Below, in pieces: positions 1-64,000 of a DNA stretch of 64,000 nucleotides. The stretch covers positions 1,088,001 to 1,152,000 of the forward strand of contig CAWFQK010000004.1 of assembly GCA_963817955.1 (NCBI GenBank), given 5' to 3'. The notes beneath the pieces were generated by a model. That model ran no database searches. It had not been told where the DNA came from and saw only the letters and a program-made list of their open reading frames with translations. This stretch comes from an uncultured Gemmatimonadaceae bacterium (GTDB lineage Bacteria > Gemmatimonadota > Gemmatimonadetes > Gemmatimonadales > Gemmatimonadaceae). The stretch's first letter is position 1. The number at the start of each line of letters is the position of its first letter. The translations under genes were made by a program, and so were the position numbers.

Positions 1-75
1 CCCGCCGGCGGAGGCCGCGGACCCGGCGCGCCGGCCATACCAGGGTCATTTACAATTCTCGTAATCGGAAAATGA
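1..75 (+). CDS. 3' end of a CDS running in from the left (PAGGGRGPGAPAIPGSFTILVIGK*), possibly a YncE-like beta-propeller protein
   Basis: Frame 1 is open to TGA at 73-75 and followed by a terminator; the family guess rests only on the C-terminal motif. Confidence 0.4.
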   Translation, partial: PAGGGRGPGAPAIPGSFTILVIGK

Positions 76-92
76 TCGGGTGGTCGTGAGCG

Positions 93-133
93 AGGGCCCC
101 GCAACGAGATCGTTGCGGGGCCCTTTTCCCTTT
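93..133 (+). terminator. Rho-independent terminator
   Basis: 14-bp stem agggccccgcaacg / cgttgcggggccct with agat loop, followed by a T-rich tail; lies between convergent genes. Confidence 0.8.
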
Positions 134-174
134 GCGAGAAGCCGTCCCGTGTCCCGTGTCCCCCGCGCGTGTCC

Positions 175-2778
175 CTATCGCCCAGATTGCATGAGTTGCA
201 GACCCGCCCGTGCGAACGGCGCGTCCTCGGCCTCGACCGTACCCGCGTCGGCGGCTGGTACCGGCAGCAGGATACGGAACGTGGTGCCAAGGCCCACCGT
301 GCTCTCGACGCTGATCGCGCCGTTCAGCTGGCTCACGATGCCGTGCACCGTCGAGAGGCCGAGTCCCGTCCCGACGCCCACTGCCTTCGTCGTGAAGAAT
401 GGCTCGAAGATCTTCGGCAGGATTTCCGGCGGAATGCCTTCGCCTTCGTCTGACACCGCAACCTCGACGTACCGCCCCGCCGGCACGATAGCATTTCCGG
501 TAGCGCTCAGCTCGGACAATACGCGCTCCCCGACGACGAGCTTCAGATCACCGCCCTTTGGCATGGCGTCACGCGCGTTGACCGCGAGGTTCACGATGAC
601 CTGGTGGAGCTGTCCCTCGTCGGCGAGCACCGTCGGCAGGTTGGCACCGCAGGCCACCACGATGCGCACGTGCTCACCAACCATGGGCCGCAGCATGCGT
701 GCAAGATCCCGCACGACGGCTCCCACGTCGACAGGCTGCAATCGAATCACCTGACGACGGCCGAAGGCCAGCAACTGCCGCGTCAGATTCGCGGCGCGTG
801 AGGCAGCGTTGAGGATCTCGGTGGTAAAGCCCCGGAGCTCTTCGTCGTCGGGCGGCAAGCGCTTCATGAGGAATCCGCCGTACCCGATGACCGCCGTCAG
901 CACATTATTGAAATCGTGGGCGATGCCGCCGGCAAGTTGGCCGACCGCTTCCATTTTTTGCGCGTGGCGCAATTGCGCGGTGAGCTCGCGCACGTCTGTC
1001 ACGTCGGTCAACACTTCGAACGCGCCATCCTCGGTGCCGTGATCGAGCGGCACATAGCTCGCAACAACCGTTCGTGCGCGTCCGGCGGAATCATGGAGTG
1101 TGTTCTCGCGTGGAGCCAGATCGCCGTCTCGCGCTCGCCGCAGCGCATCAGTGGCCACCAAGGCCGCGCTGGATCCGATGACGTCCACCATCAGGCGCCC
1201 AACGATCTCGCGCTCTCCCTTGCCAAGAAATTCGCGGTACGCGCGATTGACGAATGCGTAGCGGCCGTGCGCATCGAGTTGACTGACGAGTACGGGCATG
1301 CGCTCCAGCAACCGACGGTTTCGAATGCCCTCGTCGTGGAACTCTCGTTGCGCATTGATCTGCTCGGTGCGGTCCAGCATGAGCGCCACGACACCTTCCA
1401 CGTCGCCGCGCTCGTCGCGTAGCGGGACCGCCGAGAGCTCGATTTCCCGCAACTCGCGATCCTTGCGCATGCAATGAATGAGCAATCCATTCGTTGACGT
1501 ATCGGACCCTGCAATGATCGCGTCAAGGATCCGCCGAGTTTCCGGCACGAGCGCGCCCGATTTGCCAGTCACCGCGCCGCCGATCACCTCCGAGGCGCTC
1601 CAACCGAATATGGTTTCAGCCGCCGGGTTCCACGTCTGTACGCGCCGGTTCCGATCCAGCGTCACGATGCCGATGGGCGCATCCCGAATGATTGCCGAGA
1701 GGAGCTGGGACGTCCGACGCACCTCTTCATAGGCACGCATCTGCGGTGTGAGGTCGAGCACGGACAGGATGATCCGCTGCCGCTCCGCGCCCACACGGGG
1801 CACGGCAGAGGCGGTGAGAAGACCCCAGACGGTCTCACCATCCTTCCGAATGAAACGCGTCGTCAGTGTGTACTTGCCGATCGCCCCCGCCCGCAGTTCG
1901 TCGAGGTGTGCGCGTTGCGCAGCGATGTCGTCCCGGTGGGTGAACTCCGCAAACGTCGACTGCTCGAGCTCGGCCCGTGTGTAGCCCAGAAAATCGCACA
2001 GCCGCTCGTTCACCCACAGCCATTCGCCGGCGTCCGTCGCATGCGCCAGCCCGATTCCCGCATTCTCGAATGTCACGCGATAGCGTTGTTCCCGCTCCAG
2101 CACCTGCCGCTCGGCTTTCTTCCGGCGGCGAAGCTCCCAGGCGATGAGTACGCCCACCACGCCAGCAATGAGGATGGCCAGCACCACTGCGACGATGGTC
2201 AACTCCAGCGTTTGCATGAACGCTTGGCGGCGACGCGTCGCTTGGTCCGCCATGACCCGGTGCCAGCTGATCGCGACAGCTCGTCTGAGATCGTCGAACC
2301 GCTCGTGCTGCTGTACCTCAGCCGGCAGGGCCATCCTGGCGAGCGCGGAATCGGTGTGGCCCGCTTGAACGAGTTCCCGGCCTCGACGAATCGTGAAGAA
2401 CCTCGCGCGCACGAGGGCGTCCATTCCATCGAGCATTGCGTGCTCGGCTGGCGCGCTCGCCGTCAACTGTCGCGCATCACGGAGGAATTCGTAGGCCTGA
2501 CGCTCATTTGCCGCGATCGCGACCTGCGCCGTGCTGTCATTGCGTCCACTCGGCAACAAGAGGGTCATTTCGGCGCGCAAGACAGACTCGGAGAGCCATT
2601 CGAGATCGGCCAATGCCGCCTGCATCCGATCCTGCGATTCGAGAATCGCCAGGAGTGAGCGAAGCCGATCAGTCGCCAGGATGGCGCTTCCCAGCGATAC
2701 GACAAACCCTGCCGCCGCGACGAGTATCAGAACGACGTGGACTAGTCGGCTGCGCGAGGGTTCAAATCGGCGCGGCAT
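175..2778 (-). CDS. Membrane-anchored multi-PAS sensor histidine kinase, no receiver domain
   Basis: Two TM segments, three PAS-like repeats, H-box [14 protein letters not shown]-box [11 protein letters not shown]-boxes DEGEGI / GTGLGL. Confidence 0.9.
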
Positions 2779-2799
2779 AGCGCTGCTGGGCGACCAACG

Positions 2800-3288
2800 T
2801 CAGGATGCCATCGGCATCCGAGCGGCCTGCACATGAGACGCGTCGAGGAGCTGGCGAACCTCGCTGACCAGCGAGTGCATCTCAAATGGCTTCCCGAGAA
2901 ATGCCGTTGGGCTGCCTTTGAAGTGCTCGTCTCCAAGCGCACCCCGTGCGTATCCGGAAATAAACAAAATACGCATCTGCGGATTCCATTGTCTCAAGTG
3001 CTCCGAGAGAACACGACCATCCATGTCGGGCATGATGACGTCGCTGATCACGAGATTGATGGGCGCGGAGTGTGCCTCCGCCTTTGCCATTGCATCCTCG
3101 CCATTCTGCGCCTCGAGCACCGTATAGCCCTTGTCCCGAAGGACGAGACACAGGAGCCTGCGAACAGGCGCTTCATCTTCGACCACGAGTATGGTCTCTG
3201 TGCCGGCGCCGTCGGAGTCGTCTGATCCGACCGCGTCCTGGAAGAGTGCCGAGTTCGAATGTGCGATCATGGAGTGCCTGCGCGTCAT
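2800..3288 (-). CDS. Single-domain response regulator (receiver)
   Basis: ILVVEDE, SDVIMPDMDG, FISGY and KPF receiver motifs. Confidence 0.85.
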   Translation of the reverse strand: MTRRHSMIAHSNSALFQDAVGSDDSDGAGTETILVVEDEAPVRRLLCLVLRDKGYTVLEAQNGEDAMAKAEAHSAPINLVISDVIMPDMDGRVLSEHLRQWNPQMRILFISGYARGALGDEHFKGSPTAFLGKPFEMHSLVSEVRQLLDASHVQAARMPMAS

Positions 3289-3401
3289 CGCGCGTACGGG
3301 TTGGCGGAAGGCTATGCTGCCGAGCTCTTCGAAGAAGTCAGCGATTGTCTGACGAACAGCGGAACATCCCCGACGCGAGAGACGCTGCGCAATTATATGG
3401 G

Positions 3402-4085
3402 CTACAACAAGCTCTCATCCGCGCGCCTCGCGACGTAGAGCGCGTGCCGTGCGCTACCCGTGCCGTGCGCCCGCGCGCTGGTCGCTTCGACGGTCAGTCC
3501 TGCACGGTGCATCGCATCGGCGAACGCCGGATCCACGGCCGCCGACCAATAGGCGAGCCGCCCACCGGGGCGAAGTGCCGCAGTCGTGGCGCGGATTCCA
3601 GCGTCGTGATAGAGCCGAGCGTTGCCCGCCGTCGTCAACGCGTCGGCGCCATTGTCCACATCCAGGATGATGCTGTCGAAGACGCCGACGCTCGCCGCGA
3701 GCACGTGCGCAACGTCGTCGTGCAGCAGCGACACCCGTGGATCCTCCAGCGCGCCGGCGGCGAGATCGTACGCGGGGTTCTTGTTCCAGCGAATGACTGC
3801 GCCAACGAGCTCCACGACAGTCACGTGAGCGTCGTCGCGCAACGTACGAAGCGCCGCGCGAAGCGTGAAGCCGAGCCCCAGCCCGCCAATGAGCACGCGG
3901 GCGGCTGCCGTGTGCTGGAGCGGCGCGCACACGAGCTCCGCGAGCCGTTCCTCAGACTCGTGGCGACGCGTGGACATCAACTCCACACCATCGACGCGAA
4001 TGACGTAGGCGCCGTCATGGCGGTACAACGTGAGAACGGTGCCGTCAGGCGCGACGGCCTCGTCGAGGCGCTCAAATTTCTTCAT
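3402..4085 (-). CDS. Spermidine synthase-like SAM-dependent methyltransferase-fold protein
   Basis: VLIGGLGLGFTL SAM-binding motif and IILDVDNG motif. Confidence 0.75.
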   Translation of the reverse strand: MKKFERLDEAVAPDGTVLTLYRHDGAYVIRVDGVELMSTRRHESEERLAELVCAPLQHTAAARVLIGGLGLGFTLRAALRTLRDDAHVTVVELVGAVIRWNKNPAYDLAAGALEDPRVSLLHDDVAHVLAASVGVFDSIILDVDNGADALTTAGNARLYHDAGIRATTAALRPGGRLAYWSAAVDPAFADAMHRAGLTVEATSARAHGTGSARHALYVARRADESLL

Positions 4086-4255
4086 CGACTACGGGGCGAA
4101 TGAGCAAAGCATGCAGCCGAGCCTGCTTGCCGGCGGAGGCTCCCTCCAAAGACGCTTCACATATCACCTCGTTACACGTGTGCGCCTCAATCGTCATATT
4201 GGAGCAGAAGCGGCCGCCGAGGTCGCTTGCGTGAATCCTCCCCTCCGACGTACAG

Positions 4256-5041
4256 ATGTTCGTACGGACCATGTTCACGGCGATGATGGCCGTAGCGTTC
4301 GTACCGCGCGCCGCTCGCGCGCAAGCCACGCCATGCGGAGCATCCAGGAGTGTCTTCGCTGCCGTCGGTATTGCTCAGGACGATCGAGTGGATGCGAGCG
4401 CATCGGCGGCCCAGTTCGAAGGGCGCGGCGAACAGTATTCCGTAGGCGGAGACGCGCCGTTCAGACGCTTGTGCGTCGTCGCCAATATTCGCGCGCAGGC
4501 ACCCGCGCTCGCGGCAACTGGACGGCCGTTGGAGCATGAGCATATGCTCACTGACGACGGCGACCTGGCCGCGCTGAGACGCGTGAGCGGCTTCCCGGAT
4601 CGGCACCTGTCGATCTGGGCGGGAGCCGAACTGCGTGGATTACTCATGGTGACCTCCCACGTCTACCCGGACCGCCAGCGCAGCACGGCGCGCTTCCGCT
4701 TCGGCATGGTATCGCTCGGGCCCGTCCTGCGCGGACAGTTCGTGCTCGGACGCAGCTCCATTACCGCCAGACTCTCATCGCCCGTCGTCGGACTGGTCGA
4801 CCACTCCTACTCGGCCATCTGGTCGGGCGATTCGCGCCCGGACTTCCGCGTCACTTCTCTCAGCACCTTGCGAGGCGCAACGGGCGACATGTCGTACACC
4901 TGGGCGGTCCACCCAGACCTCGGCATCAACACCGCGTATCGCGCCTCGATGGTTCGCTACGACGGTGCACGGCCCGTGCGCTCTCTGACGCAGAGTATGA
5001 CGCTCGGCGCCAGCGTGCGATTTCCAGCACACCATCGATGA
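4256..5041 (+). CDS. Exported hypothetical protein (possible beta-barrel)
   Basis: Signal peptide (ARA-Q), beta-strand-like C-terminus, ATGA overlap with the next gene. Confidence 0.6.
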   Translation: MFVRTMFTAMMAVAFVPRAARAQATPCGASRSVFAAVGIAQDDRVDASASAAQFEGRGEQYSVGGDAPFRRLCVVANIRAQAPALAATGRPLEHEHMLTDDGDLAALRRVSGFPDRHLSIWAGAELRGLLMVTSHVYPDRQRSTARFRFGMVSLGPVLRGQFVLGRSSITARLSSPVVGLVDHSYSAIWSGDSRPDFRVTSLSTLRGATGDMSYTWAVHPDLGINTAYRASMVRYDGARPVRSLTQSMTLGASVRFPAHHR

Positions 5042-6195
5042 CGCGCGTCCGTCACCGCCTGGTATGCTGTGCCGCGGCGCTGTCAGCCGTCTTCCTCGCT
5101 GGCTGCATGAGCCCCACGCTCGCGCCGCCGGCCGGCTCGAGCAACGCCGATCTCTTCGATGCCATGTGGCACGAAGTCGATCTGAATTACTCCATGTTTG
5201 GTCTCAAGCGAGTGAACTGGGATTCCGTCGGGCTGGTCAATCGCCCGGCCGCCATTGCCGCACCAACCGATGCTGCCCTCGCGCGCGTGCTCGGCGGCAT
5301 ACTGATGACGTTGCACGATCGTCACGTCTCGTTGACGCCGGGGACCGCCGGCCCCGTCGTCATGTATAGCACGTCAGGCGACGCGGCGCCGGCCGCGTTC
5401 GACGCCGCGCTCATCGAGCATCGGTACCTCTCGGACGCGACGGCGTGGTACGAGACGCATGTATTGGTTGGCCGATTGTCGTCATCCCTCGGATACGTGC
5501 GCATTCCGAGCTTTGGCGGCGACGGGTGGGTTGGCGACGTGGACGACGCCCTCCGGTCGCTCGCGGACATGTCGGCCATCGTCGTGGACGTCCGCTGCAA
5601 TTTTGGTGGCAACTATGATCTCGCACTTCAAATCGCCGGTCGTTTCGCCGATCACCAGCGCACGTTCGGCTATGTGAAGGTTCGCAACGGCCCGCGTCAC
5701 GACGATTTCACTCCTTTAATTCCAGAAACCGTCCGGCCCGCCGGGCCGATGCAATTCCACGGTCCGGTCTACGTGCTCACCAATCGGAAGGTGTACAGCT
5801 CCGCCGAGAACTTTGTCCTGGCCATGCAAGCCTTGCCCACCGTGACAACCGTGGGCGACACGACCGCGGGATCGTCAGGCAAGCCAATTGTGCGAGCGCT
5901 GCCGAATGGCTGGACGTACGAGGTTTCGAGCTGGCTCGAGTACACCAGCGCGCAAGTGCCATACGAGGATGTCGGCCTGCCGCCGGCCGTCTACGTTGCG
6001 TCACGCGCCGCGGACATCCGCGCCGGGGTGGACGTCGTGTTGGAGCGCGCGATCGTGCTCGCCACCGCGGCTATGCGCACGACGACGCTCCGGAGCCTGC
6101 ACGCCGAGCCAACGCGTGAGCGCCTGACACCGCCGGCGGCTGACGCGCACTCGGGCGCCACACGCCATGTACAGCTCTCCATCACCGCTCGATAG
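5038..6195 (+). CDS. S41 family (C-terminal processing) peptidase, lipoprotein
   Basis: Lipobox FLAGC; GYVRIPSF, VVDVRCNFGG, YSSAENF and TVGDTTAG motifs. Confidence 0.85.
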   Translation: MTRVRHRLVCCAAALSAVFLAGCMSPTLAPPAGSSNADLFDAMWHEVDLNYSMFGLKRVNWDSVGLVNRPAAIAAPTDAALARVLGGILMTLHDRHVSLTPGTAGPVVMYSTSGDAAPAAFDAALIEHRYLSDATAWYETHVLVGRLSSSLGYVRIPSFGGDGWVGDVDDALRSLADMSAIVVDVRCNFGGNYDLALQIAGRFADHQRTFGYVKVRNGPRHDDFTPLIPETVRPAGPMQFHGPVYVLTNRKVYSSAENFVLAMQALPTVTTVGDTTAGSSGKPIVRALPNGWTYEVSSWLEYTSAQVPYEDVGLPPAVYVASRAADIRAGVDVVLERAIVLATAAMRTTTLRSLHAEPTRERLTPPAADAHSGATRHVQLSITAR

Positions 6196-6681
6196 GCGCC
6201 GAAACGATTCGATCCGGCGCAGGTGAACGATGACCGAGCGATGAACCCGCATGAACTTCGCGGGGTCGAGGTCGGCTTCGAGCGCGCCGAGTGATGCGCG
6301 AATCGTGAAGCAACGACCGTTCGTCACCACATCGGCATACGATCCGCTCGCGCGAATAAGGTCGATCTCGTCCATCGGCACGACCACCAGGCGGCCGCGA
6401 ATTCGCACGGTGATTTGCTGTCGAAACCGGCGATCGAGCTCAGGCGCTGCCGCGATCATCACCGTGTCGTTCATTGCCGCGGGACGCGGCAGGCCGGAAT
6501 CGCCAGCGTGCAGTATTGCGGCATCGGCCACGATGACCTGCGGATGTAGCTCGTTGATGATGTCCTGCAACTCACGGCTGCTGCGCGCGTGACCGACGAT
6601 CGTGACGTTCGGGTCCCGTTCCAGCGTGTCCCGGAGATGATGATGCTCTGCATCGCCAGCGACGATCACCACTCGAATCAT
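6001..6681 (-). CDS. LytTR-family DNA-binding regulator with degenerate receiver domain
   Basis: LEADLDPAKFMRVHRSVIV and VRVSRRR LytTR motifs; start MIRVVIV at 6681 resembles a receiver beta1 strand. Confidence 0.8.
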   Translation of the reverse strand: MIRVVIVAGDAEHHHLRDTLERDPNVTIVGHARSSRELQDIINELHPQVIVADAAILHAGDSGLPRPAAMNDTVMIAAAPELDRRFRQQITVRIRGRLVVVPMDEIDLIRASGSYADVVTNGRCFTIRASLGALEADLDPAKFMRVHRSVIVHLRRIESFRRLSSGDGELYMACGARVRVSRRRCQALTRWLGVQAPERRRAHSRGGEHDRALQHDVHPGADVRGA

Positions 6682-6776
6682 GTGTTCCAGACAGTAGGGC
6701 CACAAAGCGAAGGACACCGATCTCGGCGAATTCCCGCGTGACCCGTTGCATGTCTCGCTCCAGACAGCGGGCCGTG

Positions 6777-6811
6777 CCACCATTCGGAACGATTCCTCCA
6801 CCATTCGGAAC
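6777..6811 (+). promoter_or_regulatory. Putative LytTR operator: perfect 14-bp direct repeat with 21-bp period
   Basis: ccaccattcggaac at 6777-6790 and 6798-6811, between the divergent LytTR gene and the Ig-like lipoprotein gene. Confidence 0.65.
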
Positions 6812-6944
6812 AACGTCGCGTCTACGACTTCGGGCGGATCGATTGATGGCCCGCGGTTGGCCGTTGAGGGCCACGCGCGAACGCGGCGTTCGTGCTCGGC
6901 GGTCATGCAAGCCGCTCGATGACGATAGGACAGGAGATTGTTCA

Positions 6945-7634
6945 ATGAACACATCGCGAGCACAGCGGCATCTCGTTGCACTGACAGCCCTGGTCGCACT
7001 CGGCGCCTGCAGCGACAATTCGACAAATGAGGTGCTGGCCACACCCACTACCATCTCGATCACGGCGAGCTCGAATGGCCAGACCGGCGTAGTCGGAACC
7101 GCACTGGCGTCGCCGCTCAGCGTCTCCGTCCTGAATCAGCTTGGCCTCCCGATATCGGGCGCCCCCGTGGCGTGGACGGTGGTGGGAAGCCGCGGAACAC
7201 TCAGCAGCCCGACGAGCACATCCGACGCGAACGGTTTGGCGACGGTGAACTTCACGCTCGGCAATACCGCCGGCACCGACTCCGTCATCGCGGTGATCCC
7301 GAACGGCGCCTCGGTCACGCTGACGGCGACGGGGACAGCGGCGTCATTCTCCAGTCTCGTCCTCTTCAGCGGTGACTCGCAGACCGTTGCGGCCGGGACG
7401 GTGACGCAGCCGCTGATGGTGCTTGCCATCGATCAATTCGGCAACGCGGTTGGCGGTGTCCCCATCACGTGGGCCACCACGGGCGGCGGCGTGTTGAGCG
7501 CCACGTCATCGACGACGGACGCATCCGGAATGGCCCGGGTGACACTGACGACGAACTCCACGGCGGGCCCATACACCGTTACAGCTTCGTCGGGCACCGC
7601 CACGCCGATCGTCTTCCACGGATCAGGCACGTAA
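6945..7634 (+). CDS. Lipoprotein with two bacterial Ig-like (Big_1/invasin-type) domains
   Basis: RBS caggag, lipobox LGAC, repeated TSTSDANGLATV / SSTTDASGMARV Ig motifs. Confidence 0.8.
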   Translation: MNTSRAQRHLVALTALVALGACSDNSTNEVLATPTTISITASSNGQTGVVGTALASPLSVSVLNQLGLPISGAPVAWTVVGSRGTLSSPTSTSDANGLATVNFTLGNTAGTDSVIAVIPNGASVTLTATGTAASFSSLVLFSGDSQTVAAGTVTQPLMVLAIDQFGNAVGGVPITWATTGGGVLSATSSTTDASGMARVTLTTNSTAGPYTVTASSGTATPIVFHGSGT

Positions 7635-7670
7635 GCCACCACCGGCTGACACCACATCACGACCTGACAT

Positions 7671-7700
7671 GGAAGAGGCAGACGCCGGTCTGCCTCTTCC
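7671..7700 (+). terminator. Hairpin, probable terminator
   Basis: Perfect 13-bp stem ggaagaggcagac / gtctgcctcttcc downstream of the 7634 stop; no clear U-tract. Confidence 0.5.
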
Positions 7701-7818
7701 CGTATACGGGAGCCGCGAGATCAGCCGCAGCAGTCGGTGGCGAGCCGAACGTATTCCAGAGTCAGCCGCTGGAGTGGAAACAGACTTGCATGTGCCTGCT
7801 TCGACCCCGAGAGGACAC

Positions 7819-8463
7819 ATGAAGCCGCCAGTGATCGAGCAGGCATTCCGATCGTTCGCCCTGTGGTCCACAGCATGGGACGCCGGGTCCTCCGTGCATC
7901 CGTCCGTCGAGGAGCCCTTGCTCGCGCGTCTCGAGCAGCTCCACCGTTTCAACTACGACTTGTGGAATCAGGAGGACATTGCTCGCCGGACGGACGTCGC
8001 CGATTCGGTGATTCGCCAAGTGAAGCGGGCAATCGATCGTCTCAACCAGCAGCGCAACGACGCGATCGAAGCAGTCGACGAATGGCTCCTGGCAACGTAT
8101 TACAGTGGAGCCGCTGCCACGAATGCCGAGCTGCGCACGGAAACGCCGGGGAGCGTGTTTGACCGGTTGTCCATTCTGTCGCTCAAGATCCTGAGATCGC
8201 GGCAGCAGACCGAGCGAGCCGACGCGGCACCCGCCCATGTCGCGGCATGCCAGCACAGACTCCGGGTGCTCCTGCAGCAGCGCGCTGACCTGCACGCTGC
8301 GTTTCGGCTCCTGGCCACCGAATTGAACGCCGGTGTCGCCCGCATGCGGATATACCGTCAATTAAAAATGTATAACGACCCGGACTTGAATCCGCAGTTG
8401 TATGGCGCCCACGATATGCAGGCCGGCGGTTCCGATCGGATGACACCGGATGCTAGCGCATGA
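7819..8463 (+). CDS. DUF4254-like protein
   Basis: LWNQEDIAR, KRAIDRLNQQRNDAIEAVD, ETPGSVFDRLSILSLK and QLKMYNDPDLNP motifs; RBS gagga; coupled to the GT9 gene. Confidence 0.8.
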   Translation: MKPPVIEQAFRSFALWSTAWDAGSSVHPSVEEPLLARLEQLHRFNYDLWNQEDIARRTDVADSVIRQVKRAIDRLNQQRNDAIEAVDEWLLATYYSGAAATNAELRTETPGSVFDRLSILSLKILRSRQQTERADAAPAHVAACQHRLRVLLQQRADLHAAFRLLATELNAGVARMRIYRQLKMYNDPDLNPQLYGAHDMQAGGSDRMTPDASA

Positions 8464-9563
8464 AGATCTTGCGCACGGCGCTGTGCCGAGTCGAAGAATA
8501 CTCCCGCCAGGGGCTGTTCCGTGCCTTGATGCGTGTGAGTAGCCGGGAGCAGCAGCCAGACGAGGATCTGCTGCGCAACGGGCCGATGCGCGTGTTGTTC
8601 ATTGCCGAGGATGCCATCGGCGACACCATTCTTGCGATACCGGCCATCCGGGCGATCGCCGAATCGCACCCGGACACTGTGGTCGATGTCGTGACATGGG
8701 CTGGTCCGGCCGAGGCGCTCCGGCATGCACCGTTCCTTCGCCGAGTGATTGTCTTTCCGCGCTACGACCGCCGCCGGTTCAATGCGTGGAGCGTCGTTCG
8801 ACGAAATGGACCGTACGACGTGGTCGTCGATGGCATGCTGTTTCGCGGCCACGTGCGCTCGCGCAGCATGGCCATGATGATCGGCAGCGGCGCCAAGTAC
8901 TGGCTCGGCGAGGGCGGTCGTGGCAACGAATACCTGTTGAACGTGGTGCGCCCGGCGGTAGACGATGAGGCACCGCATTTGATGCGCATGCTCAGCCTGG
9001 CGCAGCCATTTCTGTCGCGCCCTCCGGCCTGCCGACCTGAGCTGACCCTGACCGAGGATGAACGACAGGGCGCCCAGAGATCCTGGAGCACCGTTGGGGG
9101 AACACCGCGCATTCTCCTCAACGTGTCGACGAATGGGCCGGATCGCCGCTGGCCGACTGAGCGCTTCGTCGCCGTGGCGCAACACCTCCGGCAACGGTGT
9201 TCCGGCGCCGGCATCATGGTGGTTGGTCTCGATCGCGATCGGGTCGCGATGGACCGCGTCGCGGAAGCGGCCGGCGGCGTACCGCTCGGTTCCACTCTCC
9301 GAGAGCTCATCGCGCTGGTCGCCGGGAGCGACTTGGTCGTGAGCCCGGACACGGCCGTCTGCCACATGGCCTCCGCCTTCCAGCGGCCGCTCGTCTCGAT
9401 CCATATCGCAGGCATGCGCAGGTTCCTGCCGTACGAAACTCCGGGCGTGCGCATCGTCGGCACGTCAACGGTGACACTGGAAGACGTTCCGGCACGCAAG
9501 GTCCTTCGTGCCCTGGACGACGTGCTCCCGCAGATCGTCGGACCAATCGAGCGGCGCGCCTGA
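8460..9563 (+). CDS. Glycosyltransferase family 9 (heptosyltransferase-like)
   Basis: DAIGDTILAIPAI, RRWPTERF and LVVSPDTAVCHMASA motifs. Confidence 0.85.
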   Translation: MKILRTALCRVEEYSRQGLFRALMRVSSREQQPDEDLLRNGPMRVLFIAEDAIGDTILAIPAIRAIAESHPDTVVDVVTWAGPAEALRHAPFLRRVIVFPRYDRRRFNAWSVVRRNGPYDVVVDGMLFRGHVRSRSMAMMIGSGAKYWLGEGGRGNEYLLNVVRPAVDDEAPHLMRMLSLAQPFLSRPPACRPELTLTEDERQGAQRSWSTVGGTPRILLNVSTNGPDRRWPTERFVAVAQHLRQRCSGAGIMVVGLDRDRVAMDRVAEAAGGVPLGSTLRELIALVAGSDLVVSPDTAVCHMASAFQRPLVSIHIAGMRRFLPYETPGVRIVGTSTVTLEDVPARKVLRALDDVLPQIVGPIERRA

Positions 9564-9593
9564 TACTGCGTGCGGCGCCGGCGCCGACGCCGT

Positions 9594-10774
9594 TCAGTTG
9601 GCGATGTGAGGATCGACCGGCAGCCAGAGCGTGAACGTGCTTCCCATCCCCGGCGTGCTCTTGAACGTGATCACCGCACCGAGGGCGCGTGCCATTCGCT
9701 GGCTGATCGCCAGTCCGATGCCCGATCCCTCCACCGCATTGGGCGCAAAGCGCGTGAACTCGCGAAAGAGCAAGTTCTGCTTGTCCAACGGAATGCCTGG
9801 TCCGTTGTCGTCAACGGCGAGCGCCACCCATCGCCCGGGCCGCGGGACGTCGCCCTCGTCAACGGTACGCGCCCACACCGTGATGCTTCCCTCCGGCTGC
9901 GTGTACTTCACCGCGTTGGAGATCAGGTTCGCGAGAATCTGGCGCACGCGTGCGCGATCCGACTCGATGACGAGCGAGTCGTCTCCGCTCGGGAGCACCA
10001 CGCCGAGGTAGAGGCACTTCGCGTTTGCCGCGGCCCGAAACTCTTCGACGGCTTCGCGGGTGACGGCGCCAAGGTCCACGCGCCCTCGCTCGATCGTCAG
10101 TTGTCCCGCCTCCGCACGCTCGATCTCCAGGAGCTGCGACACGAGGTCGAGGGCCGTGCGAATGGACCGTCGTGCATGCTCCACGCTCTTCGTCTGCATC
10201 GCGGACATGTCGCCGAAGATGCCCTCCTCGAGAAGCGAGAGATAGCCGTCCGCGGCGCCGAGCGGGTTCTTTACATCGTGCGTGAAGCCGCGAATGAGCC
10301 GCTCGTGGCTCTCGACGATCTGTTTGCGCTCGGTGACGTCTTCAATGACGCTGGCGATGCGGTAGATATCGCCGTTCGCGTCGCGCACCGGAAAACCACG
10401 GCACCACACCCAGCGCAGCTCGCCGGTGGGGCGCACGACGCGGAACTCCAAGTCATACTCCCCCCGCGGATGCAGGAAGAGAGCATGGCGAACCCGCTCG
10501 CGGTCCTCCAGGTGTACGCTCTCGAGGAACACCATCGGATTCGTGTACAGCTCCTCGCGCGACCGACCCCAGATCTGCTCATACGCCGCATTCACGTAGA
10601 ACACCTGCGCGCCACTCTCGTCACTGAGCGAGACAATGTCATGGAGCGCCTCCAGGATTTGCCGGAACCGCTCCTCGCTCTCGAAGCCCCCCCTCCCCGC
10701 GCCCCGCTGCCGCGCACTGCCTCCGACATCTTCGGCAGCCGCTGTGACACGCGTCGGGAACCTCGAGCAGTCAT
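9594..10774 (-). CDS. PAS sensor histidine kinase with an apparent 1-nt frameshift near the 5' end
   Basis: H-box GFTHDVKNPL, NLISNAVKYT, DNGPGI, GSGIGL. The kinase frame continues upstream of 10604 (ESEERFRQILE) without a start codon; the RBS-preceded ATG at 10774 is in another frame, separated by a G7 run at 10687-10693. Confidence 0.75.
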
Positions 10775-10987
10775 GACGATCTCCTGTCGTGCTGACTCAC
10801 ACAACAGTGCCGTTACGCCACCGCGATGTCTGTGAGGCAACGTTCAACTCGACGTCCAACATTCCCTGAAGGTTTCCGAATGGCAGTCTCGGCCTCTGGT
10901 CACCCGCTGGTCGCGAACCGGGCACGGCCGCGAGCCCCGAAACGGCCTGGTCGCTTAGATTCGAGTCAATCCTACGCCAAGGCACTC

Positions 10988-13444
10988 ATGCGCCCGTTTG
11001 TTTCCGGTCTCGCCGCGCTCGTCCTTGCTGCGCCTGCGTTCGCGCGCGCGCAGCAAACCGGCAACCCCAATCTCGAGCGTATCACCAACGACGCTTATAC
11101 GCGCTCGCACGACTACGACCTCGTGCACCAGCGCATCAGCGTCCGCGACTTCAACTGGGATTCCCTCTCGTTTACCGGACGCGTGGCCACGACGCTCATC
11201 GCGCGCCGCCCAGGGCTCGACTCCGTGGTGCTCGACGCGGGAGCGCGGCTCGCCATTCGATCGGTCACGTCCGGCGCGCGCGCCGCGCTGCGCACCGGAC
11301 GGCACGGCGACACGCTCGTGGTGTACCTCGCCAGGCCCACGGGGTTCGGCGACACGGTGCGCTTCACCATCGACTACGACGCGCGCATCACGAACGGCCT
11401 CGGACTCACGTTCATCGACACTCGGCCGCAGACGCCTCGCCAGATCTGGAGCCAGGGCGAGGACATGAACAACCATTTCTGGTTCCCCACATACGATTTC
11501 CCGAACGACAAGATGACGTGGGAACTCGACGCCACGGTGCCGGCGGGATTCACGGCGATATCGAACGGCGCCCTCGCGGGTGATACGCCGGAGCCGGGGG
11601 CCGGCGGAGCGCACACGTTGCACTGGGACCAGCGAACACCGAGCGCGACGTACCTCGTGTCGCTCGTCGTCGCGCCCCTCGCGAAAGTGCACGACACCTG
11701 GCACGGCATTCCGGTCGACTACTACGTCTACCGCCAGGATAGTGCGCTCGCCCGCCCGCTGTTCCGCGTGACGCCCGACATGATCGACGTCTATTCGCGT
11801 CTCACCGGCATTCCCTACCCCTGGCAGAAGTACGCGCAGACCACCGTCGCTGACTTCTTTGGCGGCATGGAGAACGTGAGCGCCACGACACTCGTCGATT
11901 GGCTTCCCGACGCCGCCGCGTACCCGGACCGTCCGTGGTATCAGTATATCCTCATTCCTCACGAACTGGCGCACCAGTGGTTTGGCGACTACGTGACGAC
12001 GGAGAATTGGGCCAACACCTGGCTCAACGAAGGCTTCGCCGAGTTCATGCCCGGGCAGTATTGGTCGCAGAAGCTGGGGGCGCGCGCGGAACAGGACTAT
12101 TACGCGGACGAATACCGGCAGTTCATGGGGATCGAGGCGAGACGTCCCATGCCGCTCGCGTCGATGGGATCGAACAACATCTATCCCAAAGGAGCGCTCG
12201 TCCTCGAGATGCTGAAGCAGTTCGTCGGCGACGCACCCTTCTGGGCGGGCGTGCACCGGTACCTGGTCGATCATGCCTTGGGCGGGGCAACGACGGATGA
12301 CCTGCGGCAGGCATTCCTCAGTGCCACGGGCCAGAATCTCGACTGGTTCTGGCGCGAATGGATGTACAGCGCGGGATACCCCGCGTTCACGGTCACGTCG
12401 TCCTATGACGCAGCCGCGCGCCGCCTGACGCTCGTTGCGCGGCAGACGCAGCGCGACTCGCTCCACGCCGACAGTACCGGCATGCGCTACCCCATTCCTG
12501 AAACGTTCGTCATGCCGGTGACGATCCGCGTCGGCACGAGCGCCGGTGATGTCGTGCAGCAGACGTGGATCCGTCAGCGCGATGATACCATCATCGTCGA
12601 TGGAGTGACCTCCGCGCCAACGATGGTCGTATTCGACGACAGCAATCACATCCTCAAGTCTTTGGATTTCGAGCAGCCAACGGCGTGGCTCGCCACGCAA
12701 CTCGCGCGCGACGCTGATCTGTGGAACCGCAACTGGGTCATCGGCCAGCTGGCCACTCGGAAGAGCGACGTCGCCGCCGCTGCAGCCGTGGCGAGCGCCG
12801 CAACGAGCGCGGACTACTTCGAGACGCGCGCCGTCGCGACGCAGGCACTCGCGGGCTTTCCGCAAGCCATCGTCCTTCCCGCCCTCGAGCGAGCGCTTGC
12901 CGACACGTCCGCGCAGGTGCGCACAGCCGCCGCCAGCGTGTTGGGCAGCGTCGGCGGTGCGCACGCCAGCAATCTCGCGCGAACGGCATGGAGCAAGGAT
13001 CGCAGCTATGAGGTGCGGGCATCAGCGCTCGCGTCATTGCTGCAGCTCGACACGGCGGCGCGGCGCGCGCTCATCGCGCAAGGCCTCGCGACACGCTCGT
13101 ATCGCGATGCCATTCAGAACGCAGCACTGCTGGGGATCGCGCGGAGCAACGATACGACTTTCATAGGTGACATACAGCGCCTGGTGGGCGATCAGTCGTT
13201 GCCCACACGCGTCCTCGCCGTCTTCAGCGCCCGCGGAAACGAACACGCGCTCAGCGCGCTCACTGCAGATCTCGACGACACTCGTTCGTGGGTACGTGGG
13301 TGGGCGCTCGCGGCGCTCGGCACCATCGAGCCGGGCCGGCGGCTGGCGCTCCTGCAAGACGTGGAGCCGCGACTCACGCACGCCGATACGCGAGCGGCGG
13401 TGCAGCGGGCGATCGAACAGCTAACAAAACGCCCGACGCGTTGA
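10988..13444 (+). CDS. Secreted M1 family aminopeptidase with C-terminal HEAT repeats
   Basis: Signal peptide, GGMEN, HELAHQWFG...NEGFA zinc motif, HEAT-like tail. Confidence 0.9.
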   Translation: MRPFVSGLAALVLAAPAFARAQQTGNPNLERITNDAYTRSHDYDLVHQRISVRDFNWDSLSFTGRVATTLIARRPGLDSVVLDAGARLAIRSVTSGARAALRTGRHGDTLVVYLARPTGFGDTVRFTIDYDARITNGLGLTFIDTRPQTPRQIWSQGEDMNNHFWFPTYDFPNDKMTWELDATVPAGFTAISNGALAGDTPEPGAGGAHTLHWDQRTPSATYLVSLVVAPLAKVHDTWHGIPVDYYVYRQDSALARPLFRVTPDMIDVYSRLTGIPYPWQKYAQTTVADFFGGMENVSATTLVDWLPDAAAYPDRPWYQYILIPHELAHQWFGDYVTTENWANTWLNEGFAEFMPGQYWSQKLGARAEQDYYADEYRQFMGIEARRPMPLASMGSNNIYPKGALVLEMLKQFVGDAPFWAGVHRYLVDHALGGATTDDLRQAFLSATGQNLDWFWREWMYSAGYPAFTVTSSYDAAARRLTLVARQTQRDSLHADSTGMRYPIPETFVMPVTIRVGTSAGDVVQQTWIRQRDDTIIVDGVTSAPTMVVFDDSNHILKSLDFEQPTAWLATQLARDADLWNRNWVIGQLATRKSDVAAAAAVASAATSADYFETRAVATQALAGFPQAIVLPALERALADTSAQVRTAAASVLGSVGGAHASNLARTAWSKDRSYEVRASALASLLQLDTAARRALIAQGLATRSYRDAIQNAALLGIARSNDTTFIGDIQRLVGDQSLPTRVLAVFSARGNEHALSALTADLDDTRSWVRGWALAALGTIEPGRRLALLQDVEPRLTHADTRAAVQRAIEQLTKRPTR

Positions 13445-13482
13445 TGCGTCAGGCGTAGCAGGTCGAGGGACACGAGTACGGA

Positions 13483-14109
13483 TCACGCGCGGTAGGGCGA
13501 TTCCTCATCGTCATCTGCCGCGCCCCACCGTACGCGCTCCTTCGGCGCATCCGGCACCGGCACTGGGTCCCGCACGAGCGGCCGTGCAAGATCCAGCAAG
13601 CCGACGCTCAGATGCGCGCCGTACTTGAGCAGATTGGCCGCGCGGCTCTTGACCGCGAGCAGGAACGCAAGCGGCGCCTTGTCGCGTTTTGCCGCGTTGC
13701 ATGCAGAGCAAGACAGCACGAGGTTATCGCGGCGATCGAAGGCAGTCTGTCCACGGCGCGGCGCGACGTGATCCAGCGTCATGACCCGGGGAGAGAACTT
13801 GACGCCACAGTAGGCACAGTGCGGTCCGTAGTGCTTCAACAGCCATGCGCGCGTGTCGACCTGCGCGGCTCTGCTGGTGGAATGCGACGTCAACTCGTGC
13901 TGTGTCGCTCCTGCGCCCCGCTTGCGACCGCGACCTCGCGTGGCCGGCCGTCCGCCGGCGGCCTTGGCGACCGTCTTGGGCTTGGAGTGAGACGTCCCCC
14001 CCGTGTGCGACCGAGCTGGGGACGCCGCTGGAGTGGCCGGATGATGGCGTCGCGTCGGCCCGGTTACCGGGGTCTTTCGATACGGTGATTCTTCTCGGCT
14101 GTTTGGCAT
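13483..14109 (-). CDS. HNH endonuclease with a basic, low-complexity N-terminus
   Basis: CAYC...TLDHVAP...NLVLSCSACNAAK HNH/zinc motif. Confidence 0.8.
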   Translation of the reverse strand: MPNSREESPYRKTPVTGPTRRHHPATPAASPARSHTGGTSHSKPKTVAKAAGGRPATRGRGRKRGAGATQHELTSHSTSRAAQVDTRAWLLKHYGPHCAYCGVKFSPRVMTLDHVAPRRGQTAFDRRDNLVLSCSACNAAKRDKAPLAFLLAVKSRAANLLKYGAHLSVGLLDLARPLVRDPVPVPDAPKERVRWGAADDDEESPYRA

Positions 14110-14255
14110 GACTGACGGAAGTCTAACATCGGGACCCGTTCGGTGTCGGATCTGAGGCACCACGGACCGTGCCTTGCATGCGTTCGGTGCGCCCGGTGCG
14201 CCCGGCCCGTGGAACGCGCCGAGGGTCGCCCAATTCCTCGCTGGAGGATGCGCCG

Positions 14256-14963
14256 ATGTCGGTCGTACACCTGCGCTTGCTCGCTTTGGTGTTGCCGGTC
14301 GCCGCCGCTGCCGCAATTGCGGCCTGTGATGTCCGGCTAGGCGTCATCACCGGACTCGCAACGGACACCACTGCCACCGTGCGCTTCAACAACGCCACGA
14401 ACACTGCGATCGACGTGGTGAATGACGGAACCATCACAGCGGGAAACGGAAATCTGGGCTTCGGCGCGAACTCCTCGTGCATGACCGTCAGCACCACGGC
14501 CGGCAACAGCCTCCTATTCCAGCAGGCGGGTACGTTTACGGCCATTCCGGGCTTTGCGCAGAATTTCGCGCCGGGCGGCAACTATACCGTCATCGCATTC
14601 CAGACAGCGATCGGCGCCACGCAGTTCGCAACTCTGAGCAACAGCTTTACGCCAGCGGGGGGGCAGGCTGGCGTGCGCATCTTCAACGCCGCGCCGGGCG
14701 CCGGCAGTCTCGACGCATATGTCACAGCACCCGGCGCCGCGCTCGGAACGGCCAGCGCCACAGCGATCAGTTTCGGAACTGCCTCGAGCTTCTTTGGCGT
14801 GAACTCCGGTGGACAGGAGCTACGGCTGACGAATGCCGGAACCCAAACCGTCGTACTCGACGCCGGGACCCTGATCTTTACGGGCGGGCTGAATTCCACG
14901 GTCATCGTCGCGCCGGCTACAGGCACTAGCGCACTGCAGGCATTCTCGATTCCCGCCTGCTGA
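14256..14963 (+). CDS. DUF4397-like lipoprotein
   Basis: RBS ggagg, lipobox IAAC, VRIFNAAPGAGSLDAYV motif. Confidence 0.75.
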   Translation: MSVVHLRLLALVLPVAAAAAIAACDVRLGVITGLATDTTATVRFNNATNTAIDVVNDGTITAGNGNLGFGANSSCMTVSTTAGNSLLFQQAGTFTAIPGFAQNFAPGGNYTVIAFQTAIGATQFATLSNSFTPAGGQAGVRIFNAAPGAGSLDAYVTAPGAALGTASATAISFGTASSFFGVNSGGQELRLTNAGTQTVVLDAGTLIFTGGLNSTVIVAPATGTSALQAFSIPAC

Positions 14964-15010
14964 GCGGCTGGGGGTGTACCGGCGCGCACGATTGCAAATG
15001 GGTCCGCGCA

Positions 15011-18000
15011 TTACATGGACGATCCAGCTGCCCTCCGCCCCGCTCGCGGTTCTCCAAGCCACCGTGCAACGACCCCGAGCAACTGGCGGGCGACAAACGG
15101 CTTATCCAGGAATTCTACGTTATTCCAATCCCGCCTATCGGCGCTCAATGCGTCGTGACTGTTGGACGTAGTGAGTACCACCGGAATCTCGAGTTCGACG
15201 CTGTCGAGCCAGGCAAGTAGCGCTTTCCCGCCAAGGCGCGGCATCGTCACGTCGCTGATGATGAGATCCACGGTGTCCGCGGCGCTGCCGATTAGGTCTC
15301 GGACCTCGTCGCCCGTGGCGCACGCGCACACATCATATCCGTTATCCCGGAGAATGCGCTCCATGATGCCGCGCAGCATGGGATTCTGCTCGGCAACAAC
15401 AATTCGCAAACGTGTACTCTCGCCAGCAAGAGACGCGGGCGACGACAGTGCTGCCTCGGCGTCGTCCGCCGGCGCGGCAACTGGCGCGGCCACCGGCGCT
15501 GCACCAAGAATGGGCAATAGAATGCGAAACGTCGTTCCGCGGCCGACGGTACTCTCGACGTCGATGACCCCATTCAGCTGGCTGACGATGCCGTGAACCG
15601 TGGACAGGCCCAGCCCCGTGCCCTCCCCCTTTCCCTTGGTCGTGAAAAAGGGCTCGTAGATCTTGCTCAGGATTTCTGGTGGTATGCCTGCACCCTCGTC
15701 GGCCACTTCCAACTCGATGAACTTTCCGGCTTCCACGAACATTCCACCCACGCGAGTCCGTTCGACAAGCTCGCGCTCGCGCACAGTGACTCGCAGTTCG
15801 CCGCCGTTCGGCATCGCGTCGCGCGCGTTGACCGCGAGATTGACCACCACTTGCTGCAGCTGCCCTTCGTCGGCCAGCACCATCGGGTGCTCCACTGCAC
15901 ATGCAACCGTGATACGAACACGCTCCCCGACGATCGGCTGGAGCATGCGCTGTAAGTCCCGCACGACGAACCCGACGTCAATCGGCTGGAGGTGGAACAC
16001 CTGCCGCCGACCGAACGCCAGCAACTGGCGCGTCAACTTGGCGGCGCGGTCGGCGGTAGCGAGGATCTCCGCGGTGAAGCTCTTGAGCTGCGAATCGTTG
16101 GCTGAAAGGCCATCCATCACGAAGCGACCGTACCCCATCACCGCGGTCAGCATGTTGTTGAAGTCGTGCGCAATGCCGCCGGCAAGTTGCCCAATGGCCT
16201 CCATCTTCAATGCATGGCGCAGCTGTGCGGTGAGCTCACGCACATCGGTGACGTCGGTCGTTACTTCGAACGTACTCTGTCCGTCCTCCGTCTCGAGCGG
16301 AAAATAGCTTGCGACCACGGTGCGCGTACGCCCGTGAGAATCCACAAGCGAATTCTCGCACGCTGCCAGATCGCCATTGCGGGCGCGTTGAAGCCCCTCG
16401 AGCGCAACGCCCGCGGAGCCAATCCCAATGACATCGACCAGCGGACGGCCGAGGATTTCGACGTCCATCTTGCCGAGGAACTCGCGATAGGCGCGATTCA
16501 CAAAGACGTACCGCCCGTCTGCATCGAGCTGGCCTACGAGAACCGGCATTCCCTCGAGGAGCGTGCGATTCCGCATCGCCTCGGCGTGGAAGTGGCGTTC
16601 CGCATTCACCTCCTCTGTCCGATCCAGCAGGAGCGCGACGACGCCATCCACGACGCCGTGCTCGTCACGGAGCGGAACAGCCGACAGCTCGATCTCGCGC
16701 ACCTGACCATCCTTACGCGGACGCTGTCCGCGCAACCGGCTCACCGACGTGCCCGTCGCGGTGAGCGTATCGATCCCCCGCCGAATCTTGTCCCCGACGT
16801 CGCCGTCCCACGGCAGCGCGCCATCGACCAGCTCACCCTCCTGCCAGCCAAAGATCTCTTCAGCCGCCGGGTTCCATGTCTGGACCCGGTGCGCTCGATC
16901 GAGCGTGACTATGGCCACCGGCGCATCACGAATGATCGCCGAGAGAAGTTGCGATGTCCGGCGCACTTCCTCGTACGCTCGCATCTGCGTCGTCAGATCG
17001 AGAACGGAGTAGATGATCCGTCGCGCCTTGATTCCCGACCGCTGTGCCGCGGACACTGTGAGGACGGCCCACACCACCCCACCATCCTTGCGAATGTATC
17101 GCTTGGTGATCGAGTATCGCCGAATCACGCCCGAGCACAGTTGCTTGATCCGGTCGGCGTCATCCTCGATGTCGTCCGGATGTGTGAAGTCACGAAAGTT
17201 GAGCCGCTGCAGTTCGGCGCGTGTGTAGCCGAGGAACTCGCAGAGCTGCTCGTTCACCCAGAGCCATTCCCCGCTCTCGGTTCCGTGGGCCAGCCCAATT
17301 CCGACGTTCTCGAATGTCACCCGGTAGCGTTCTTCGCGCTCAGAGACCTCTTCTTCCGCGAGCCGTCGCCGACGAAGCTCCCACGTCAGGAGAGCGATGA
17401 CGACACCGCCAATGAGCACCGTCAGGGCGATTGCCGCGATGCTGAGCGCCAGTGTTTCCAGAAAGCGCTGGCGACCACGGTCAGCGTTGATGTCAAGGAC
17501 GGCAAGTCCCCGGTCCGCCACGGCTTGCTTCAGATCGTCGAATGTGTCTCGTTGTGCCGTCACCAGCGGCCGCATCAGACGTGCGCGCCCGACATCGGCG
17601 TGCCCGGTGCCGATAAGTTCGCGTGCCTCCTGGATCGCGTCGAACCGTGCGTGGACCAGGCGCTCAATGGAATCGAGCACCGGCCCTTCCGACGCCAGCG
17701 TACCGGTCATTCGCCTGGCTTCGCGCAAATTCGCATAAGCCCGGCTCTCGTCGGCGGCAATCGTCCCCGCCGCCACCGTATCAGCCTGTCGGTCACCCGG
17801 CAGCAGCACGGCCATCTCGGCCCGCATGACCGTGTGGGAGAGACTTTCCAACTGCGCCAGCGCGGTCTGCAATTCCGCTCGCAGTTCGACGATGGCAAGA
17901 AAGGAGCGCAGTCGCTGCGTCGCCACGATCGCGCTCGCAAGCGTGAGGACGAAGCCGGCAGCCGCAATGACGACCAGGGCGAAATGTACGCGCCGGGCGC

Positions 18001-18025
18001 GCGGGCGACTACGAAGATCTGGCAT
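15011..18025 (-). CDS. Membrane multi-PAS hybrid histidine kinase with C-terminal receiver
   Basis: [29 protein letters not shown], receiver SDVTMP...KPF; colinear with 175..2778. Confidence 0.9.
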   Translation of the reverse strand: MPDLRSRPRARRVHFALVVIAAAGFVLTLASAIVATQRLRSFLAIVELRAELQTALAQLESLSHTVMRAEMAVLLPGDRQADTVAAGTIAADESRAYANLREARRMTGTLASEGPVLDSIERLVHARFDAIQEARELIGTGHADVGRARLMRPLVTAQRDTFDDLKQAVADRGLAVLDINADRGRQRFLETLALSIAAIALTVLIGGVVIALLTWELRRRRLAEEEVSEREERYRVTFENVGIGLAHGTESGEWLWVNEQLCEFLGYTRAELQRLNFRDFTHPDDIEDDADRIKQLCSGVIRRYSITKRYIRKDGGVVWAVLTVSAAQRSGIKARRIIYSVLDLTTQMRAYEEVRRTSQLLSAIIRDAPVAIVTLDRAHRVQTWNPAAEEIFGWQEGELVDGALPWDGDVGDKIRRGIDTLTATGTSVSRLRGQRPRKDGQVREIELSAVPLRDEHGVVDGVVALLLDRTEEVNAERHFHAEAMRNRTLLEGMPVLVGQLDADGRYVFVNRAYREFLGKMDVEILGRPLVDVIGIGSAGVALEGLQRARNGDLAACENSLVDSHGRTRTVVASYFPLETEDGQSTFEVTTDVTDVRELTAQLRHALKMEAIGQLAGGIAHDFNNMLTAVMGYGRFVMDGLSANDSQLKSFTAEILATADRAAKLTRQLLAFGRRQVFHLQPIDVGFVVRDLQRMLQPIVGERVRITVACAVEHPMVLADEGQLQQVVVNLAVNARDAMPNGGELRVTVRERELVERTRVGGMFVEAGKFIELEVADEGAGIPPEILSKIYEPFFTTKGKGEGTGLGLSTVHGIVSQLNGVIDVESTVGRGTTFRILLPILGAAPVAAPVAAPADDAEAALSSPASLAGESTRLRIVVAEQNPMLRGIMERILRDNGYDVCACATGDEVRDLIGSAADTVDLIISDVTMPRLGGKALLAWLDSVELEIPVVLTTSNSHDALSADRRDWNNVEFLDKPFVARQLLGVVARWLGEPRAGRRAAGSSM

Positions 18026-19615
18026 CTATGCGCTAGCCGCGGCGTCTGATCCCGAAGACCCCACGGGAGGCGCCGCGACCGGAACCTCCATCATCCCGTG
18101 CGATTCGAGCAATCGGTGCACCTCGTCGATCAGCGCTCGCATCTCGAACGGCTTGGCCAGGAACGCGGTGCCCGCCCCCTCGAACTCCATATCGGTCAGC
18201 ACTCCCCGCGCATAACCCGAGATGAACAGGATTCGAAGACTCTGATACAACTGTCGCAGGAGCTCGGACAGAATTCGCCCGTCCATGCCGGGCATGATGA
18301 CATCGGTGATGACGAGATCGATGGGAGCGGCGTGAGATTCCACGACCGACAGCGCCTCAATGCCGTTCGTTGCTTCCAGAACTGAATAGCCCTGGTCGCG
18401 TAGCGTCCGGCAGATGACCGCGCGGACCGACAGTTCGTCCTCGACGACCAGAATGACTTCCGCTGGCATCGCCTGAGGCGGCCGTGCCGTGGTCATTGGC
18501 GCAGGCGCCGCACTGCGTGCAATGGGCAGGTACACAGCCACGCCAAGTCCGTGCTGCGGGGATGCAGCTACGAGATATCCTCCCAGTTCGCGGACGGCGG
18601 CCGACAGCAGCGTCACTCGCATCTCTGGCAGCCCGGCCTCGTCGGGGAGCGGTGGCGGGCGCAGACCATCCGGCCGTTCGCCGTCGATCAGCTCATGTGC
18701 CGTCGCTACCAGAGTGATGAATTGTCCCGCTGGTAACGCCGCGGAGGCCACCGCGTTACCATCCGGTGCCACCCTCGGATCCCTGGTGGACACGATGACA
18801 GCCCCCGCGTTCCCAACGGTTGTCGTCGCCGCGAGCACGACATCGACGAGCATCATCTGAAGCGTGCCCTCATCCGCCAAGATCGTCGCGTCCTCCGAAG
18901 CCAGGTCGAGAATGAGCGACGTCTGCTCGCCAATGAGTTGCTGAAGGAGCGGCTCGAGATCTCTCAGCAGCGCATCGATGGCAATCGGCAACGGCTCGGC
19001 AGATTTTCGGGTGCCGAAAGCTAGGAGACGCCGGGCGAGGCGGGAGCCACGCTGGGCCTGCTCCGACAGCGCGTCGACGTCCTGGCGCGCCGGTCCGTCA
19101 GCCGGAATCGAGGGCCGAATGAAATCCAGGAGGGCAAGGATTACCGTCTGGATATTGTTGAACTCCTGGGCGACACCGGTGGTGAGCCGGCCGAGCACCT
19201 CGGATCGCTTGGCCTGACGCAGCTCGGCCTCGGCAGCGCGTCGCCAGGTGAGGTCCCGTTCGATGACCGCGAGCGCAGAGACGTCGCCGCATGGATCGCG
19301 CACTGGCAGGATCGTCACCAGCACGATCGAGGTTCTGCCCTCCGCCCCCAAGCGCTTCGACTCCCAGTGCGCCGGCCGACCCGTTTCGACTACATGGTCC
19401 AGACGCTTCGTCTCAATGCGCCTGGCATCCTCCGGAATAAACCGGGACCAGGGCTGCCCAACTGTCTCAGTAGACGGGAGACCGTAAAACGCCTCGGCGG
19501 CGGGGGGCCAACTCGTTATTGTGCCGGCGGTGCTCACGCCAATGCACAACGCGCCTAGCCCCTCGACAACCTCGGCAAGGTCCTCTAAACGGACCGTGGT
19601 GGGCTGCGGTACCAT
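18026..19615 (-). CDS. PAS - degenerate kinase core - receiver protein (probable pseudokinase)
   Basis: H-box reads GVAQEFNNI (His replaced by Gln); no recognisable N/G boxes; canonical receiver at the C-terminus. Confidence 0.75.
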   Translation of the reverse strand: MVPQPTTVRLEDLAEVVEGLGALCIGVSTAGTITSWPPAAEAFYGLPSTETVGQPWSRFIPEDARRIETKRLDHVVETGRPAHWESKRLGAEGRTSIVLVTILPVRDPCGDVSALAVIERDLTWRRAAEAELRQAKRSEVLGRLTTGVAQEFNNIQTVILALLDFIRPSIPADGPARQDVDALSEQAQRGSRLARRLLAFGTRKSAEPLPIAIDALLRDLEPLLQQLIGEQTSLILDLASEDATILADEGTLQMMLVDVVLAATTTVGNAGAVIVSTRDPRVAPDGNAVASAALPAGQFITLVATAHELIDGERPDGLRPPPLPDEAGLPEMRVTLLSAAVRELGGYLVAASPQHGLGVAVYLPIARSAAPAPMTTARPPQAMPAEVILVVEDELSVRAVICRTLRDQGYSVLEATNGIEALSVVESHAAPIDLVITDVIMPGMDGRILSELLRQLYQSLRILFISGYARGVLTDMEFEGAGTAFLAKPFEMRALIDEVHRLLESHGMMEVPVAAPPVGSSGSDAAASA

Positions 19616-20010
19616 AATGCATGTCCTGCGCAGCGTCGCGCGATTGAATTCGAGAATTACTTCAGTCCCGCAATGAGCTGGCGGGCTTCTTTCAGAGTGC
19701 GGATTGGTCGTGTGCGCGCGAGTTTCGTGGCTGCTGCAGCTACAGCGCAGCCACCGCGGCTGCCGACGTGAACGCAACCGTATGTTCGCGGAAGTACGAC
19801 GTCACTTGGACGAGGGAGGAATTAATGAGAATACGGCTGGAACACTGTGCGCGTTGATCGGCAGATTGCATCGGGCGTTCCCCACGGCCGCCTCGGGGGA
19901 GTTCCCCAAGCGCGGCCTCAGTTCGGCCACTCTAACGGGATTTCGCTAGACTTCCAGCTACGACGGCGTCAGACCTTGCTGCGTCCGGCGGTCTCCTAGC
20001 AGCCTTCGAC

Positions 20011-20718
20011 ATGGCACAGCCTTCCATCCTGATTGTTGACGATGAACCGCAAATCCGGCGGGCAGTCCGGCACGCCATCGAGCGGGACTCCCCCAGGGTC
20101 ATCGAAGCCGCATCGGGGCAAGAGGGTATCGATCTCGCCGCTACACAACAGCCGGATCTCATCATCCTCGATCTCGGGCTGCCCGACATCGCTGGAGAGC
20201 AGGTCTGCCGGGAAATTCGAGGCTGGAGCTCCGTCCCCATCATCGTATTGTCCGCCCGGCATGCGGATTCCGAAAAGGTGCAGCTTCTCGATGCCGGCGC
20301 GGACGACTACATGACCAAGCCGTTCAGTAGCGACGAGCTGAGGGCACGCGTCCGCGCGCAAATCCGCCGCGCGAGGCTTGCGCCGCGTGACGCGAGCGAA
20401 GCGATCGACGCCGACGGGCTGATCATTCGTCTCACCAAGCGAACCGTCGCGCGCGATGGACAGGAGATTCATCTGACGCCGATCGAATGGGAATTGCTGC
20501 GTGCGTTCGTCGCGAGCCGGGGGCGAACGCTCACACACGCACAGCTCTTTGGGATGGTGTGGAATCAGGGGGCCGGCGATCCGCAGCAATACCTCCGTGT
20601 GCACGTCGCGAACCTACGCCGGAAGATCGAACGGGAGCCGCTTCGGCCGCGTCTCATACTCACGGAGCCGGGCGTCGGATATCGATTCGCGGACCCCCGA
20701 GCGGATGGCGATGTCTAG
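20011..20718 (+). CDS. kdpE: OmpR-family response regulator, KdpE type
   Basis: ILDLGLPD, IRGWSSVPIIVLSAR, YLRVHVANLRRKIE and LTEPGVGYRF, all typical of KdpE. Confidence 0.85.
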   Translation: MAQPSILIVDDEPQIRRAVRHAIERDSPRVIEAASGQEGIDLAATQQPDLIILDLGLPDIAGEQVCREIRGWSSVPIIVLSARHADSEKVQLLDAGADDYMTKPFSSDELRARVRAQIRRARLAPRDASEAIDADGLIIRLTKRTVARDGQEIHLTPIEWELLRAFVASRGRTLTHAQLFGMVWNQGAGDPQQYLRVHVANLRRKIEREPLRPRLILTEPGVGYRFADPRADGDV

Positions 20719-22228
20719 TCCGTGGCCTGGCGACGCTCCGACCGCCGCCGCACCGCGACTCGCTCCCTCGTCGCGGGAAAGCGTCGCGTGGGTGGCGGTC
20801 GCCGCGGTCGTCACGGTTGGACTCATTCCATTCCGTTCCCGAATTGGCGTCGCTCAGGTCGCACTCGTCTACCTGCTGGTGGTGTTGTTCGCGAGCGCCC
20901 GTCGAGGCCGGAATCTGGGGCTCCTTCTCGCCGCTGCCTGTTTTCTCGCATTCAACTACTTCTTCGTCCCGCCGTACGGCACCTTGTCGGTGGACGATCC
21001 CCTCAACTGGACCGTCCTGCTCGCCTTCTTCACCACGAGTGCGGTCGCCACCCAGCTCCTGCACCGGGCTCAGTTCGAGGCAGGGGCCGCACAGCGACGC
21101 GCCTTCGAGCTGCAACGTCTCGCGACCCTCGGCGCGGAGGCGCTGCAATCGGTGCGCGCCGTGGACGCCGCCGCGGCCATCGCCCGCGTCATCCGCGAAG
21201 AGTTCGTGGTCGACGTCTGCGAACTGTATCTTCGCGATCCGGGAACCGAGCGAATGCGTCTGGTCGCGCGGGCAACCGCGGCCGCCGAACAAGGCTTTGC
21301 GAATGAAGACGACGAAGGTGTGTCGGCGACGGACGTCATTCTTGCCGCCGACGCAAAGACACTGCTCCTTCCACTTCACACCTCATCGGGGCAGGTCGGA
21401 CTCCTGCGCTTGAAGTCGGAACGAGTCATCGCGCCGAATGTCGGACAGCATCCCTTCGCCCAAGCGCTCGCCTATTACGCCGCGCTCGGGCTCGAGCGCA
21501 TCCGATTGTCCGCGGCGGCGGAGCATGCCAGCGCACTCCTCGAGGCCGACAAGCTCAAGGACGCACTGCTCGCGACGGTATCGCACGATCTCCGCACGCC
21601 GCTGACGTCGATCAAGGCGATCGCGCACGAAATCGCGGAAGGTGGTGATCGGCGCGGAGCGACCGTGGAGATGGAGGCCGACCGGCTCAATCGCTACGTG
21701 TCGAACCTCCTCGACCTGTCGCGTCTGAACGCGGGCGCGATCCGCATTGCGCCGGAGCTGGTGCCCATTGAAGACCTGCTCGGAGCCTCGCTGCAGCAAC
21801 TGGCCGGCGTCGTCGGCGACCGCGATATCCGCGTCGCCCTCGATCCCAACGCACCCATGTTGATCGGCCGGTTCGATTTCGTCCTCACGCTCCGCGCCCT
21901 CGGCAATGTGATCGAGAATGCCGTTCGATATTCTCCCGCCGGAACTCCGGTGGACGTACACGCGTACAGCGACGGCGGGTCTATCCGAATCGACATCGCC
22001 GACCGTGGACCGGGCGTCCTTCCCGCCGACAGGGAGCGCATCTTCGCGCCCTTTCAGCGAGTCACCGCCGATCATGGCGATGGCGCGGGCCTCGGGTTAT
22101 CGATCGCGCGACGCGTGCTCGAGGCTCAACATGGCTCGCTGACGTTTCACCCACGACCCTCGGGCGGTTCGGTGTTCACGCTCTCGCTCCCAGGGACGGA
22201 GACGACCGCGCCTCAGGCCTCTTTGTAA
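20711..22228 (+). CDS. kdpD: KdpD-like sensor kinase lacking the N-terminal cytoplasmic domains
   Basis: Four-TM DUF4118 region (FNYFFVPPYGTL), GAF-like region, VSHDLRTPL, DRGPGV, GAGLGL; overlaps the kdpE stop. Confidence 0.8.
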   Translation: MSSPWPGDAPTAAAPRLAPSSRESVAWVAVAAVVTVGLIPFRSRIGVAQVALVYLLVVLFASARRGRNLGLLLAAACFLAFNYFFVPPYGTLSVDDPLNWTVLLAFFTTSAVATQLLHRAQFEAGAAQRRAFELQRLATLGAEALQSVRAVDAAAAIARVIREEFVVDVCELYLRDPGTERMRLVARATAAAEQGFANEDDEGVSATDVILAADAKTLLLPLHTSSGQVGLLRLKSERVIAPNVGQHPFAQALAYYAALGLERIRLSAAAEHASALLEADKLKDALLATVSHDLRTPLTSIKAIAHEIAEGGDRRGATVEMEADRLNRYVSNLLDLSRLNAGAIRIAPELVPIEDLLGASLQQLAGVVGDRDIRVALDPNAPMLIGRFDFVLTLRALGNVIENAVRYSPAGTPVDVHAYSDGGSIRIDIADRGPGVLPADRERIFAPFQRVTADHGDGAGLGLSIARRVLEAQHGSLTFHPRPSGGSVFTLSLPGTETTAPQASL

Positions 22229-22268
22229 CATCTTGATACGGTGGTGCCGGTTCTTTGTGCGGTCTTTG
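22220..22268 (+). promoter_or_regulatory. Putative KdpE/OmpR-type tandem boxes
   Basis: tctttg/tcttga at 22220, 22231, 22252 and 22263 (11/21/11-bp spacing), just upstream of the transporter. Confidence 0.5.
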
Positions 22269-22291
22269 CGACACCGCGCTTAGGCTGCGGT

Positions 22292-24289
22292 ATGCAAACC
22301 CGCATCAAACGTCTCGTGTACGGCAAGCCACGGGACCCCGAAGATGCGAGCACGCATCACAGCATTTCGCTGATCGCGTTACTCGCTTGGGTCGGCCTTG
22401 GCGCAGATGGTCTGTCATCATCGGCGTACGGCCCTGATGAGGCATTCCGGGCGCTTGGCGAGCATACCTACCTGGCCCTCGGATTGGCCCTCGCGACGGC
22501 CGTCACCGTGCTGGTGATCTCGCTCGCGTATTCACAGATCATCAGACAGTTCCCCTTCGGCGGCGGCGGATACGTCGTCGCGACCGAGCTGCTCGGTCCC
22601 CGCTGGGGCGTCATCTCGGGCTCTGCACTGCTCGTCGATTATGTCCTGACCATTTCGGTGTCGATCGCCAGTGGCGCCGATCAGGTGTTCAGCGTGCTTC
22701 CGGCGTCCGTTGCACACTGGAAGCTGTTGCTCGAAGGCGCCGTCATTCTGCTGCTCACGGTCATGAATCTCCGAGGGGTGAAAGAGTCGGTCACGATTCT
22801 CGCGCCCATCTTCTGCCTGTTCCTCGTCACCCATCTCATCCTGATCGCCGGCGGCATCGGGATGCATTTTCATCAGATCCCACAGGTGGCCTCCACCATG
22901 AGAACCGGCTTTCACTCCGGCCTCGGCACGCTTGGTGGGCTCGCGCTGTTCGCCATATTTGTCCGCGCCTACTCCATGGGTGCCGGCACGTACACCGGTA
23001 TCGAGGCCGTGTCGAACGGGCTTCAGATCATGCGCGAGCCAAAGGTGCACACGGCGCGCAAGACGATGACGCTCATGGCCTTTTCACTCGCACTCACTGC
23101 GGGTGGCATCCTCGTGCTGTATCTGCTGTTTGGCACCCGGCCCGTAGAAGGCAAGACGATGAACGCCGTCCTCCTGGATGCATTCGCCGGGCAATGGATG
23201 GTGGGCGGTTTTCACGCCGGGTACGTCTTCGTCGTCGTCACGCTCGGCGCCGAGGCCGCATTGCTCTTCGTGGCGGCACAAGCCGGTTTCATCGATGGTC
23301 CACGAGTGATGTCGAGCATGGCAACCGATTCGTGGCTGCCGCACCGATTCGCGCAGCTCTCGAGCCGGCTCACGATCAGCGACGGTGTCATGCTGATGGG
23401 CGGTGCCGCGATCGCGACGCTCATCTACACGCACGGCAGCCTCACGGCGCTGATCACGATGTACTCGATCAACGTGTTCGTCACCTTCTCCCTTTCGCAG
23501 CTCGGCATGCTTCGCTTCTGGCGCCGCCATCGCGGGACAGGGAGAATGAAGGGGTTTGTGATCCACGGGATCGCGTTCGCCCTCTGCTTCGGCATTCTGA
23601 CCGGCATTCTGTACGAGAAATTCGCGCTCGGCGGATGGGTCACCGTGACGGTGACGGGAGCATTGGTCGCGCTCTGTTTCCGCATTCGCCGTCACTATCG
23701 TCGCGTCGAAGGCAATCTCACGCGGCTGGACAGCATCATGGCGGCGCTGCCTACGCAATCACCGGTCGAGGTACCGCCCATGGACCGGAAACGTCCAACC
23801 GCCGTGCTGCTCGTGGGAGGGTATAGCGGAATGGGAGTGCACGCGTTGCTCACCATTCAACGCCTGTTCCCCGGCCACTACCGGAATTTCCTGTTCGTGT
23901 CGGTGGGCGTGGTCGACGTCGCAACAATGAAAGGCGTCGAAGAGGTCGATCGGCTCCGGGCGGCCACGGAAAAGTCCCTGCAGGAGTATGTCGCGCTGGC
24001 CAACCGATTTGGACTTGCCGCTGAATGGCGCATGGGGATGGGAACGGATGTCCTGGACGCTGGGTTGGACATCTGCACGGCGATCCGCGCGGAGTTTCCT
24101 CGGGCTGTCTTCTTCCTGGGCAAACTCATTTTCGAGCGCGAGCACTTCTTTCAACGCATCCTGCACAACGAGACTGCGTACCAGCTTCAGCGCCGCATGC
24201 AGTTCGCGGGTCTGAACGCGATGGTGCTGCCGGTCCGAGTGATTGAGGTACGCGACGACCTCGCGCAACTCAATCCGGACGCGGCCTGA
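22292..24289 (+). CDS. APC-superfamily permease with cytoplasmic C-terminal domain (KimA/YdaO-like putative K+ importer)
   Basis: ADGLSSSAYGPDE, FPFGGGGYVV, LLVDYVLTISVS and TGIEAVSNG motifs; about 12 TM segments. Confidence 0.8.
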   Translation: MQTRIKRLVYGKPRDPEDASTHHSISLIALLAWVGLGADGLSSSAYGPDEAFRALGEHTYLALGLALATAVTVLVISLAYSQIIRQFPFGGGGYVVATELLGPRWGVISGSALLVDYVLTISVSIASGADQVFSVLPASVAHWKLLLEGAVILLLTVMNLRGVKESVTILAPIFCLFLVTHLILIAGGIGMHFHQIPQVASTMRTGFHSGLGTLGGLALFAIFVRAYSMGAGTYTGIEAVSNGLQIMREPKVHTARKTMTLMAFSLALTAGGILVLYLLFGTRPVEGKTMNAVLLDAFAGQWMVGGFHAGYVFVVVTLGAEAALLFVAAQAGFIDGPRVMSSMATDSWLPHRFAQLSSRLTISDGVMLMGGAAIATLIYTHGSLTALITMYSINVFVTFSLSQLGMLRFWRRHRGTGRMKGFVIHGIAFALCFGILTGILYEKFALGGWVTVTVTGALVALCFRIRRHYRRVEGNLTRLDSIMAALPTQSPVEVPPMDRKRPTAVLLVGGYSGMGVHALLTIQRLFPGHYRNFLFVSVGVVDVATMKGVEEVDRLRAATEKSLQEYVALANRFGLAAEWRMGMGTDVLDAGLDICTAIRAEFPRAVFFLGKLIFEREHFFQRILHNETAYQLQRRMQFAGLNAMVLPVRVIEVRDDLAQLNPDAA

Positions 24290-24312
24290 GGCTGCCGACT
24301 GAGGACACGATC

Positions 24313-24738
24313 ATGCGTCCATCGATTGTATCTGAAGGACAGAAGGACGCCACCGCCGAACGGCTCGTGGAGATACTCTGCGAGATACCGCTGGCGACGT
24401 GGCGCTCCACCGCACTCGCGGCAGCCTTCGCCCCGGGCGGCCGCGCCGCGGCCGAAGCGTTGACCGCAGCAATGCCATCGGTCAATCCAGTCCATGCGTG
24501 GATGGTGCTCGACGATCTCGAGACGGCTCTCTTTCGGCTCACAGCCGTCAACGCGCGCGACATCGTTCCCAGTGCAAAGGAATACGAGTTGATTCGCATC
24601 GCTACGCGCCGTGCGGTGCAGGCCTTACTGTGCCGAGACTACCTGGCGCCTGAGCATGTCCATGCCCTCGCCGGGCCCTTTCTGTCCATGACACTCGATA
24701 GTGCCTGTCCTCCTGAGCGGAGCGAAGGATTTCTGTGA
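24313..24738 (+). CDS. Hypothetical protein
   Basis: RBS gagga and ORF following the transporter; the last residues are encoded by a repeat element. Confidence 0.5.
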   Translation: MRPSIVSEGQKDATAERLVEILCEIPLATWRSTALAAAFAPGGRAAAEALTAAMPSVNPVHAWMVLDDLETALFRLTAVNARDIVPSAKEYELIRIATRRAVQALLCRDYLAPEHVHALAGPFLSMTLDSACPPERSEGFL

Positions 24739-24848
24739 GCCGGCTGGATGTCGCTGGCTGCTCCGTAGCGGTCGGCCCACCGGTCGGCGAGTTTCGAGTG
24801 TCCAGTTGTGAGTTGTGCGTTGTGAGTTTCTCGTGTCCCGTGTCTCGT
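24704..24848. repeat. Partial copy of the 31863/34049 repeat arm fused to a REP-like half site
   Basis: 24740-24828 matches ~31876-31960; 24704-24738 resembles 32119-32153. Confidence 0.85.
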
Positions 24849-24852
24849 CAGG

Positions 24853-26892
24853 CTACCGTCCCGCCCAAGTTAAACTCTCCCGATGCAGGTATGGAAACCG
24901 CCCGTCCGGATCGATGACCACCCGTACCACGGCGGGCACGCCCGGTACCCGCACGACATGACGCCGTAGGCCGGTGAGCCAGACGTCCGCCGACACGGTG
25001 AGGCGCTGCACCGTGCCGTCAACACGGGTGATCGCGAGGTCAACCGGCATGGGCGCAAGGCCGCGATCGTCGATGGTGATCGTCGTGGAGTCGCCGCGCG
25101 TGTCCACTGACGCAATGGCCTGATCGAGCGGCCACGGTTGGTAGAACCAGGTGGTGAAGAACCAGCCGAGGTCGCGCCGCGCCACGTCGGAAACGGTATT
25201 GAAGAAGTCATACGGATACGGGTGCTTGCCAGTCCACCGCCGGCCATACTCGCGGTACGCCCGGTGAAACGTCTCCTCACCCAGCACCCCGCGGAGCGCA
25301 GCGAGCACCTGAGCGGTCTTGTCGTAGAACATGATGAAGTACAGGTCCTGCGGATACAGATCGCCTGGCCACATGAGCGTCATGTCGTGTCCGGTTCGCG
25401 CGGCGTCGAGGTACAGTCCCCGTTGTCCGGCCTCGGAATCGCCGGGGCGTCCACCGGTGCGCGGCTCACCATAGAGCGCGCGCATCCCCTGCGCGACATC
25501 GAACTGCGTGAAGCCTTCATCCATCCATGGATGCCGCGTCTCGTTCGAACCAACCTGCATCGGGAACCACATGTGTCCCGTCTCGTGCATCAGATCGCCC
25601 GCGAGCGAGAGGGTGTCGGCCCAGGGCTGCATGACCGTCATCATCGGATACTCCATGCCGCCCGAGTCGAGGACGCCCTCCATCGATGTCATGGTCGGCC
25701 ATGGATACCGCCACAGATACGTCGAGAGTTGCTCGATGGCATCGCGCGTGAATCGTGCGCCACCGAGCACCCAGGCCACGGCGGGCGCGTTGCGGCGATA
25801 GAAGCTGTAAATGTTCACTGTATCTGGCGATGCTCGGCCGGAGTCGGTCACGAACGCCCTAGTGGCGTCCCACACGTACTGGTCACTCGCCCCCCAGGCA
25901 AAGTCGCGCACATCGGGCGCCGTGAAGTGCCACATCGTGGTCGCGCCGCGCCCAATGAATGCGGCTGCCGCGTCAGCGCCCGGCTCGACGACGTGCACCA
26001 CGCTGCCGGTGCGCCGGGCTTCGGCCAATCGCCCGCGCGCAACTGGTGACAGCACTTCGTCCGCGTTGCCGAGTGTGCCGGTGGCGCCGATCACCCAGCC
26101 GCGCGGCACGGTGAGTCGCACATCGTAGTCCGCCGGATCCATGTAGAACTCCGCTTCGAGCAGATACGGATCGGCCACCCAGCCATGCACGTCGTCGTAC
26201 ACGGCGACCTGCGGGTACCAGTATCCCATGAAGTACAGGTGATGGTCTTCGCGTCCCTGACGTCCATCGGATGGCGAAGGTGGCACCACGTATGACCAGG
26301 CGAGGTCCAGCCGCACGCTGTCGTGCGGCACCAGCGGCGCGGGCAGCGGGAGCCACATCACCGTGCCGTCCACGGTATAGCCGCCTACATCCGACACCTG
26401 ACGTTTGGCGACGTCGGTGATTGGCACCACGTCCACACCGGCCGATTTCGGGGGAACCACGCGTTCATTCACCGCCACACGGTCCAACCGCATACCTCCG
26501 GTGATCGGCGCCGACTGTCGCCGAGGATTTCCGGCGGCGAAAACATTCTGTCGAACGTGCACAGCCAGCCGTCGCAGCGTATCGGGAGAGTTGTTGAGGT
26601 AGACCACGCGTTCCCTGCCCGATACACGATCGGTGGACGGATCGAGCCGCGCCTGGATGGCGTAGCGCGCGTGTTGCACCCAATAGGCGGCGCCCGGACG
26701 CCCCGTCCGCGTGCGCGTGCCGAGCTCCACGGCTCGCGTGAATTCAGGGCTTTCGTAGACGGGACCCGGCACCGGACGCGAGTCCCGCGCCGTAGTGGCG
26801 GGCGCGAGCGGGACGGACGGACGACTCTGCGCCCGCGCGGTCGCCGAGAGGGCAAGCAGCGACAGGCCGGCGGCGACGGTACGGATTCGCAT
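24853..26892 (-). CDS. Secreted M1 family metallopeptidase
   Basis: Signal peptide, GGMEYPMM, HETGHMWFP...DEGF. Confidence 0.88.
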   Translation of the reverse strand: MRIRTVAAGLSLLALSATARAQSRPSVPLAPATTARDSRPVPGPVYESPEFTRAVELGTRTRTGRPGAAYWVQHARYAIQARLDPSTDRVSGRERVVYLNNSPDTLRRLAVHVRQNVFAAGNPRRQSAPITGGMRLDRVAVNERVVPPKSAGVDVVPITDVAKRQVSDVGGYTVDGTVMWLPLPAPLVPHDSVRLDLAWSYVVPPSPSDGRQGREDHHLYFMGYWYPQVAVYDDVHGWVADPYLLEAEFYMDPADYDVRLTVPRGWVIGATGTLGNADEVLSPVARGRLAEARRTGSVVHVVEPGADAAAAFIGRGATTMWHFTAPDVRDFAWGASDQYVWDATRAFVTDSGRASPDTVNIYSFYRRNAPAVAWVLGGARFTRDAIEQLSTYLWRYPWPTMTSMEGVLDSGGMEYPMMTVMQPWADTLSLAGDLMHETGHMWFPMQVGSNETRHPWMDEGFTQFDVAQGMRALYGEPRTGGRPGDSEAGQRGLYLDAARTGHDMTLMWPGDLYPQDLYFIMFYDKTAQVLAALRGVLGEETFHRAYREYGRRWTGKHPYPYDFFNTVSDVARRDLGWFFTTWFYQPWPLDQAIASVDTRGDSTTITIDDRGLAPMPVDLAITRVDGTVQRLTVSADVWLTGLRRHVVRVPGVPAVVRVVIDPDGRFPYLHRESLTWAGR

Positions 26893-27110
26893 GCGGTAGG
26901 GGCGAAGCATATAGACGGACGGAGGTAGGAGGGCCGGCCCCCGAAGAATAGCACGGCTCAAGGAACTGGAGTCCAGGAGTTGCGAGTTGCTGCCGGCGGC
27001 TACTGGTTACTGGTTGCTGGTTGCTGCTATCGCGCAGTGTCATCGCGCATCGCCATCGCGGAGCCATTCATGCCCAAACAGCTTTCATCCCTCGGAGCGA
27101 CGCGCAGCAC

Positions 27111-28514
27111 ATGAGCGCGCCGGACACTCAATTGCCCGGATCCGTCGAGCAGCCGCACCTCCTGCGCCGGTTCAGCCTGCTCCCCGCGACCGCGCTGAAC
27201 ATGACCAACATGATCGGCGTTGGACCGTTCATCACGATCCCCCTGCTCATGTCGGCGCTGGGCGGTCCTCAGGCGATGCTGGGCTGGATCGTCGCGCTCG
27301 TCATCGTCGTGTGCGACGGGATGGTGTGGAGCGAGCTCGGTGCGGCAATGCCCGGATCGGGCGGCTCGTTCCACTACCTGCGCGAAGCGTTCGGGCGGGA
27401 GACAGTTGGACGTCTGATGGCGTTCCTGTTCGTCTGGCAATTCGTCCTCAGCGGCCCACTCGAGATCGCGTCGGGGTACATCGGGTTCGCGGACTACTCG
27501 AGCTACATCTGGAAGGGAATCACGCGTCCCGAGTCCATCGGACTCATTACCATCGTGGGGCTGGTCAACATTGCCCTGCTCTACCGGCGCATCCACTCGA
27601 TTGCCGTGATCACCATCTCACTGTGGATCGGCACGTTGATCACGGTGCTCGCGGTGATCGTGACCGGGGCGATGCACTTCAACTCGCATGTCGCGTTCGA
27701 TTTTCCGCCGGGCGCGTTCAACTTCTCCCTCGGGTTCTTCATCGGAATTGGCGTGGCGTCGCGCATCGGGATCTACGACTACCTGGGCTACTACGACGTC
27801 TGCTACATCGGCGACGAGGTGCGCGACCCTGGGCGCGTCATCCCGCGTTCGATCCTCATCAGCACCGCTGCGGTGGCGGTCATCTATCTGGGGATCAATC
27901 TCTCGATCATCGGGGTGGTGCCCTGGCGGGAGTTCGTGCCGGCCGCCGCACACGCCGAGTCGAACTTCATCGTCTCGATCTTCATGCAGAAGATCTACGG
28001 CGCACACGTCGCGACGGCGTTCACGCTCCTCGTCTTGTGGACCGCGTTCGGATCTGTGTTTGCGTTGCTGCTGGGCTACTCGCGTATTCCATACGCCGCA
28101 GCCGAGAGCGGCTACTTCTTTCGCGCATTCGGGCGGCTCCACGCCACGAAAGATTTTCCGTACGTCTCACTGATCGTGCTGGGCGTCATCTCCATCTTCG
28201 CCGGGTTCTTCTCGCTCGGCACTGTCATTGACGCGCTCATCGTCACGCGCATCCTCGTGCAGTTCATAGGGCAGATCTTCGGCCTCATTCTTCTGCGCCG
28301 GCGGGCACCAGACATGGCTCGACCCTATCGTATGTGGCTGTACCCGATCCCGGCATTGGTCGCGCTGCTCGGGTGGATCTTCGTCTTCGCGACCACCCAG
28401 TGGATGGTGATCCTGTTTGGCGTGGGGGTCCTCGCGCTGGGTTGCCTCGCATTTCTGTTCTGGTCGTGGAACACCAAGCGTTGGCCCTTCGGCCTCGAGG
28501 AGGCGACATCGTGA
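27111..28514 (+). CDS. APC family amino acid/amine permease
   Basis: NMIGVGPFITIP, ELGAAMPGSGG and GDEVRDPGRVIPRSI motifs; about 12 TM segments. Confidence 0.85.
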   Translation: MSAPDTQLPGSVEQPHLLRRFSLLPATALNMTNMIGVGPFITIPLLMSALGGPQAMLGWIVALVIVVCDGMVWSELGAAMPGSGGSFHYLREAFGRETVGRLMAFLFVWQFVLSGPLEIASGYIGFADYSSYIWKGITRPESIGLITIVGLVNIALLYRRIHSIAVITISLWIGTLITVLAVIVTGAMHFNSHVAFDFPPGAFNFSLGFFIGIGVASRIGIYDYLGYYDVCYIGDEVRDPGRVIPRSILISTAAVAVIYLGINLSIIGVVPWREFVPAAAHAESNFIVSIFMQKIYGAHVATAFTLLVLWTAFGSVFALLLGYSRIPYAAAESGYFFRAFGRLHATKDFPYVSLIVLGVISIFAGFFSLGTVIDALIVTRILVQFIGQIFGLILLRRRAPDMARPYRMWLYPIPALVALLGWIFVFATTQWMVILFGVGVLALGCLAFLFWSWNTKRWPFGLEEATS

Positions 28515-31138
28515 AGCGGATCCTGACAGCCATCGTACTGCTCGCTGTCGCGCGTGTCGCGCATTCGCAGGAGCGGCAGATGCTGCAGGCCGGCTGGCTC
28601 GTACAGTCATCGGCCAGCGCCGGCGTGGACGGCATGCGCATCTCCTCACCGGCGTACCACACGGCGGGATGGTATCGCGCCACGGTGCCATCGACCGTCG
28701 TTGGATCGCTCGTCGAGGCCGGCGTGTATCGCGACCCGTTCTTCGGGATGAACCTCCGCACGCTGCCGGGAATGACCTATGCGATTGGCGCGAACTTCGT
28801 GCATACCGCAATGTCGCCAGCGAGCCCATTCGCCGTGCCGTGGTGGTACCGCACCAGCTTCCACGTACCAGCGGCTATGCGAGGCAGGCGACTTGCGCTG
28901 CAGTTCAATGGCATCAACTACCGGGCAAATATCTGGCTGAACGGCCGGCGGTTGGCAGACTCGAGCCGCGTGGCCGGCACTTACCGACACTACGAGCTGG
29001 ATGTCACGGATGCGGTGCGGCCGGCCGGCGCCAACGTCCTCGCCGTCGAGATCTTTGCGCCGACCCCGCCCGACCTGCAAACGACGTGGGTGGACTGGAA
29101 CCCGTCACCGCCGGACAAGGACATGGGGATCTGGCAGCCGGCATTCCTCGCCGCAACCGGAGACGTGGTCGTGCGTGACCCACTCGTCGTGAGTCACGTG
29201 GATACAGCCACGCTGCGCAGCGCCGAGCTGACCGTGGCGGCGAACGTCAGAAATCTCTCATCCCATGCGGTGACCGGTGTCTTGCGCGGCCACGTCGGTC
29301 AAGTCGCGTTCAGTCGATCGGTAACGTTGGCGCCGCACGACAGCGCGTTCGTGCGCTTCACGCCGGACAGCTTCCCACAGCTCCGCTTGCGGAATCCGCG
29401 GCTCTGGTGGCCCGCTGAAATGGGACGTCCGGAGCTGAACGATCTGGACATCGAGTTCGCCGCTGGCGGGCGAGTATCGGACCGCCAGCATATCCGCTTC
29501 GGGATCCGCGAGATCACGAGCGAAATGACGAGCAAGGGCGCACGCCTCTTCCGCGTTAACGGGCGTCGCATCCTCGTCCGCGGCGGCGGCTGGGCGCCGG
29601 ACATGTTCTTTCGACCGCAACCGGAGCGGCAAACCGCGCAGCTGCGCTACGCGCTGGACATGCATCTCAACACCATTCGACTGGAAGGCAACTACGAGGA
29701 CGACCGGTTCTGGCAGCAGACCGACAGCCTCGGCGTGCTCGTCATGAGCGGCTGGGTGTGCTGCCTCGCATGGGAGGAGTGGCCGAAGTGGGGCGCGGAG
29801 CAGTACGCGGTGGCGGCGGCCTCACTGCGCGATCAGATCCGGCGACTGCGCGCCCACCCCAGCGCGCTCGTCTGGCTCAATGGCAGCGACAACCCACCGC
29901 CGGCAAATGTCGAGCAGATGTATCTGGACATCGAGCGCCAGGAAGCGTGGCCCAACCCAACGCTCTCCTCGGCAAGCGCAAAGCCGGCGCAGTTCTCGGG
30001 GGCAAGCGGCGTGAAGATGACCGGACCATACGACTGGGTGCCCCCGTCGTATTGGCTTCAGGACAGCACCCACGGTGGCGCATGGGGCTACAACACGGAG
30101 ACCAGCCCCGGCGCGGCAGTCCCGCCGATCGAGAGCATGCAGCAGATGATCCCCGCGCGCGACATCGCATGGCCGCTGGACAGCGTGTGGCTCTATCATG
30201 CCGCGGGCGGCCAGTTCACCCATCTGCTCGACCGGTTCAACACGGCGCTGTCCACGCGCTACGGCGCGCCAACGAGCATTCGGGACTACACCGTCAAGTC
30301 GCAGCTCATGACCTATGAAGGTGAACGTGCGATGTTCGAGGCATACCGCCGCAACGCGTACGGTTCCACCGGCGTGATTCAGTGGATGCTCAACAACGCG
30401 TGGCCCTCGATCTACTGGCATCTCTTCGACTGGTACCTGCGACCCGCGGGAGGCTACTTCGGCACCAAGAAAGCGAACGAGCCCGTCCATGTATTGTTCT
30501 CGTATGACGACCGGTCCGTGGCCGTGGTGAACGCCACGCGCACGTCACTGCGCGGCACGCACCTCCGAGCGCGAGTGCTCGGGCTCGACGGTTCGGAAAA
30601 GCTGGCGCGCGACACCGTGTTCGACGTGCCCGCTGACAGCAGCCTACGAATGTTCATGCTCCCGGAGCCGCCGAACACGTCGGGCGCCTATTTCGTGGAC
30701 CTGCGGCTGACCGGTGCCGACGGACGGGCGATCAGCACAAACTTTTATTGGCTGTCCACACACCCAGACGTGCTGGCCGACACGTCGACGTGGTACGTGA
30801 CACCCGTCAAGGCGTATGCGGATCTTACGGCACTCTCCGGCATGCCGGCGGCCCAGGTGACGGCCAGTGTCCACTTCAGCGGCGGCGGCGGCGGGACGGA
30901 CGAGGCGCGAGTCACTCTCAGGAATCCTGGCACGACGATCGCTTTCTTCCTGCGGCTGCAGGTGACCGGGCGCGGAGGGGCAGAAGCGCTCCCGGTTTTT
31001 TGGGATGACAATGACCTCTCGCTGCTGCCGGGAGAAACGCGCGTGGTGACGGCACGGTACCGCACACGCGACCTACACGACTCGCCGCCGCGGCTCGTGG
31101 TGAGTGGGTGGAACGTACCGCAAGTCACGCTCAGGTGA
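28511..31138 (+). CDS. csxA: Secreted GH2 exo-1,4-beta-D-glucosaminidase-like glycosidase
   Basis: WVDWNPSPPD, LNTIRLEG, WLNGSD, KMTGPYDWVPP, NTETSPG and WMLNNAWPS motifs of CsxA-type GH2; GTGA coupling to the permease. Confidence 0.8.
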   Translation: MKRILTAIVLLAVARVAHSQERQMLQAGWLVQSSASAGVDGMRISSPAYHTAGWYRATVPSTVVGSLVEAGVYRDPFFGMNLRTLPGMTYAIGANFVHTAMSPASPFAVPWWYRTSFHVPAAMRGRRLALQFNGINYRANIWLNGRRLADSSRVAGTYRHYELDVTDAVRPAGANVLAVEIFAPTPPDLQTTWVDWNPSPPDKDMGIWQPAFLAATGDVVVRDPLVVSHVDTATLRSAELTVAANVRNLSSHAVTGVLRGHVGQVAFSRSVTLAPHDSAFVRFTPDSFPQLRLRNPRLWWPAEMGRPELNDLDIEFAAGGRVSDRQHIRFGIREITSEMTSKGARLFRVNGRRILVRGGGWAPDMFFRPQPERQTAQLRYALDMHLNTIRLEGNYEDDRFWQQTDSLGVLVMSGWVCCLAWEEWPKWGAEQYAVAAASLRDQIRRLRAHPSALVWLNGSDNPPPANVEQMYLDIERQEAWPNPTLSSASAKPAQFSGASGVKMTGPYDWVPPSYWLQDSTHGGAWGYNTETSPGAAVPPIESMQQMIPARDIAWPLDSVWLYHAAGGQFTHLLDRFNTALSTRYGAPTSIRDYTVKSQLMTYEGERAMFEAYRRNAYGSTGVIQWMLNNAWPSIYWHLFDWYLRPAGGYFGTKKANEPVHVLFSYDDRSVAVVNATRTSLRGTHLRARVLGLDGSEKLARDTVFDVPADSSLRMFMLPEPPNTSGAYFVDLRLTGADGRAISTNFYWLSTHPDVLADTSTWYVTPVKAYADLTALSGMPAAQVTASVHFSGGGGGTDEARVTLRNPGTTIAFFLRLQVTGRGGAEALPVFWDDNDLSLLPGETRVVTARYRTRDLHDSPPRLVVSGWNVPQVTLR

Positions 31139-31746
31139 TGACGCAACGAGACACCATGCCAGAAGAAACAGAGATCGATACCGACAAGCTCCGCGAGACC
31201 ATCGACGACGAGATCGAGAAGACCGGCGGCACCATGCTCCGGATCGTCGCCTTATGTACTGCGATCCTCGCCGCCGTGACGGCGGTCGTGTCGTTGCACG
31301 CCGGCTCCACGATCAATGAGGCGCTGGTGCTGAAGAGCGAAGCGACCGCGTTACAGGCGCGGGCCTCCGACCAATGGTCCTATTATCAGGCCAAGGGCAT
31401 CAAGAGCGCCATCGCGAGCAGCATGGCCAGCAGTTATGTCGCCGCGGGGCGTGTCGCACCGGACTCTATGCGCGCCACGGCCGCGCGGTACATCAGCGAG
31501 CAGTCGGCAATTCAGACGGCGGCGCGCAAACTCGAGGCAGAGCGCGATGCCAAATCCAACGAGGCCGACCAGCTCCTCGCGAAACACCACCAGTACGCGT
31601 TCGCCGTCGCCCTGCTCCAGGTCGCGATCGCGCTCGGAGCCGTGGCCGCCCTGACCAGGCAGCGAGCGGCGCTGGCTCTCTCGTTGGTTGCGGGATTGAC
31701 CGGGATCGTGGTGTCGCTCAGCGCCGCGCTTCGGCACTACGGTTGA
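31138..31746 (+). CDS. DUF4337-like membrane protein
   Basis: ASDQWSYYQAKGIK and LLQVAIALGAV motifs; TGATG coupling (alternative start 31156). Confidence 0.8.
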   Translation: MTQRDTMPEETEIDTDKLRETIDDEIEKTGGTMLRIVALCTAILAAVTAVVSLHAGSTINEALVLKSEATALQARASDQWSYYQAKGIKSAIASSMASSYVAAGRVAPDSMRATAARYISEQSAIQTAARKLEAERDAKSNEADQLLAKHHQYAFAVALLQVAIALGAVAALTRQRAALALSLVAGLTGIVVSLSAALRHYG

Positions 31747-31787
31747 TTGCGGGAGGGAGGCACCGCAACTCCGCCAATCGAACTCGA

Positions 31788-31822
31788 GGGACACGGGACA
31801 CGGGACACGGGACACGGGACAA
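31788..31822. repeat. Heptamer tandem repeat (gggacac)x5
   Basis: Read directly from the sequence; last unit imperfect. Confidence 0.9.
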
Positions 31823-31862
31823 CGGCTGACTGCGTGCTAACTGCGCTAACTGCGGGCTTGGG

Positions 31863-32108
31863 CTCCGGGTGTTGACCGGCTGGATGTCGCTGGCTGCTCC
31901 GTAGCGGTCGGCCCACCGGTCGGCGAGTTTCGAGTTGCCAGTTGTGAGTTATGCGTTATGCGTTTTTAGCAACCCACAACTCACGACTCACAACTGGACA
32001 CCCGAACCTCGCCGACCGGCGATGGTGGCCTGCAAGCCAGGCACCCTGGTGCGCATGACCAGTATACTGACAACTCACAACTCACAACTGATCACTGATC
32101 ACTGATCA
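31863..32108 (+). repeat. Left arm of a ~245-bp inverted repeat, itself containing an internal hairpin and heptamer runs
   Basis: Reverse complement of 34049-34300 with scattered mismatches. Confidence 0.9.
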
Positions 32109-32118
32109 TCCGCGAAGC

Positions 32119-32325
32119 CCTGTCATCCTGAGCGAAGCGAAGGATCTCTGTGACCGACAGAACAGCTTTTCAACGGTAGAGGTCGCAGCGAACTGCAGAG
32201 AACTGCGGAGAGAAGCACGTATAGGTCGAACGCGAGAGGCGATTCTCCATTCGGGGGTCGAAGCCGGCTGGTCACGAGACCCTACGGTTCGCTCAGATTG
32301 ACACGGCGTCGCTCAGGATGACAGG
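32119..32325. repeat. REP-like inverted pair
   Basis: cctgtcatcctgagcga (32119-32135) and its perfect reverse complement tcgctcaggatgacagg (32309-32325). Confidence 0.8.
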
Positions 32326-32424
32326 CGCCTCGTGTCCGCGGCCAACGGGGCGCCGAAATGGACCTGCATACCGACGGGCGCCCGATGCGCCGGGGTCGAA
32401 AACTGGGAGCAACCGCCTCGGGCG

Positions 32425-33840
32425 GTTGCGATGTCGTCTCAGGGAGTTGCGATGTCGTCTCAGGGAGTTGCGAGTCGCCTCGGGGAACTGCGATGTCGCC
32501 TCCCTGCGTTGGGATATCGTCTCGGAGCGTTGGGGTGTCGTCTCAGCGAGTTGGAGTAGCGTCTCGCCGAGTTGCAGTGCCGTGTCGACGCGCTACAGTG
32601 GCAGCTCGACGCGTTCGGCTGACGGCTCAATGCGTTGGAGTGGCAGCTCTCCGAGTTGAGGTCTCGTCTCGACGGGTTGGGGTACCCGCTCGATGAGTTA
32701 GGGTGCCCGGTCGACGAGTTAGGGTGCTGTCTCGATGGGTTAGGATGGGATCTCGAAGGGTTGGGGTGCCGTCTCGACGCGCTCCGATGGCGTCTCGGCG
32801 AGTTAGGGTGCCGTCTCGACGTGCTCCGATTGCGTCTGGGCGAGTTTGAGTGCTCTCTCGCCGAGTTGCGATCTCAGCTCGATGCGCTCGGAAAGCAGCT
32901 CGGCATCGGGCGCTGCTGTCTCGGCACGCAAGAGAGTCGCCTCGCGGCGATGCGATGCGATCTCGCCGCGGTCGCCTCCCCCCTCGGTCCGTTGCGATGC
33001 CTGCTAGCAAGGCGAGGATCCTGGCTCGCCGCGCTGGGATCCTCGCTCGATCCGTTGCGATCCGATCTGGACACGCGACGATCCTTGCTTGGCGCGTTGG
33101 GGTGCCAACTTGCCGCGTTGCATTGCCATGTCTCCGGGTTGCGATGCTCGGTCGACAGGCTCGCGTTCGATCTCGGCGCGATCGCATTCCATCTCGACGC
33201 GATCGAATTCGATCTCGGCACGATCGATCCCATCTCGGCACGATCGAATTCGATCTCGGCACGATCGATCCCATCTCGACGCGATCGAATTCGATCTCGG
33301 CGTGATCGATCCTATCTCGCCACGATCGAATTCGATCTCGGTGTGATCGATCCCATCTCGCCACGATCGAACTCGATTTCGGCACGATCGATCCCATCTC
33401 GCCACGATCGAATTCGATCTCGGCACGATCGATCCCATCTCGCCACGATCGCATTCCGTCTCGGTGCGATCGCATTCCGTCTCGGCGGAATCGCATTCCA
33501 TCTCGGCACGATCGATCCCATCTCGGCACGATCGCATTCCGTCTCGGCGCGATCGCATTCCGTCTCGGCGCGATCGCATTCCGTCTCGGCGGAATTGCAT
33601 TCGATCTCGGCGCGACCGCATTCCATCTCGCCACGATCGATCCCATCTCGCCACGATCGCATTCCGTCTCGGCGGAATTGCATTCGATCTCGGCGCGACC
33701 GCATTCCATCTCGCCACGATCGATCCCATCTCGCCACGATCGCATTCCGTCTCGGCGGAATTGCATTCGATCTCGGCGCGACCGCATTCCATCTCGCCAC
33801 GATCGACTTCGATCTCGCCACGATCGATCCCGCCTCGCCA
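32425..33840. repeat. ~1.4 kb satellite with 21-bp period (about 67 units), 20-bp variants and higher-order repeats
   Basis: Units such as gttgcgatgtcgtctcaggga on the left and tctcggcacgatcgaattcga / tctcggcacgatcgatccca on the right. Confidence 0.92.
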
Positions 33841-34048
33841 CTCGAGCGTCGGGCGATGATCGTAGTCCTATATATTAGTTCCGAAATTGGGGGGCAGCGC
33901 AAGGGTCAATATGACTGATTGACCAAAAACCGACATTTTTGAACGTTTCAGCGTTAGTACTAGTAGAGAGGTACGGCAGTCCCGTGTCCCGTGGTTGTTG
34001 TGACCCGGGGATAACAGGGGTTCGCGCGGGACGACAGGCGTCGAGGGG

Positions 34049-34300
34049 GATCAGTGATCAGTGATCAGTGATCAGTTGGCAGTTGTGAGTTGTCAGTATA
34101 CGGGTCATGCGCACCAGGGCGCCTGGTTCGCGGGCCACTATCGCCGGTCGGCGAGGTTCGGGTGTCCAGTTGTGAGTTGTGAGTTGTGCGTGTTTTAAAA
34201 CGCGCAACGCATCACTCGCAACTGGCAACTCGAACCTCGCCGACCGGTGGGCCGACCGCTACGGAGCAGCCAGCGACATCCAGCCGGTCACCACCCGGAG
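34049..34300 (-). repeat. Right arm of the ~245-bp inverted repeat
   Basis: Reverse complement of 31863-32108. Confidence 0.9.
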
Positions 34301-34464
34301 TCCACTCCCGGGCCGGATCGGCCTGCAGAACATGGGGATCGGCACACGCCGGTCCCCATGTCTACTTTGTACGTACGAAGTTTCAACATCGACTCGGCGC
34401 GAGTCTTCGACGTGAACGACACGATCGACCTCGCGGAGACCCTCGCCCAGCGGAGTAATCGATC

Positions 34465-35592
34465 ATGTCACCCTTTCGCCTGCTTGCCCTGCTCGCGCTC
34501 CCGTTCGCATCGGTCGCGGCGCAAGACGCAACTATCGTCTACCGCCTTGGCCGCGACACGGTGGCCGTGGAGCAATACACGCGAACACCAACGCGATTCT
34601 CTGGCGAGATGGTGTCGCGCGCCGGCACTGCGGTCACGCGAACGCAATACGACATCACCATCGCCGCTGGACGACCAACGGCTGCCGTGGTCCGTCGGCG
34701 TCAGGCCGACGGTTCGCCCATTCCCAACAATCCGCTCGAGGTCCGCTTCGCCTTCCGCGCCGACTCGGCGCGCCGCGAAATCGTCTGGCGCGACAGCACA
34801 CAGGTGCGGGCCTTCGCCGCACCGAACGCCTTCTTCACGATGCCGGTGTTCGCGTACGCGCCGTTCGAGTTGATCTACGCTCGCGGCCCGGGAGCACGCG
34901 ACTCGGTAATGGCCATCGGCACGACCGGCAACGCCGTGAGCGTGATTGGCTTGCAGCCGTACTCGGGTGACACGCTGCGCATGCACGGCGGTCCATACCC
35001 GATGCTCGCGCGCTTCGATCGCAACGGACAGTTGCTCATGACGGACGGCGTATTCACGACGAACAAAGCCGTCGGCAAGCGAACCCCAGGCAAAGTCGAC
35101 ATCGCCGCGCTCGCCACGACCATGAAACCAACCGGCGTATTGTCTCCACGTGCCACCGCCTATGCAGGGTTCAGTCGCGGTCCGATCTTCATCAATTATG
35201 GGCGTCCAGCGGTGCGCGAACGTACCGTATGGGGCGGCGTGCTCGTGCCATTCGACACCATCTGGCGCACGGGCGCAAACGAGGCCACGCACCTGGCGAC
35301 CTCGAAGACGATGTCCCTTGGCGACATGACACTCGCGCCAGGTCTGTACACGCTGTGGACACAGCACACGCGCAACGGCACGTTCCTCATCGTGAACCGC
35401 CAGGTCGGCCAGTGGGGAACGGATTACGATCCGAAGCAGGACATCGGCCGAGTGCGGATGGACATGTCGCATACCCCGGAACACGTTGAGGATTTCACGA
35501 TCACGATCCGCGCAACGGGCCCAAATCGCGGCGCGATCGACTTGGCATGGGGAGATTCCGTCGCCACGGCGAGTTTTGCTGTAAAGCCCTGA
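34465..35592 (+). CDS. Exported DUF2911-domain protein
   Basis: Signal peptide; INYGRPAVRER, IWRTGANEAT and QVGQWGTDY motifs. Confidence 0.8.
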   Translation: MSPFRLLALLALPFASVAAQDATIVYRLGRDTVAVEQYTRTPTRFSGEMVSRAGTAVTRTQYDITIAAGRPTAAVVRRRQADGSPIPNNPLEVRFAFRADSARREIVWRDSTQVRAFAAPNAFFTMPVFAYAPFELIYARGPGARDSVMAIGTTGNAVSVIGLQPYSGDTLRMHGGPYPMLARFDRNGQLLMTDGVFTTNKAVGKRTPGKVDIAALATTMKPTGVLSPRATAYAGFSRGPIFINYGRPAVRERTVWGGVLVPFDTIWRTGANEATHLATSKTMSLGDMTLAPGLYTLWTQHTRNGTFLIVNRQVGQWGTDYDPKQDIGRVRMDMSHTPEHVEDFTITIRATGPNRGAIDLAWGDSVATASFAVKP

Positions 35593-35738
35593 TAGGCGAC
35601 AACGGAACGCGGGATGTGAAGCCGGCCAAAGAGGGCCGCCGAGACTGCGGTGGCGGCCCACGTGCGCTTTGGCATCACAACAAACAGTTCGACTGAGAGC
35701 GCGCTGCGGAAAATCAGCTCCTCAGAGGGCTGACACGC

Positions 35739-36422
35739 TCACTTGCGCGCGAGGATTGCCTGGCCCGATGAAAGCGATCCGTCGGCCGCTCGCGTCGCCA
35801 CGACGACAACCTGCTCGCCTGTCGACAACGGCTTCGATGTGGGCGTGAGGACCGTCACCGGCGTGTTAGGTGGCACGGTGACCTTCAGCGAGCCGCCCGG
35901 ATACTGCACGAGAAGCGTTGAATCCTTGATGCCGGCGACGTTGCCGTTCGACATGCGCGAGCCCGACACGGCGCCATTCGTCATGCGGCTGCCGCCGCCC
36001 ATCGGGTGCTGCGTCGTCATCATGCGGCTTCCCTCGCCCATTCCCCGCAGCTCTTCGGGAAAGATGTGAATCTCAGTGGCTTTCTCCGATCCGTCGGGCT
36101 GCTTCACCGTCGTCACGCCGATGAAGGAATTGTCTTTCACATCGGCGAGCTTCGCGGTCTCTCGATCGTATACCTTGAACGGCTGCGTCAGCTTGACCGT
36201 CACGCGTCCCGTGTCCACCCTGACCACCATATTCATTGCCGACATGCTGGCGACCGCTCCGCGAAGCGTGACCGCGGTATCAGCACGTTCGCCCAACGCG
36301 CCATAGGCCGAGTGGGTGCCTGAGCGCGACCCCGCGCTCGGCTCCCGTCCGCAGGCGGCGATAGCTGCCGCAGCGGCGAGCCCGGCGAGACAGCGGGTTG
36401 GACCATAGAAGTTGCGAATCAT
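35739..36422 (-). CDS. Hypothetical lipoprotein
   Basis: Lipobox IAAC; EIHIFPEELRGMGEG and MTNG motifs of a conserved exported family. Confidence 0.65.
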   Translation of the reverse strand: MIRNFYGPTRCLAGLAAAAAIAACGREPSAGSRSGTHSAYGALGERADTAVTLRGAVASMSAMNMVVRVDTGRVTVKLTQPFKVYDRETAKLADVKDNSFIGVTTVKQPDGSEKATEIHIFPEELRGMGEGSRMMTTQHPMGGGSRMTNGAVSGSRMSNGNVAGIKDSTLLVQYPGGSLKVTVPPNTPVTVLTPTSKPLSTGEQVVVVATRAADGSLSSGQAILARK

Positions 36423-36528
36423 TGGAACCTCCCTGTGTGCGATAGCAACACCGAGAGGATTCGCACGAGTCGTGCTCGGACGGTCGCGTTACAGTGGCGC
36501 CAGTCCGCTCATGCCGAAAACTCGTCCC

Positions 36529-36915
36529 TTAGCCGATGGTCACATCGACGACGGCGATCGGCAACGCCGGACCCTCATCGCGAGCCTGAATGGCGATCAC
36601 ATTACGGTCGCCGCGATGGACCCGCACGCTGACCTCATCGTCCGCATGGCCGTCGCGCTCGGCACGGACGAACCCGCCTGTCATGAGCGGCCTGAGATGC
36701 AGGCGAAAATTTCCGATGAATTGGTCCTGTCCGCGCACGTTCGGCTTCCAATGCAGCTCGATGTAGGCGGGCTCCTCGTCTAGCCGTAGGACGCCCTCGT
36801 ATTGCTGCCGGTTGTCGTCACGCAATACCCACCGATGCACGCGTGCGCCGGGCGGAACGTCGTCGATCCGTTCAACGACCGCGGTTGCAGATTCAAGTGG
36901 GAATGAGTACGGCAT
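36529..36915 (-). CDS. Hypothetical protein
   Basis: Globular-looking ORF in a run of minus-strand genes. Confidence 0.5.
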   Translation of the reverse strand: MPYSFPLESATAVVERIDDVPPGARVHRWVLRDDNRQQYEGVLRLDEEPAYIELHWKPNVRGQDQFIGNFRLHLRPLMTGGFVRAERDGHADDEVSVRVHRGDRNVIAIQARDEGPALPIAVVDVTIG

Positions 36916-37018
36916 CGGAACGTGGTGCGCGATAGTCAGTGAGCACGGACGCCTACAGTGCACACGCCGCACCAGCAGTCGGGAGAATCGAGCCCAGCCG
37001 CGCAGCCCGCGCGCCGGA

Positions 37019-37192
37019 TTATTCCTGAGCTCGCGGCAAGACTGGCTGCCTGCCGAGTGCTTGCTCGATCCGGTCCAATCGCTCGAGCGCTTCGCGCAGA
37101 TCGCGCCTCACGTTGCCGAGGGTGGCGAGGGCCCATATGAATCCGACCACGGCGCCGACAGACAGGGCGAAACTGAGGAGAGCAGCGATCAT
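37019..37192 (-). CDS. Small single-TM membrane protein (57 aa)
   Basis: Hydrophobic N-terminal helix followed by an amphipathic helix. Confidence 0.5.
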   Translation of the reverse strand: MIAALLSFALSVGAVVGFIWALATLGNVRRDLREALERLDRIEQALGRQPVLPRAQE

Positions 37193-37263
37193 GGGAGTTA
37201 TCAGAAAATTAGTAAACGGCAATGACCTTCGCGAAGGGTCCGTGAGGAGAATCCGCTGACCTG

Positions 37264-38598
37264 TTACAGGCGCATGCCGGCGACCATTCCAGCAACGCCA
37301 ACGATCACGACAATTCCCGCGCCAGCCGCGGCGAACCGCACCCACCGCTGAAAGGGCACGCCCGCCGCAAGCAACACGGCCATCAGTGCGCCATTCGTCG
37401 GCGTGAGCAGCTCACACAGCCCGGCGCCCATCTGATACGCGAGCACCGTGACCGGCCGCCCAACGCCGAGCAGATCAGACAGTGGCACGAACACCGGCAT
37501 CGTGAGCACGGCCTGACCGCTCACGCTGGGCACCACGACGTGAATGAGGCCCTGAGCCGGGATCATGAGCAGCGCAGCCAGCGCCGGCGACGTGTGGCCG
37601 AGGGGCGTGGCCAGCGCCTGCAACATCGTGTCGATGACGTGGCCGTCGCCGAGCACGAGCGAGATGCTCCGCGCCACACCGATCAACAACGCGGCGGGCA
37701 GCAGGCTTTGCATGCCCTCGAGGTACGCGTACGTCGTTCCTTCCACGCCAAGCCCGCCAAGCAATCCGGCGGCGACGGCGGCGACGAAGAACCCCGCCGA
37801 GAGCTCGTTGAACCCCCAGCCGAGCGCGATCGATCCATACACGTACGCCGCCATGGGTGACAATACCAGGGCAAGGATCAAGGCGTCCTTCGCCGACACG
37901 CGGGCCGCGGGCGCATCGTCCGGTTCGGCCACGGCACTCCGTGTACGCGCGGCATGGCGCATCGTCCATCCCACCCAGAGGATGAACGCCACCACGAGCA
38001 GGGCGAAGCGCATGACGAACCCGGAACCCGCGGGGATCTGCGCGAGCTTCATCGCGATCCCGGCCTGGAACGGATTCGTCGGCCCAAAGGCACTGCCGAT
38101 CATTGCCGCACCGGCGCTCATCGCCACCACACTCACCGCATCGATGCCAAGTCCGCGGCCGAGGATGAGCAGCACGGGCACGAGTGGAATGATCTCCTCC
38201 TGCATGTTCTCCAGCGCGCCCATCGTGGTGAAGAACAGGGAGATGACGGGTATCGCGATGAGTCCCCGGCGACGAAACATGAACACGAGGGCCGCTACGA
38301 TTCGTCCGAGCGTACCGAGGCGGTCGACGACGACCCAGGCACCACCCACGAACAGGACGACAGCAATGACATCGGCAGCCTCGATGAATCCACGCGGAAC
38401 GGCGACCGCGGCGGCGAACGGACCGACCGGCGCGGGAGGCACGCCGTGATAGGTGCCAGCAACGACCACGCTCTTGTGCGTGACCGGATCGTCGCGACGG
38501 TCGTACTGCCCGGCGGGCAATATCCACGTGAGCATCGCCGCGACGACCACGCCGGCGAGCAAGAGGATGATCGGATGCGGAAGTCGGAAGCGCTGCAC
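37264..38598 (-). CDS. YfcC-like (DcuC family) transporter
   Basis: LTWILPAGQYDR, NPFQAGIA, PSVSGQAVLTMP and LLTPTNGALMA motifs. Confidence 0.85.
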   Translation of the reverse strand: MQRFRLPHPIILLLAGVVVAAMLTWILPAGQYDRRDDPVTHKSVVVAGTYHGVPPAPVGPFAAAVAVPRGFIEAADVIAVVLFVGGAWVVVDRLGTLGRIVAALVFMFRRRGLIAIPVISLFFTTMGALENMQEEIIPLVPVLLILGRGLGIDAVSVVAMSAGAAMIGSAFGPTNPFQAGIAMKLAQIPAGSGFVMRFALLVVAFILWVGWTMRHAARTRSAVAEPDDAPAARVSAKDALILALVLSPMAAYVYGSIALGWGFNELSAGFFVAAVAAGLLGGLGVEGTTYAYLEGMQSLLPAALLIGVARSISLVLGDGHVIDTMLQALATPLGHTSPALAALLMIPAQGLIHVVVPSVSGQAVLTMPVFVPLSDLLGVGRPVTVLAYQMGAGLCELLTPTNGALMAVLLAAGVPFQRWVRFAAAGAGIVVIVGVAGMVAGMRL

Positions 38599-38684
38599 GA
38601 GGGGAGCTTACGCTCCAACTCGCCATCCCGCCACTGGGCACGGCGACACAGTCGGCATCGAGTTGGCCGTATCCGCCTGCACCA

Positions 38685-38918
38685 CTATCGCCGGTCGATC
38701 TTCACACGCCAGACGTCCGGGCCCTCGGCCTCATACGTCCAGTGAAACTGATCCGGATGCTCGGCCGCAAGCTGGTAGCGGAGTGGTTTCGGATCGTGGT
38801 CGTTGATGAGCACCATCGATTCGCCGGCGGCGAGGCTGTCAAAGGTGCGGAAGATGGTCGGGTGCTTGTCGCGCGGCGGAATCGTGCGGACATCGAGCTC
38901 GATGGGATTGATTGGCAT
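38685..38918 (-). CDS. DUF2249 domain protein
   Basis: LDVRTIPPRDKHPTIF...NDHDPKPLRYQ...GPDVWRVKI. Confidence 0.85.
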   Translation of the reverse strand: MPINPIELDVRTIPPRDKHPTIFRTFDSLAAGESMVLINDHDPKPLRYQLAAEHPDQFHWTYEAEGPDVWRVKIDRR

Positions 38919-38958
38919 GGTGAGGTTCCGTTGAGAGAATGTGAATGTTCCAAGCGGC

Positions 38959-39528
38959 CTAGCAGGCGCGCCAGATGCGAACGAGCACGCGGTCGTCCTG
39001 CGATTCGTCGACGTCGCACGCAAAGCCACCGTCGGCGAGCAAGGGAAAGAGCAGTTGCGGCACCCGATCGTTCACCTGCACGAGCACATGTCCGGCCGGA
39101 AGTGTCTCGAGGGCGGCCAGTGTTCGCATCATCGGCTCCGGCGGCTCGAGCCCGCGTACGTCCAGCCATGTCGTCGCTGCATCGACGTCGCCGACCATTG
39201 ACCCCGCCGTCGCGACCGGAGCGTCCTTGCCCTCGTGTTCGTTCGGACGCCAGAACCATGACGACCAGTCGTCCGCGGCGTGCGCCCGTGACTCATGCGA
39301 GAATCCACGCTTCGCAAGAATGGCAACGAGCGGCGCAGGCTCGAAGATCGTACGAAGGTGCAACAGCTCGCCCGCGTTGAGCTTGCTCACGGCGTCCATG
39401 ATCGTCGAAAATGGCTCCTTGCCCGATCGTAGCGCGTCGCGGACGTCCAGGTCGACTACGTGTGTCGAGACAGGATGGATCAGGTGCGCGGTTGGTTCAA
39501 CTGGTGTCGAGATCCGTGCGTCGCTCAT
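38959..39528 (-). CDS. Tandem DUF2249 (TusA-like fold) protein
   Basis: LDVRDALRSGKEPFSTIM...FEPAPL and LDVRGLEPPEPM...RVPQLL; ATGA coupling to the upstream gene. Confidence 0.8.
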   Translation of the reverse strand: MSDARISTPVEPTAHLIHPVSTHVVDLDVRDALRSGKEPFSTIMDAVSKLNAGELLHLRTIFEPAPLVAILAKRGFSHESRAHAADDWSSWFWRPNEHEGKDAPVATAGSMVGDVDAATTWLDVRGLEPPEPMMRTLAALETLPAGHVLVQVNDRVPQLLFPLLADGGFACDVDESQDDRVLVRIWRAC

Positions 39529-40844
39529 GTCGTACCTCCCATGCGGCCGCCAAGCGCGACCCGTATGATCTGGCTTGCGAACAACAGAACTCCAATGAGA
39601 AAGAGAGCTGCGCCGGTGTATGCACCGAGCGTTGAGCCGAGCAGGATCGCGATGGCAATGGCGAGCACCCCGGCCGACATCGCGGCGAGTTGCGCAAGCG
39701 CGGCCCGCGCCGAGTACATGTCCGCGATCCTTGGCACGCCAGGCATGCTCATCTGGCCGCGGTATCGCACCGTCCATGCGAGCAACGGGACGATCTTGTA
39801 GAAGAAGCCGACGACGTACATCGCGATGCCGCCCAACAAACCAACGAGCACGTATGTGGTAGCGACGCGCGTTGCGGATGGCCCCAACGACAGCACGATC
39901 GGTCCGAGCAGGGCGGCGCTGGCAAGAAAGGCAACGGCTGCCGCGGCGAATCGCATCCCGATGTCGATCCGTTTTCGCACTCGCGCGTGGTAGAAGGCGT
40001 ACGCCTGACGCAGGAAGCAGGCGACACCGAATTCGAGCAATGCAGCCGACAGCCAGACGACGGCGCGGACGGGCGTATTGAGTCCGAGCGCGAGCAGTAC
40101 GATGCCCGCGGCGAGCGACGCCAGCGCGCGCTTTGTCCATCGCGTATCCGCGCCATGGGCCAGCAAAAACATCGGGAGCAACCGGTGCGAGACGCCGACG
40201 ATCATGATCAGCGCCCAGCCCACGATCGCCACGTGGAGATGCGTCGCGAGTACGCGCACGCGCGCGGCGGCAATGAACCCGGTGTCGATGTTGTGCAGGA
40301 GTACGACGCCCAGCACGAGCGTCGACGACAGAAACGTCAACGCGAGTGCGATCGCCGCCCATGTCACGTCGCGTGCGCGCGCCCGCGGCAGCGTTGCGGC
40401 CACGTTGGCCACGGCGAGCATGACTCCGGCGGCCACGAGTGCGACGCCCACATCGTGCAGCACCAACGAGCCGTCCGCGACCCCACACGCAAACAGTCCC
40501 GCGCCGGGCGCGAAGGTCCAGAAGCTCGCATGTCCCACGCGAGGCCACCGAATTGGCGCACCGAGTGCGACCGGTAGGAGTTGGTACAGCGCACCGAAGA
40601 TTGCGGTGGTCAGCCAGCCGAGCGTGAACAGGTGCGTGATGCCGGCAACGTGTGGCGAGAGGTAATCGCCAGCGGCGAGGTCCGGCGCGATCCAAACGAG
40701 GCCGATCGAGCCGGCAATCAGGTAGAGCGTCGCGGCCGCAAAGTGTTCGCCGGCGAGGCGCATGGATCCAGTGGCAGGCGTCACGAGTCTGCCGGTTGCG
40801 CTCGGCGGCACCGAAGTCGGTCGATGTGTTCCTGGTTGCGTCAT
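39525..40844 (-). CDS. Polytopic membrane protein with conserved His residues (heme-copper oxidase subunit I / NnrS-like fold)
   Basis: About 12 TM segments; THLFTLGW, GALYQLLPV, HLHVAIVGW, RLLPMF and YKIVP motifs. Confidence 0.65.
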   Translation of the reverse strand: MTQPGTHRPTSVPPSATGRLVTPATGSMRLAGEHFAAATLYLIAGSIGLVWIAPDLAAGDYLSPHVAGITHLFTLGWLTTAIFGALYQLLPVALGAPIRWPRVGHASFWTFAPGAGLFACGVADGSLVLHDVGVALVAAGVMLAVANVAATLPRARARDVTWAAIALALTFLSSTLVLGVVLLHNIDTGFIAAARVRVLATHLHVAIVGWALIMIVGVSHRLLPMFLLAHGADTRWTKRALASLAAGIVLLALGLNTPVRAVVWLSAALLEFGVACFLRQAYAFYHARVRKRIDIGMRFAAAAVAFLASAALLGPIVLSLGPSATRVATTYVLVGLLGGIAMYVVGFFYKIVPLLAWTVRYRGQMSMPGVPRIADMYSARAALAQLAAMSAGVLAIAIAILLGSTLGAYTGAALFLIGVLLFASQIIRVALGGRMGGTT

Positions 40845-40917
40845 CGGCCAGGTCGCGTCTCGATCACCGCGAAGGGAGGTCTCATTCCGAATGCTCGCGC
40901 ATCGCGACGTTCGGAGG

Positions 40918-40933
40918 TGTGACGGATGTCTCA
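40918..40933. promoter_or_regulatory. CRP-type box
   Basis: TGTGA-cggatg-TCTCA, one mismatch to TGTGA-N6-TCACA, upstream of the DUF2249 operon. Confidence 0.6.
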
Positions 40934-40955
40934 GCGATGGGGCGTGCGCCTGTAG

Positions 40956-41684
40956 CTACCGCTCGTCGCCACCTCGACTGGGCAGAAGGGCCCGGAGGCG
41001 CGAAACGTCCGGAATGAGCAGACGGTCGAGTCCGAGCGGCTCAATCAGTCCCTTGCTGCGCAGTTGCTTCATTGCGCGCGAGACCGATTCGCGCGCGGCA
41101 CCGATCTCGCGCGCGATCTCCTCGTGCGTGCGGTCGAGCTCGATTTCCACACCCGAGACGCCTGGTGCGCCCGCACGTTCCGCATAGCCGACAAGGAGCA
41201 GCGCGAGACGTGCGGCAACATCTCGGAACGCAAGCGTTTCTGTGAGATGCACCATGTGTCGCAGGCGGCGGCCCAGCGCGCGGATGACTGCCTGTGCGAT
41301 ATCGGGTTGAGTCCTGTAGAGATATTCAAAATCGGACCGCGGCAGGAATACGAGGCGCGACGCCTCGATCGTGATCGCCGACGCCGGGTAAGGCCCGCCA
41401 TCGAACAGAGGCAACTCCGCCACGGGACACCCCGGCCCTTCGATGCGTAGGACTTGCTCGCGACCGGCCGGATCCGTCCGATAGATGCGCACGCGCCCTG
41501 ACTCGATCATGTAGAGCCCGCGGCACTCTTCACCGGTCGTGAACAGCACGTGCCCCGTGGGTACCGAACGGGGCACGCATCGATGCGCAAGTTGGATCAG
41601 CCCGTCGTCGCCAAGTCCAACGAACAGCGGAATCTGCCGGAGCAGATCGAAGACGGGCGCGTCGGAAGCGTGCGTGCTTGGCAT
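40956..41684 (-). CDS. Crp/Fnr family transcriptional regulator
   Basis: cNMP-binding fold (GLYMIESGRVRIY, ELPLFDGGPYPASA) and HTH THEEIAREIGAARESVSR; no FNR N-terminal Cys cluster. Confidence 0.9.
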   Translation of the reverse strand: MPSTHASDAPVFDLLRQIPLFVGLGDDGLIQLAHRCVPRSVPTGHVLFTTGEECRGLYMIESGRVRIYRTDPAGREQVLRIEGPGCPVAELPLFDGGPYPASAITIEASRLVFLPRSDFEYLYRTQPDIAQAVIRALGRRLRHMVHLTETLAFRDVAARLALLLVGYAERAGAPGVSGVEIELDRTHEEIAREIGAARESVSRAMKQLRSKGLIEPLGLDRLLIPDVSRLRALLPSRGGDER

Positions 41685-41736
41685 AATAAGAGAAGTAGAT
41701 GAAGGCAGCCCGTCGAACCCTCCGTCCGACGTTTGA

Positions 41737-41752
41737 TGTGACATCAGTCACG
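41737..41752. promoter_or_regulatory. CRP-type box
   Basis: TGTGA-catcag-TCACG in the divergent promoter region between the regulator and the SufT-like gene. Confidence 0.65.
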
Positions 41753-41796
41753 CGGCGCAACGCGTTCGTCCACCAGCTTTCGAGGCATCACACTCA

Positions 41797-42123
41797 ATGC
41801 CAGGACTGGAGCGCCTCGCCGCCATGCCACACAACGATCTCGACGTCAACGCGATTTGGTTGGCTCTCACTACCGTGATCGACCCCGAGCTCGGTCTCGA
41901 CGTAGTAACATTGGGGCTTATCTACGAGGTCGTGGTCGACGACGGCATGGCCAACATCCAACATACGCTGACAACCCCCGGCTGCCCCATGGAGCGGATC
42001 ATCACCGAGGGCATTCGAGACGCCGTCCTGCGGTTGGATGGCATCACGGGCGTCGACACGCACGTCGTCTGGGAGCCAGCCTGGCATCCGGGGATGATCG
42101 CGCCAAACGCGTTTCCGATGTGA
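41797..42123 (+). CDS. Metal-sulfur cluster assembly factor (SufT/PaaD/DUF59)
   Basis: VIDPELGLDVVTLGLIY, TLTTPGCP and VVWEPAW motifs; the start may be 41824. Confidence 0.88.
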   Translation: MPGLERLAAMPHNDLDVNAIWLALTTVIDPELGLDVVTLGLIYEVVVDDGMANIQHTLTTPGCPMERIITEGIRDAVLRLDGITGVDTHVVWEPAWHPGMIAPNAFPM

Positions 42124-42127
42124 GCCG

Positions 42128-42160
42128 GTGTCTCGTGTCTCGTGTCTCGTGTCTCGTGTC
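42128..42160. repeat. Heptamer tandem repeat (gtgtctc)x4-5
   Basis: Read directly, immediately after a stop codon. Confidence 0.85.
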
Positions 42161-42248
42161 GTCCTTGCCAATCTTGGCTCACCTCCCCAGTGTAAAGAGC
42201 GCTCGAGGCTATGCCCGGCGATCACGAAACGTTGCCTGTGAGGCCGCT

Positions 42249-42989
42249 ATGCGCAGTCGTGCTCTCGTTCTCATCGCGTTACTCATACTGCCATCTGGAT
42301 TGAGCGCGCAGCGAATTCGACTGCCGCGCATTGGCCGACGTACTCCGCCGCAAGCCGCTCATCTTCCGCCAGAAGCACCGCCGGTGGCGCGGGCACTCGC
42401 GTACAGGCGATCGAGGTGGTCAGCAGAGGCCTATCCCTTGGTGAGCTCCGTCCGAGTTCCGGCTGTCGCTGGCACCGCCACGAGCTACACGACCCTCGGA
42501 GCAGGAACGCACGGGGACTACCGCTACGCGGAGCGTTTTTCGGCAACCATTGACCTGACGGCATCGATGCTTGGCTCTCCTGCCACGACTGAAACGGTGG
42601 AGATCGGCACCCGGTTCCGGCCAATGCCGTGGAACGGAGAGATCCGTCCATTCTTCGACGTTCGCGCGGCGTACATGCACATGTATGACACGTTCGCGGC
42701 ACCAATTCAGACGTTCGCCGCCGGCGAGAGTTTCGTTTCTGGAGAGCGGTACAGTCGCGGCTTTGGCGGCGTCGCGGGCGCTGGCCTGGAGTTTTCCCTT
42801 ACACGTTCGCTGGCCCTCACCACTGAAGTATCAGCCCTTCGGAATCGGATGACCATCTACCGCGTGATCGGTCCGGCGAGCATTCCAGGTGACGGCCGCG
42901 ACTACTGGATGACATCGTACCGGTTCATGCTGGGCCTCAAGTACAACCCCGTACGCGTACTGAACCTGGTGCAGAATCCAAGGTCGTAA
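42249..42989 (+). CDS. Outer-membrane beta-barrel-like exported protein
   Basis: Signal peptide, alternating beta strands, terminal strand YRFMLGLKYN. Confidence 0.6.
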   Translation: MRSRALVLIALLILPSGLSAQRIRLPRIGRRTPPQAAHLPPEAPPVARALAYRRSRWSAEAYPLVSSVRVPAVAGTATSYTTLGAGTHGDYRYAERFSATIDLTASMLGSPATTETVEIGTRFRPMPWNGEIRPFFDVRAAYMHMYDTFAAPIQTFAAGESFVSGERYSRGFGGVAGAGLEFSLTRSLALTTEVSALRNRMTIYRVIGPASIPGDGRDYWMTSYRFMLGLKYNPVRVLNLVQNPRS

Positions 42990-43128
42990 GCAGCCACGTC
43001 CAAGACCGGGCATTCAGGTCTGGTGATCGTGACGGGCCCAGCGGCGCGCTGGGGGGAAGATCCCTCACTAGTGATCGCGGACGCCCTGTGCTACATTCTG
43101 TGCCTTCCTCGGCGGTCTTGGAGCGTCC

Positions 43129-45678
43129 GTGTCCAACCCTTCCTCCACGTTGTTCACGTCCCCCGCCATCAGGGTGCTCGCGGTGCTTGGTCCCGCGGCG
43201 CTCATGCTCATGGTTGGCGCCATGGGTGCCACGACGTACGGTACGCTCCAAGCGCATAGCAGGCAGGTCGCGCAAACGCGCGACGTCATCGACCGAGGGA
43301 GGAGCGTTCTCGTCGATCTCCTCGACGCGGAGACGGGCGAGCGGGGATTCCTCATCACAGACGACACGCAATACCTCGAGCCGTATCAGCGCGGCACGGT
43401 GGCCTTGCGCGCCGACACGGCGGCGTTGCGTGCGCTGACGCGCGACGATGCTACCCAGCAGCGGCTGCTCGACAGGCTCACGGAGGTCGCCGCGGAGCGC
43501 GTCGCGCTGCTCGACACCGTCAAGACACGACGGCAGACGGACGGGCCAGCGGTCGCGCTGAAAGTGTTCCGCCAGAGTCGAGGCAAGGCACTGATGGACA
43601 GTGCACGCGTCATTATCGCGCGCATTCAGGACGAGGAGGGACGTCTGCTCGCCGCGCGTGAGGCAGCGGAGAGCCGCGCCGCGAATCGTCTCATCTTCGC
43701 GCTCGTGGCCGGCGCGGTGTTGGCGGCCCTATTCGCGTTTCTCATGAACGCGCTGCTCCACCGCAAGGCCGAGCGGATCGCCGCAAGCGAGCGCCTGACT
43801 TCGGAGCAGAACGAGCTGCTGCAGGAACAGACGCTCGAGCTGGAGTTGACCAACGAACAGCTTCATGATCAGCAGGCCGAGCTCGAGATGCAGACCGAGG
43901 AGTTGCAGGCCACCGCTGCGTACCTGGAGGAACGGACCGAGGCGCTCACGGAGAGCGAGGCGCGTTTCCGCGCCGTGTTCGAGCGATCGCGCGTCGGCAT
44001 GGCGCGCGTCTCATTCTCCGGAGCGCGGTGGCTCGAGGTGAACGACGCCTTCCGAGAGATGCTCGGATACACCCAGGACGAGTTCCTCGCTACTCCATGG
44101 CCCGAGATCACCCACCCGGACGACGTGGACTCGGATCTCATACCGTTCGGTCGTATGGCGGTGGGCGACCTCGAGTGGTATGCAGTCGAAAAACGCTTCA
44201 TCCATAAGTTCGGCCACCATGTGTGGGCGCGGCTCACTCTCTCGCTGGTGCGCGACTCGGCCGGGCGTCCGGACTATGAGATTGCCGTCATCGAGGATGT
44301 CAGCCGACAGCACGCGGCCGCGGCAGAGCGGGAGAGGTTGCTCGCCGCCGAGGAGCTGGCCCGCAGCCGAGCCGAGACGCTGCAGCACATCTCAGCCTCG
44401 CTATCCGCGGCGCGCACACCTGCTGACGTAGCCGCAGCGACCATCAGCGCCGGCATAGTCGCCGCGGACGCTTCGCGTGCGGCGGTCGGACTTCTCGACG
44501 ACGACAACGGGCGCACCGTTGAGCTCCTGGCGCACAGTGGATACACCGAGGCGCAAGTCGCGCGGTTGCTCGACATGCCCATGGGGGGGCTGCTCCCGTT
44601 GGCGGACCTCGTACGAACCCGTGCGGCCGTCCTGATCGGCCGGCATGATGAAACCGTCGTACGCTACCCCGCATTCGCCAAATGGATTGACGCTGCCGGC
44701 TTCCACGGATCCGCGATGTTCCCGCTCTTCGTCGGTCAGGGAGCAGAGGAACGCGTGCTGGGCTACCTCGGCTTCGGTTTTGAACGAGACCGCGAGTTCA
44801 CCGAGAGCGAGGTCGCGTTTCTCGAGACGGTAGCGCGTCTCTGCTCTCAGGCGCTCGACCGCGCGCGTGCGTACAACGCGGCGGAAGCGGCCCGCCACGA
44901 GGCCGAGGCGGCAAATCGGGCAAAATCGCAGTTCCTGGCAACGATGAGCCATGAGTTGCGCACACCGCTCAACGCCATCGCGGGCTACGCTGACCTAATG
45001 GAATTGGAGCTCCGGGGCCCGCTCACCGAATTGCAGCGCGCCGACCTCGCGCGTATCAAAGTCAGCGGGCAGCACTTGTTGAGCCTGATCAACGACGTCC
45101 TGAACTTTGCGAAGATCGAGGCCGGGCGGCTCGAGCTACAGTTCTCGCCCGCATCGGTGAGCGCCCTCGTTGCGGGGATCGATCCGCTCATCGCGCCGCA
45201 GTACGGTGCCCGCGGGCTCGCCTACGCCTTCGAGTGCGCCGACGACGCTGTCGTCTGGGCCGACGCCGAGAAAGTGCAACAGATCCTGCTCAACCTGCTC
45301 ACGAACGCGGGGAAGTTCACGGCCCCGGGAAACACGGTGACGGTCCAGTCCGAGCAGGATGACCATGTCGTGCGAATCCACGTCCGCGACCGCGGCCGCG
45401 GGATTCCCGCGGACAAGCTGGACCGCATCTTTGAGCCGTTCGTGCAAATCGATCGACACCTGACGCAGGCGAGCCAGCAAGGAGTGGGGCTTGGGCTCTC
45501 GATCAGCCGCGAGCTCGCACGGGCAATGGGAGGCGACCTCACTGCCGAGAGCACGCTCGGGGAGGGCTCGACGTTCACCCTGGTGCTCGTACGACACGAC
45601 CCAACGGCCGTCCGCTCTATCGGGAACCCGCTCACCGACGGCGCACAAGCAGCGTCGGTACGCCCGCTCACAGACTGA
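43129..45678 (+). CDS. CHASE3-PAS-GAF sensor histidine kinase
   Basis: DAETGERGFLITDD...YLEPY (CHASE3), coiled coil, PAS, GAF, MSHELRTPLN, NLLTNAGKFT, GVGLGL. Confidence 0.9.
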   Translation: MSNPSSTLFTSPAIRVLAVLGPAALMLMVGAMGATTYGTLQAHSRQVAQTRDVIDRGRSVLVDLLDAETGERGFLITDDTQYLEPYQRGTVALRADTAALRALTRDDATQQRLLDRLTEVAAERVALLDTVKTRRQTDGPAVALKVFRQSRGKALMDSARVIIARIQDEEGRLLAAREAAESRAANRLIFALVAGAVLAALFAFLMNALLHRKAERIAASERLTSEQNELLQEQTLELELTNEQLHDQQAELEMQTEELQATAAYLEERTEALTESEARFRAVFERSRVGMARVSFSGARWLEVNDAFREMLGYTQDEFLATPWPEITHPDDVDSDLIPFGRMAVGDLEWYAVEKRFIHKFGHHVWARLTLSLVRDSAGRPDYEIAVIEDVSRQHAAAAERERLLAAEELARSRAETLQHISASLSAARTPADVAAATISAGIVAADASRAAVGLLDDDNGRTVELLAHSGYTEAQVARLLDMPMGGLLPLADLVRTRAAVLIGRHDETVVRYPAFAKWIDAAGFHGSAMFPLFVGQGAEERVLGYLGFGFERDREFTESEVAFLETVARLCSQALDRARAYNAAEAARHEAEAANRAKSQFLATMSHELRTPLNAIAGYADLMELELRGPLTELQRADLARIKVSGQHLLSLINDVLNFAKIEAGRLELQFSPASVSALVAGIDPLIAPQYGARGLAYAFECADDAVVWADAEKVQQILLNLLTNAGKFTAPGNTVTVQSEQDDHVVRIHVRDRGRGIPADKLDRIFEPFVQIDRHLTQASQQGVGLGLSISRELARAMGGDLTAESTLGEGSTFTLVLVRHDPTAVRSIGNPLTDGAQAASVRPLTD

Positions 45679-45839
45679 CGGCGCGAACTGCTTACGGCGC
45701 CAACTCCCTGACTGCGCCAACTCCCTGACTGCGCCAACTCCCTGACTGCGCCAACTCCCTAAATACGCGAACTCCCTGACGGCGGCGTACGGCGCGGACT
45801 CCCTAAATACGCGAACTCCCTGACGGCGGCTTACGGCGC
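45677..45839 (+). repeat. 17-bp/10-bp composite repeat array 1
   Basis: Head gacggcgcgaactgct, then gccaactccctgactgc-type units, then an acggcggctt tail. Confidence 0.9.
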
Positions 45840-46307
45840 TGCCGGACGCGGGGCGTCAGAGTTGTAGATATCGCGCGAGACCCGCCAATTGCCCGCGGAT
45901 TGACGCTGCCAGATTTCCAAATACTTGCCCGAGTCGGGCTTCGACCGGCCGCCCCACGACCAATACCGGCCGCGCACGTAGGCCAGATCATGATTGCCCT
46001 CGATCTCGACCTGCTGCCACCGGTACATATACGCCGTGGAATCTGTGGACTCATACGCCGCGATCGCCGCCTGGCCGACGAGCGCAGGCGAATGTTCGGG
46101 CATTGATACGGCATCCGCCGTGTAGTACGAGCGGGCGTAGCCAGCGAAGTCTTTTGGCGGCCGGGCGTTGATGATCGCGAGAGTAGAGTCGGCCGTGCTA
46201 CGGATGGCGCGCCGGTCGGCGTCCGACAACGCCGCGGGTTGCGAGCGGGCGCACCCGATGCCGGCCGCGAGGACAAGCACCGCAAACGATTCGCGCGGGC
46301 GAGTCAT
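45831..46307 (-). CDS. SnoaL/DUF4440 (NTF2-like) exported protein
   Basis: RBS aggagg, signal/lipobox, DLAYVRGRY and GKYLEIWQRQSAGNWRVSRDIYN motifs. Confidence 0.8.
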   Translation of the reverse strand: MTRPRESFAVLVLAAGIGCARSQPAALSDADRRAIRSTADSTLAIINARPPKDFAGYARSYYTADAVSMPEHSPALVGQAAIAAYESTDSTAYMYRWQQVEIEGNHDLAYVRGRYWSWGGRSKPDSGKYLEIWQRQSAGNWRVSRDIYNSDAPRPAAP

Positions 46308-46815
46308 ATCAGCCTCCTGATTGAACGAGCGAACTGGGAGCACGCCATAAGAAGCCGTCTGGCCCGGAATCATATAATGGCGCGCCGAGCGCACGATTGC
46401 CAACGCAGGATCTGCTCGCCCGAATGCCCGACGGTAGAATCCACAGCGCCCTCTGTCACAGCCCCCCCGCTGATGACGGCGTCCGCAGGATGCCCGAGGC
46501 CATTCGAATCAGCCCCCCGAAATGCGGTCCATTGAGAAGCGCTCCTCCGGGATCGCGACACTTGTTGTCATCACCGTCCTGACCTCGATCGCGACCCTCG
46601 CGAATGGCTTTGCGTTCGGCGACGTTCCGATTGTCGCGAACAATCCGGGCGTCCACAGTCTGGCGCGGCTGTGAGATCTGTTTGGCCAGAGCTATTGGCC
46701 GCCGGAAGTGACGATGGCGCTCTATCGGCCCGTCCCCATGTGCGGCGAGTATGTTTTGAAGGAGACACTCGCTGCGAAGCACCCGCTGAAACAGTAGTTG
46801 GCGATTAGGGGGATC

Positions 46816-48258
46816 ATGCCGGACGCACCCGCTGAAGAACCAGGACCAGGACCAGAACCAGCCGACACCGTGCAGGCGCGCGACCTGGCGGAATCGTCGC
46901 GTAGCCCCCTCGGGCCATACGAGACTCTGCTGAGTCACACGCTGGCGCTGGTGGCCAATGGGGCAGAATTGCCTCGCGTGCTCGATTCCATTGTACGGGG
47001 CCTGGAGTCGGCGTATCCCGCGGCAGTGTGCAGCATCTCGTTGCTGGCTCGCGGACCGAAGCAGCTCGACAGTGCGCCAGTCCCAGGCCCATCAGATTTC
47101 TATAACGAAGCCCTCGCCCGCACCGAAACCTGCATAGGGTCATGCTGGTCTCAGCCAATCCGCGCCGCATCAGGCCAGACGTCGGGCACGCTCACCGTCA
47201 GGCATCGTGACGAGCGCACGCCCGGCGACGCCGACCTCGCCATCCTCGAACGATCCGCCCACCTCGCCGCCATTGCCGTCGAGCGGAGCATCGACACCGA
47301 TCGACTGCGTGAGAGTGACAGCTTGTTTCGCTTGCTGACCGAGGATACCCGATTCGTGGTCTGGAAGGTGGACCGCGATCTCCGTTTCACCTATATCAGC
47401 CCGGCGGATGAACGGTTGCGCGGCTACACGGCCGGCGAGATGATCGGTCGCTCCGTTCTCGAGATGTTCACCGAAGAAGGCATTGCCGCCCTCACCGAGA
47501 TCATGCACGCGAGGCGGGTGGCCGAACAGCACGGCACTCGGACGGGCAGCTTGACGTTCGAGTGCCAGCATCGCTGCAAGGATGGCAGGCTCCTGTGGGG
47601 AGAGATCTTCTCCACCCCCGTGCGTGACGCACACGGCGCGATCGTCGGCTTCCACGGCATCACTCGGGAAAACACGGAGCGCCGGCACATGGAGGAGCAG
47701 GTACGACAACTGGCCTTCTACGACACGCTCACCAACCTCCCCAATCGTCGTATGCTCGACGATCGCTTGAGCCAGACCATGGCGGCCAGCAAGCGCACTG
47801 GTCGCTGGGGAGCGCTGATGTTTCTCGACCTGGATAATTTCAAATCACTCAATGACACCCAGGGCCATGAGATCGGTGACCTGCTGCTGATCGAAGCAGC
47901 GAATCGACTGCGACGATGCGTGCGCGAGACGGACACCGTCGCACGTATTGGCGGCGATGAGTTCGTCGTGATGCTGAGCGGATTGGATGTGGATCCCGTC
48001 GTATCGAAATCCCAAGCGAAGACTGTGGCGGACAAGATCCGCACCACGCTCTTGGAACCGTACCGGCTGACGACGCAGCGCGAGGCGAACGCCGGCACCG
48101 TCGTTGAACATCACTGCACCGTGAGCATCGGCGTGGCGTTGTTCGCGGGTCATGGAGCCAGCGCGGAGAACATTCTCAAATGGGCTGATATGGCGATGTA
48201 TGGAGCGAAGGAGGAGGGGCGGAATCGGATACGAATTCATGACGGCGCGAACGGCTAA
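46816..48258 (+). CDS. GAF-PAS diguanylate cyclase
   Basis: YDTLTNLPNR, DLDNFKSLND and ARIGGDEF. Confidence 0.9.
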   Translation: MPDAPAEEPGPGPEPADTVQARDLAESSRSPLGPYETLLSHTLALVANGAELPRVLDSIVRGLESAYPAAVCSISLLARGPKQLDSAPVPGPSDFYNEALARTETCIGSCWSQPIRAASGQTSGTLTVRHRDERTPGDADLAILERSAHLAAIAVERSIDTDRLRESDSLFRLLTEDTRFVVWKVDRDLRFTYISPADERLRGYTAGEMIGRSVLEMFTEEGIAALTEIMHARRVAEQHGTRTGSLTFECQHRCKDGRLLWGEIFSTPVRDAHGAIVGFHGITRENTERRHMEEQVRQLAFYDTLTNLPNRRMLDDRLSQTMAASKRTGRWGALMFLDLDNFKSLNDTQGHEIGDLLLIEAANRLRRCVRETDTVARIGGDEFVVMLSGLDVDPVVSKSQAKTVADKIRTTLLEPYRLTTQREANAGTVVEHHCTVSIGVALFAGHGASAENILKWADMAMYGAKEEGRNRIRIHDGANG

Positions 48259-48415
48259 CGGCGCGGACTCCCTAACGGCGCGGACTCCCTGACGGCGCTG
48301 ACTCCCTAACTACGCTAACTCCCTGACGGCGCTGACTCCCTAACTACGCTAACTCCCTGACGGCGCGGACTCCCTGACGGCGGACTTACGGCGGACTTAC
48401 GGCGGCTTACGGCGC
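48241..48415 (+). repeat. 17-bp/10-bp composite repeat array 2
   Basis: Head gacggcgcgaacggct, seven 17-mers ending actccct, then acggcgg(a)ctt units. Confidence 0.9.
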
Positions 48416-48712
48416 AGACACAGTCGCATCCCTTTGGAGTAGGCGCGCCGTAGCGTCTGGTGAGCTGATCGAGGGAAATCACAATAGGCTTCCGAGGCGA
48501 GGAATCCACAATGTCGCCGGCGCTGACGACCCGACCAAAGATGCGGTTGCTCATCCATTCCGGCAACGACCCGATGAGGATCTGTGGATCGTCGCCGGAT
48601 TAGATGGTTCTAATCTTGCCAGAATGCCCACTGCGCCGTCGCGCCGCAGGGAACATGAGCACGATCCCTGACCGGCCTCCCTGGCGATCACGGCCGTTGA
48701 GCGAACGATCGG

Positions 48713-50650
48713 GTGACGACGCCCCGTCGGCCAGGCGACCGACCCAGTGCACAACCGCGATGCGGCAATCGGGATCAGGTGACACAGACAAAGACGATTT
48801 CATCCGTTTCGGCGACGCCGCCGCTCTCACCCAACGAACGGCGCGCGCTCCGGCGGAAGCATGGCACGCGATTGCCGCTCGTGCTCGTTCTCCTGTCTCT
48901 CGCGCTCGCCGTGCTGCTGCCGCGGCTGATGCAGCGACGGATCGCACATCTCCGCGACGTCGCCTACTTGGCCGAGCCGGCCCGTCTGCGTATCGCCCGA
49001 CTCCAGCTCGATCTCGTTGTCGAGTCAGCCGCGCGGCGCGGGTACCTGCTCCCCGGTTACCCCGATCTGGCAAATCAACTCGGCACCGCACAGATGGAGC
49101 GGCGGAGCGTCGAGCGGCAGCTCCTCGCCGACGCTCGCCGACTGGATGTTCCGCCATCCGTCGCGCTCACGCGGGCCGTTGAGAATTTACAGGATCTGGG
49201 CAATCGCCTCGACTCGCTCGGCTCCGCTTCGGGCATTCGTCCGCAGGCGTCGGCGGCCCTGGCGGAGCAAGAGCAGTGCGCCAACGAGATTCACGCACTC
49301 TCGGACAGTCTTGAGAGCAGGGTCGCGCGCGCAACCGAGAGCCGCCGTGCATCGATGGGCCAGACGGAGGATGTGGTCGGGCTGCTCACTGCAGGCCTCG
49401 TCCTTATTGGTTTGGGAGCGGCATTTCTCGTGGCTCGGCTCGGAAGTCACTACCGCAAGCTGGCGCTTCGCCTCGACGAGACCGAAGCGCGGTTTCGTCA
49501 GATCGCCGACAACCTGTGTGCCGTTGTCTGGTTGAGTGAGCCGGATATGCGGCGCCAGCTCTATGTGAGCGTCGCCTACGAACGTATCTGGGGACGCTCA
49601 CGAGAGAGCCTCGAGACCGACCCCAACTCCTTCATGGAAGGCGTCCACCCTGATGACCGAGAGCGGGTGCGCGCCTCGCTGGCTGACCTGGCTCATCGCG
49701 CCGCGGATGTCGAGTTCAGGGTGGTTCGGCCGGATGGCACCGTGCGTTGGGTCTGGAGCCGCGGGTTTCCAGTCCGAGACAACAGCGGGCGGATCTTCCG
49801 TGTAGCGGGAATCATGGAAGACGTCACCGAACGCCATGAGTATGTGCTCGAACGCGACACGCTGCTCGCGAGAGAGCAGGACGCACGCGCGGTAGCGGAA
49901 CGCCGCCAGTCGGCCCTCGAACGCGTGACCGACAGCCGCGGGCGGCTCATCCGCGGCTTCACCCATGACGTCAAGAACCCGCTCGGCGCGGCCGACGGGT
50001 ACTTAGCGCTGCTCGAAGAAGGGACGTTCGGAACTCTCGTCGAAACGCAGCGCGAAACGCTCGCCAGAGCTCGACGGTCCATTCATCACGCGCTGGAGCT
50101 CATTGGGCAGTTGCTCGAGGTCGCGCGTGCCGAGGCCGGGCAGGTGGAGATCCACCAACAAAAGACTGATGTCGTCGAGGTGGTGCGAGACGTCGCGGAC
50201 TCGTTCCGGAAAACGGCGGAGGCGAAGGGTCTCGCGCTTGCCGTGGAGCTCCCGGAACGACCTCCGACTGTCATGACCGACGCCTCGCGCCTGCGGCAGG
50301 TCGTCGACAACCTGGTGTCGAACGCCGTGAAATACACTCCGGCGGGCGGCCACGTCTCGGTGAATTGCTGCGAATCGTCCAAGGGCGTTGAGCAAGCCGC
50401 TCCCCAAGTCGTCATCACGGTTTCAGACGACGGCGGGGGTATCCCGAAGGACAAGCTCCCGATGTTGTTCATGGAGTACAAACGGTTCAGCCCCGAGGCG
50501 GCAGCCGGCGAGGGAATCGGGTTGGCCATCAGCCAGAAAATCGCGGAGGCATTGGGCGGTGAGATAACGGTCGACAGCAAAGTAGGTCTGGGGAGCACTT
50601 TCGCACTCCGGCTCCCAGTCGCACCAAGCCGTCATCCCACGCAACCGTAA
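48713..50650 (+). CDS. Membrane PAS sensor histidine kinase
   Basis: Two TM segments, PAS, GFTHDVKNPL, NLVSNAVKYT, GEGIGL; start uncertain. Confidence 0.85.
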   Translation: MTTPRRPGDRPSAQPRCGNRDQVTQTKTISSVSATPPLSPNERRALRRKHGTRLPLVLVLLSLALAVLLPRLMQRRIAHLRDVAYLAEPARLRIARLQLDLVVESAARRGYLLPGYPDLANQLGTAQMERRSVERQLLADARRLDVPPSVALTRAVENLQDLGNRLDSLGSASGIRPQASAALAEQEQCANEIHALSDSLESRVARATESRRASMGQTEDVVGLLTAGLVLIGLGAAFLVARLGSHYRKLALRLDETEARFRQIADNLCAVVWLSEPDMRRQLYVSVAYERIWGRSRESLETDPNSFMEGVHPDDRERVRASLADLAHRAADVEFRVVRPDGTVRWVWSRGFPVRDNSGRIFRVAGIMEDVTERHEYVLERDTLLAREQDARAVAERRQSALERVTDSRGRLIRGFTHDVKNPLGAADGYLALLEEGTFGTLVETQRETLARARRSIHHALELIGQLLEVARAEAGQVEIHQQKTDVVEVVRDVADSFRKTAEAKGLALAVELPERPPTVMTDASRLRQVVDNLVSNAVKYTPAGGHVSVNCCESSKGVEQAAPQVVITVSDDGGGIPKDKLPMLFMEYKRFSPEAAAGEGIGLAISQKIAEALGGEITVDSKVGLGSTFALRLPVAPSRHPTQP

Positions 50651-50733
50651 GCCAGGCGGCTGGTGGCTCGCGGCTCGTTGCCGCCGCCCGTGACGGGGAC
50701 TCCCCTTCGCGCACCCGCCCTTTATCTTCGCGT

Positions 50734-51870
50734 ATGCATTCTCTCGTTCGCCTCACCTGGATCGCCGTCCTGGGAAGCGCAGGGTTGGGAGCGTGCGGCG
50801 GTAGCGCCGACTCCACGACACCCGTCACGCCCGTTACGCCGGTCGTGCCGGCCGCCGGCATGCACGGTCTCACCGTCCTCTTTCCCCCCACCAAGCCCAA
50901 CCAGGCCTACTACTCGGACGTGCTCACGTACCTCGTGAACAACCCGAGCGCACCGGTGGACGGGGCGAATTTCTCTGTCAGTTGGAGTTCGGTGGACAAG
51001 GGACCGGGCGCGAATCCGCAATACGATTTCTCGTCCGTGGACAGCCTGCTCCAGCCGTGGATCCACGCCGGCAAGAAAGTGAACCTCACGGTATCGGGCG
51101 TCACGTATGGAACAGGAACGACGTCGCTGGTCGCGACGCCTGCCTACGTGCAATTGCAGGCGAGCATTCTCAACTGCACCAGCTCATCCCCGGCCTTCTG
51201 GCAGCAAGGCTACTTCAAGAACTATCAAGCATTGATGGCGGCGGTCGTCCAGCACTACGGCAGCAACCCCTCTGTGGGATACATCCGATTCGGACTGGGC
51301 ATTGGTGGTGAAACCACGATCGTCATGGGCTTCAGCTCCGCGGACTGCCAGGCGCAGCTCACCGCGGCCGGGTTCAGCACTCCGGTGTGGCTCGCCTATC
51401 TCGGCCAGATGCTCGATTATGAGAAGTCATTGAATTCTCCAGTGCAGTTGATGGTGGGGATCAACATCCTGAATTTCAACAATCCGGACTACAGCATACC
51501 GGATTCGACCGCGGCCATGGCCGTGCGCAACGGCATCGGGTTCGGAAGCCAGGGACTTCAGGCCGGCGACATCACGGACTATGCCGCCGGCCGGCCCTGC
51601 ACCGTAGACTGGTGCAAGATGTTCGTGAAGTACGACGGTACAGTTCCCCTCGAGCTGCAAACGGTCGCGCTCAGCGATCCGAGTGGCGCCGGCATGACCG
51701 GTTCACTGGTGCCGCTGCTGCAACTCGGCGTGCAGCTCCACGCGCGGAATTTCGAAATCTACTACGAAGATTGGCTGACGGCGTTCGACCCGGCCTACCC
51801 GGCATATGCGCAGTATCACACCGCGTATCAGCAGGCCATTCTGACTACGTCGGCGGCGGTCGCCAAGTAG
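50734..51870 (+). CDS. Lipoprotein, putative glycoside hydrolase (TIM-barrel type)
   Basis: Lipobox LGAC; SWSSVDKG...YDFSSVD and PAFW...YGSNPSVGY motifs reminiscent of GH-A clan enzymes. Confidence 0.5.
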   Translation: MHSLVRLTWIAVLGSAGLGACGGSADSTTPVTPVTPVVPAAGMHGLTVLFPPTKPNQAYYSDVLTYLVNNPSAPVDGANFSVSWSSVDKGPGANPQYDFSSVDSLLQPWIHAGKKVNLTVSGVTYGTGTTSLVATPAYVQLQASILNCTSSSPAFWQQGYFKNYQALMAAVVQHYGSNPSVGYIRFGLGIGGETTIVMGFSSADCQAQLTAAGFSTPVWLAYLGQMLDYEKSLNSPVQLMVGINILNFNNPDYSIPDSTAAMAVRNGIGFGSQGLQAGDITDYAAGRPCTVDWCKMFVKYDGTVPLELQTVALSDPSGAGMTGSLVPLLQLGVQLHARNFEIYYEDWLTAFDPAYPAYAQYHTAYQQAILTTSAAVAK

Positions 51871-51889
51871 ACAGATACCAGGCACTCAC

Positions 51890-52368
51890 ATGCAACATCT
51901 TTTCGCCCTCCCGATCATTGCATTCGCCGCGCAGGCGGCGGGCGCCCAGACACCGGCCCCTTCCTGTTACGCCACGCCAGCGTCGCTGACGCCGGCCGCG
52001 TGGCATACGCCCACCCACATGGCTTCGTCCTGGACGAGCCGGGCCGCTTGCTCTTCATGTCGTCCGAAGGCAATGCCACGCTCCAGGTGATCGATCTCCG
52101 CACCATGCGAGTCCTTGGACATCACTCGGTTGGCGCAACGTCCGACGTGCTGGCCTGGGATGCGGGGTGGCGACGTCTATACGTGGCGTCGGAGGGTGGG
52201 GTCCTGTCCGCATTCTTTCTCGATGGAACCACACTCAAGCCGGTTGGAGAGGTACGCGCGCGCCATGCGCATACCGTGTCCGTCGACCCCCGTACTCACC
52301 GCGTCGATCTGCCGCTCGAGAACATCGACGGGCACCCGGTGCTGCGCATCTATACGCCGGCACCGTAG
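51890..52368 (+). pseudogene. Disrupted YncE-like beta-propeller gene
   Basis: The signal peptide ORF (51890) and the propeller C-terminal part (HPHGF, DVLAWD, AHTVSVDP) lie in different frames; together far too short for a full propeller. Confidence 0.6.
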
Positions 52369-52439
52369 CTCGACTGCGCGCGACGCAGCCGGTTCAATCT
52401 GAGCGACGCATGATCGGCGCGAAACGCGTGCGCCGCATC

Positions 52440-53729
52440 CTATCCCAGTACGCGCTCGCAGGCCATCGCGACGCCGAGTAGCGCTTCGGTCTCGTTTCGC
52501 CGGCCGACAAGTTGCAGCCCCACCGGAAGCCCATCGACGGGAATGGGGATGGAGATCGCCGGATGTCCCGTGATGTTGAAGAGCTGCGTGAGCCGTAACA
52601 TTGCCGCGCGTATGCTGAGCGTCTCTCCGGACGCTGCGTCGATAACCACATCCACCGCGCCAAGCTTGGGCGCGACGATGGGCAACGTCGGGAGCACAAG
52701 TGCGCTGCATCCGTCGAGCGCAGCGTCCACCGCGTGCCGCAGCGCCTCACGCGCGTCCCGCGCCTGGAGATAACTCACCGCCGAAATGGTGCGCCCTCGC
52801 TCGAGACGTTCGCGCACCGCGGGATGATAGTCGGCCGCGCGCGTGGCGAGCGTGGCCGTATGCCAATGGGCGGCCTCGGGCAGCGAGATGTTCACGTACG
52901 TGTCGCTGATACTCGCGCTGCCCTCGATCGTTCGCGACAGCATCGTCACCCCCGACGTGCAGAGCCGCGAGACCGCGTCGTCGAAGGCCGTGCGCACCTC
53001 ATCGCTCAACACGTCTGTGAAGTAGCCGCCCAGCGCTCCGAGCGTGAGGGCACTCGGCGGCGGCGACTCCGCGTGTGGAACAGCGCGGCCGGCGAGCACC
53101 GCCCAGAGGCTAGCGGCATCCCCAACAGAGCGCGTGATGGGGCCGACGGCATCGAACGTCGCACTCAGCGGCACGACGCCGTCGAGCGGCACCTCGCCGA
53201 GCGACGGCTTGAGGCCGACGACACCGCATGCCGCGGCGGGAATCCTGATCGATCCGCCAGTGTCCGAGCCAATGGACGCGACCCCCATTCCGAGCGCCAC
53301 CGCCGCCGCGGAGCCGCCGCTCGATCCGCCCGCCGAGCGCGTGACATCATGCGGGTTGTGGACTGCACCATACGCCGATTCTTCGCTCGTAGTACCGAGC
53401 GCGAACTCATGAAGGTTCGTCTTTCCGATCAACACTGCGCCGGCCCGACGCAACCGCTGCACGACCGTGGCATCGTGCGTCGCGACGTGATCCGCGCGCA
53501 CTCGCGACGCGGCGGTGGTCGGCTGGCCGGCGACGTCGATGAGATCCTTGACCGAGATCGGCATTCCGTGCAGCGGGCCACTATCGATGCCCTGGCGCTC
53601 GTCGTCGTCAACCGCGCGTGCGGCAGCCCGCGCGCCCTCGGCGTCAACGAGAATGAACGCATTGGTGCGCGCGCCATGATCCGCAATGGCGGCGAGACTG
53701 GTCTCGAGCAGGTCGACAGCGGTGGGCAC
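52440..53729 (-). CDS. Amidase signature family enzyme
   Basis: PISVKDL, GKTNLHEFA, GGSSGGSAAAV and SDTGGSIRIP; GTG start inferred. Confidence 0.9.
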   Translation of the reverse strand: MPTAVDLLETSLAAIADHGARTNAFILVDAEGARAAARAVDDDERQGIDSGPLHGMPISVKDLIDVAGQPTTAASRVRADHVATHDATVVQRLRRAGAVLIGKTNLHEFALGTTSEESAYGAVHNPHDVTRSAGGSSGGSAAAVALGMGVASIGSDTGGSIRIPAAACGVVGLKPSLGEVPLDGVVPLSATFDAVGPITRSVGDAASLWAVLAGRAVPHAESPPPSALTLGALGGYFTDVLSDEVRTAFDDAVSRLCTSGVTMLSRTIEGSASISDTYVNISLPEAAHWHTATLATRAADYHPAVRERLERGRTISAVSYLQARDAREALRHAVDAALDGCSALVLPTLPIVAPKLGAVDVVIDAASGETLSIRAAMLRLTQLFNITGHPAISIPIPVDGLPVGLQLVGRRNETEALLGVAMACERVLG

Positions 53730-53781
53730 GGGAGTATGCTGGGGGGTACGCGGGCGGAGCGAGGTCTCAATCCAAGCAATC

Positions 53782-54783
53782 CTACAGTAATGCATCGCTG
53801 ATGCGTGCAATCTCTTCTGCTTCTCTCCAGCGGCTCTCGAGCTCGGCCAACTCGCCGTGAAGCGCGTGGCGCTCTTCCTGCTCATGGGCAGTCATCTCGA
53901 GGGCGAGCCGTTGTGAGACACGAAGTCTGCCAATCCGAAACCACGGATCTGACAATATCGAGCCGCCATCGAGGTCTCCGGCCCAAAAGGCTCGCCGCGG
54001 TCGGTCGGCCGTCGCAATGGTCATGAACGCATCGTCCGCGTCCTTGAAGCCTTCGAGCAGATCGAGTGCTTCATGCCTTGTCCGCTCTCCCGCACCGTGG
54101 GAATTGATACTCGGCAATAACACTATAGCGGCCGAGCGTGCGTCTCGACCTCGCACCGTGATGTACTTGTGACCACCGGGCGCACCTTGACTGGCGACTG
54201 GTATTCGCAGTTCATATCCGGCATCGGCGTTCGGACGCAGTTCGATGTGCGCCAACATTCGAGCGCTCAATCCAACCAGCGTGTCGCCAATACGCGTGCG
54301 CACCCGAATTCGCTTGCGCGAGGCCTGATTCGCGAGACTAAACCCGAAATTCGCGGCAACCAGTCCCATTCCTCCAATGGCAATGCCGGCTCCGTATAGC
54401 GCCGCGGCAGCAGCGGCAACGGTTCCGACGGCGATAGCGTGCTTCCGCCGACGCCGGCCAAACTGGTCCCCGTACCTCCAGGCCGCCATCTCCGGGCGTA
54501 GCGGGTGCCCGACGCGAATCAGATCCGTTCCATCTCGCATCCGCGCCATTCCAATCTGATCAGTCGAGAACCGCAGGGTGGTCGAACGAAAGCCGATTTC
54601 ACACTCTTCGAGCGCTTCCCACCGCTCTTCAATGGGACTGAGGTTCCATCGCTCGCACTTGTGGCAGACGGCCCAGAGGCGCCCGGTGGCGCCGTCGAAA
54701 GCGAGGCGCCGGCCGATTGGAAAGTGCTCGATCGAGTCGTTTGCGCCGAGGGGCGCATGACAAAAGATGCATGTCGAATACAT
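53782..54783 (-). CDS. Conserved hypothetical protein with N-terminal Cys pairs and a TM hairpin
   Basis: CIFC...CHKC putative zinc site, central hydrophobic segment, coiled-coil tail. Confidence 0.65.
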   Translation of the reverse strand: MYSTCIFCHAPLGANDSIEHFPIGRRLAFDGATGRLWAVCHKCERWNLSPIEERWEALEECEIGFRSTTLRFSTDQIGMARMRDGTDLIRVGHPLRPEMAAWRYGDQFGRRRRKHAIAVGTVAAAAAALYGAGIAIGGMGLVAANFGFSLANQASRKRIRVRTRIGDTLVGLSARMLAHIELRPNADAGYELRIPVASQGAPGGHKYITVRGRDARSAAIVLLPSINSHGAGERTRHEALDLLEGFKDADDAFMTIATADRPRRAFWAGDLDGGSILSDPWFRIGRLRVSQRLALEMTAHEQEERHALHGELAELESRWREAEEIARISDALL

Positions 54784-54955
54784 CGCGCTGTCTACGGAGT
54801 AAGGGTCGTGACGGCAGCGGAGGTGTCGCAGACCCGTCGGCCACCGGCGCCCAGCCTAAGATTACCCGTCAACCAACACGTCGTGAGATATTCGGTCAAA
54901 ATGCGGCCAACGTGTTTCCCGACTCCGATGAATCAGCGCCCCTCGACAGAGCAGA

Positions 54956-56716
54956 TCAGGGTCCGAACGTTGCTTGAACCGGCGCCGTCCGCACGTGGAG
55001 ACGCACGCTGCCGGCCGGTGCGTGCGCCTGCTCGGCGCTGTCGGCGACAGCGTAGAGCCCTTGTGCGACCGGGACTGCCATGCCTCGGCGAGCAGCGTCA
55101 ACGGCCTCGCGCTTGGCGTCGCCATAGCGCCCAAGCGCGATCAGGTCGGCGATCAAGCCACTCTTCGCGACGGACTGGCCTGGATCTTCGACAAGACTCC
55201 TCTCCAATTGCGGAAGCGCCAGGCTGTCGTTCCCCCGATCGCGAAGCTGATCGGCCAACTCGTTCCGAATATACTGTGGCTTGGGAGAATACGAGATCGC
55301 GCGTTCATAAGCCGCGATTGCGAGGTCCGTTTGACCGATCTGGAACAGCACCGAACCGAACGCGTGTTGTGCCCGATAGCTGAGCGGTGCGTCCATGGCG
55401 GTGCGATACCACAAGACCCAATTGTTGCGCCAATCGCGCTCGCGGACCGCGCTTCTGATTGTGCCGGCGATGACCAAAGCCGCGCACCCGGCAGCTACCG
55501 CACGGCGTGCCTGCCACCCGACGGATTCGGTCTGAAGGACGTTGGTCAGCAACGCACACACACAGAGCAGGAAACCCACGCTCGGCAGCAGGAGCGTCCG
55601 CTCGGCGAGTACAATTCCCGTCGGCACGAGCACATTTGACACCGGAAAGAGCGCGATGCCGCACCAGGCGATTCCGAACGACGCGAGCGGGATGCGCCGG
55701 CGCAGAGCGATCGCGGCGAACGCGGCGCACAGCAGCAGGGTGAACCCGAGCAACTGTGAGAGGCCAACGGACGTCGCCGCAACGATCTCATGCGGCGAGT
55801 AGTCGATCTGTAGGTGCGCGGGCCACCCGAGCAGGCGAAACCACTGGCCAACCACGCCCAGCATGGTGAGGGCGCGATGATACGCGTCGAGGCCGACGAG
55901 CGCCTCGGCGGTAAACGTGCCAACGACGCCACTGGGAATGATGCGCGACCGAAGCCAGAGCACCAACAACCCGAGCAGGCCGAGGGCGACGTAGCCGGGG
56001 ATGAGCGTGTTGCGTTTCCCGTCCCCTCGCTCGGTTGCAAGAACCGTAAACTCCGCGGCGAGTAGAATGCCCGGGATGATCAACCCCGTTTCCTTGAAGA
56101 GCGACGCGGCGAGGTAGGCGCTGCAGAGCACGGCCCAGTCACGCAGATCCAACGTTCCACGACGCCGGACGTCGACATAGCGCATGACCATCAGCAGGCA
56201 AATTCCCGTCACGATCAATTCGCTCTGATTCACTCCAAGCGCCACGGCCTCGACGTGAACCGGATGCGCCGCGAACAAGACCGCCACCGCCCAAGCGGGA
56301 AAGGACGGCAGGAAGCGCCGAGCCAGGAGCAGCACGCCAACCGCGGTTGCGGCATACAAGACATAACTCCCAACTCGAAATGCGATCGGCGATCCGCCGC
56401 CGAAGAACCACTCGATGGCGTACCACGTCGTGGACAGTGGCCGATACAACTCCGGCGACCACGGGGGAGGCCAATACGTCTTCGTGAAGAACAGCGACCA
56501 GTTTCCCAGACTGTGGATTCGTTGATCGTTGCCGATCAGAGTCACGTCATCGGAAGCGAAGTCGTTCCACAGACCGGTGAGGGACGAGAGGAGTGCCACG
56601 ATCACACACGACGCGATGCTCAAGCGCAACGCATTGGTCAGATGCCTACCCCGCGCGATGCTCGACAGCAGCGACGAGGGTACTGGCTTCCGGTACTTGC
56701 CGGTCTGGGTGCTCAA
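54956..56716 (-). CDS. TMTC-like GT-C membrane glycosyltransferase with TPRs
   Basis: FASDD, YRPLS, FAAHPVHVEAV, LFKET and LAERTLLLPS motifs followed by TPRs. Confidence 0.75.
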   Translation of the reverse strand: MSTQTGKYRKPVPSSLLSSIARGRHLTNALRLSIASCVIVALLSSLTGLWNDFASDDVTLIGNDQRIHSLGNWSLFFTKTYWPPPWSPELYRPLSTTWYAIEWFFGGGSPIAFRVGSYVLYAATAVGVLLLARRFLPSFPAWAVAVLFAAHPVHVEAVALGVNQSELIVTGICLLMVMRYVDVRRRGTLDLRDWAVLCSAYLAASLFKETGLIIPGILLAAEFTVLATERGDGKRNTLIPGYVALGLLGLLVLWLRSRIIPSGVVGTFTAEALVGLDAYHRALTMLGVVGQWFRLLGWPAHLQIDYSPHEIVAATSVGLSQLLGFTLLLCAAFAAIALRRRIPLASFGIAWCGIALFPVSNVLVPTGIVLAERTLLLPSVGFLLCVCALLTNVLQTESVGWQARRAVAAGCAALVIAGTIRSAVRERDWRNNWVLWYRTAMDAPLSYRAQHAFGSVLFQIGQTDLAIAAYERAISYSPKPQYIRNELADQLRDRGNDSLALPQLERSLVEDPGQSVAKSGLIADLIALGRYGDAKREAVDAARRGMAVPVAQGLYAVADSAEQAHAPAGSVRLHVRTAPVQATFGP

Positions 56717-56879
56717 TCTATGTGCCTACAAACAGAATTATTTGCCGAAGTACAGCCCTCTCCGGGGCTCCTCAGGGGATACGCAAGAGGTCTCGGAAAC
56801 GTCATGGTCGAAGTAGGAAATTTTTCGGAATCTCGCGATCTGGCCCTATTTTGACGGCCGCTGGGAAACGCCGCCCCCG

Positions 56880-58016
56880 TCAACGGTCCACGACGAGAAG
56901 GCCAATGGCGCCCTTCTGTCCGTGACCGAATCCATGGTTCACGAATGGAAACTCGCCCGGAACGTCGCAAACGAGCTCGTACACCGTCCCACCACCGGGT
57001 GGCACACTGAATGTCTGCACACCGCTGATCGTGTTCCCCGGCAGGGCTCCCATGTACACCTTGTCGAACTGCTCGCCCACGACATGGAAGTTGCACGGAT
57101 GGGAAGGACCCGCGCTCACCACCCAGAAGCGCACTCGGTCGCCGACCTTCACGTGAATCGGCTCCTTGATGTACTGGTTGGGCCGGCCATTGAAGCAGAC
57201 GATGTCCGGGAGAAGGTTGAGCATCTTCTGGTAGTCCGATGCCTGCACGCCGTTCGCCGCGGCGGCCAGGTAGAACTCATTCTGGATGAGCACGAAGTCC
57301 TTGGCCGCGGGAAGCGGCTCGCGCGGACTGACGATGATGCACCCGAACATGCCGCTGCCGATGTGCATGAGCACCGGCGACGTGCCGCAATGATACAAGA
57401 ACGCACCTGCATACTTCGGCTTGAACGCGTATGTCACCGACTGGCCCTTCGGCACGGACTTGAACGCCTGCTTGGGATCGATCTGCGCGGCATGGAAGTC
57501 CATCGAATGCGGAATGTCGGCGTCGTTGGTCAGCGTGAATTCCACGGTATCGCCCACCCGACAGTGAATGATCGGACCAGGGATGTCGCCCTCGAACGTC
57601 CAGCCGGCGACCACAGTGTCGTCCGAGATTCGCACTGGCGCCTCGCGCGAATGCCAGTGCCTTTGGACCGTTCCGGTTGTGGCAGCAGGCGGCAGCGTCG
57701 GATCCCACCGGTGGTACGCAGTGCTCTGTGCTCCCTGCGTCGCGGTACCGGTCGCGGAGGTTCCTCCGTGGTGCTGACCCTTGAGCAGCGAAGAATCGAG
57801 GCGGCTGTCGGAATTATGCGGGCGAACGCCAGTCGTCGCGCCGGCGCCCTCGCGCGCAGCAGCCTTCGCCGTGTCCGTCCGCGACTGCTGCCCGGGAGAA
57901 CACGACACGAGGGCCACACCCGGGATCGTCAACGACAGCGCTGCGGCGCGCGTGAGGAACGTCCGTCGATCAGTCACAGCGAGGCAATCGGGGGTAGGGA
58001 TGGATGGTTCGGTCAT
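56880..58016 (-). CDS. nirK: Copper-containing nitrite reductase (two-cupredoxin-domain multicopper protein) with Tat signal
   Basis: DRRTFL Tat motif; HSMDFH, YHC...H...M, FHVVGEQFD and FVNH copper/catalytic motifs. Confidence 0.75.
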   Translation of the reverse strand: MTEPSIPTPDCLAVTDRRTFLTRAAALSLTIPGVALVSCSPGQQSRTDTAKAAAREGAGATTGVRPHNSDSRLDSSLLKGQHHGGTSATGTATQGAQSTAYHRWDPTLPPAATTGTVQRHWHSREAPVRISDDTVVAGWTFEGDIPGPIIHCRVGDTVEFTLTNDADIPHSMDFHAAQIDPKQAFKSVPKGQSVTYAFKPKYAGAFLYHCGTSPVLMHIGSGMFGCIIVSPREPLPAAKDFVLIQNEFYLAAAANGVQASDYQKMLNLLPDIVCFNGRPNQYIKEPIHVKVGDRVRFWVVSAGPSHPCNFHVVGEQFDKVYMGALPGNTISGVQTFSVPPGGGTVYELVCDVPGEFPFVNHGFGHGQKGAIGLLVVDR

Positions 58017-58221
58017 TGGGCGCTCGGAGTAGGAGTCAGCGGACACGACGAGGGCTCGTCGCATTCACTCGTCGCGAGTGGACCAGCGAGCGTGCGTCGG
58101 GAAATTCCGGGCACATGCGCTCGCAACAGCCGTACCGCAATGCGCCGGTCCGCCGAACCGTGTCAGGCTATGGCCAGCGGTGCCAACCCATCTCGACGCG
58201 AAGAGAGCTCACCATGTCGGC

Positions 58222-58407
58222 TCAGTGGGACCGATCCAACATCGGGAGATACGCTCGCCACGGGCCGACCGCTTCGCGGTACTGCTTCGCCATCACTCGC
58301 GCCGTCTGAGCCACGTGCCCCAAGTCGTGCGCCACCCACGTCGCCAGCAAGTGGCGCAGCGAGACCGCTCCGAATTCGGGGTGCTCACCCGCGAGAGCCA
58401 ATTGGGC
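58222..58407 (-). pseudogene. C-terminal fragment of a DinB-family protein
   Basis: Manual translation AQLALAGEHPEFGAVSLRHLLATWVAHDLGHVAQTARVMAKQYREAVGPWRAYLPMLDRSH*; the 5' part is replaced by repeat array 3. Confidence 0.7.
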
Positions 58408-58412
58408 ATTTG

Positions 58413-58580
58413 ACCGCCGTCAGCCGCCGTAAACCGCCGTCAGCCGCCGTCAGCCGCCGTCAGGGAGTCAGCGCTGTTAGGGAGTCAGCGCAGTTAGGGA
58501 GTCAGCGCAGTTAGGGAGTCAGCGCAGTTAGGGAGTTGGCGCTGTGAGGGAGTCCGCGCCGTCAGCAGTTCGCGCCGTAA
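58413..58580 (-). repeat. 17-bp/10-bp composite repeat array 3 (reverse orientation)
   Basis: cagccgccgt units, then agggagtcagcgcagtt units, then head agcagttcgcgccgt. Confidence 0.9.
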
Positions 58581-59059
58581 ACCATCTCATACCACTCCTT
58601 CACCACCCCCCGGTACTCCGCCCACGCCCGAAACCCCTCGCAAGCCCACTCGCGCGCGGCCTCCTCGATCCGATCCCCCTGTCCAATCACGTCTGCAATC
58701 GTTCGAACTCCCACGAAACTCGGCGGCGTCATCCACCGAAACCGCCCCTTCATTTGAACGGCCCGTTGCAACAACGCGGGAGCAGCCTCGGTGGCGAGCC
58801 CCAGCTCGAGCTGTGCGTAGAGACTGATGAGATGCACGGCCACCGACTGAATTGTCTGCGGACCGGGACTCCCGGGATGCTGAACGGCGTAGGCATCGAC
58901 GCAGAGTTGGCGATACTTCACGGCTGCCGAATCGCTCATGAATCTGACGTTCAGCTCACCATTCATCGCCCAGCAACCAGGCGAGGCCGTCATGTAACGA
59001 TGGATGGGGCCTTCGATGCGCGGGACAACCGCGCCGCAGCCGACGCAACGCTCAGTCAG
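58562..59059 (-). CDS. DUF5946-like protein (probable CTG start)
   Basis: VDAYAVQHPG and QSVAVHLISL motifs; the frame extends upstream of 58993 through RCVGCGAVVPRIEGPIHRY to a CTG behind ggagag. Confidence 0.7.
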   Translation of the reverse strand: MTERCVGCGAVVPRIEGPIHRYMTASPGCWAMNGELNVRFMSDSAAVKYRQLCVDAYAVQHPGSPGPQTIQSVAVHLISLYAQLELGLATEAAPALLQRAVQMKGRFRWMTPPSFVGVRTIADVIGQGDRIEEAAREWACEGFRAWAEYRGVVKEWYEMVYGANC

Positions 59060-59240
59060 GTGGCTCTCCGAATGAAGTAATCGATACGCGCCACAACTTG
59101 TTCAAGTAGGCGCGGTCGCGGGCGGAGCGCTAGCCCGGAAGCGCCGGAGGACTATCCTTAAGATTGTCGCCGCACCTCCCGAAACCGGCCGACACATCAG
59201 CAACCGTCGCCACATGTCTCGTCCACTCATCCCACCTGTC

Positions 59241-60314
59241 ATGCGCCTATCCACCCTCGCCCTCGTTGCCGGGCTCCTCGCGTCGTCACCCGCCGGTGGC
59301 CAGAGACCCAGCGCCGTACCGGCCTCGCCGTGCACCACGCCAACGACGGTCTGCGAGCGCTGGATAACATTCGGCAGCGGACCGGCGCGATCGATGGTGT
59401 ACTCCACCTATCCGCTCGACGTGCCGAACGCCAGGATCACACGGGCCCTCGTCATGGTCCACGGTGCCGGGCGCAACGCCGACCATTATTTCGAAACGTC
59501 GGCCGCAGCGGGGTTTCTCGCCGGCGCGCTCAACAACACGATCATCATCGCCCCACGCTACATCGCGGGCACCGACAAACCGTCGGCAAATGAAGTCATG
59601 TGGCCCGAGGGCGGCAACTCCTGGCGCGCCGGCGGCATGTCGCCGACCAATCCGTCGATCTCCGCGTTCGACTTCATGGACGAGATCGTGCGGAAGCTCG
59701 CCGACAAGAAGACGTTCCCGAATCTCACGAAGATCGTCGTCGCCGGGCATTCGGCAGGCGGCCAATTCGCCACGCGCTATGAGATGACGAACAAGGTCCA
59801 CGGGACGCCGGGTGTGAGCCTCAGCTACGTCGTCGCCAATCCATCGAGCTACGCCTGGCCCGCCGCCGTCAGACCGCTCCCCACCGGTGACGCCGATCCG
59901 GCGACCGCCGACAAGGAAGCGCTGGGACCGACTGGAGAAAAGGTGCACACGCAGTTCACCTACGGCCCCTTCGACACCACCAAAGCCCGCAACTACAATC
60001 GCTGGCCCGCAGGGCTGGAGAATCGATCCGGGTACACCGCGGGCATGAGCGACGATCAATTGAAGCGGCAGCTCGTCGAACGTCCGACGACGTACCTCCT
60101 CGGTCAGGTGGACGTGCTGCCGCTCGGCGGATTCGATTCGTCACCGACGGCCATGGCCCAGGGCCCGACACGCCGGGCCCGCGGGGAAGCGTTCGTCAAA
60201 TACGTCGATGAGACGCTTGGCGCGAAGCATATTGCAATCATCGTTCCGGAATGTGGGCATAATGATAGGTGTATATTTACTACTAATATTGTATTTCCGA
60301 GTATTTTTCCGTGA
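59241..60314 (+). CDS. Secreted alpha/beta hydrolase
   Basis: Signal peptide, VHGAGRN, GHSAGGQF nucleophile elbow, C-terminal CGHN. Confidence 0.85.
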   Translation: MRLSTLALVAGLLASSPAGGQRPSAVPASPCTTPTTVCERWITFGSGPARSMVYSTYPLDVPNARITRALVMVHGAGRNADHYFETSAAAGFLAGALNNTIIIAPRYIAGTDKPSANEVMWPEGGNSWRAGGMSPTNPSISAFDFMDEIVRKLADKKTFPNLTKIVVAGHSAGGQFATRYEMTNKVHGTPGVSLSYVVANPSSYAWPAAVRPLPTGDADPATADKEALGPTGEKVHTQFTYGPFDTTKARNYNRWPAGLENRSGYTAGMSDDQLKRQLVERPTTYLLGQVDVLPLGGFDSSPTAMAQGPTRRARGEAFVKYVDETLGAKHIAIIVPECGHNDRCIFTTNIVFPSIFP

Positions 60315-60508
60315 ACGGCGCGAACTGCTGACGGCGCTGACTCCCTGACTGCGCCAACTCCCTGAACGGCGCTGACTCCCTGAACGGCGCCAACTCCCTG
60401 ACGGCGCTAACTCCCTGACGGCGGCTAACGGCGCCAACTCCCTGAACTGCGCGGACTCCCTGACGGCGGCTTACGGCGGCACACGGCGGTTTACGGCGGT
60501 TTACGGCG
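60313..60508 (+). repeat. 17-bp/10-bp composite repeat array 4
   Basis: Head acggcgcgaactgct, 17/18-mers ending actccct, acggcggttt tail. Confidence 0.9.
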
Positions 60509-60592
60509 TGCGTCGATGCAGATGACACAGGTGCTCCCTGTAATTGGCCACGTCCGGCGCGAGGCAACTGAGTCAGTATGACCTCGATGTTT

Positions 60593-60824
60593 GCCGTCGT
60601 AAACCGTAAACCGCCGTCAGGGAGTCAGCGCCGTCAGGGAGTCAGCGTCGTAAGCCGCCGTCAGGGAGTAAGCGCCGTCAGGGAGTCAGCGTAGTTAGGG
60701 AGTTGGCGCCGTAAGCCGCCGTCAGGGAGTAAGCGCCGTCAGGGAGTCAGCGTAGTTAGGGAGTTGGCGCCCTCAGGGAGTTAGCGCCGTTCGGGTGTCA
60801 GCGCCCTCAGCAGTTCGCGCCGTC
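60593..60824 (-). repeat. 17-bp/10-bp composite repeat array 5 (reverse orientation)
   Basis: agggagtcagcgccgtc-type units ending in head agcagttcgcgccgtc. Confidence 0.9.
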
Positions 60825-60887
60825 CCCTCCCCTCAAACGGAATTTGCTACTATCTCTCCCCCACCCCCTTTCCCCCATCGGACTCCT

Positions 60888-62984
60888 ATGTCCCGCAAAC
60901 TCCTACTCCTGCTCGCTCTCGCTGCTGCTCTTCCCGGCCCTGCCGCATCGCAGGCCACCCCGAAACTCCCCGACCGAGCGGTCCGTCGCGACATCCCTCT
61001 CACCAACATGATCCGGCGTGCCTTCGCTGCCGGCACCCGCGACTCGACCGGACGTCCAGGCCGCAACTACTGGCAGCTCTGGACGGACTACACCATCAAT
61101 GCCCGTTTCGAACCCACGACGTCCACCGTCACGGGCCATGAAACGACTGTCATCCACAACCAGAGCGATTCCGCGATGCGCACGATCGTCATGCGCCTCG
61201 ACCAGAACATCTTCTCGCCGAACGTCCCGCGCGCCGAGCAAGTCACGGAGATCACCGACGGGATGAAGCTCACGAAACTCACCGTCAACGGGGAAGCCGT
61301 CGATCTCAATCCCCCGCCGGCTGGGCGCGGTGGCCGCGGCGCTGCTCCGCCGGCCGTGCGACTGGCGGCCTCGGGCATCAACACGACGTCCGCTCGCATC
61401 ACGCTCCCGAATCCCATTGCGGCCAAGGGCACGGCGACGATCGAGGCCGAATGGAGCTTCCGCGTGCCGCGCGCCGACAACGTCCGCGGCATTCGCATGG
61501 GGCGGTGGGCCGACACGCTGTATGAGGTTGCGCAATGGTATCCGCGCGTCGCGGTGTTCGACGATTTGCGACAGGGTGGGTGGGACACCGATCCGTACCT
61601 GGGCCCATCCGAGTTCTATAACAATTTCGGGCACTTCGATGTGAAGATCGACGTGCCGGCAGGCTGGATCGTCGGCGCCACGGGCGTTCTCCAGAATCCC
61701 CAGGAAGTGCTCTCGGCCACCGCCCGCGAGCGCCTCTCGCACGTACTGGAATCCGATTCCACTCGCACCATCGTCGGGGCGAACGAGCGTGGGCCTGGCG
61801 TCGCCACCGCGGCGGGCGACCGACTCGTCTGGCACTTCGTCGCCGACACCGCCGGCGACGTCGCGTGGGCAACGTCCAACCAATACGTTTGGGATGCTAC
61901 CCGCGCCACGATTCCGGGCAAGGGACCGATCCCGGTGAACATGTTGTACCTCCCGGGACATGCGACGGCATACGCCAACGGCGGGCCCGTCGCGCGACAC
62001 GCCCTCGAGTTCTACTCGAAACTCTGGATGCCGTATGCCTTCCCCGTGCTCACCATGGTTGACGGGCCAGAAGGCGGAATGGAATACCCCATGTTCATCA
62101 TGTCGAGCGTGGGTGCAGCAGACCACGAGACCGGACACGAGTGGTGGCCAATGATGGTCGGCACCAACGAGACCTGGTACGGCTTCATGGATGAGGGATT
62201 CAACCAGTACATGAACAGCCTGTCGCGATTCGACTCGCAGCACCAGCCGGCGAACCTGGATGGCCCGGGTCAGTCGTACGGACGCATGAGCGGCAACGAA
62301 ACGGAAGCGCCGCTCATGTGGGACGCGAACTACGGCGGCCCCAATTACTCGTTCCAGGCGTACTCCAAGGCGCCGATGATGCTCTCCATGCTCGGCGGCG
62401 TGGTGGGTGACAGCGCCGTGTGGCATGCGATGAGCGACTACGCAAAGGCGTGGCGGTTCAAGCATCCGTCGCCGTGGGACTATGCCTTCTTCATGAGCAA
62501 CGCGCTCAAGGACAAGCAGAAGGAACTTGGCTGGTTCTGGTACTACTGGCTCTTCACCACCGAGTCCGTGGACGGTTCGATCACCGGTATGAAGACTGCC
62601 GGCAACACAACCACCGTCACCGTTCGGCAAGACGGCCAGATGCCCTCGCCTGTGGTGCTCAAGGTGCAGTTCGCCCCGAAAGGTCCGGCGATCAAGCCAA
62701 TGCGCAACAGCAAAATGATCGACAGCGCGACGGCGATCGTCACATGGCCCGTGGACGTCTGGTTCGGCGGGAGCAAGACGTTCAAGGCCGACCTCACCTT
62801 CGGCGCGCGGAAGATCGTGCGCGTGAAGCTCGACCCGGGCTGTCGCTTTCCCGACCGTGACACGGCCGACAACGCATGGCCTCGCGATACCGCAACAGTG
62901 ACTCTCGCGGGCGGCCGCGGCGCTGGTGGCGGCGGTGGCGGCGGTGGCGGCGGCGGTCGTGGTGGACCGGCGTGCACGCCTTGA
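60888..62984 (+). CDS. Secreted M1 family metallopeptidase
   Basis: Signal peptide, GGMEYPMF, HETGHEWWP...DEGF; Gly-rich tail; paralog of 24853..26892. Confidence 0.88.
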   Translation: MSRKLLLLLALAAALPGPAASQATPKLPDRAVRRDIPLTNMIRRAFAAGTRDSTGRPGRNYWQLWTDYTINARFEPTTSTVTGHETTVIHNQSDSAMRTIVMRLDQNIFSPNVPRAEQVTEITDGMKLTKLTVNGEAVDLNPPPAGRGGRGAAPPAVRLAASGINTTSARITLPNPIAAKGTATIEAEWSFRVPRADNVRGIRMGRWADTLYEVAQWYPRVAVFDDLRQGGWDTDPYLGPSEFYNNFGHFDVKIDVPAGWIVGATGVLQNPQEVLSATARERLSHVLESDSTRTIVGANERGPGVATAAGDRLVWHFVADTAGDVAWATSNQYVWDATRATIPGKGPIPVNMLYLPGHATAYANGGPVARHALEFYSKLWMPYAFPVLTMVDGPEGGMEYPMFIMSSVGAADHETGHEWWPMMVGTNETWYGFMDEGFNQYMNSLSRFDSQHQPANLDGPGQSYGRMSGNETEAPLMWDANYGGPNYSFQAYSKAPMMLSMLGGVVGDSAVWHAMSDYAKAWRFKHPSPWDYAFFMSNALKDKQKELGWFWYYWLFTTESVDGSITGMKTAGNTTTVTVRQDGQMPSPVVLKVQFAPKGPAIKPMRNSKMIDSATAIVTWPVDVWFGGSKTFKADLTFGARKIVRVKLDPGCRFPDRDTADNAWPRDTATVTLAGGRGAGGGGGGGGGGGRGGPACTP

Positions 62985-62991
62985 TGTGACG

Positions 62992-63042
62992 CACTGCTTC
63001 AGTGGGGTGGCGAATCGGATTCGCCACCCCACTGAAGCAGTG
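62992..63042. terminator. Perfect 24-bp hairpin between convergent genes
   Basis: cactgcttcagtggggtggcgaat-cgg-attcgccaccccactgaagcagtg. Confidence 0.7.
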
Positions 63043-64000
63043 TTACTTGTTGTACTCGTCGTGCTGGCGCACGCCCGTGTGCAGCGCCGCCGCGCCGCCG
63101 TCGAGTCGGTACAGGACACCGACTTCCGCGTCGCTCATCGCGCGATCGTACAGGCTCAGGTCATCCCAGAGCCCGACGAAGTTCACGCCCAACCGGATGG
63201 TCGCTTTCGACACATCCCATGTAAACGGCTCGCGAATTCCCGTTGCTGTGCCCATCAACTGCCCGTTCAGGTAGAGCTTCGCCGTGCCGCCCGCCTGGCC
63301 GTTCAACCCCGCGAACGTGATGGCGACGTGCGTCCACTGGCCGTGCGTGAACGGCGGCCGTGACACGACCACCGTGCGTTCGTTGAAGAATGCATTCTTC
63401 TCCGGCGAAAGATTACCCGGATTCCATGTCGCGAGGTCACCGAATACGCCAAGTCCGAGCTGGCGATAGGACGGAGCCGAGTAGATGGACCGATTGCCGC
63501 GGGCGAAGTCGGCATCGGGACCATGGTCGAACGACGCGTGACAGGTGAGCGCCGTGCTGAGCGCTTTGACCGCATCAGGCGCTTCGGTCGCTGCCGGCGG
63601 GGTCGGTGCCCAATGAGGCGCCGTACTCCATGTCGCGGCGTCGAACAGCGCTGGCGACAGATCCACATTCGCGCGCCAATTCTGATATTCCTCGAGCTGC
63701 GTCAGCTTTCCGTTGACAAAGAACTCGCATCGTGTGGCGAGCCATCCGCCGGCCACCGACACGAGACTGTCGAGCCGAATGTCCATCAGGGGAGCCGAGG
63801 GCACGGGCTTGAAGATCGCGCGCACAACTGCTTTCGTGGCGGTGTCAGTCCAGATTTGCGGTGACGTAGTGTCAGCCACCGACGAGGCGCCGGCGATCCA
63901 CACTGGGCGATCATGCCAGCGTCCGTTCAGCACGGCACGCGACAAGTCCACGCCGGTAGGTTTGAGCTCGGCGACGGTGCGCGCAACCGGCTGCACGTAC
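63043..64000 (-). CDS. Partial CDS: hypothetical N-terminal domain fused to a LamG-like (concanavalin A-like) domain
   Basis: QWTHVAITF, KLYLNG and WDDLSLYDRAMSDAEV LamG motifs; the 5' end lies outside the window. Confidence 0.65.
   Translation of the reverse strand, partial: YVQPVARTVAELKPTGVDLSRAVLNGRWHDRPVWIAGASSVADTTSPQIWTDTATKAVVRAIFKPVPSAPLMDIRLDSLVSVAGGWLATRCEFFVNGKLTQLEEYQNWRANVDLSPALFDAATWSTAPHWAPTPPAATEAPDAVKALSTALTCHASFDHGPDADFARGNRSIYSAPSYRQLGLGVFGDLATWNPGNLSPEKNAFFNERTVVVSRPPFTHGQWTHVAITFAGLNGQAGGTAKLYLNGQLMGTATGIREPFTWDVSKATIRLGVNFVGLWDDLSLYDRAMSDAEVGVLYRLDGGAAALHTGVRQHDEYNK

Follow-up and report, generated by a model that had tools for sequence, protein, structure and literature searches.

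The window analyzed here, the whole stretch of 64,000 nucleotides, carries at positions 32425-33841 a tandem array with a period of 21 bp, which raises the questions of what kind of element this is, whether it encodes a protein, and why its step should be 21 nt. Long satellites that do not code and carry higher-order repeats are considered uncommon among bacteria. We conclude, with a probability of roughly 0.9, that the array is a non-coding 21-bp minisatellite, which forms the middle of a lineage-specific cassette. The initial annotation had described a satellite, and the array is indeed real; it is not a lone element, however, but the middle part of a multi-copy cassette in which a head, the array, a junction and a gene follow one another.

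Organization and coding capacity of the array

Segmentation of positions 32425-33841 yielded 68 units that directly adjoin one another, of which 57 measure 21 bp and 11 measure 20 bp, in agreement with the about 67 contiguous units counted in the initial annotation. The identity of the array with itself at a lag of 21 nt is 0.69, compared with a genome background of 0.296 ± 0.039. The array is intergenic and lies between a DUF4337 gene and a DUF2911 gene. A Pfam scan of the four neighboring genes identified a GH2 hydrolase, DUF4337, DUF2911 and DUF5666, and the nearest named relatives of the neighboring hydrolase gene come from soil MAGs that bear the label Gemmatimonadaceae or Gemmatimonadales. 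A look-up of sequencing runs sharing words with the window listed no RNA run and only two soil-metagenome DNA runs, with a small part of the words (0.11).

Both Tandem Repeats Finder (TRF) and segmentation divide the array into a diverged and a homogeneous part, which we read on the minus strand. The diverged part (32425-33200) comprises 37 units, all of 21 bp except for a single 20-mer at 32467, and shows a local 42-bp super-period; for positions 32425-32860, TRF reported a period of 21/42 with 63-79% matches. The best identity of these units to any other unit is 0.67-0.90, and the motifs GTTG and CTCG stay in register throughout, as the initial annotation had noted. The homogeneous part (33201-33841) consists of the last 31 units, which are near-identical and are arranged in higher-order repeats of 41 bp (21 + 20) and 83 bp (21 + 21 + 21 + 20). 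Six 21 + 20 pairs begin at 33201 and are followed by 21/21/21/20 blocks, with three perfect copies of the 83-bp block and an identity of 1.00 between each unit and the fourth unit after it over 33572-33697. For positions 33161-33826, TRF found a period of 21 (32.1 copies, 78%), a period of 41 at 81%, and a period of 83 (8 copies, 89%). The mean unit length in these variant blocks is 20.5-20.75 bp.

The right part is also dense in GATC (66/kb) and CGATCG (34/kb), which occur at 8.2 and 1.5/kb genome-wide. The GATC excess, eight times the genome density, is found in the right part of the window array only. Young units carry 14-bp palindromes, and the GC skew changes sign between the two halves of the array. 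The TRF periods, the segmentation and these site counts all support the earlier picture of a homogeneous, GATC/CGATCG-dense right part built from 41-bp and then 83-bp units. The divergence gradient proposed along with it holds in part: the left is diverged and the right homogeneous, but the change is non-monotonic, with the lowest unit similarity at 32865-33150 and two identical units at the far-left end.

All frames on both strands are largely open across the array because the unit itself is stop-free, and the longest ORFs across it reach 427 aa on the plus strand and 404 aa on the minus strand. The period equals seven codons and the left part of the array translates as LxxLxxx, so that the array could be read as encoding a heptad-repeat coiled-coil protein, either on the plus strand, in the frame that reads Leu-x-x-Leu, or as a sequence added to the N terminus of the gene found on the minus strand in other copies of the cassette. 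A sub-threshold Pfam match to the coiled-coil family DUF7310 (17.6 bits vs a cut-off of 40) points in the same direction, and the two largest ORFs of the window gave no Pfam family above threshold. However, this frame is shifted by the eleven 20-bp units and is closed by a TGA at 32620-32622, where the initial annotation had placed one. Furthermore, the plus-strand ATG is absent from two of eight copies, the minus-strand gene has its own Shine-Dalgarno sequence and start codon in every relative examined, and the in-frame translation upstream of this gene is not protein-like.

In three pairs of paralogous arrays, the substitutions at the three positions modulo 3 number 64, 47 and 67; 76, 57 and 82; and 68, 79 and 63. 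In the adjacent gene of the same pairs the corresponding counts are 7, 3 and 20; 7, 4 and 27; and 10, 4 and 16, with a third-position excess and zero indels. Paralogous arrays differ by many indels of 1-4 nt as well as by indels of 21, 42 and 84 nt, and they diverge faster than the gene (81% vs 94% and 76% vs 94% identity in paralogue pairs). The array is non-coding, and the ORFs called across it are by-products. This had been anticipated in the initial annotation from the frame-shifting 20-bp units, and it is upheld by the lack of codon-position bias and by the non-triplet indels; the possibility allowed there, that one frame is conserved and translated, is contradicted by the flat codon-position pattern. 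A coiled-coil gene, which we consider to have next to no probability, was rejected as already contradicted, there being no single conserved frame, no third-position bias and no triplet pattern of indels. For genome annotation, this means that large ORFs called over such arrays are artefacts.

A dispersed cassette with a fixed polarity

A BLAST search of positions 31700-34500 against the window's own genome showed that 32339-33990 behaves as one unit. Eight long copies are homologous to this segment from end to end at about 72% identity, and eleven further places match only its right 150-210 nt, corresponding to the head. These eleven apparently short copies are in fact full cassettes, whose arrays have diverged past BLAST detection. 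Read on the minus strand of the window, the cassette consists of a head of ~150 nt, the array (0.3-1.7 kb, 15 to about 80 units), a hairpin-containing junction of ~100 nt, a Shine-Dalgarno sequence and the gene for a helical protein of ~250 aa.

The head (33842-33990, minus strand) is the best-conserved part of the cassette, and BLAST matched it 21 times in the genome. Within it lie a bipartite motif (33867-33903, minus strand), composed of a 7-nt block, 18 nt and a 13-nt block, and a 7-bp inverted repeat (33904-33924). The bipartite motif is common to two otherwise unalignable head types. It occurs 19 times in the genome, in all 19 cases at the gene-distal end of an array and pointing at periodic DNA, and 14 of the 19 are followed on the same strand by a family gene; the motif was derived from these same loci, and the counts speak for its specificity rather than as independent evidence. 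An nhmmer profile of 15 heads found no match to type-I heads or foreign loci, and local alignments of heads in both orientations gave results at chance level or contradictory ones, with z up to 5 either way. In an Rfam scan of 31000-35000, no family scored at or near its gathering threshold, and the sub-threshold matches were to microRNA hairpins.

At the other end of the array, the junction (32339-32429, minus strand) contains hairpin 2 at ~32371-32395 and hairpin 1 at 32409-32429, the latter followed by a short T run on the minus strand. In the eight long copies the conserved junction spans ~86 nt and includes both hairpins. Six of the long copies continue, in the sense of the window's minus strand, with GGGAGG or GGAAGG, after which the gene starts at its ATG. 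Two of these six genes are intact (252 and 276 aa), and the other four carry frameshifts or internal deletions. One intact family gene, encoding 252 aa, lies at C4:1540985-1541740. Using tblastn and profile searches, we counted about 21 family loci in the genome, ~12 of which are broken (frameshifted, deleted or truncated). Strong 21-nt periodicity is present over the 0.4-1.3 kb before the start codon at 13 of 15 paralogue loci, including some with 30-35% protein identity.

The cassette protein has no match in Pfam, PHROG, NCBIfam or the PDB sequences. Its AlphaFold model (pLDDT 85.5) is all-helical, with two helices of ~55 residues and a disordered Pro/Ala/Thr tail, and a Foldseek search with this model gave no match at E ≤ 0.001 in PDB or BFVD. 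The neighbors of the protein in a protein atlas are unnamed Gemmatimonadota clusters, and a large protein search returned five relatives, all annotated as hypothetical protein; a search of genome contigs for related loci with a single cassette protein found nothing. The cassette provides a handle on this Gemmatimonadota-specific protein family.

Scanning the genome in 300-nt windows for a lag-21 identity of at least 0.45 (against the background given above) revealed 51 periodic regions, from which seven driven by a period of 7 or 3 were dropped. Among the remaining 44 arrays, 21 have a family gene no more than 150 nt away, five have a head but no gene, and 18 have neither. The latter adjoin unrelated genes, and their unit consensus sequences are all different; for 13 of these 18, an all-vs-all BLASTP of the flanking ORFs and the family profile gave no matches that would indicate a shared neighbor gene. 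A single genome thus holds about 44 arrays of the same period, half of them linked with fixed polarity to one unassigned gene family.

Beyond this genome, the family gene was found in 14 of 40 close relatives and in 58 of 300 other Gemmatimonadota genomes, a tally that takes in the unpublished genome G089: 6 of 69 in family f1, 52 of 125 in family f2, and none of 106 in ten other families. The upstream lag-21 identity was at least 0.42 at 16 of 28 foreign loci (12 fell below this threshold), compared with 0 of 28 at the control lags of 17, 19, 23 and 25, and it was at least 0.43 at 7 of another 17 foreign loci from the same genus, although loci from related genomes are kin and such counts overstate independence. 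The best lag was 21, 42 or 41 at 25 of the 28 loci. Both the adjacency of array and gene and their polarity are kept at 23-43% protein identity to the query, in two families of the Gemmatimonadales. The unit consensus differs from paralogue to paralogue and the period is the only property shared; across paralogues, genera and two families it is the period that is conserved and not the unit sequence. This tie between array and gene, which outlasts the unit sequence across two bacterial families, offers a handle on why the 21-nt step is kept.

The window copy itself is an orphan, as is a ~98% identical twin located about 353 kb away on the same contig (C4:765244-767769, opposite orientation, arms included): both have lost the gene. 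Homology of the window copy to the gene-bearing copies ends at 32339, exactly before the expected ribosome-binding site, and the nearest family gene is 143 kb away. An inverted pair of a second dispersed repeat (32106-32336, consisting of 32106-32214 and 32267-32336) occupies the place where other copies have the ribosome-binding site and the start codon. Outside it, the locus is framed by a 256-nt inverted repeat, whose left arm (31853-32108) is 91% complementary to the right arm (34055-34310). The left arm is a dispersed foldback repeat with an internal hairpin (31916-31964 / 31971-32019) and heptamer runs, and the arm family has 106 matching pieces in the window's own genome. At the outer edge of the left arm lies a (GGGACAC)n run (31788-31821; TRF period 7, 4.9 copies, 100%). 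The heptamer GGGACAC or its complement also adjoins the head in several other cassettes.

The twin keeps the same order of diverged units and differs from the window copy almost only in unit number, with 84 additional bp (four units) on the left, 65 bp in the middle and several changes on the right; the unit indels measure 84, 65, about 60 and 43 bp. Such indels on the left, in the middle and on the right indicate turnover all along the array and not at one growing end, and the earlier suggestion that the array grows from its right-hand end only does not survive this comparison. Unit number varies between copies, as seen in the twin and in the 21-, 42- and 84-bp indels between paralogues, and the units are spacerless, head-to-tail, intergenic and not translated, all of which are properties of minisatellites (VNTRs). 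The same comparison bears on whether the array could be an assembly artefact. Long tandem repeats are error-prone in this respect, and the unit count given here is that of the assembled sequence, but the order of diverged units recurs in the twin, the same architecture is found at more than 20 places in the genome with different unit sequences, and it is also present in independently assembled genomes of other genera, which leaves an artefact a negligible probability.

Possible roles of the array

The initial annotation had proposed either a phased protein-binding array or a repetitive RNA, and both ideas are still live. Our best guess, to which we give somewhat less than an even chance, is that the array is transcribed as a repetitive leader, which would end at a hairpin resembling an attenuator. 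Several features distinguish the gene strand. Within the last 170 nt before the start codon, a terminator-like hairpin followed by a T run was called on the gene strand at 8 of 57 loci and on the opposite strand at one, and under the same rule the counts out of 57 were 1 and 0 for the array interiors and 0 and 1 for the gene. A scan classed the junction hairpin as terminator-like in the intact copy L021; for the window copy, whose tail has only four T, it made no such call. Hairpins burying the Shine-Dalgarno sequence have stems whose sequence differs between subfamilies, and the second junction hairpin shows an exchange of C-G to G-C. In two head stems, all variation preserves pairing on the gene strand when G-U pairs are allowed (CG 8/UG 6 and UG 9/UA 3/CG 2), and none of the head pairs is changed on both sides relative to the commonest pair. 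Finally, among the 44 arrays, with two loci counted twice, C exceeds G on the gene strand in 24 and G exceeds C in four. From these gene-strand signals (motif, hairpins, head stems and skew) we infer a long untranslated leader with an attenuator.

According to this leader model, the head would act as a putative promoter driving transcription through the array towards the gene, and the array would make up a long, repetitive leader that is not translated. Two hairpins, the terminator-like one directly preceding the ribosome-binding site and the one burying the Shine-Dalgarno sequence, would make expression of the gene dependent on read-through, that is, on attenuation. The repeats may serve as the platform for a factor controlling this read-through, candidates being Rho or a binder that oligomerizes, perhaps the protein encoded by the cassette itself. 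Rho, which is present in the genome, is a candidate because many arrays are C-rich and G-poor on the gene strand. The array itself would turn over by slippage and unequal exchange of whole units, processes that could homogenize blocks, create higher-order repeats and give each paralogue its own unit sequence, the inherited period staying as it was. A CsrA sponge was also considered and rejected. CsrA is present, but GGA occurs once per unit, as judged by eye, only in the head-proximal units of one subfamily, and a common binder of the CsrA type is unlikely because the consensus units of the other arrays are unrelated to these GGA-bearing units.

Several observations stand against the leader model. 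The head contains no sigma-70 consensus match, and the second block of the presumed promoter is located downstream of the head stems that G-U pairing supports, so that both readings of the head cannot be fully right. Only the 8 junctions out of 57 pass the terminator rule, and the z-scores of folding free energy single out no strand (-6.4 and -1.5 for minus, -3.1 and -2.7 for plus). Moreover, a role in RNA gives no reason for a period fixed at 21 while the unit sequences change. That the period alone is kept, and that 18 arrays lie beside unrelated genes, favors a physical constraint at the level of DNA. The main rival is therefore a track of sites or intrinsic bends spaced two helical turns apart and acting as double-stranded DNA, along which a nucleoid-associated or cassette-encoded protein would polymerize, or which would be curved by itself, setting the activity of an adjacent promoter; any change of the unit sequence would be tolerated provided that the phase is preserved. 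We consider this possible but rather unlikely. In its favor, the period is the sole property conserved across paralogues, genera and two families, variant units hold the mean length at 20.5-20.75 bp, the 18 arrays beside unrelated genes share the period although each has a consensus of its own, orphan arrays survive and grow in the absence of the gene, and young units carry the 14-bp palindromes. Nevertheless, no DNA-binding fold or family was found in the cassette protein, and a DNA-level role leaves unexplained the head-to-gene polarity, the bias of hairpins to the gene strand (8 vs 1 of 57) and the skew (24 vs 4). Descent from one ancestral array would likewise keep the period within the family.

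The remaining explanations are less probable. The array may belong to a selfish or neutral minisatellite, a MITE-like unit of leader, array and tail that spreads or duplicates and then decays, with the link to the gene reflecting co-duplication only. The many copies, the broken state of more than half of the family loci (~12 of about 21), the orphan copies including the window copy and its twin, the faster divergence of arrays than of the gene, and the nesting of the window copy among other dispersed repeats would all agree with this. It is made improbable by the cassette ends, which lack terminal inverted repeats (the left end and the reverse complement of the right end align with a score of 12, shuffled sequences with 13.0 on average; z = -0.48, and 389 of 500 shuffles reach this score), and by the adjacency and polarity that persist at 23-43% protein identity in two families, which are hard to reconcile with neutral DNA because genomes tend to delete it. 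An array of GATC/CGATCG methylation sites acting through DNA methylation state, as the initial annotation had suggested, would suit the site density of the right part. As a general role it fails, and we hold it to be very improbable: the excess is confined to young units within a single subfamily, the remaining 15 arrays of the comparison contain 0-24 GATC/kb, and the only match to the D12 (Dam-type) methyltransferase family is marginal and partial (24 bits, positions 20-66 of 253).

A broader proposal, which draws on both the leader model and its main rival, is unlikely. The 21-nt-step arrays may be a class of functional cis-elements whose step is essential and whose sequence is of no consequence, and which in the Gemmatimonadales would have co-evolved over a long time with a family of elongated helical proteins. 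The product of each paralogue would polymerize along its own array, as an RNA leader or as DNA, with one subunit per unit, and would thereby control its own gene. In the predicted structure, the two helices of ~55 residues would span roughly the length of one unit.

Comparison with known systems

The cassette shares features with several established types of bacterial repeats. Like CRISPR arrays, it has a conserved, AT-richer flank at one end with a homogeneous block beside it; a CRISPR array was rejected, since the units abut without spacers, there is no Rfam match, and no Cas family occurs in the four neighboring genes. Plasmid iterons and partition centromeres are likewise phased tandem sites of ~20-43 bp, some with internal palindromes, and the sopC centromere of the F plasmid has 12 repeats of 43 bp. 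In contrast to these, the present arrays occur by the dozen on one chromosome and do not share their unit sequences, and a Pfam scan found no rep or par genes among the four neighbors of the window array. With the trp leader and its TRAP attenuator, the cassette would share, as predicted, the order of promoter, leader with tandem motifs, terminator hairpin before the ribosome-binding site, and gene. In the trp leader of Bacillus, 11 triplets occupy about 55 nt and are bound by TRAP, whereas the putative leader of the cassette has 15-80 units of 21 nt and only candidate binders.

Tandem repeats dispersed as a family without coding function have also been described as prokaryotic satellites. According to the main text of a survey of 119 bacterial reference genomes, dispersed non-coding families of long repeats were found only in Leptospira interrogans (Subirana and Messeguer 2019, PMC6749651). 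The arrays described here resemble such satellite families in their dispersal and non-coding nature, and the main text of the survey makes no mention of Gemmatimonadota, of a 21-bp class or of a link to a gene family. Our full-text search of the literature found nothing on tandem arrays of Gemmatimonadota or on bacterial 21-bp arrays.

In its architecture, the closest described element is BrickBuilt of Porphyromonas gingivalis, reported as a 23-nt minisatellite-MITE composed of a leader, spacerless units and a tail (Klein et al. 2015, PMC4596501). As described there, it is present in about 19 intergenic copies per genome with a maximum of 22.8 unit copies and small terminal inverted repeats, promoter activity was reported for parts of the element, and its predicted ORFs were treated as artefacts (PMC4596501). 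Compared with this description rather than with its sequence, the cassette is likewise a dispersed intergenic succession of leader, array and tail with varying unit number, some copies of which lack the leader or the tail; the head with its 21 BLAST matches and the junction of the eight long copies take the place of leader and tail. Unlike BrickBuilt, with 23 nt and at most 22.8 copies, the cassette has a period of 21 nt (20 in variants) and up to 68 units in the window, shows no terminal inverted repeats, and differs in unit sequence between subfamilies. BrickBuilt is described from one species and without a fixed neighboring gene, whereas the polarity of the cassette is fixed to one gene family in two families of the Gemmatimonadales. 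This family context of 21-bp arrays is new, and it makes the question of why the step is 21, whether through phasing of DNA or through a repetitive leader RNA, directly testable.

Chromosomal setting of the repeat nest

The repeat nest, consisting of the orphan cassette, which lacks the gene for the ~250-aa helical protein (the family gene), and the dispersed repeats around it, is flanked by genes for DUF4337 and DUF2911 proteins (window 31108-31746 and 34465-35592), which are ordinary chromosomal genes. Upstream of these lies a GH2 exo-beta-D-glucosaminidase-like gene (window 28580-31138).

Arrays with and without family genes

The genome contains 18 more intergenic arrays with the 21-bp period of the cassettes, each with its own private unit sequences, including C4:30301-30950, C5:41551-42350, C4:1663801-1664600, C7:126301-127150, C3:118301-119000 and 13 others (C, contig). 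None of the 18 adjoins a family gene or a recognisable cassette head. Flanking genes were identified for 13 of these arrays, and no family is common to them. Two family genes occur in tandem at C1:440979-442472, where an array and a variant head precede only the upstream gene (C1:441720-442472).

Dispersed repeats around the orphan cassette

The arms bracketing the orphan cassette (window 31853-32108 and 34055-34310, which include 31916-32019 and 34144-34247) are copies of a foldback repeat that is dispersed through the genome. Members of this repeat family contain an internal hairpin of ~50 nt, and their arms are runs of the heptamers ACTGATC, ACAACTC and AGTTGTG. Matching pieces number 106 genome-wide, and the two halves of the repeat (about 110 and 170 nt) are also found apart and in swapped order. 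Runs of another heptamer, GGGACAC or its complement, are present at the outer edge of the left arm (window 31788-31821), at C4:1542920-1542975 and at other cassette heads, in several cassettes immediately outside the head.

A third dispersed repeat of ~105 nt is located at window 32106-32214 and 32267-32336. Elsewhere in the genome it often forms inverted pairs separated by 200-350 nt (for example, C2:739263-739650 and C2:756618-757044), and from these pairs it looks like a small MITE-like element.

Follow-up and report, generated by a model that had tools for sequence, protein, structure and literature searches.

Strand-specific cytosine depletion upstream of the heads of polar 17-bp tandem-repeat arrays in a soil Gemmatimonadaceae genome

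Most of the polar 17-bp tandem-repeat arrays of a soil Gemmatimonadaceae genome (metagenome-assembled, nine contigs, with 6% of the genome missing) are preceded by a short tract in which cytosine is depleted on one strand. We identified 20 such arrays genome-wide, each consisting of a head, units and a tail, five of which lie in the window, i.e., the whole stretch of 64,000 nucleotides that was analysed (Table 1). In 17 of the 20 arrays, the 80 nt upstream of the head contain at most 15 C on the array's own strand (7, 8, 9, 9, 10, 10, 10, 11, 11, 12, 12, 13, 13, 13, 14, 14, 15, 19, 22 and 33 C at the 20 outermost heads), against a mean of 25.6 C (sd 4.0) over all 80-nt windows of the genome, 0.66% of which hold so few; the binomial probability of at least 17 depleted flanks among 20 is approximately 1e-34. 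The depletion in these 17 flanks is restricted to the array strand, all 20 tail-side flanks are ordinary (C 18–34, G 17–34) and the arrays themselves are not C-depleted. The C fraction rises with distance from the head, from 0.12–0.17 in the first 60 nt to 0.21–0.25 at 61–140 nt and about 0.3 from 141 nt onwards, and the flanks become poorer in C as array length increases (Spearman -0.49, p=0.03, n=20). The sequence-only reading of the window had described an orientation-dependent, strand-specific loss of C upstream of the array head, mostly at synonymous sites, and this pattern holds across the genome.

Table 1. Coordinates of the arrays, C-poor tracts and adjoining genes in the window (C and G counts of tracts refer to the strand given).
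Feature	Position	Strand	Remarks
Array 1	45676..45839	+	its TGA is the stop codon of a histidine-kinase gene
GGDEF gene	46798-48258		3' end forms the C-poor tract of array 2
C-poor tract upstream of array 2 head	48162..48241	+	12 C in 80 nt
Array 2	48240..48414	+	single array; GGDEF reading frame extends 5 codons into the head
Array 3	58414..58578	-	single array
DUF5946 gene	58562-58993		3' end forms the C-poor tract of array 3
C-poor tract upstream of array 3 head	58579..58740	-	11 C in the first 80 nt, 15 C in the next 80
Alpha/beta-hydrolase gene	59214..60314	+	Pfam Abhydrolase_6
C-poor, AT-rich tract	60228..60314	+	last 28 hydrolase codons; 13 C in 87 nt, 34.5% GC
Array 4	60315..60508	+	head ACGGCGCGAACTGCT, then 17-bp units, then a ~10-bp tail of repeats
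Array 5	60598..60823	-	tail-to-tail partner of array 4; head at 60823-60809
C-poor tract upstream of array 5 head	60824..60903	-	7 C, 40 G in 80 nt
Gene of a 698-aa secreted-looking protein	60888..62984	+	HExxH motif

The arrays are intergenic and include seven tail-to-tail inverted pairs; those co-oriented with the preceding gene directly abut its stop codon in 10 of 10 cases. The inverted-repeat arm of array 4 begins exactly at 60315, and in the pair 60315-60823 the arms stop at the heads, the outer flanks not being complementary; as the tail sides are also normal, symmetric break or hairpin models were rejected. A CRISPR array with a leader was likewise discarded, since the 17-mer units are contiguous and without spacers, and Rfam returned no family in the window or at five array loci. 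Genes near the arrays in the window have ordinary sensory or metabolic functions, and none encodes a nuclease, deaminase or RT; the 698-aa protein has no Pfam match at E<=1e-4.

In the hydrolase gene, the last 23 sense codons comprise none ending in C, 15 ending in T, 5 in G and 3 in A, and recomputation of the GC content at 60231-60314, read by hand as about 35%, gave 34.5%. This tract has a fairly sharp boundary near 60228, and its opposite strand is rich in A and not in C (17 C and 13 G in 87 nt). The same absence of C-ending codons was reproduced in the 21 codons of the GGDEF (diguanylate cyclase) gene at 48178-48240, which contain 7 C in 63 nt. The mirror image reported for the reverse-oriented arrays was recovered on the + strand, both beyond array 5 (60824-60910, 7 G and 43 C in 87 nt) and beyond array 3 (58581-58740, 26 G and 76 C in 160 nt), and array 1, already described as showing no such effect, indeed has an undepleted flank (45598-45677, 33 C in the 80 nt before the head); its units are very uniform. 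The tract of array 5 covers the promoter and 5' region of the gene starting at 60888, including a -10-like element (tactat, 60848-60853) that is conserved with relatives, and in the same region the GGAG preceding the start codon is weakened.

A general effect of gene ends or gene starts was ruled out. The 3' ends of 3018 crudely called genes average 25.0 C, and only 37 (1.2%) of them have C<=15; 9 of the 20 lowest-C 3' ends adjoin arrays, and the two genes in this set with no C-ending codon in the last 23 both abut arrays; G<=15 was found in 59 (2%) of the 80-nt regions upstream of 3011 crude gene starts. The sequence-only reading had named in advance two observations that would speak against it, namely a skew following gene position instead of array orientation, and the same T-ending codons in orthologues lacking the array. 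Neither was made: the skew tracks array orientation, with 9 of 10 co-oriented 3' ends and 5 of 6 divergent-gene 5' regions depleted, and array-less orthologues do not have these T-ending codons.

Comparison with array-less relatives, all at genus-level distance, indicates that the loss of C is derived at four of the five loci tested, the exception being rng. The hydrolase has 0 of 23 C-ending codons, against 6–17 (median 12) in 98 orthologue loci, none of which carries an array, and its C-terminal 45 residues are conserved in all orthologue loci compared. Gene C1:244442-245863 has 2 of 27 C-ending codons (7–20 in 8 orthologues), gene C4:1617386-1618219 has 4 of 27, with 10 C in 81 nt (7–18 and 19–32, respectively, in 10 orthologues), and the 80 nt upstream of the 60888 gene hold 39 C and 10 G on the + strand (C 16–33 and G 15–30 in 21 relatives). 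The flank of rng (C4:306418), one of the 17 depleted ones, is equally C-poor in 27 relatives without the array, with 5 of 27 C-ending codons here and 4–13 of 27 in the relatives. For the GGDEF and DUF5946 genes, no orthologues were retrieved from 30 genomes at the thresholds used, which leaves both flanks unpolarised. Relative to the consensus of its 30 best orthologues, the hydrolase differs at 16 of the 22 third positions of the flank and at 38 of the 115 of the gene body, so that the flank has diverged about twice as much as the body. This divergence is unidirectional: the 20 changes in the flank include 13 losses of C, 6 losses of G and no gain of C, whereas the body has 22 losses and 16 gains of C. 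This is the strand-coordinated change of C that characterises kataegis and AID-type clusters. We also considered an integrated element carrying a replacement gene end, which was rejected as there is no second copy of the hydrolase C-terminus.

What replaces C is mostly G: across nine coding flanks, the share of G at third positions increases from 0.36 to 0.53 and that of T from 0.12 to 0.23, and the share of C at first positions drops from 0.28 to 0.15. The loss extends to codon-family switches and amino-acid changes, and in genes C1:244442-245863 and C4:1617386-1618219 the amino acids shift towards those with C-free codons, with reading frames and protein sequences remaining intact in the flank genes. 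Non-coding flanks (7–19 C) are depleted about as much as coding ones (9–14 C), and neither gene context (p=0.38) nor replication direction, deduced from GC skew (p=0.59), has an effect. No sequence motif is shared by the flanks beyond their composition. The residual C shows no dinucleotide bias, the observed/expected values of AC, CC, GC and TC resembling those of the genome (TC 1.33 versus 1.28), and a deaminase context signature was therefore dismissed.

The search for candidate factors covered this genome and its relatives. Of the 31 genomes of the genus, 8 contain RVT_1, but the array-rich G014, G018, G019, G043 and G015 do not; the single RVT_1 match in this genome, at C4:732 kb, is retron-type (PADLOC), lies beside an HmaA-like helicase and is 416 kb away. 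Y1_Tnp/RAYT (PF01797) has no match in this genome (G000) and is present in 7 of 30 other genomes, mostly array-less ones. The idea of an RT co-distributed with the arrays thus failed, and RAYT fares no better; UDG-family genes, found in all 31 genomes, provide no lead. Since C is replaced mainly by G, no dinucleotide signature is present and neither RT nor RAYT is co-distributed, plain deamination is no more than a possible cause: of the mutagenesis proposed by the sequence-only reading, the pattern stood, while nicking, R-loop or strand displacement followed by deamination is at most suggested by it. At related arrays of other species the effect is much weaker, so that a lineage-specific factor must be assumed: the flanks of 66 array starts average 21.1 C, the background being 26.4, and 7 of these flanks have C<=15 and 15 have C>=25. 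In metagenome contigs, the exact head-plus-unit pattern had no matches, and a looser head pattern retrieved five contigs, with six heads preceded by 15–23 C.

The polarity of the loss, its gradient, its derived state, its acceleration and its one-way direction are observed, as is its independence from coding status, gene direction and replication direction. We consider that these features are best explained, with somewhat less than even confidence, by a strand-asymmetric substitution pressure anchored at the array head and filtered by purifying selection. The pressure would begin at the head (the first unit) and run outward over a variable distance, up to approximately 150 nt, draining C from the array strand or, equivalently, G from the opposite strand, and purifying selection would preserve what proteins and promoters need. 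In genes, this would leave mainly synonymous recoding, of C-ending codons to T- or G-ending ones, together with codon-family switches (CGN to AGR, CTG to TTG) and tolerated amino-acid changes (Ala to Gly/Val, Pro/His to Arg); G would refill the free sites, since the genome prefers G+C and G is the only strong base not being drained. The cause may be mutational, one strand beside the head being repeatedly exposed, or resynthesised with low fidelity, after nicking, R-loop formation or strand displacement. The position of the array 5 tract over promoter DNA, with weakening of the GGAG, fits better with a cause acting on DNA than with a function of that mRNA, and the uniform units of array 1, together with the lack of effect there, fit a process that needs time. 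A further step, plausible but on balance doubtful, is that the arrays carry, or in this lineage recruit, a cis-acting machine that repeatedly opens or resynthesises about 100 nt outward from the head, thus constituting a natural directional local mutator that recodes the adjoining gene ends and promoters; its geometry would be comparable to that of engineered mutators combining a nick with an error-prone polymerase.

Base composition does not by itself allow a mutational bias to be told apart from weak selection at each site, and the main competitor of the mutational reading, unlikely in our view yet deserving serious weight, is that the tract is a functional part of the array from which selection purges array-strand C, either because the opposite-strand RNA has to be G-poor, C-rich and unstructured, stopping transcripts that leave the array in a rut-like manner, or because an unstructured spacer is required beside a highly structured repeat. 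The length of the tracts (~80–100 nt), the C:G ratio on their opposite strand (typically 3–4, e.g., 39:10), the presence of two ORFs with a Rho RNA-binding domain in the genome, the fairly sharp edge of the hydrolase tract and the linkage of the effect to the array and not to neighbouring genes all agree with such a selected tract. It is harder to reconcile with the array 5 tract, which spans the conserved -10-like element and DNA upstream of it, so that half of the tract lies outside that mRNA, and which weakens a ribosome-binding motif, or with the A-rich opposite strand of the hydrolase tract. Outward promoter-like sites lie in 1 of 20 flanks, and the complement of the array core is not avoided (CGCCG occurs 5 times versus 1.2 expected), which eliminates avoidance of such complementarity. 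A G-quadruplex or G-run element was likewise excluded, these being no commoner than composition predicts (canonical motif in 2 of 17 flanks versus a mean of 2.0 in shuffles; GGGG z=-0.7). Depletion is, moreover, equally deep where amino-acid changes are the cost, and it is mostly absent at the related arrays of other species.

The remaining explanations appear far less probable. That arrays insert into, or persist only at, sites already C-poor and G-rich, the skew being older than the array, would account for rng and for the strict abutment of stop codons by co-oriented arrays, and finds some support in two copies of the element that are about 98% identical and have unrelated flanks, three of the four already depleted, a situation that, under the mutational reading, needs either very fast change of the flanks or gene conversion between copies; we nevertheless regard it as improbable, as no array-less orthologue of the three genes and the 5' region with a derived loss is C-poor and the accelerated change of the hydrolase flank is unidirectional. 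Slightly less credible still is a polar barrier at the head that stalls replication forks or RNA polymerases and leaves some 100 nt of the array strand as a single-stranded gap exposed to damage: it predicts the right strand, side and length scale, but heads facing the inferred fork are not more depleted (mean 11.9 C versus 14.4, p=0.59), most pairs are depleted on both flanks, and the direction in which a flank is transcribed, away from the head or towards it, makes no difference to its depletion. A mutagenic homing of the retroelement type, DGR-like but acting on C and rewriting the array-adjacent gene end, would match the location of the tracts at gene 3' ends, beside a GC-rich cis element, and their decay with distance; it is very improbable and already largely refuted, because non-coding flanks are affected too, blastn (E<=1e-3) with 150 nt of each of the 20 flanks finds no second, template-like copy in the genome, and the only RT of the genome is distant, with no co-distribution of RT and arrays. 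For a metagenome-assembled genome in nine contigs, one could also invoke chance, a property of gene ends in general or an artefact of the assembly; this is hardly tenable in view of the binomial probability, of gene-end and gene-start controls without the pattern, of intact frames and proteins, and of a 151-nt contig from a public run, possibly stemming from the source sample, that matches 60220-60370 without difference. The three DNA runs examined yielded only short contigs of low depth, and no RNA run was found to contain the locus.

Several known systems share part of these features. In the strand compositional skew linked to replication or transcription, as in bacterial GC skew and the heavy/light-strand asymmetry of vertebrate mtDNA, one strand likewise loses C, most of all at sites free of constraint; the loss is commonly read as time spent single-stranded, and in mtDNA it forms a gradient from a start point. 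Here, however, the scale is about 100 nt and not a replichore, the tract is anchored to the repeat head and independent of inferred replication and gene direction, and the magnitude is far larger, with C down to 0.12–0.17. In DGRs, base-specific change takes place within about 100–150 bp at a gene 3' end, beside a polar GC-rich cis element, and this extent, location and type of element are common to both. The arrays differ in that C is affected instead of A (the hydrolase flank changes, which remove C in 13 of 20 cases and G in 6, are not adenine-specific), in that there is no template repeat and no co-distributed RT, and in that non-coding flanks also undergo a one-way loss and not a diversification. 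AID at R-loop-prone immunoglobulin switch regions and kataegis around single-stranded DNA involve strand-coordinated loss of C, tandem repeats and a G-rich non-template strand; the likeness lies in such a loss beside tandem repeats, and the differences in the bacterial setting, the lack of a dinucleotide context signature and the arrays that are not themselves C-depleted. In most flanks the opposite strand, if transcribed, would give a C-rich, G-poor RNA of about 80 nt like that of rut sites (some 70–80 nt); one tract overlaps a promoter, and that of the hydrolase is A-rich. With REP/BIME-RAYT systems the arrays share an intergenic position, often as inverted pairs right after stop codons, but they are 17-bp tandem units with a head and a tail instead of hairpin units, and the genome has no RAYT. 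We know of no compositional scar beside REPs, and in the part of the literature available to us no description of such a scar at array heads was found.

A mutational cause would make this the first case in bacteria of a chromosomal cis element whose neighbours are subject to a mutation bias that is local, polar, strand-specific and strong enough to override codon usage and some amino-acid conservation. It would bear on how mutation rates vary within genomes, on the biology of repeats and on targeted mutagenesis in nature. A selective cause would mean a new composite intergenic element, made of an array and a tract defined by composition only, that forces the recoding of neighbouring genes. Under either cause the signal is large, easily scored and testable, and scans of codon usage or horizontal transfer can be misled beside such repeats.

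Outward promoters were rejected as a general feature of the flanks, the single flank with sites resembling the sigma-70 consensus comparing with 0.32 in shuffles. By eye, a TTGACA is seen 8–9 nt from the head in two divergent-gene flanks.

The source genome (4.53 Mb in nine contigs, approximately 64% GC, including the window as C4:1088001-1152000) contains 20 polar 17-bp arrays, confined to contigs C1 and C4. Every array is polar, a head unit (ACGGCGCGAAC[T/G]GCT) being followed by units such as GACGGCGCTGACTCCCT and by a tail of approximately 10-bp, GGCGGCTTAC-like repeats; no match to Rfam families was obtained for the window or for five array loci. Seven tail-to-tail pairs are formed among the 20 arrays, and in that of arrays 4 and 5 the inverted-repeat arms stop exactly at 60315 and 60823. 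At all ten co-oriented gene/array junctions the gene stop codon lies at most 6 nt from the first unit or within that unit (in the window, for example, at 45676, 48256, 58562 and 60312), often as a TGA belonging to the unit, and a perfect TTGACA is located 8-9 nt from the head in two divergent-gene flanks; the arrays therefore occupy space right up to functional sequence.

Polar 17-bp tandem-repeat arrays in the window (window coordinates)
Feature	Position	Strand
Array 1, 17-bp unit	45676-45839	+
Array 2, 17-bp unit	48240-48414	+
Array 3, 17-bp unit	58414-58578	-
Array 4, 17-bp unit	60315-60508	+
Array 5, 17-bp unit	60598-60823	-

Cytosine is depleted in the head flanks, the 80 nt upstream of the head on the array's own strand. 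The 20 outermost heads have 7, 8, 9, 9, 10, 10, 10, 11, 11, 12, 12, 13, 13, 13, 14, 14, 15, 19, 22 and 33 C, against a mean of 25.6 (sd 4.0) over all 80-nt windows of the genome, only 0.66% of which have C<=15 (P for at least 17 of 20 such flanks, approximately 1e-34). As a fraction of bases, C is lowest next to the head (0.12-0.17 over the first 60 nt), reaches 0.21-0.25 at 61-140 nt and recovers to about 0.3 from 141 nt, and the G fraction rises to 0.43-0.45 across all head flanks, while tail-side flanks are ordinary in 20/20 arrays (C 18-34, G 17-34). Flank C declines with array length (rho=-0.49, p=0.03). The counts of the sequence-only reading all reproduce, including the last 23 codons of the alpha/beta-hydrolase gene beside array 4 (none C-ending, 15 T-ending), and array 1 indeed shows no effect (33 C); the two other undepleted head flanks are those at C1:221652 (22 C) and C1:252403 (19 C).

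That reading had also held that array orientation, and not gene position, governs the skew, and this is borne out: depletion was found in 9/10 co-oriented gene 3' ends, 5/6 divergent-gene 5' regions and 3/4 other flanks, the first two classes being alike (p=0.38). Depletion falls on the coding strand at co-oriented 3' ends and on the template strand at divergent 5' regions, so that array orientation sets the strand, not the neighbouring gene. At the 3' ends of 3018 genes, crudely called, the final 80 nt have a mean of 25.0 C, with C<=15 in 37 (1.2%); array-adjacent genes account for 9 of the 20 lowest-C ends, and the only two genes with zero C-ending codons in the last 23 both abut arrays. Sense-strand G<=15 was found upstream of 59/3011 gene starts, crudely placed. 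Gene position does not account for the pattern.

Across nine coding flanks, the share of C at third positions drops from 0.41 to 0.14, while G increases (0.36 to 0.53), as does T (0.12 to 0.23); at first positions C drops from 0.28 to 0.15, via CGN to AGR and CTG to TTG. The hydrolase tract is T-rich because of its many two-fold Y-ending codons. Relative to the consensus of the 30 best orthologues, the hydrolase flank carries 20 changes (ten C>T, two C>A, one C>G, four G>A, two G>T and one A>T), none creating C, whereas C is lost in 22 changes and gained in 16 over the 173 codons ahead of the flank; third-position differences affect 16/22 sites in the flank and 38/115 in the body. We found no dinucleotide context bias of residual C, and no excess of G-runs, G-quadruplex motifs or specific k-mers over composition.

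Judging from orthologues, the C-poor state is derived at four of five polarisable loci. In 98 hydrolase loci (two partly overlapping genome sets, 1/100 skipped), all lacking the downstream array, the last 23 codons include 6-17 C-ending (median 12) and 0-9 T-ending ones, so array-free orthologues do not share the 15 T-ending codons; conservation of the C-terminal 45 residues extends to every locus compared. Gene C1:244442-245863 has 2/27 C-ending codons vs 7-20 in eight orthologues, with residues swapped towards C-free codons (e.g., Pro, Ala, His to Arg, Gly, Arg), and gene C4:1617386-1618219 has 4/27 vs 7-18, and 10 C in 81 nt vs 19-32, in ten orthologues (Ala to Gly/Val, CGN-Arg to Lys). Beside array 5, the 80 nt leading up to the start at 60888 have, on the + strand, 39 C and 10 G vs 16-33 and 15-30 in 21 relatives, a few with approximate start sites; a -10-like tagtat/tactat is conserved within this tract, and the pre-start GGAG of relatives is GGAC in the source genome. 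The counter-example is the gene before C4:306418, which we take to be RNase G/E (rng), with 5/27 C-ending codons vs 4-13 (median 7) in 27 relatives without the array and 10 in one relative with an array there. For the GGDEF and DUF5946 genes, beside arrays 2 and 3, no orthologue passed the thresholds applied to 30 genomes.

The RNase G/E-like gene (C4:305400-306409) changes frame near C4:305575, which may be a genuine frameshift or a fault of the assembly; relatives have a single open frame of 540-650 residues, most with other tandem arrays behind it. The inferred replication terminus is within approximately 50-90 kb of the array pair at C4:306 kb.

We tentatively favour, at somewhat less than even confidence, a substitution pressure that is anchored at the head, runs outward, differs between the strands and is filtered by purifying selection, because coding, promoter and non-coding DNA are affected alike, some protein conservation is overridden, the change is one-way, accelerated and decays with distance, one young-looking array is spared, and gene and replication direction are ignored. 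If C were drained in a genome favouring G+C, G would be the only stable strong base left, which would make the gain of G compatible with this pressure. A serious but less probable rival is that selection maintains a G-poor/C-poor tract, whose opposite strand would be rut-like. The remaining explanations are less likely than such a tract. Target-site choice by the arrays seems improbable, and stalling of forks or polymerases at a polar barrier still more so: cumulative GC skew peaks at C4 ~350-400 kb, the probable terminus, and heads facing the inferred fork are not more depleted than others (p=0.59).

A retroelement mechanism is very improbable. The proposed co-distribution of a reverse transcriptase with the arrays failed, this gene being present in 8/31 genomes of the genus and absent from array-rich ones; the only one in the source genome is retron-type, in a defence-like neighbourhood. 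Second copies were found neither for any head flank nor for the hydrolase C-terminus, leaving no template repeat or displaced end of a gene. No RAYT was found in the source genome. An artefact is hardly credible; a public contig of 151 nt, which may derive from the source sample, matches the junction at 60220-60370. Two elements 6.5 kb apart are ~98% identical with unrelated flanks, three of four depleted, indicating that the flanks change fast or that the copies are homogenised. UDG genes occur in 31/31 genomes, and the genes of the window are ordinary. In the parts of the full-text literature reached by our search, no description of a comparable scar beside repeats was found.

The effect is present elsewhere, and strong only in the source genome. 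Related arrays, with a common ACGGCGC core and a different variable half of the unit, are present in 13/30 other genomes of the genus; their 66 starts, some with imperfectly defined heads, have a mean of 21.1 C vs a background of 26.4, with C<=15 in 7/66 (background 0.8%) and C>=25 in 15/66. Six metagenomic heads on five contigs have 15-23 C.

The source genome also encodes a Rho RNA-binding domain in two ORFs (C2:841513 and C1:65298; 641 and 610 residues), and a single CsrA (C7:57485). In the defence-like region (C4:729866-736798), the retron-type reverse transcriptase noted above is accompanied by a Mutator-family transposase, an HmaA-like SNF2 helicase fragment and a NOV_C-domain protein. 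A second repeat family, with 7-bp units GGGACAC/GAGACAC, occupies 119-128 places genome-wide (in the window, e.g., 31788-31821 and 42128-42160), often directly behind stop codons, with ten heads-out inverted pairs and none in the opposite arrangement. The 80 nt upstream are mildly C-poor (mean 20.4-20.7 vs 25.6), to which decayed edge units may contribute. A dense tandem-repeat block (31788-34240) comprises a 21-bp unit repeated ~32 times (33161-33826; higher-order period 83 bp), more 21/42-bp arrays (32425-32860) and several 7-bp arrays on both sides. At least two further multi-copy elements occur among C-poor windows (e.g., C1:396476, 447771 and 456956; C5:32393), one with a ~70-nt conserved core between (AGTTGTG)n arrays and another in which a conserved CCACAATCATTCCGCC segment comes after a purine-rich arm.
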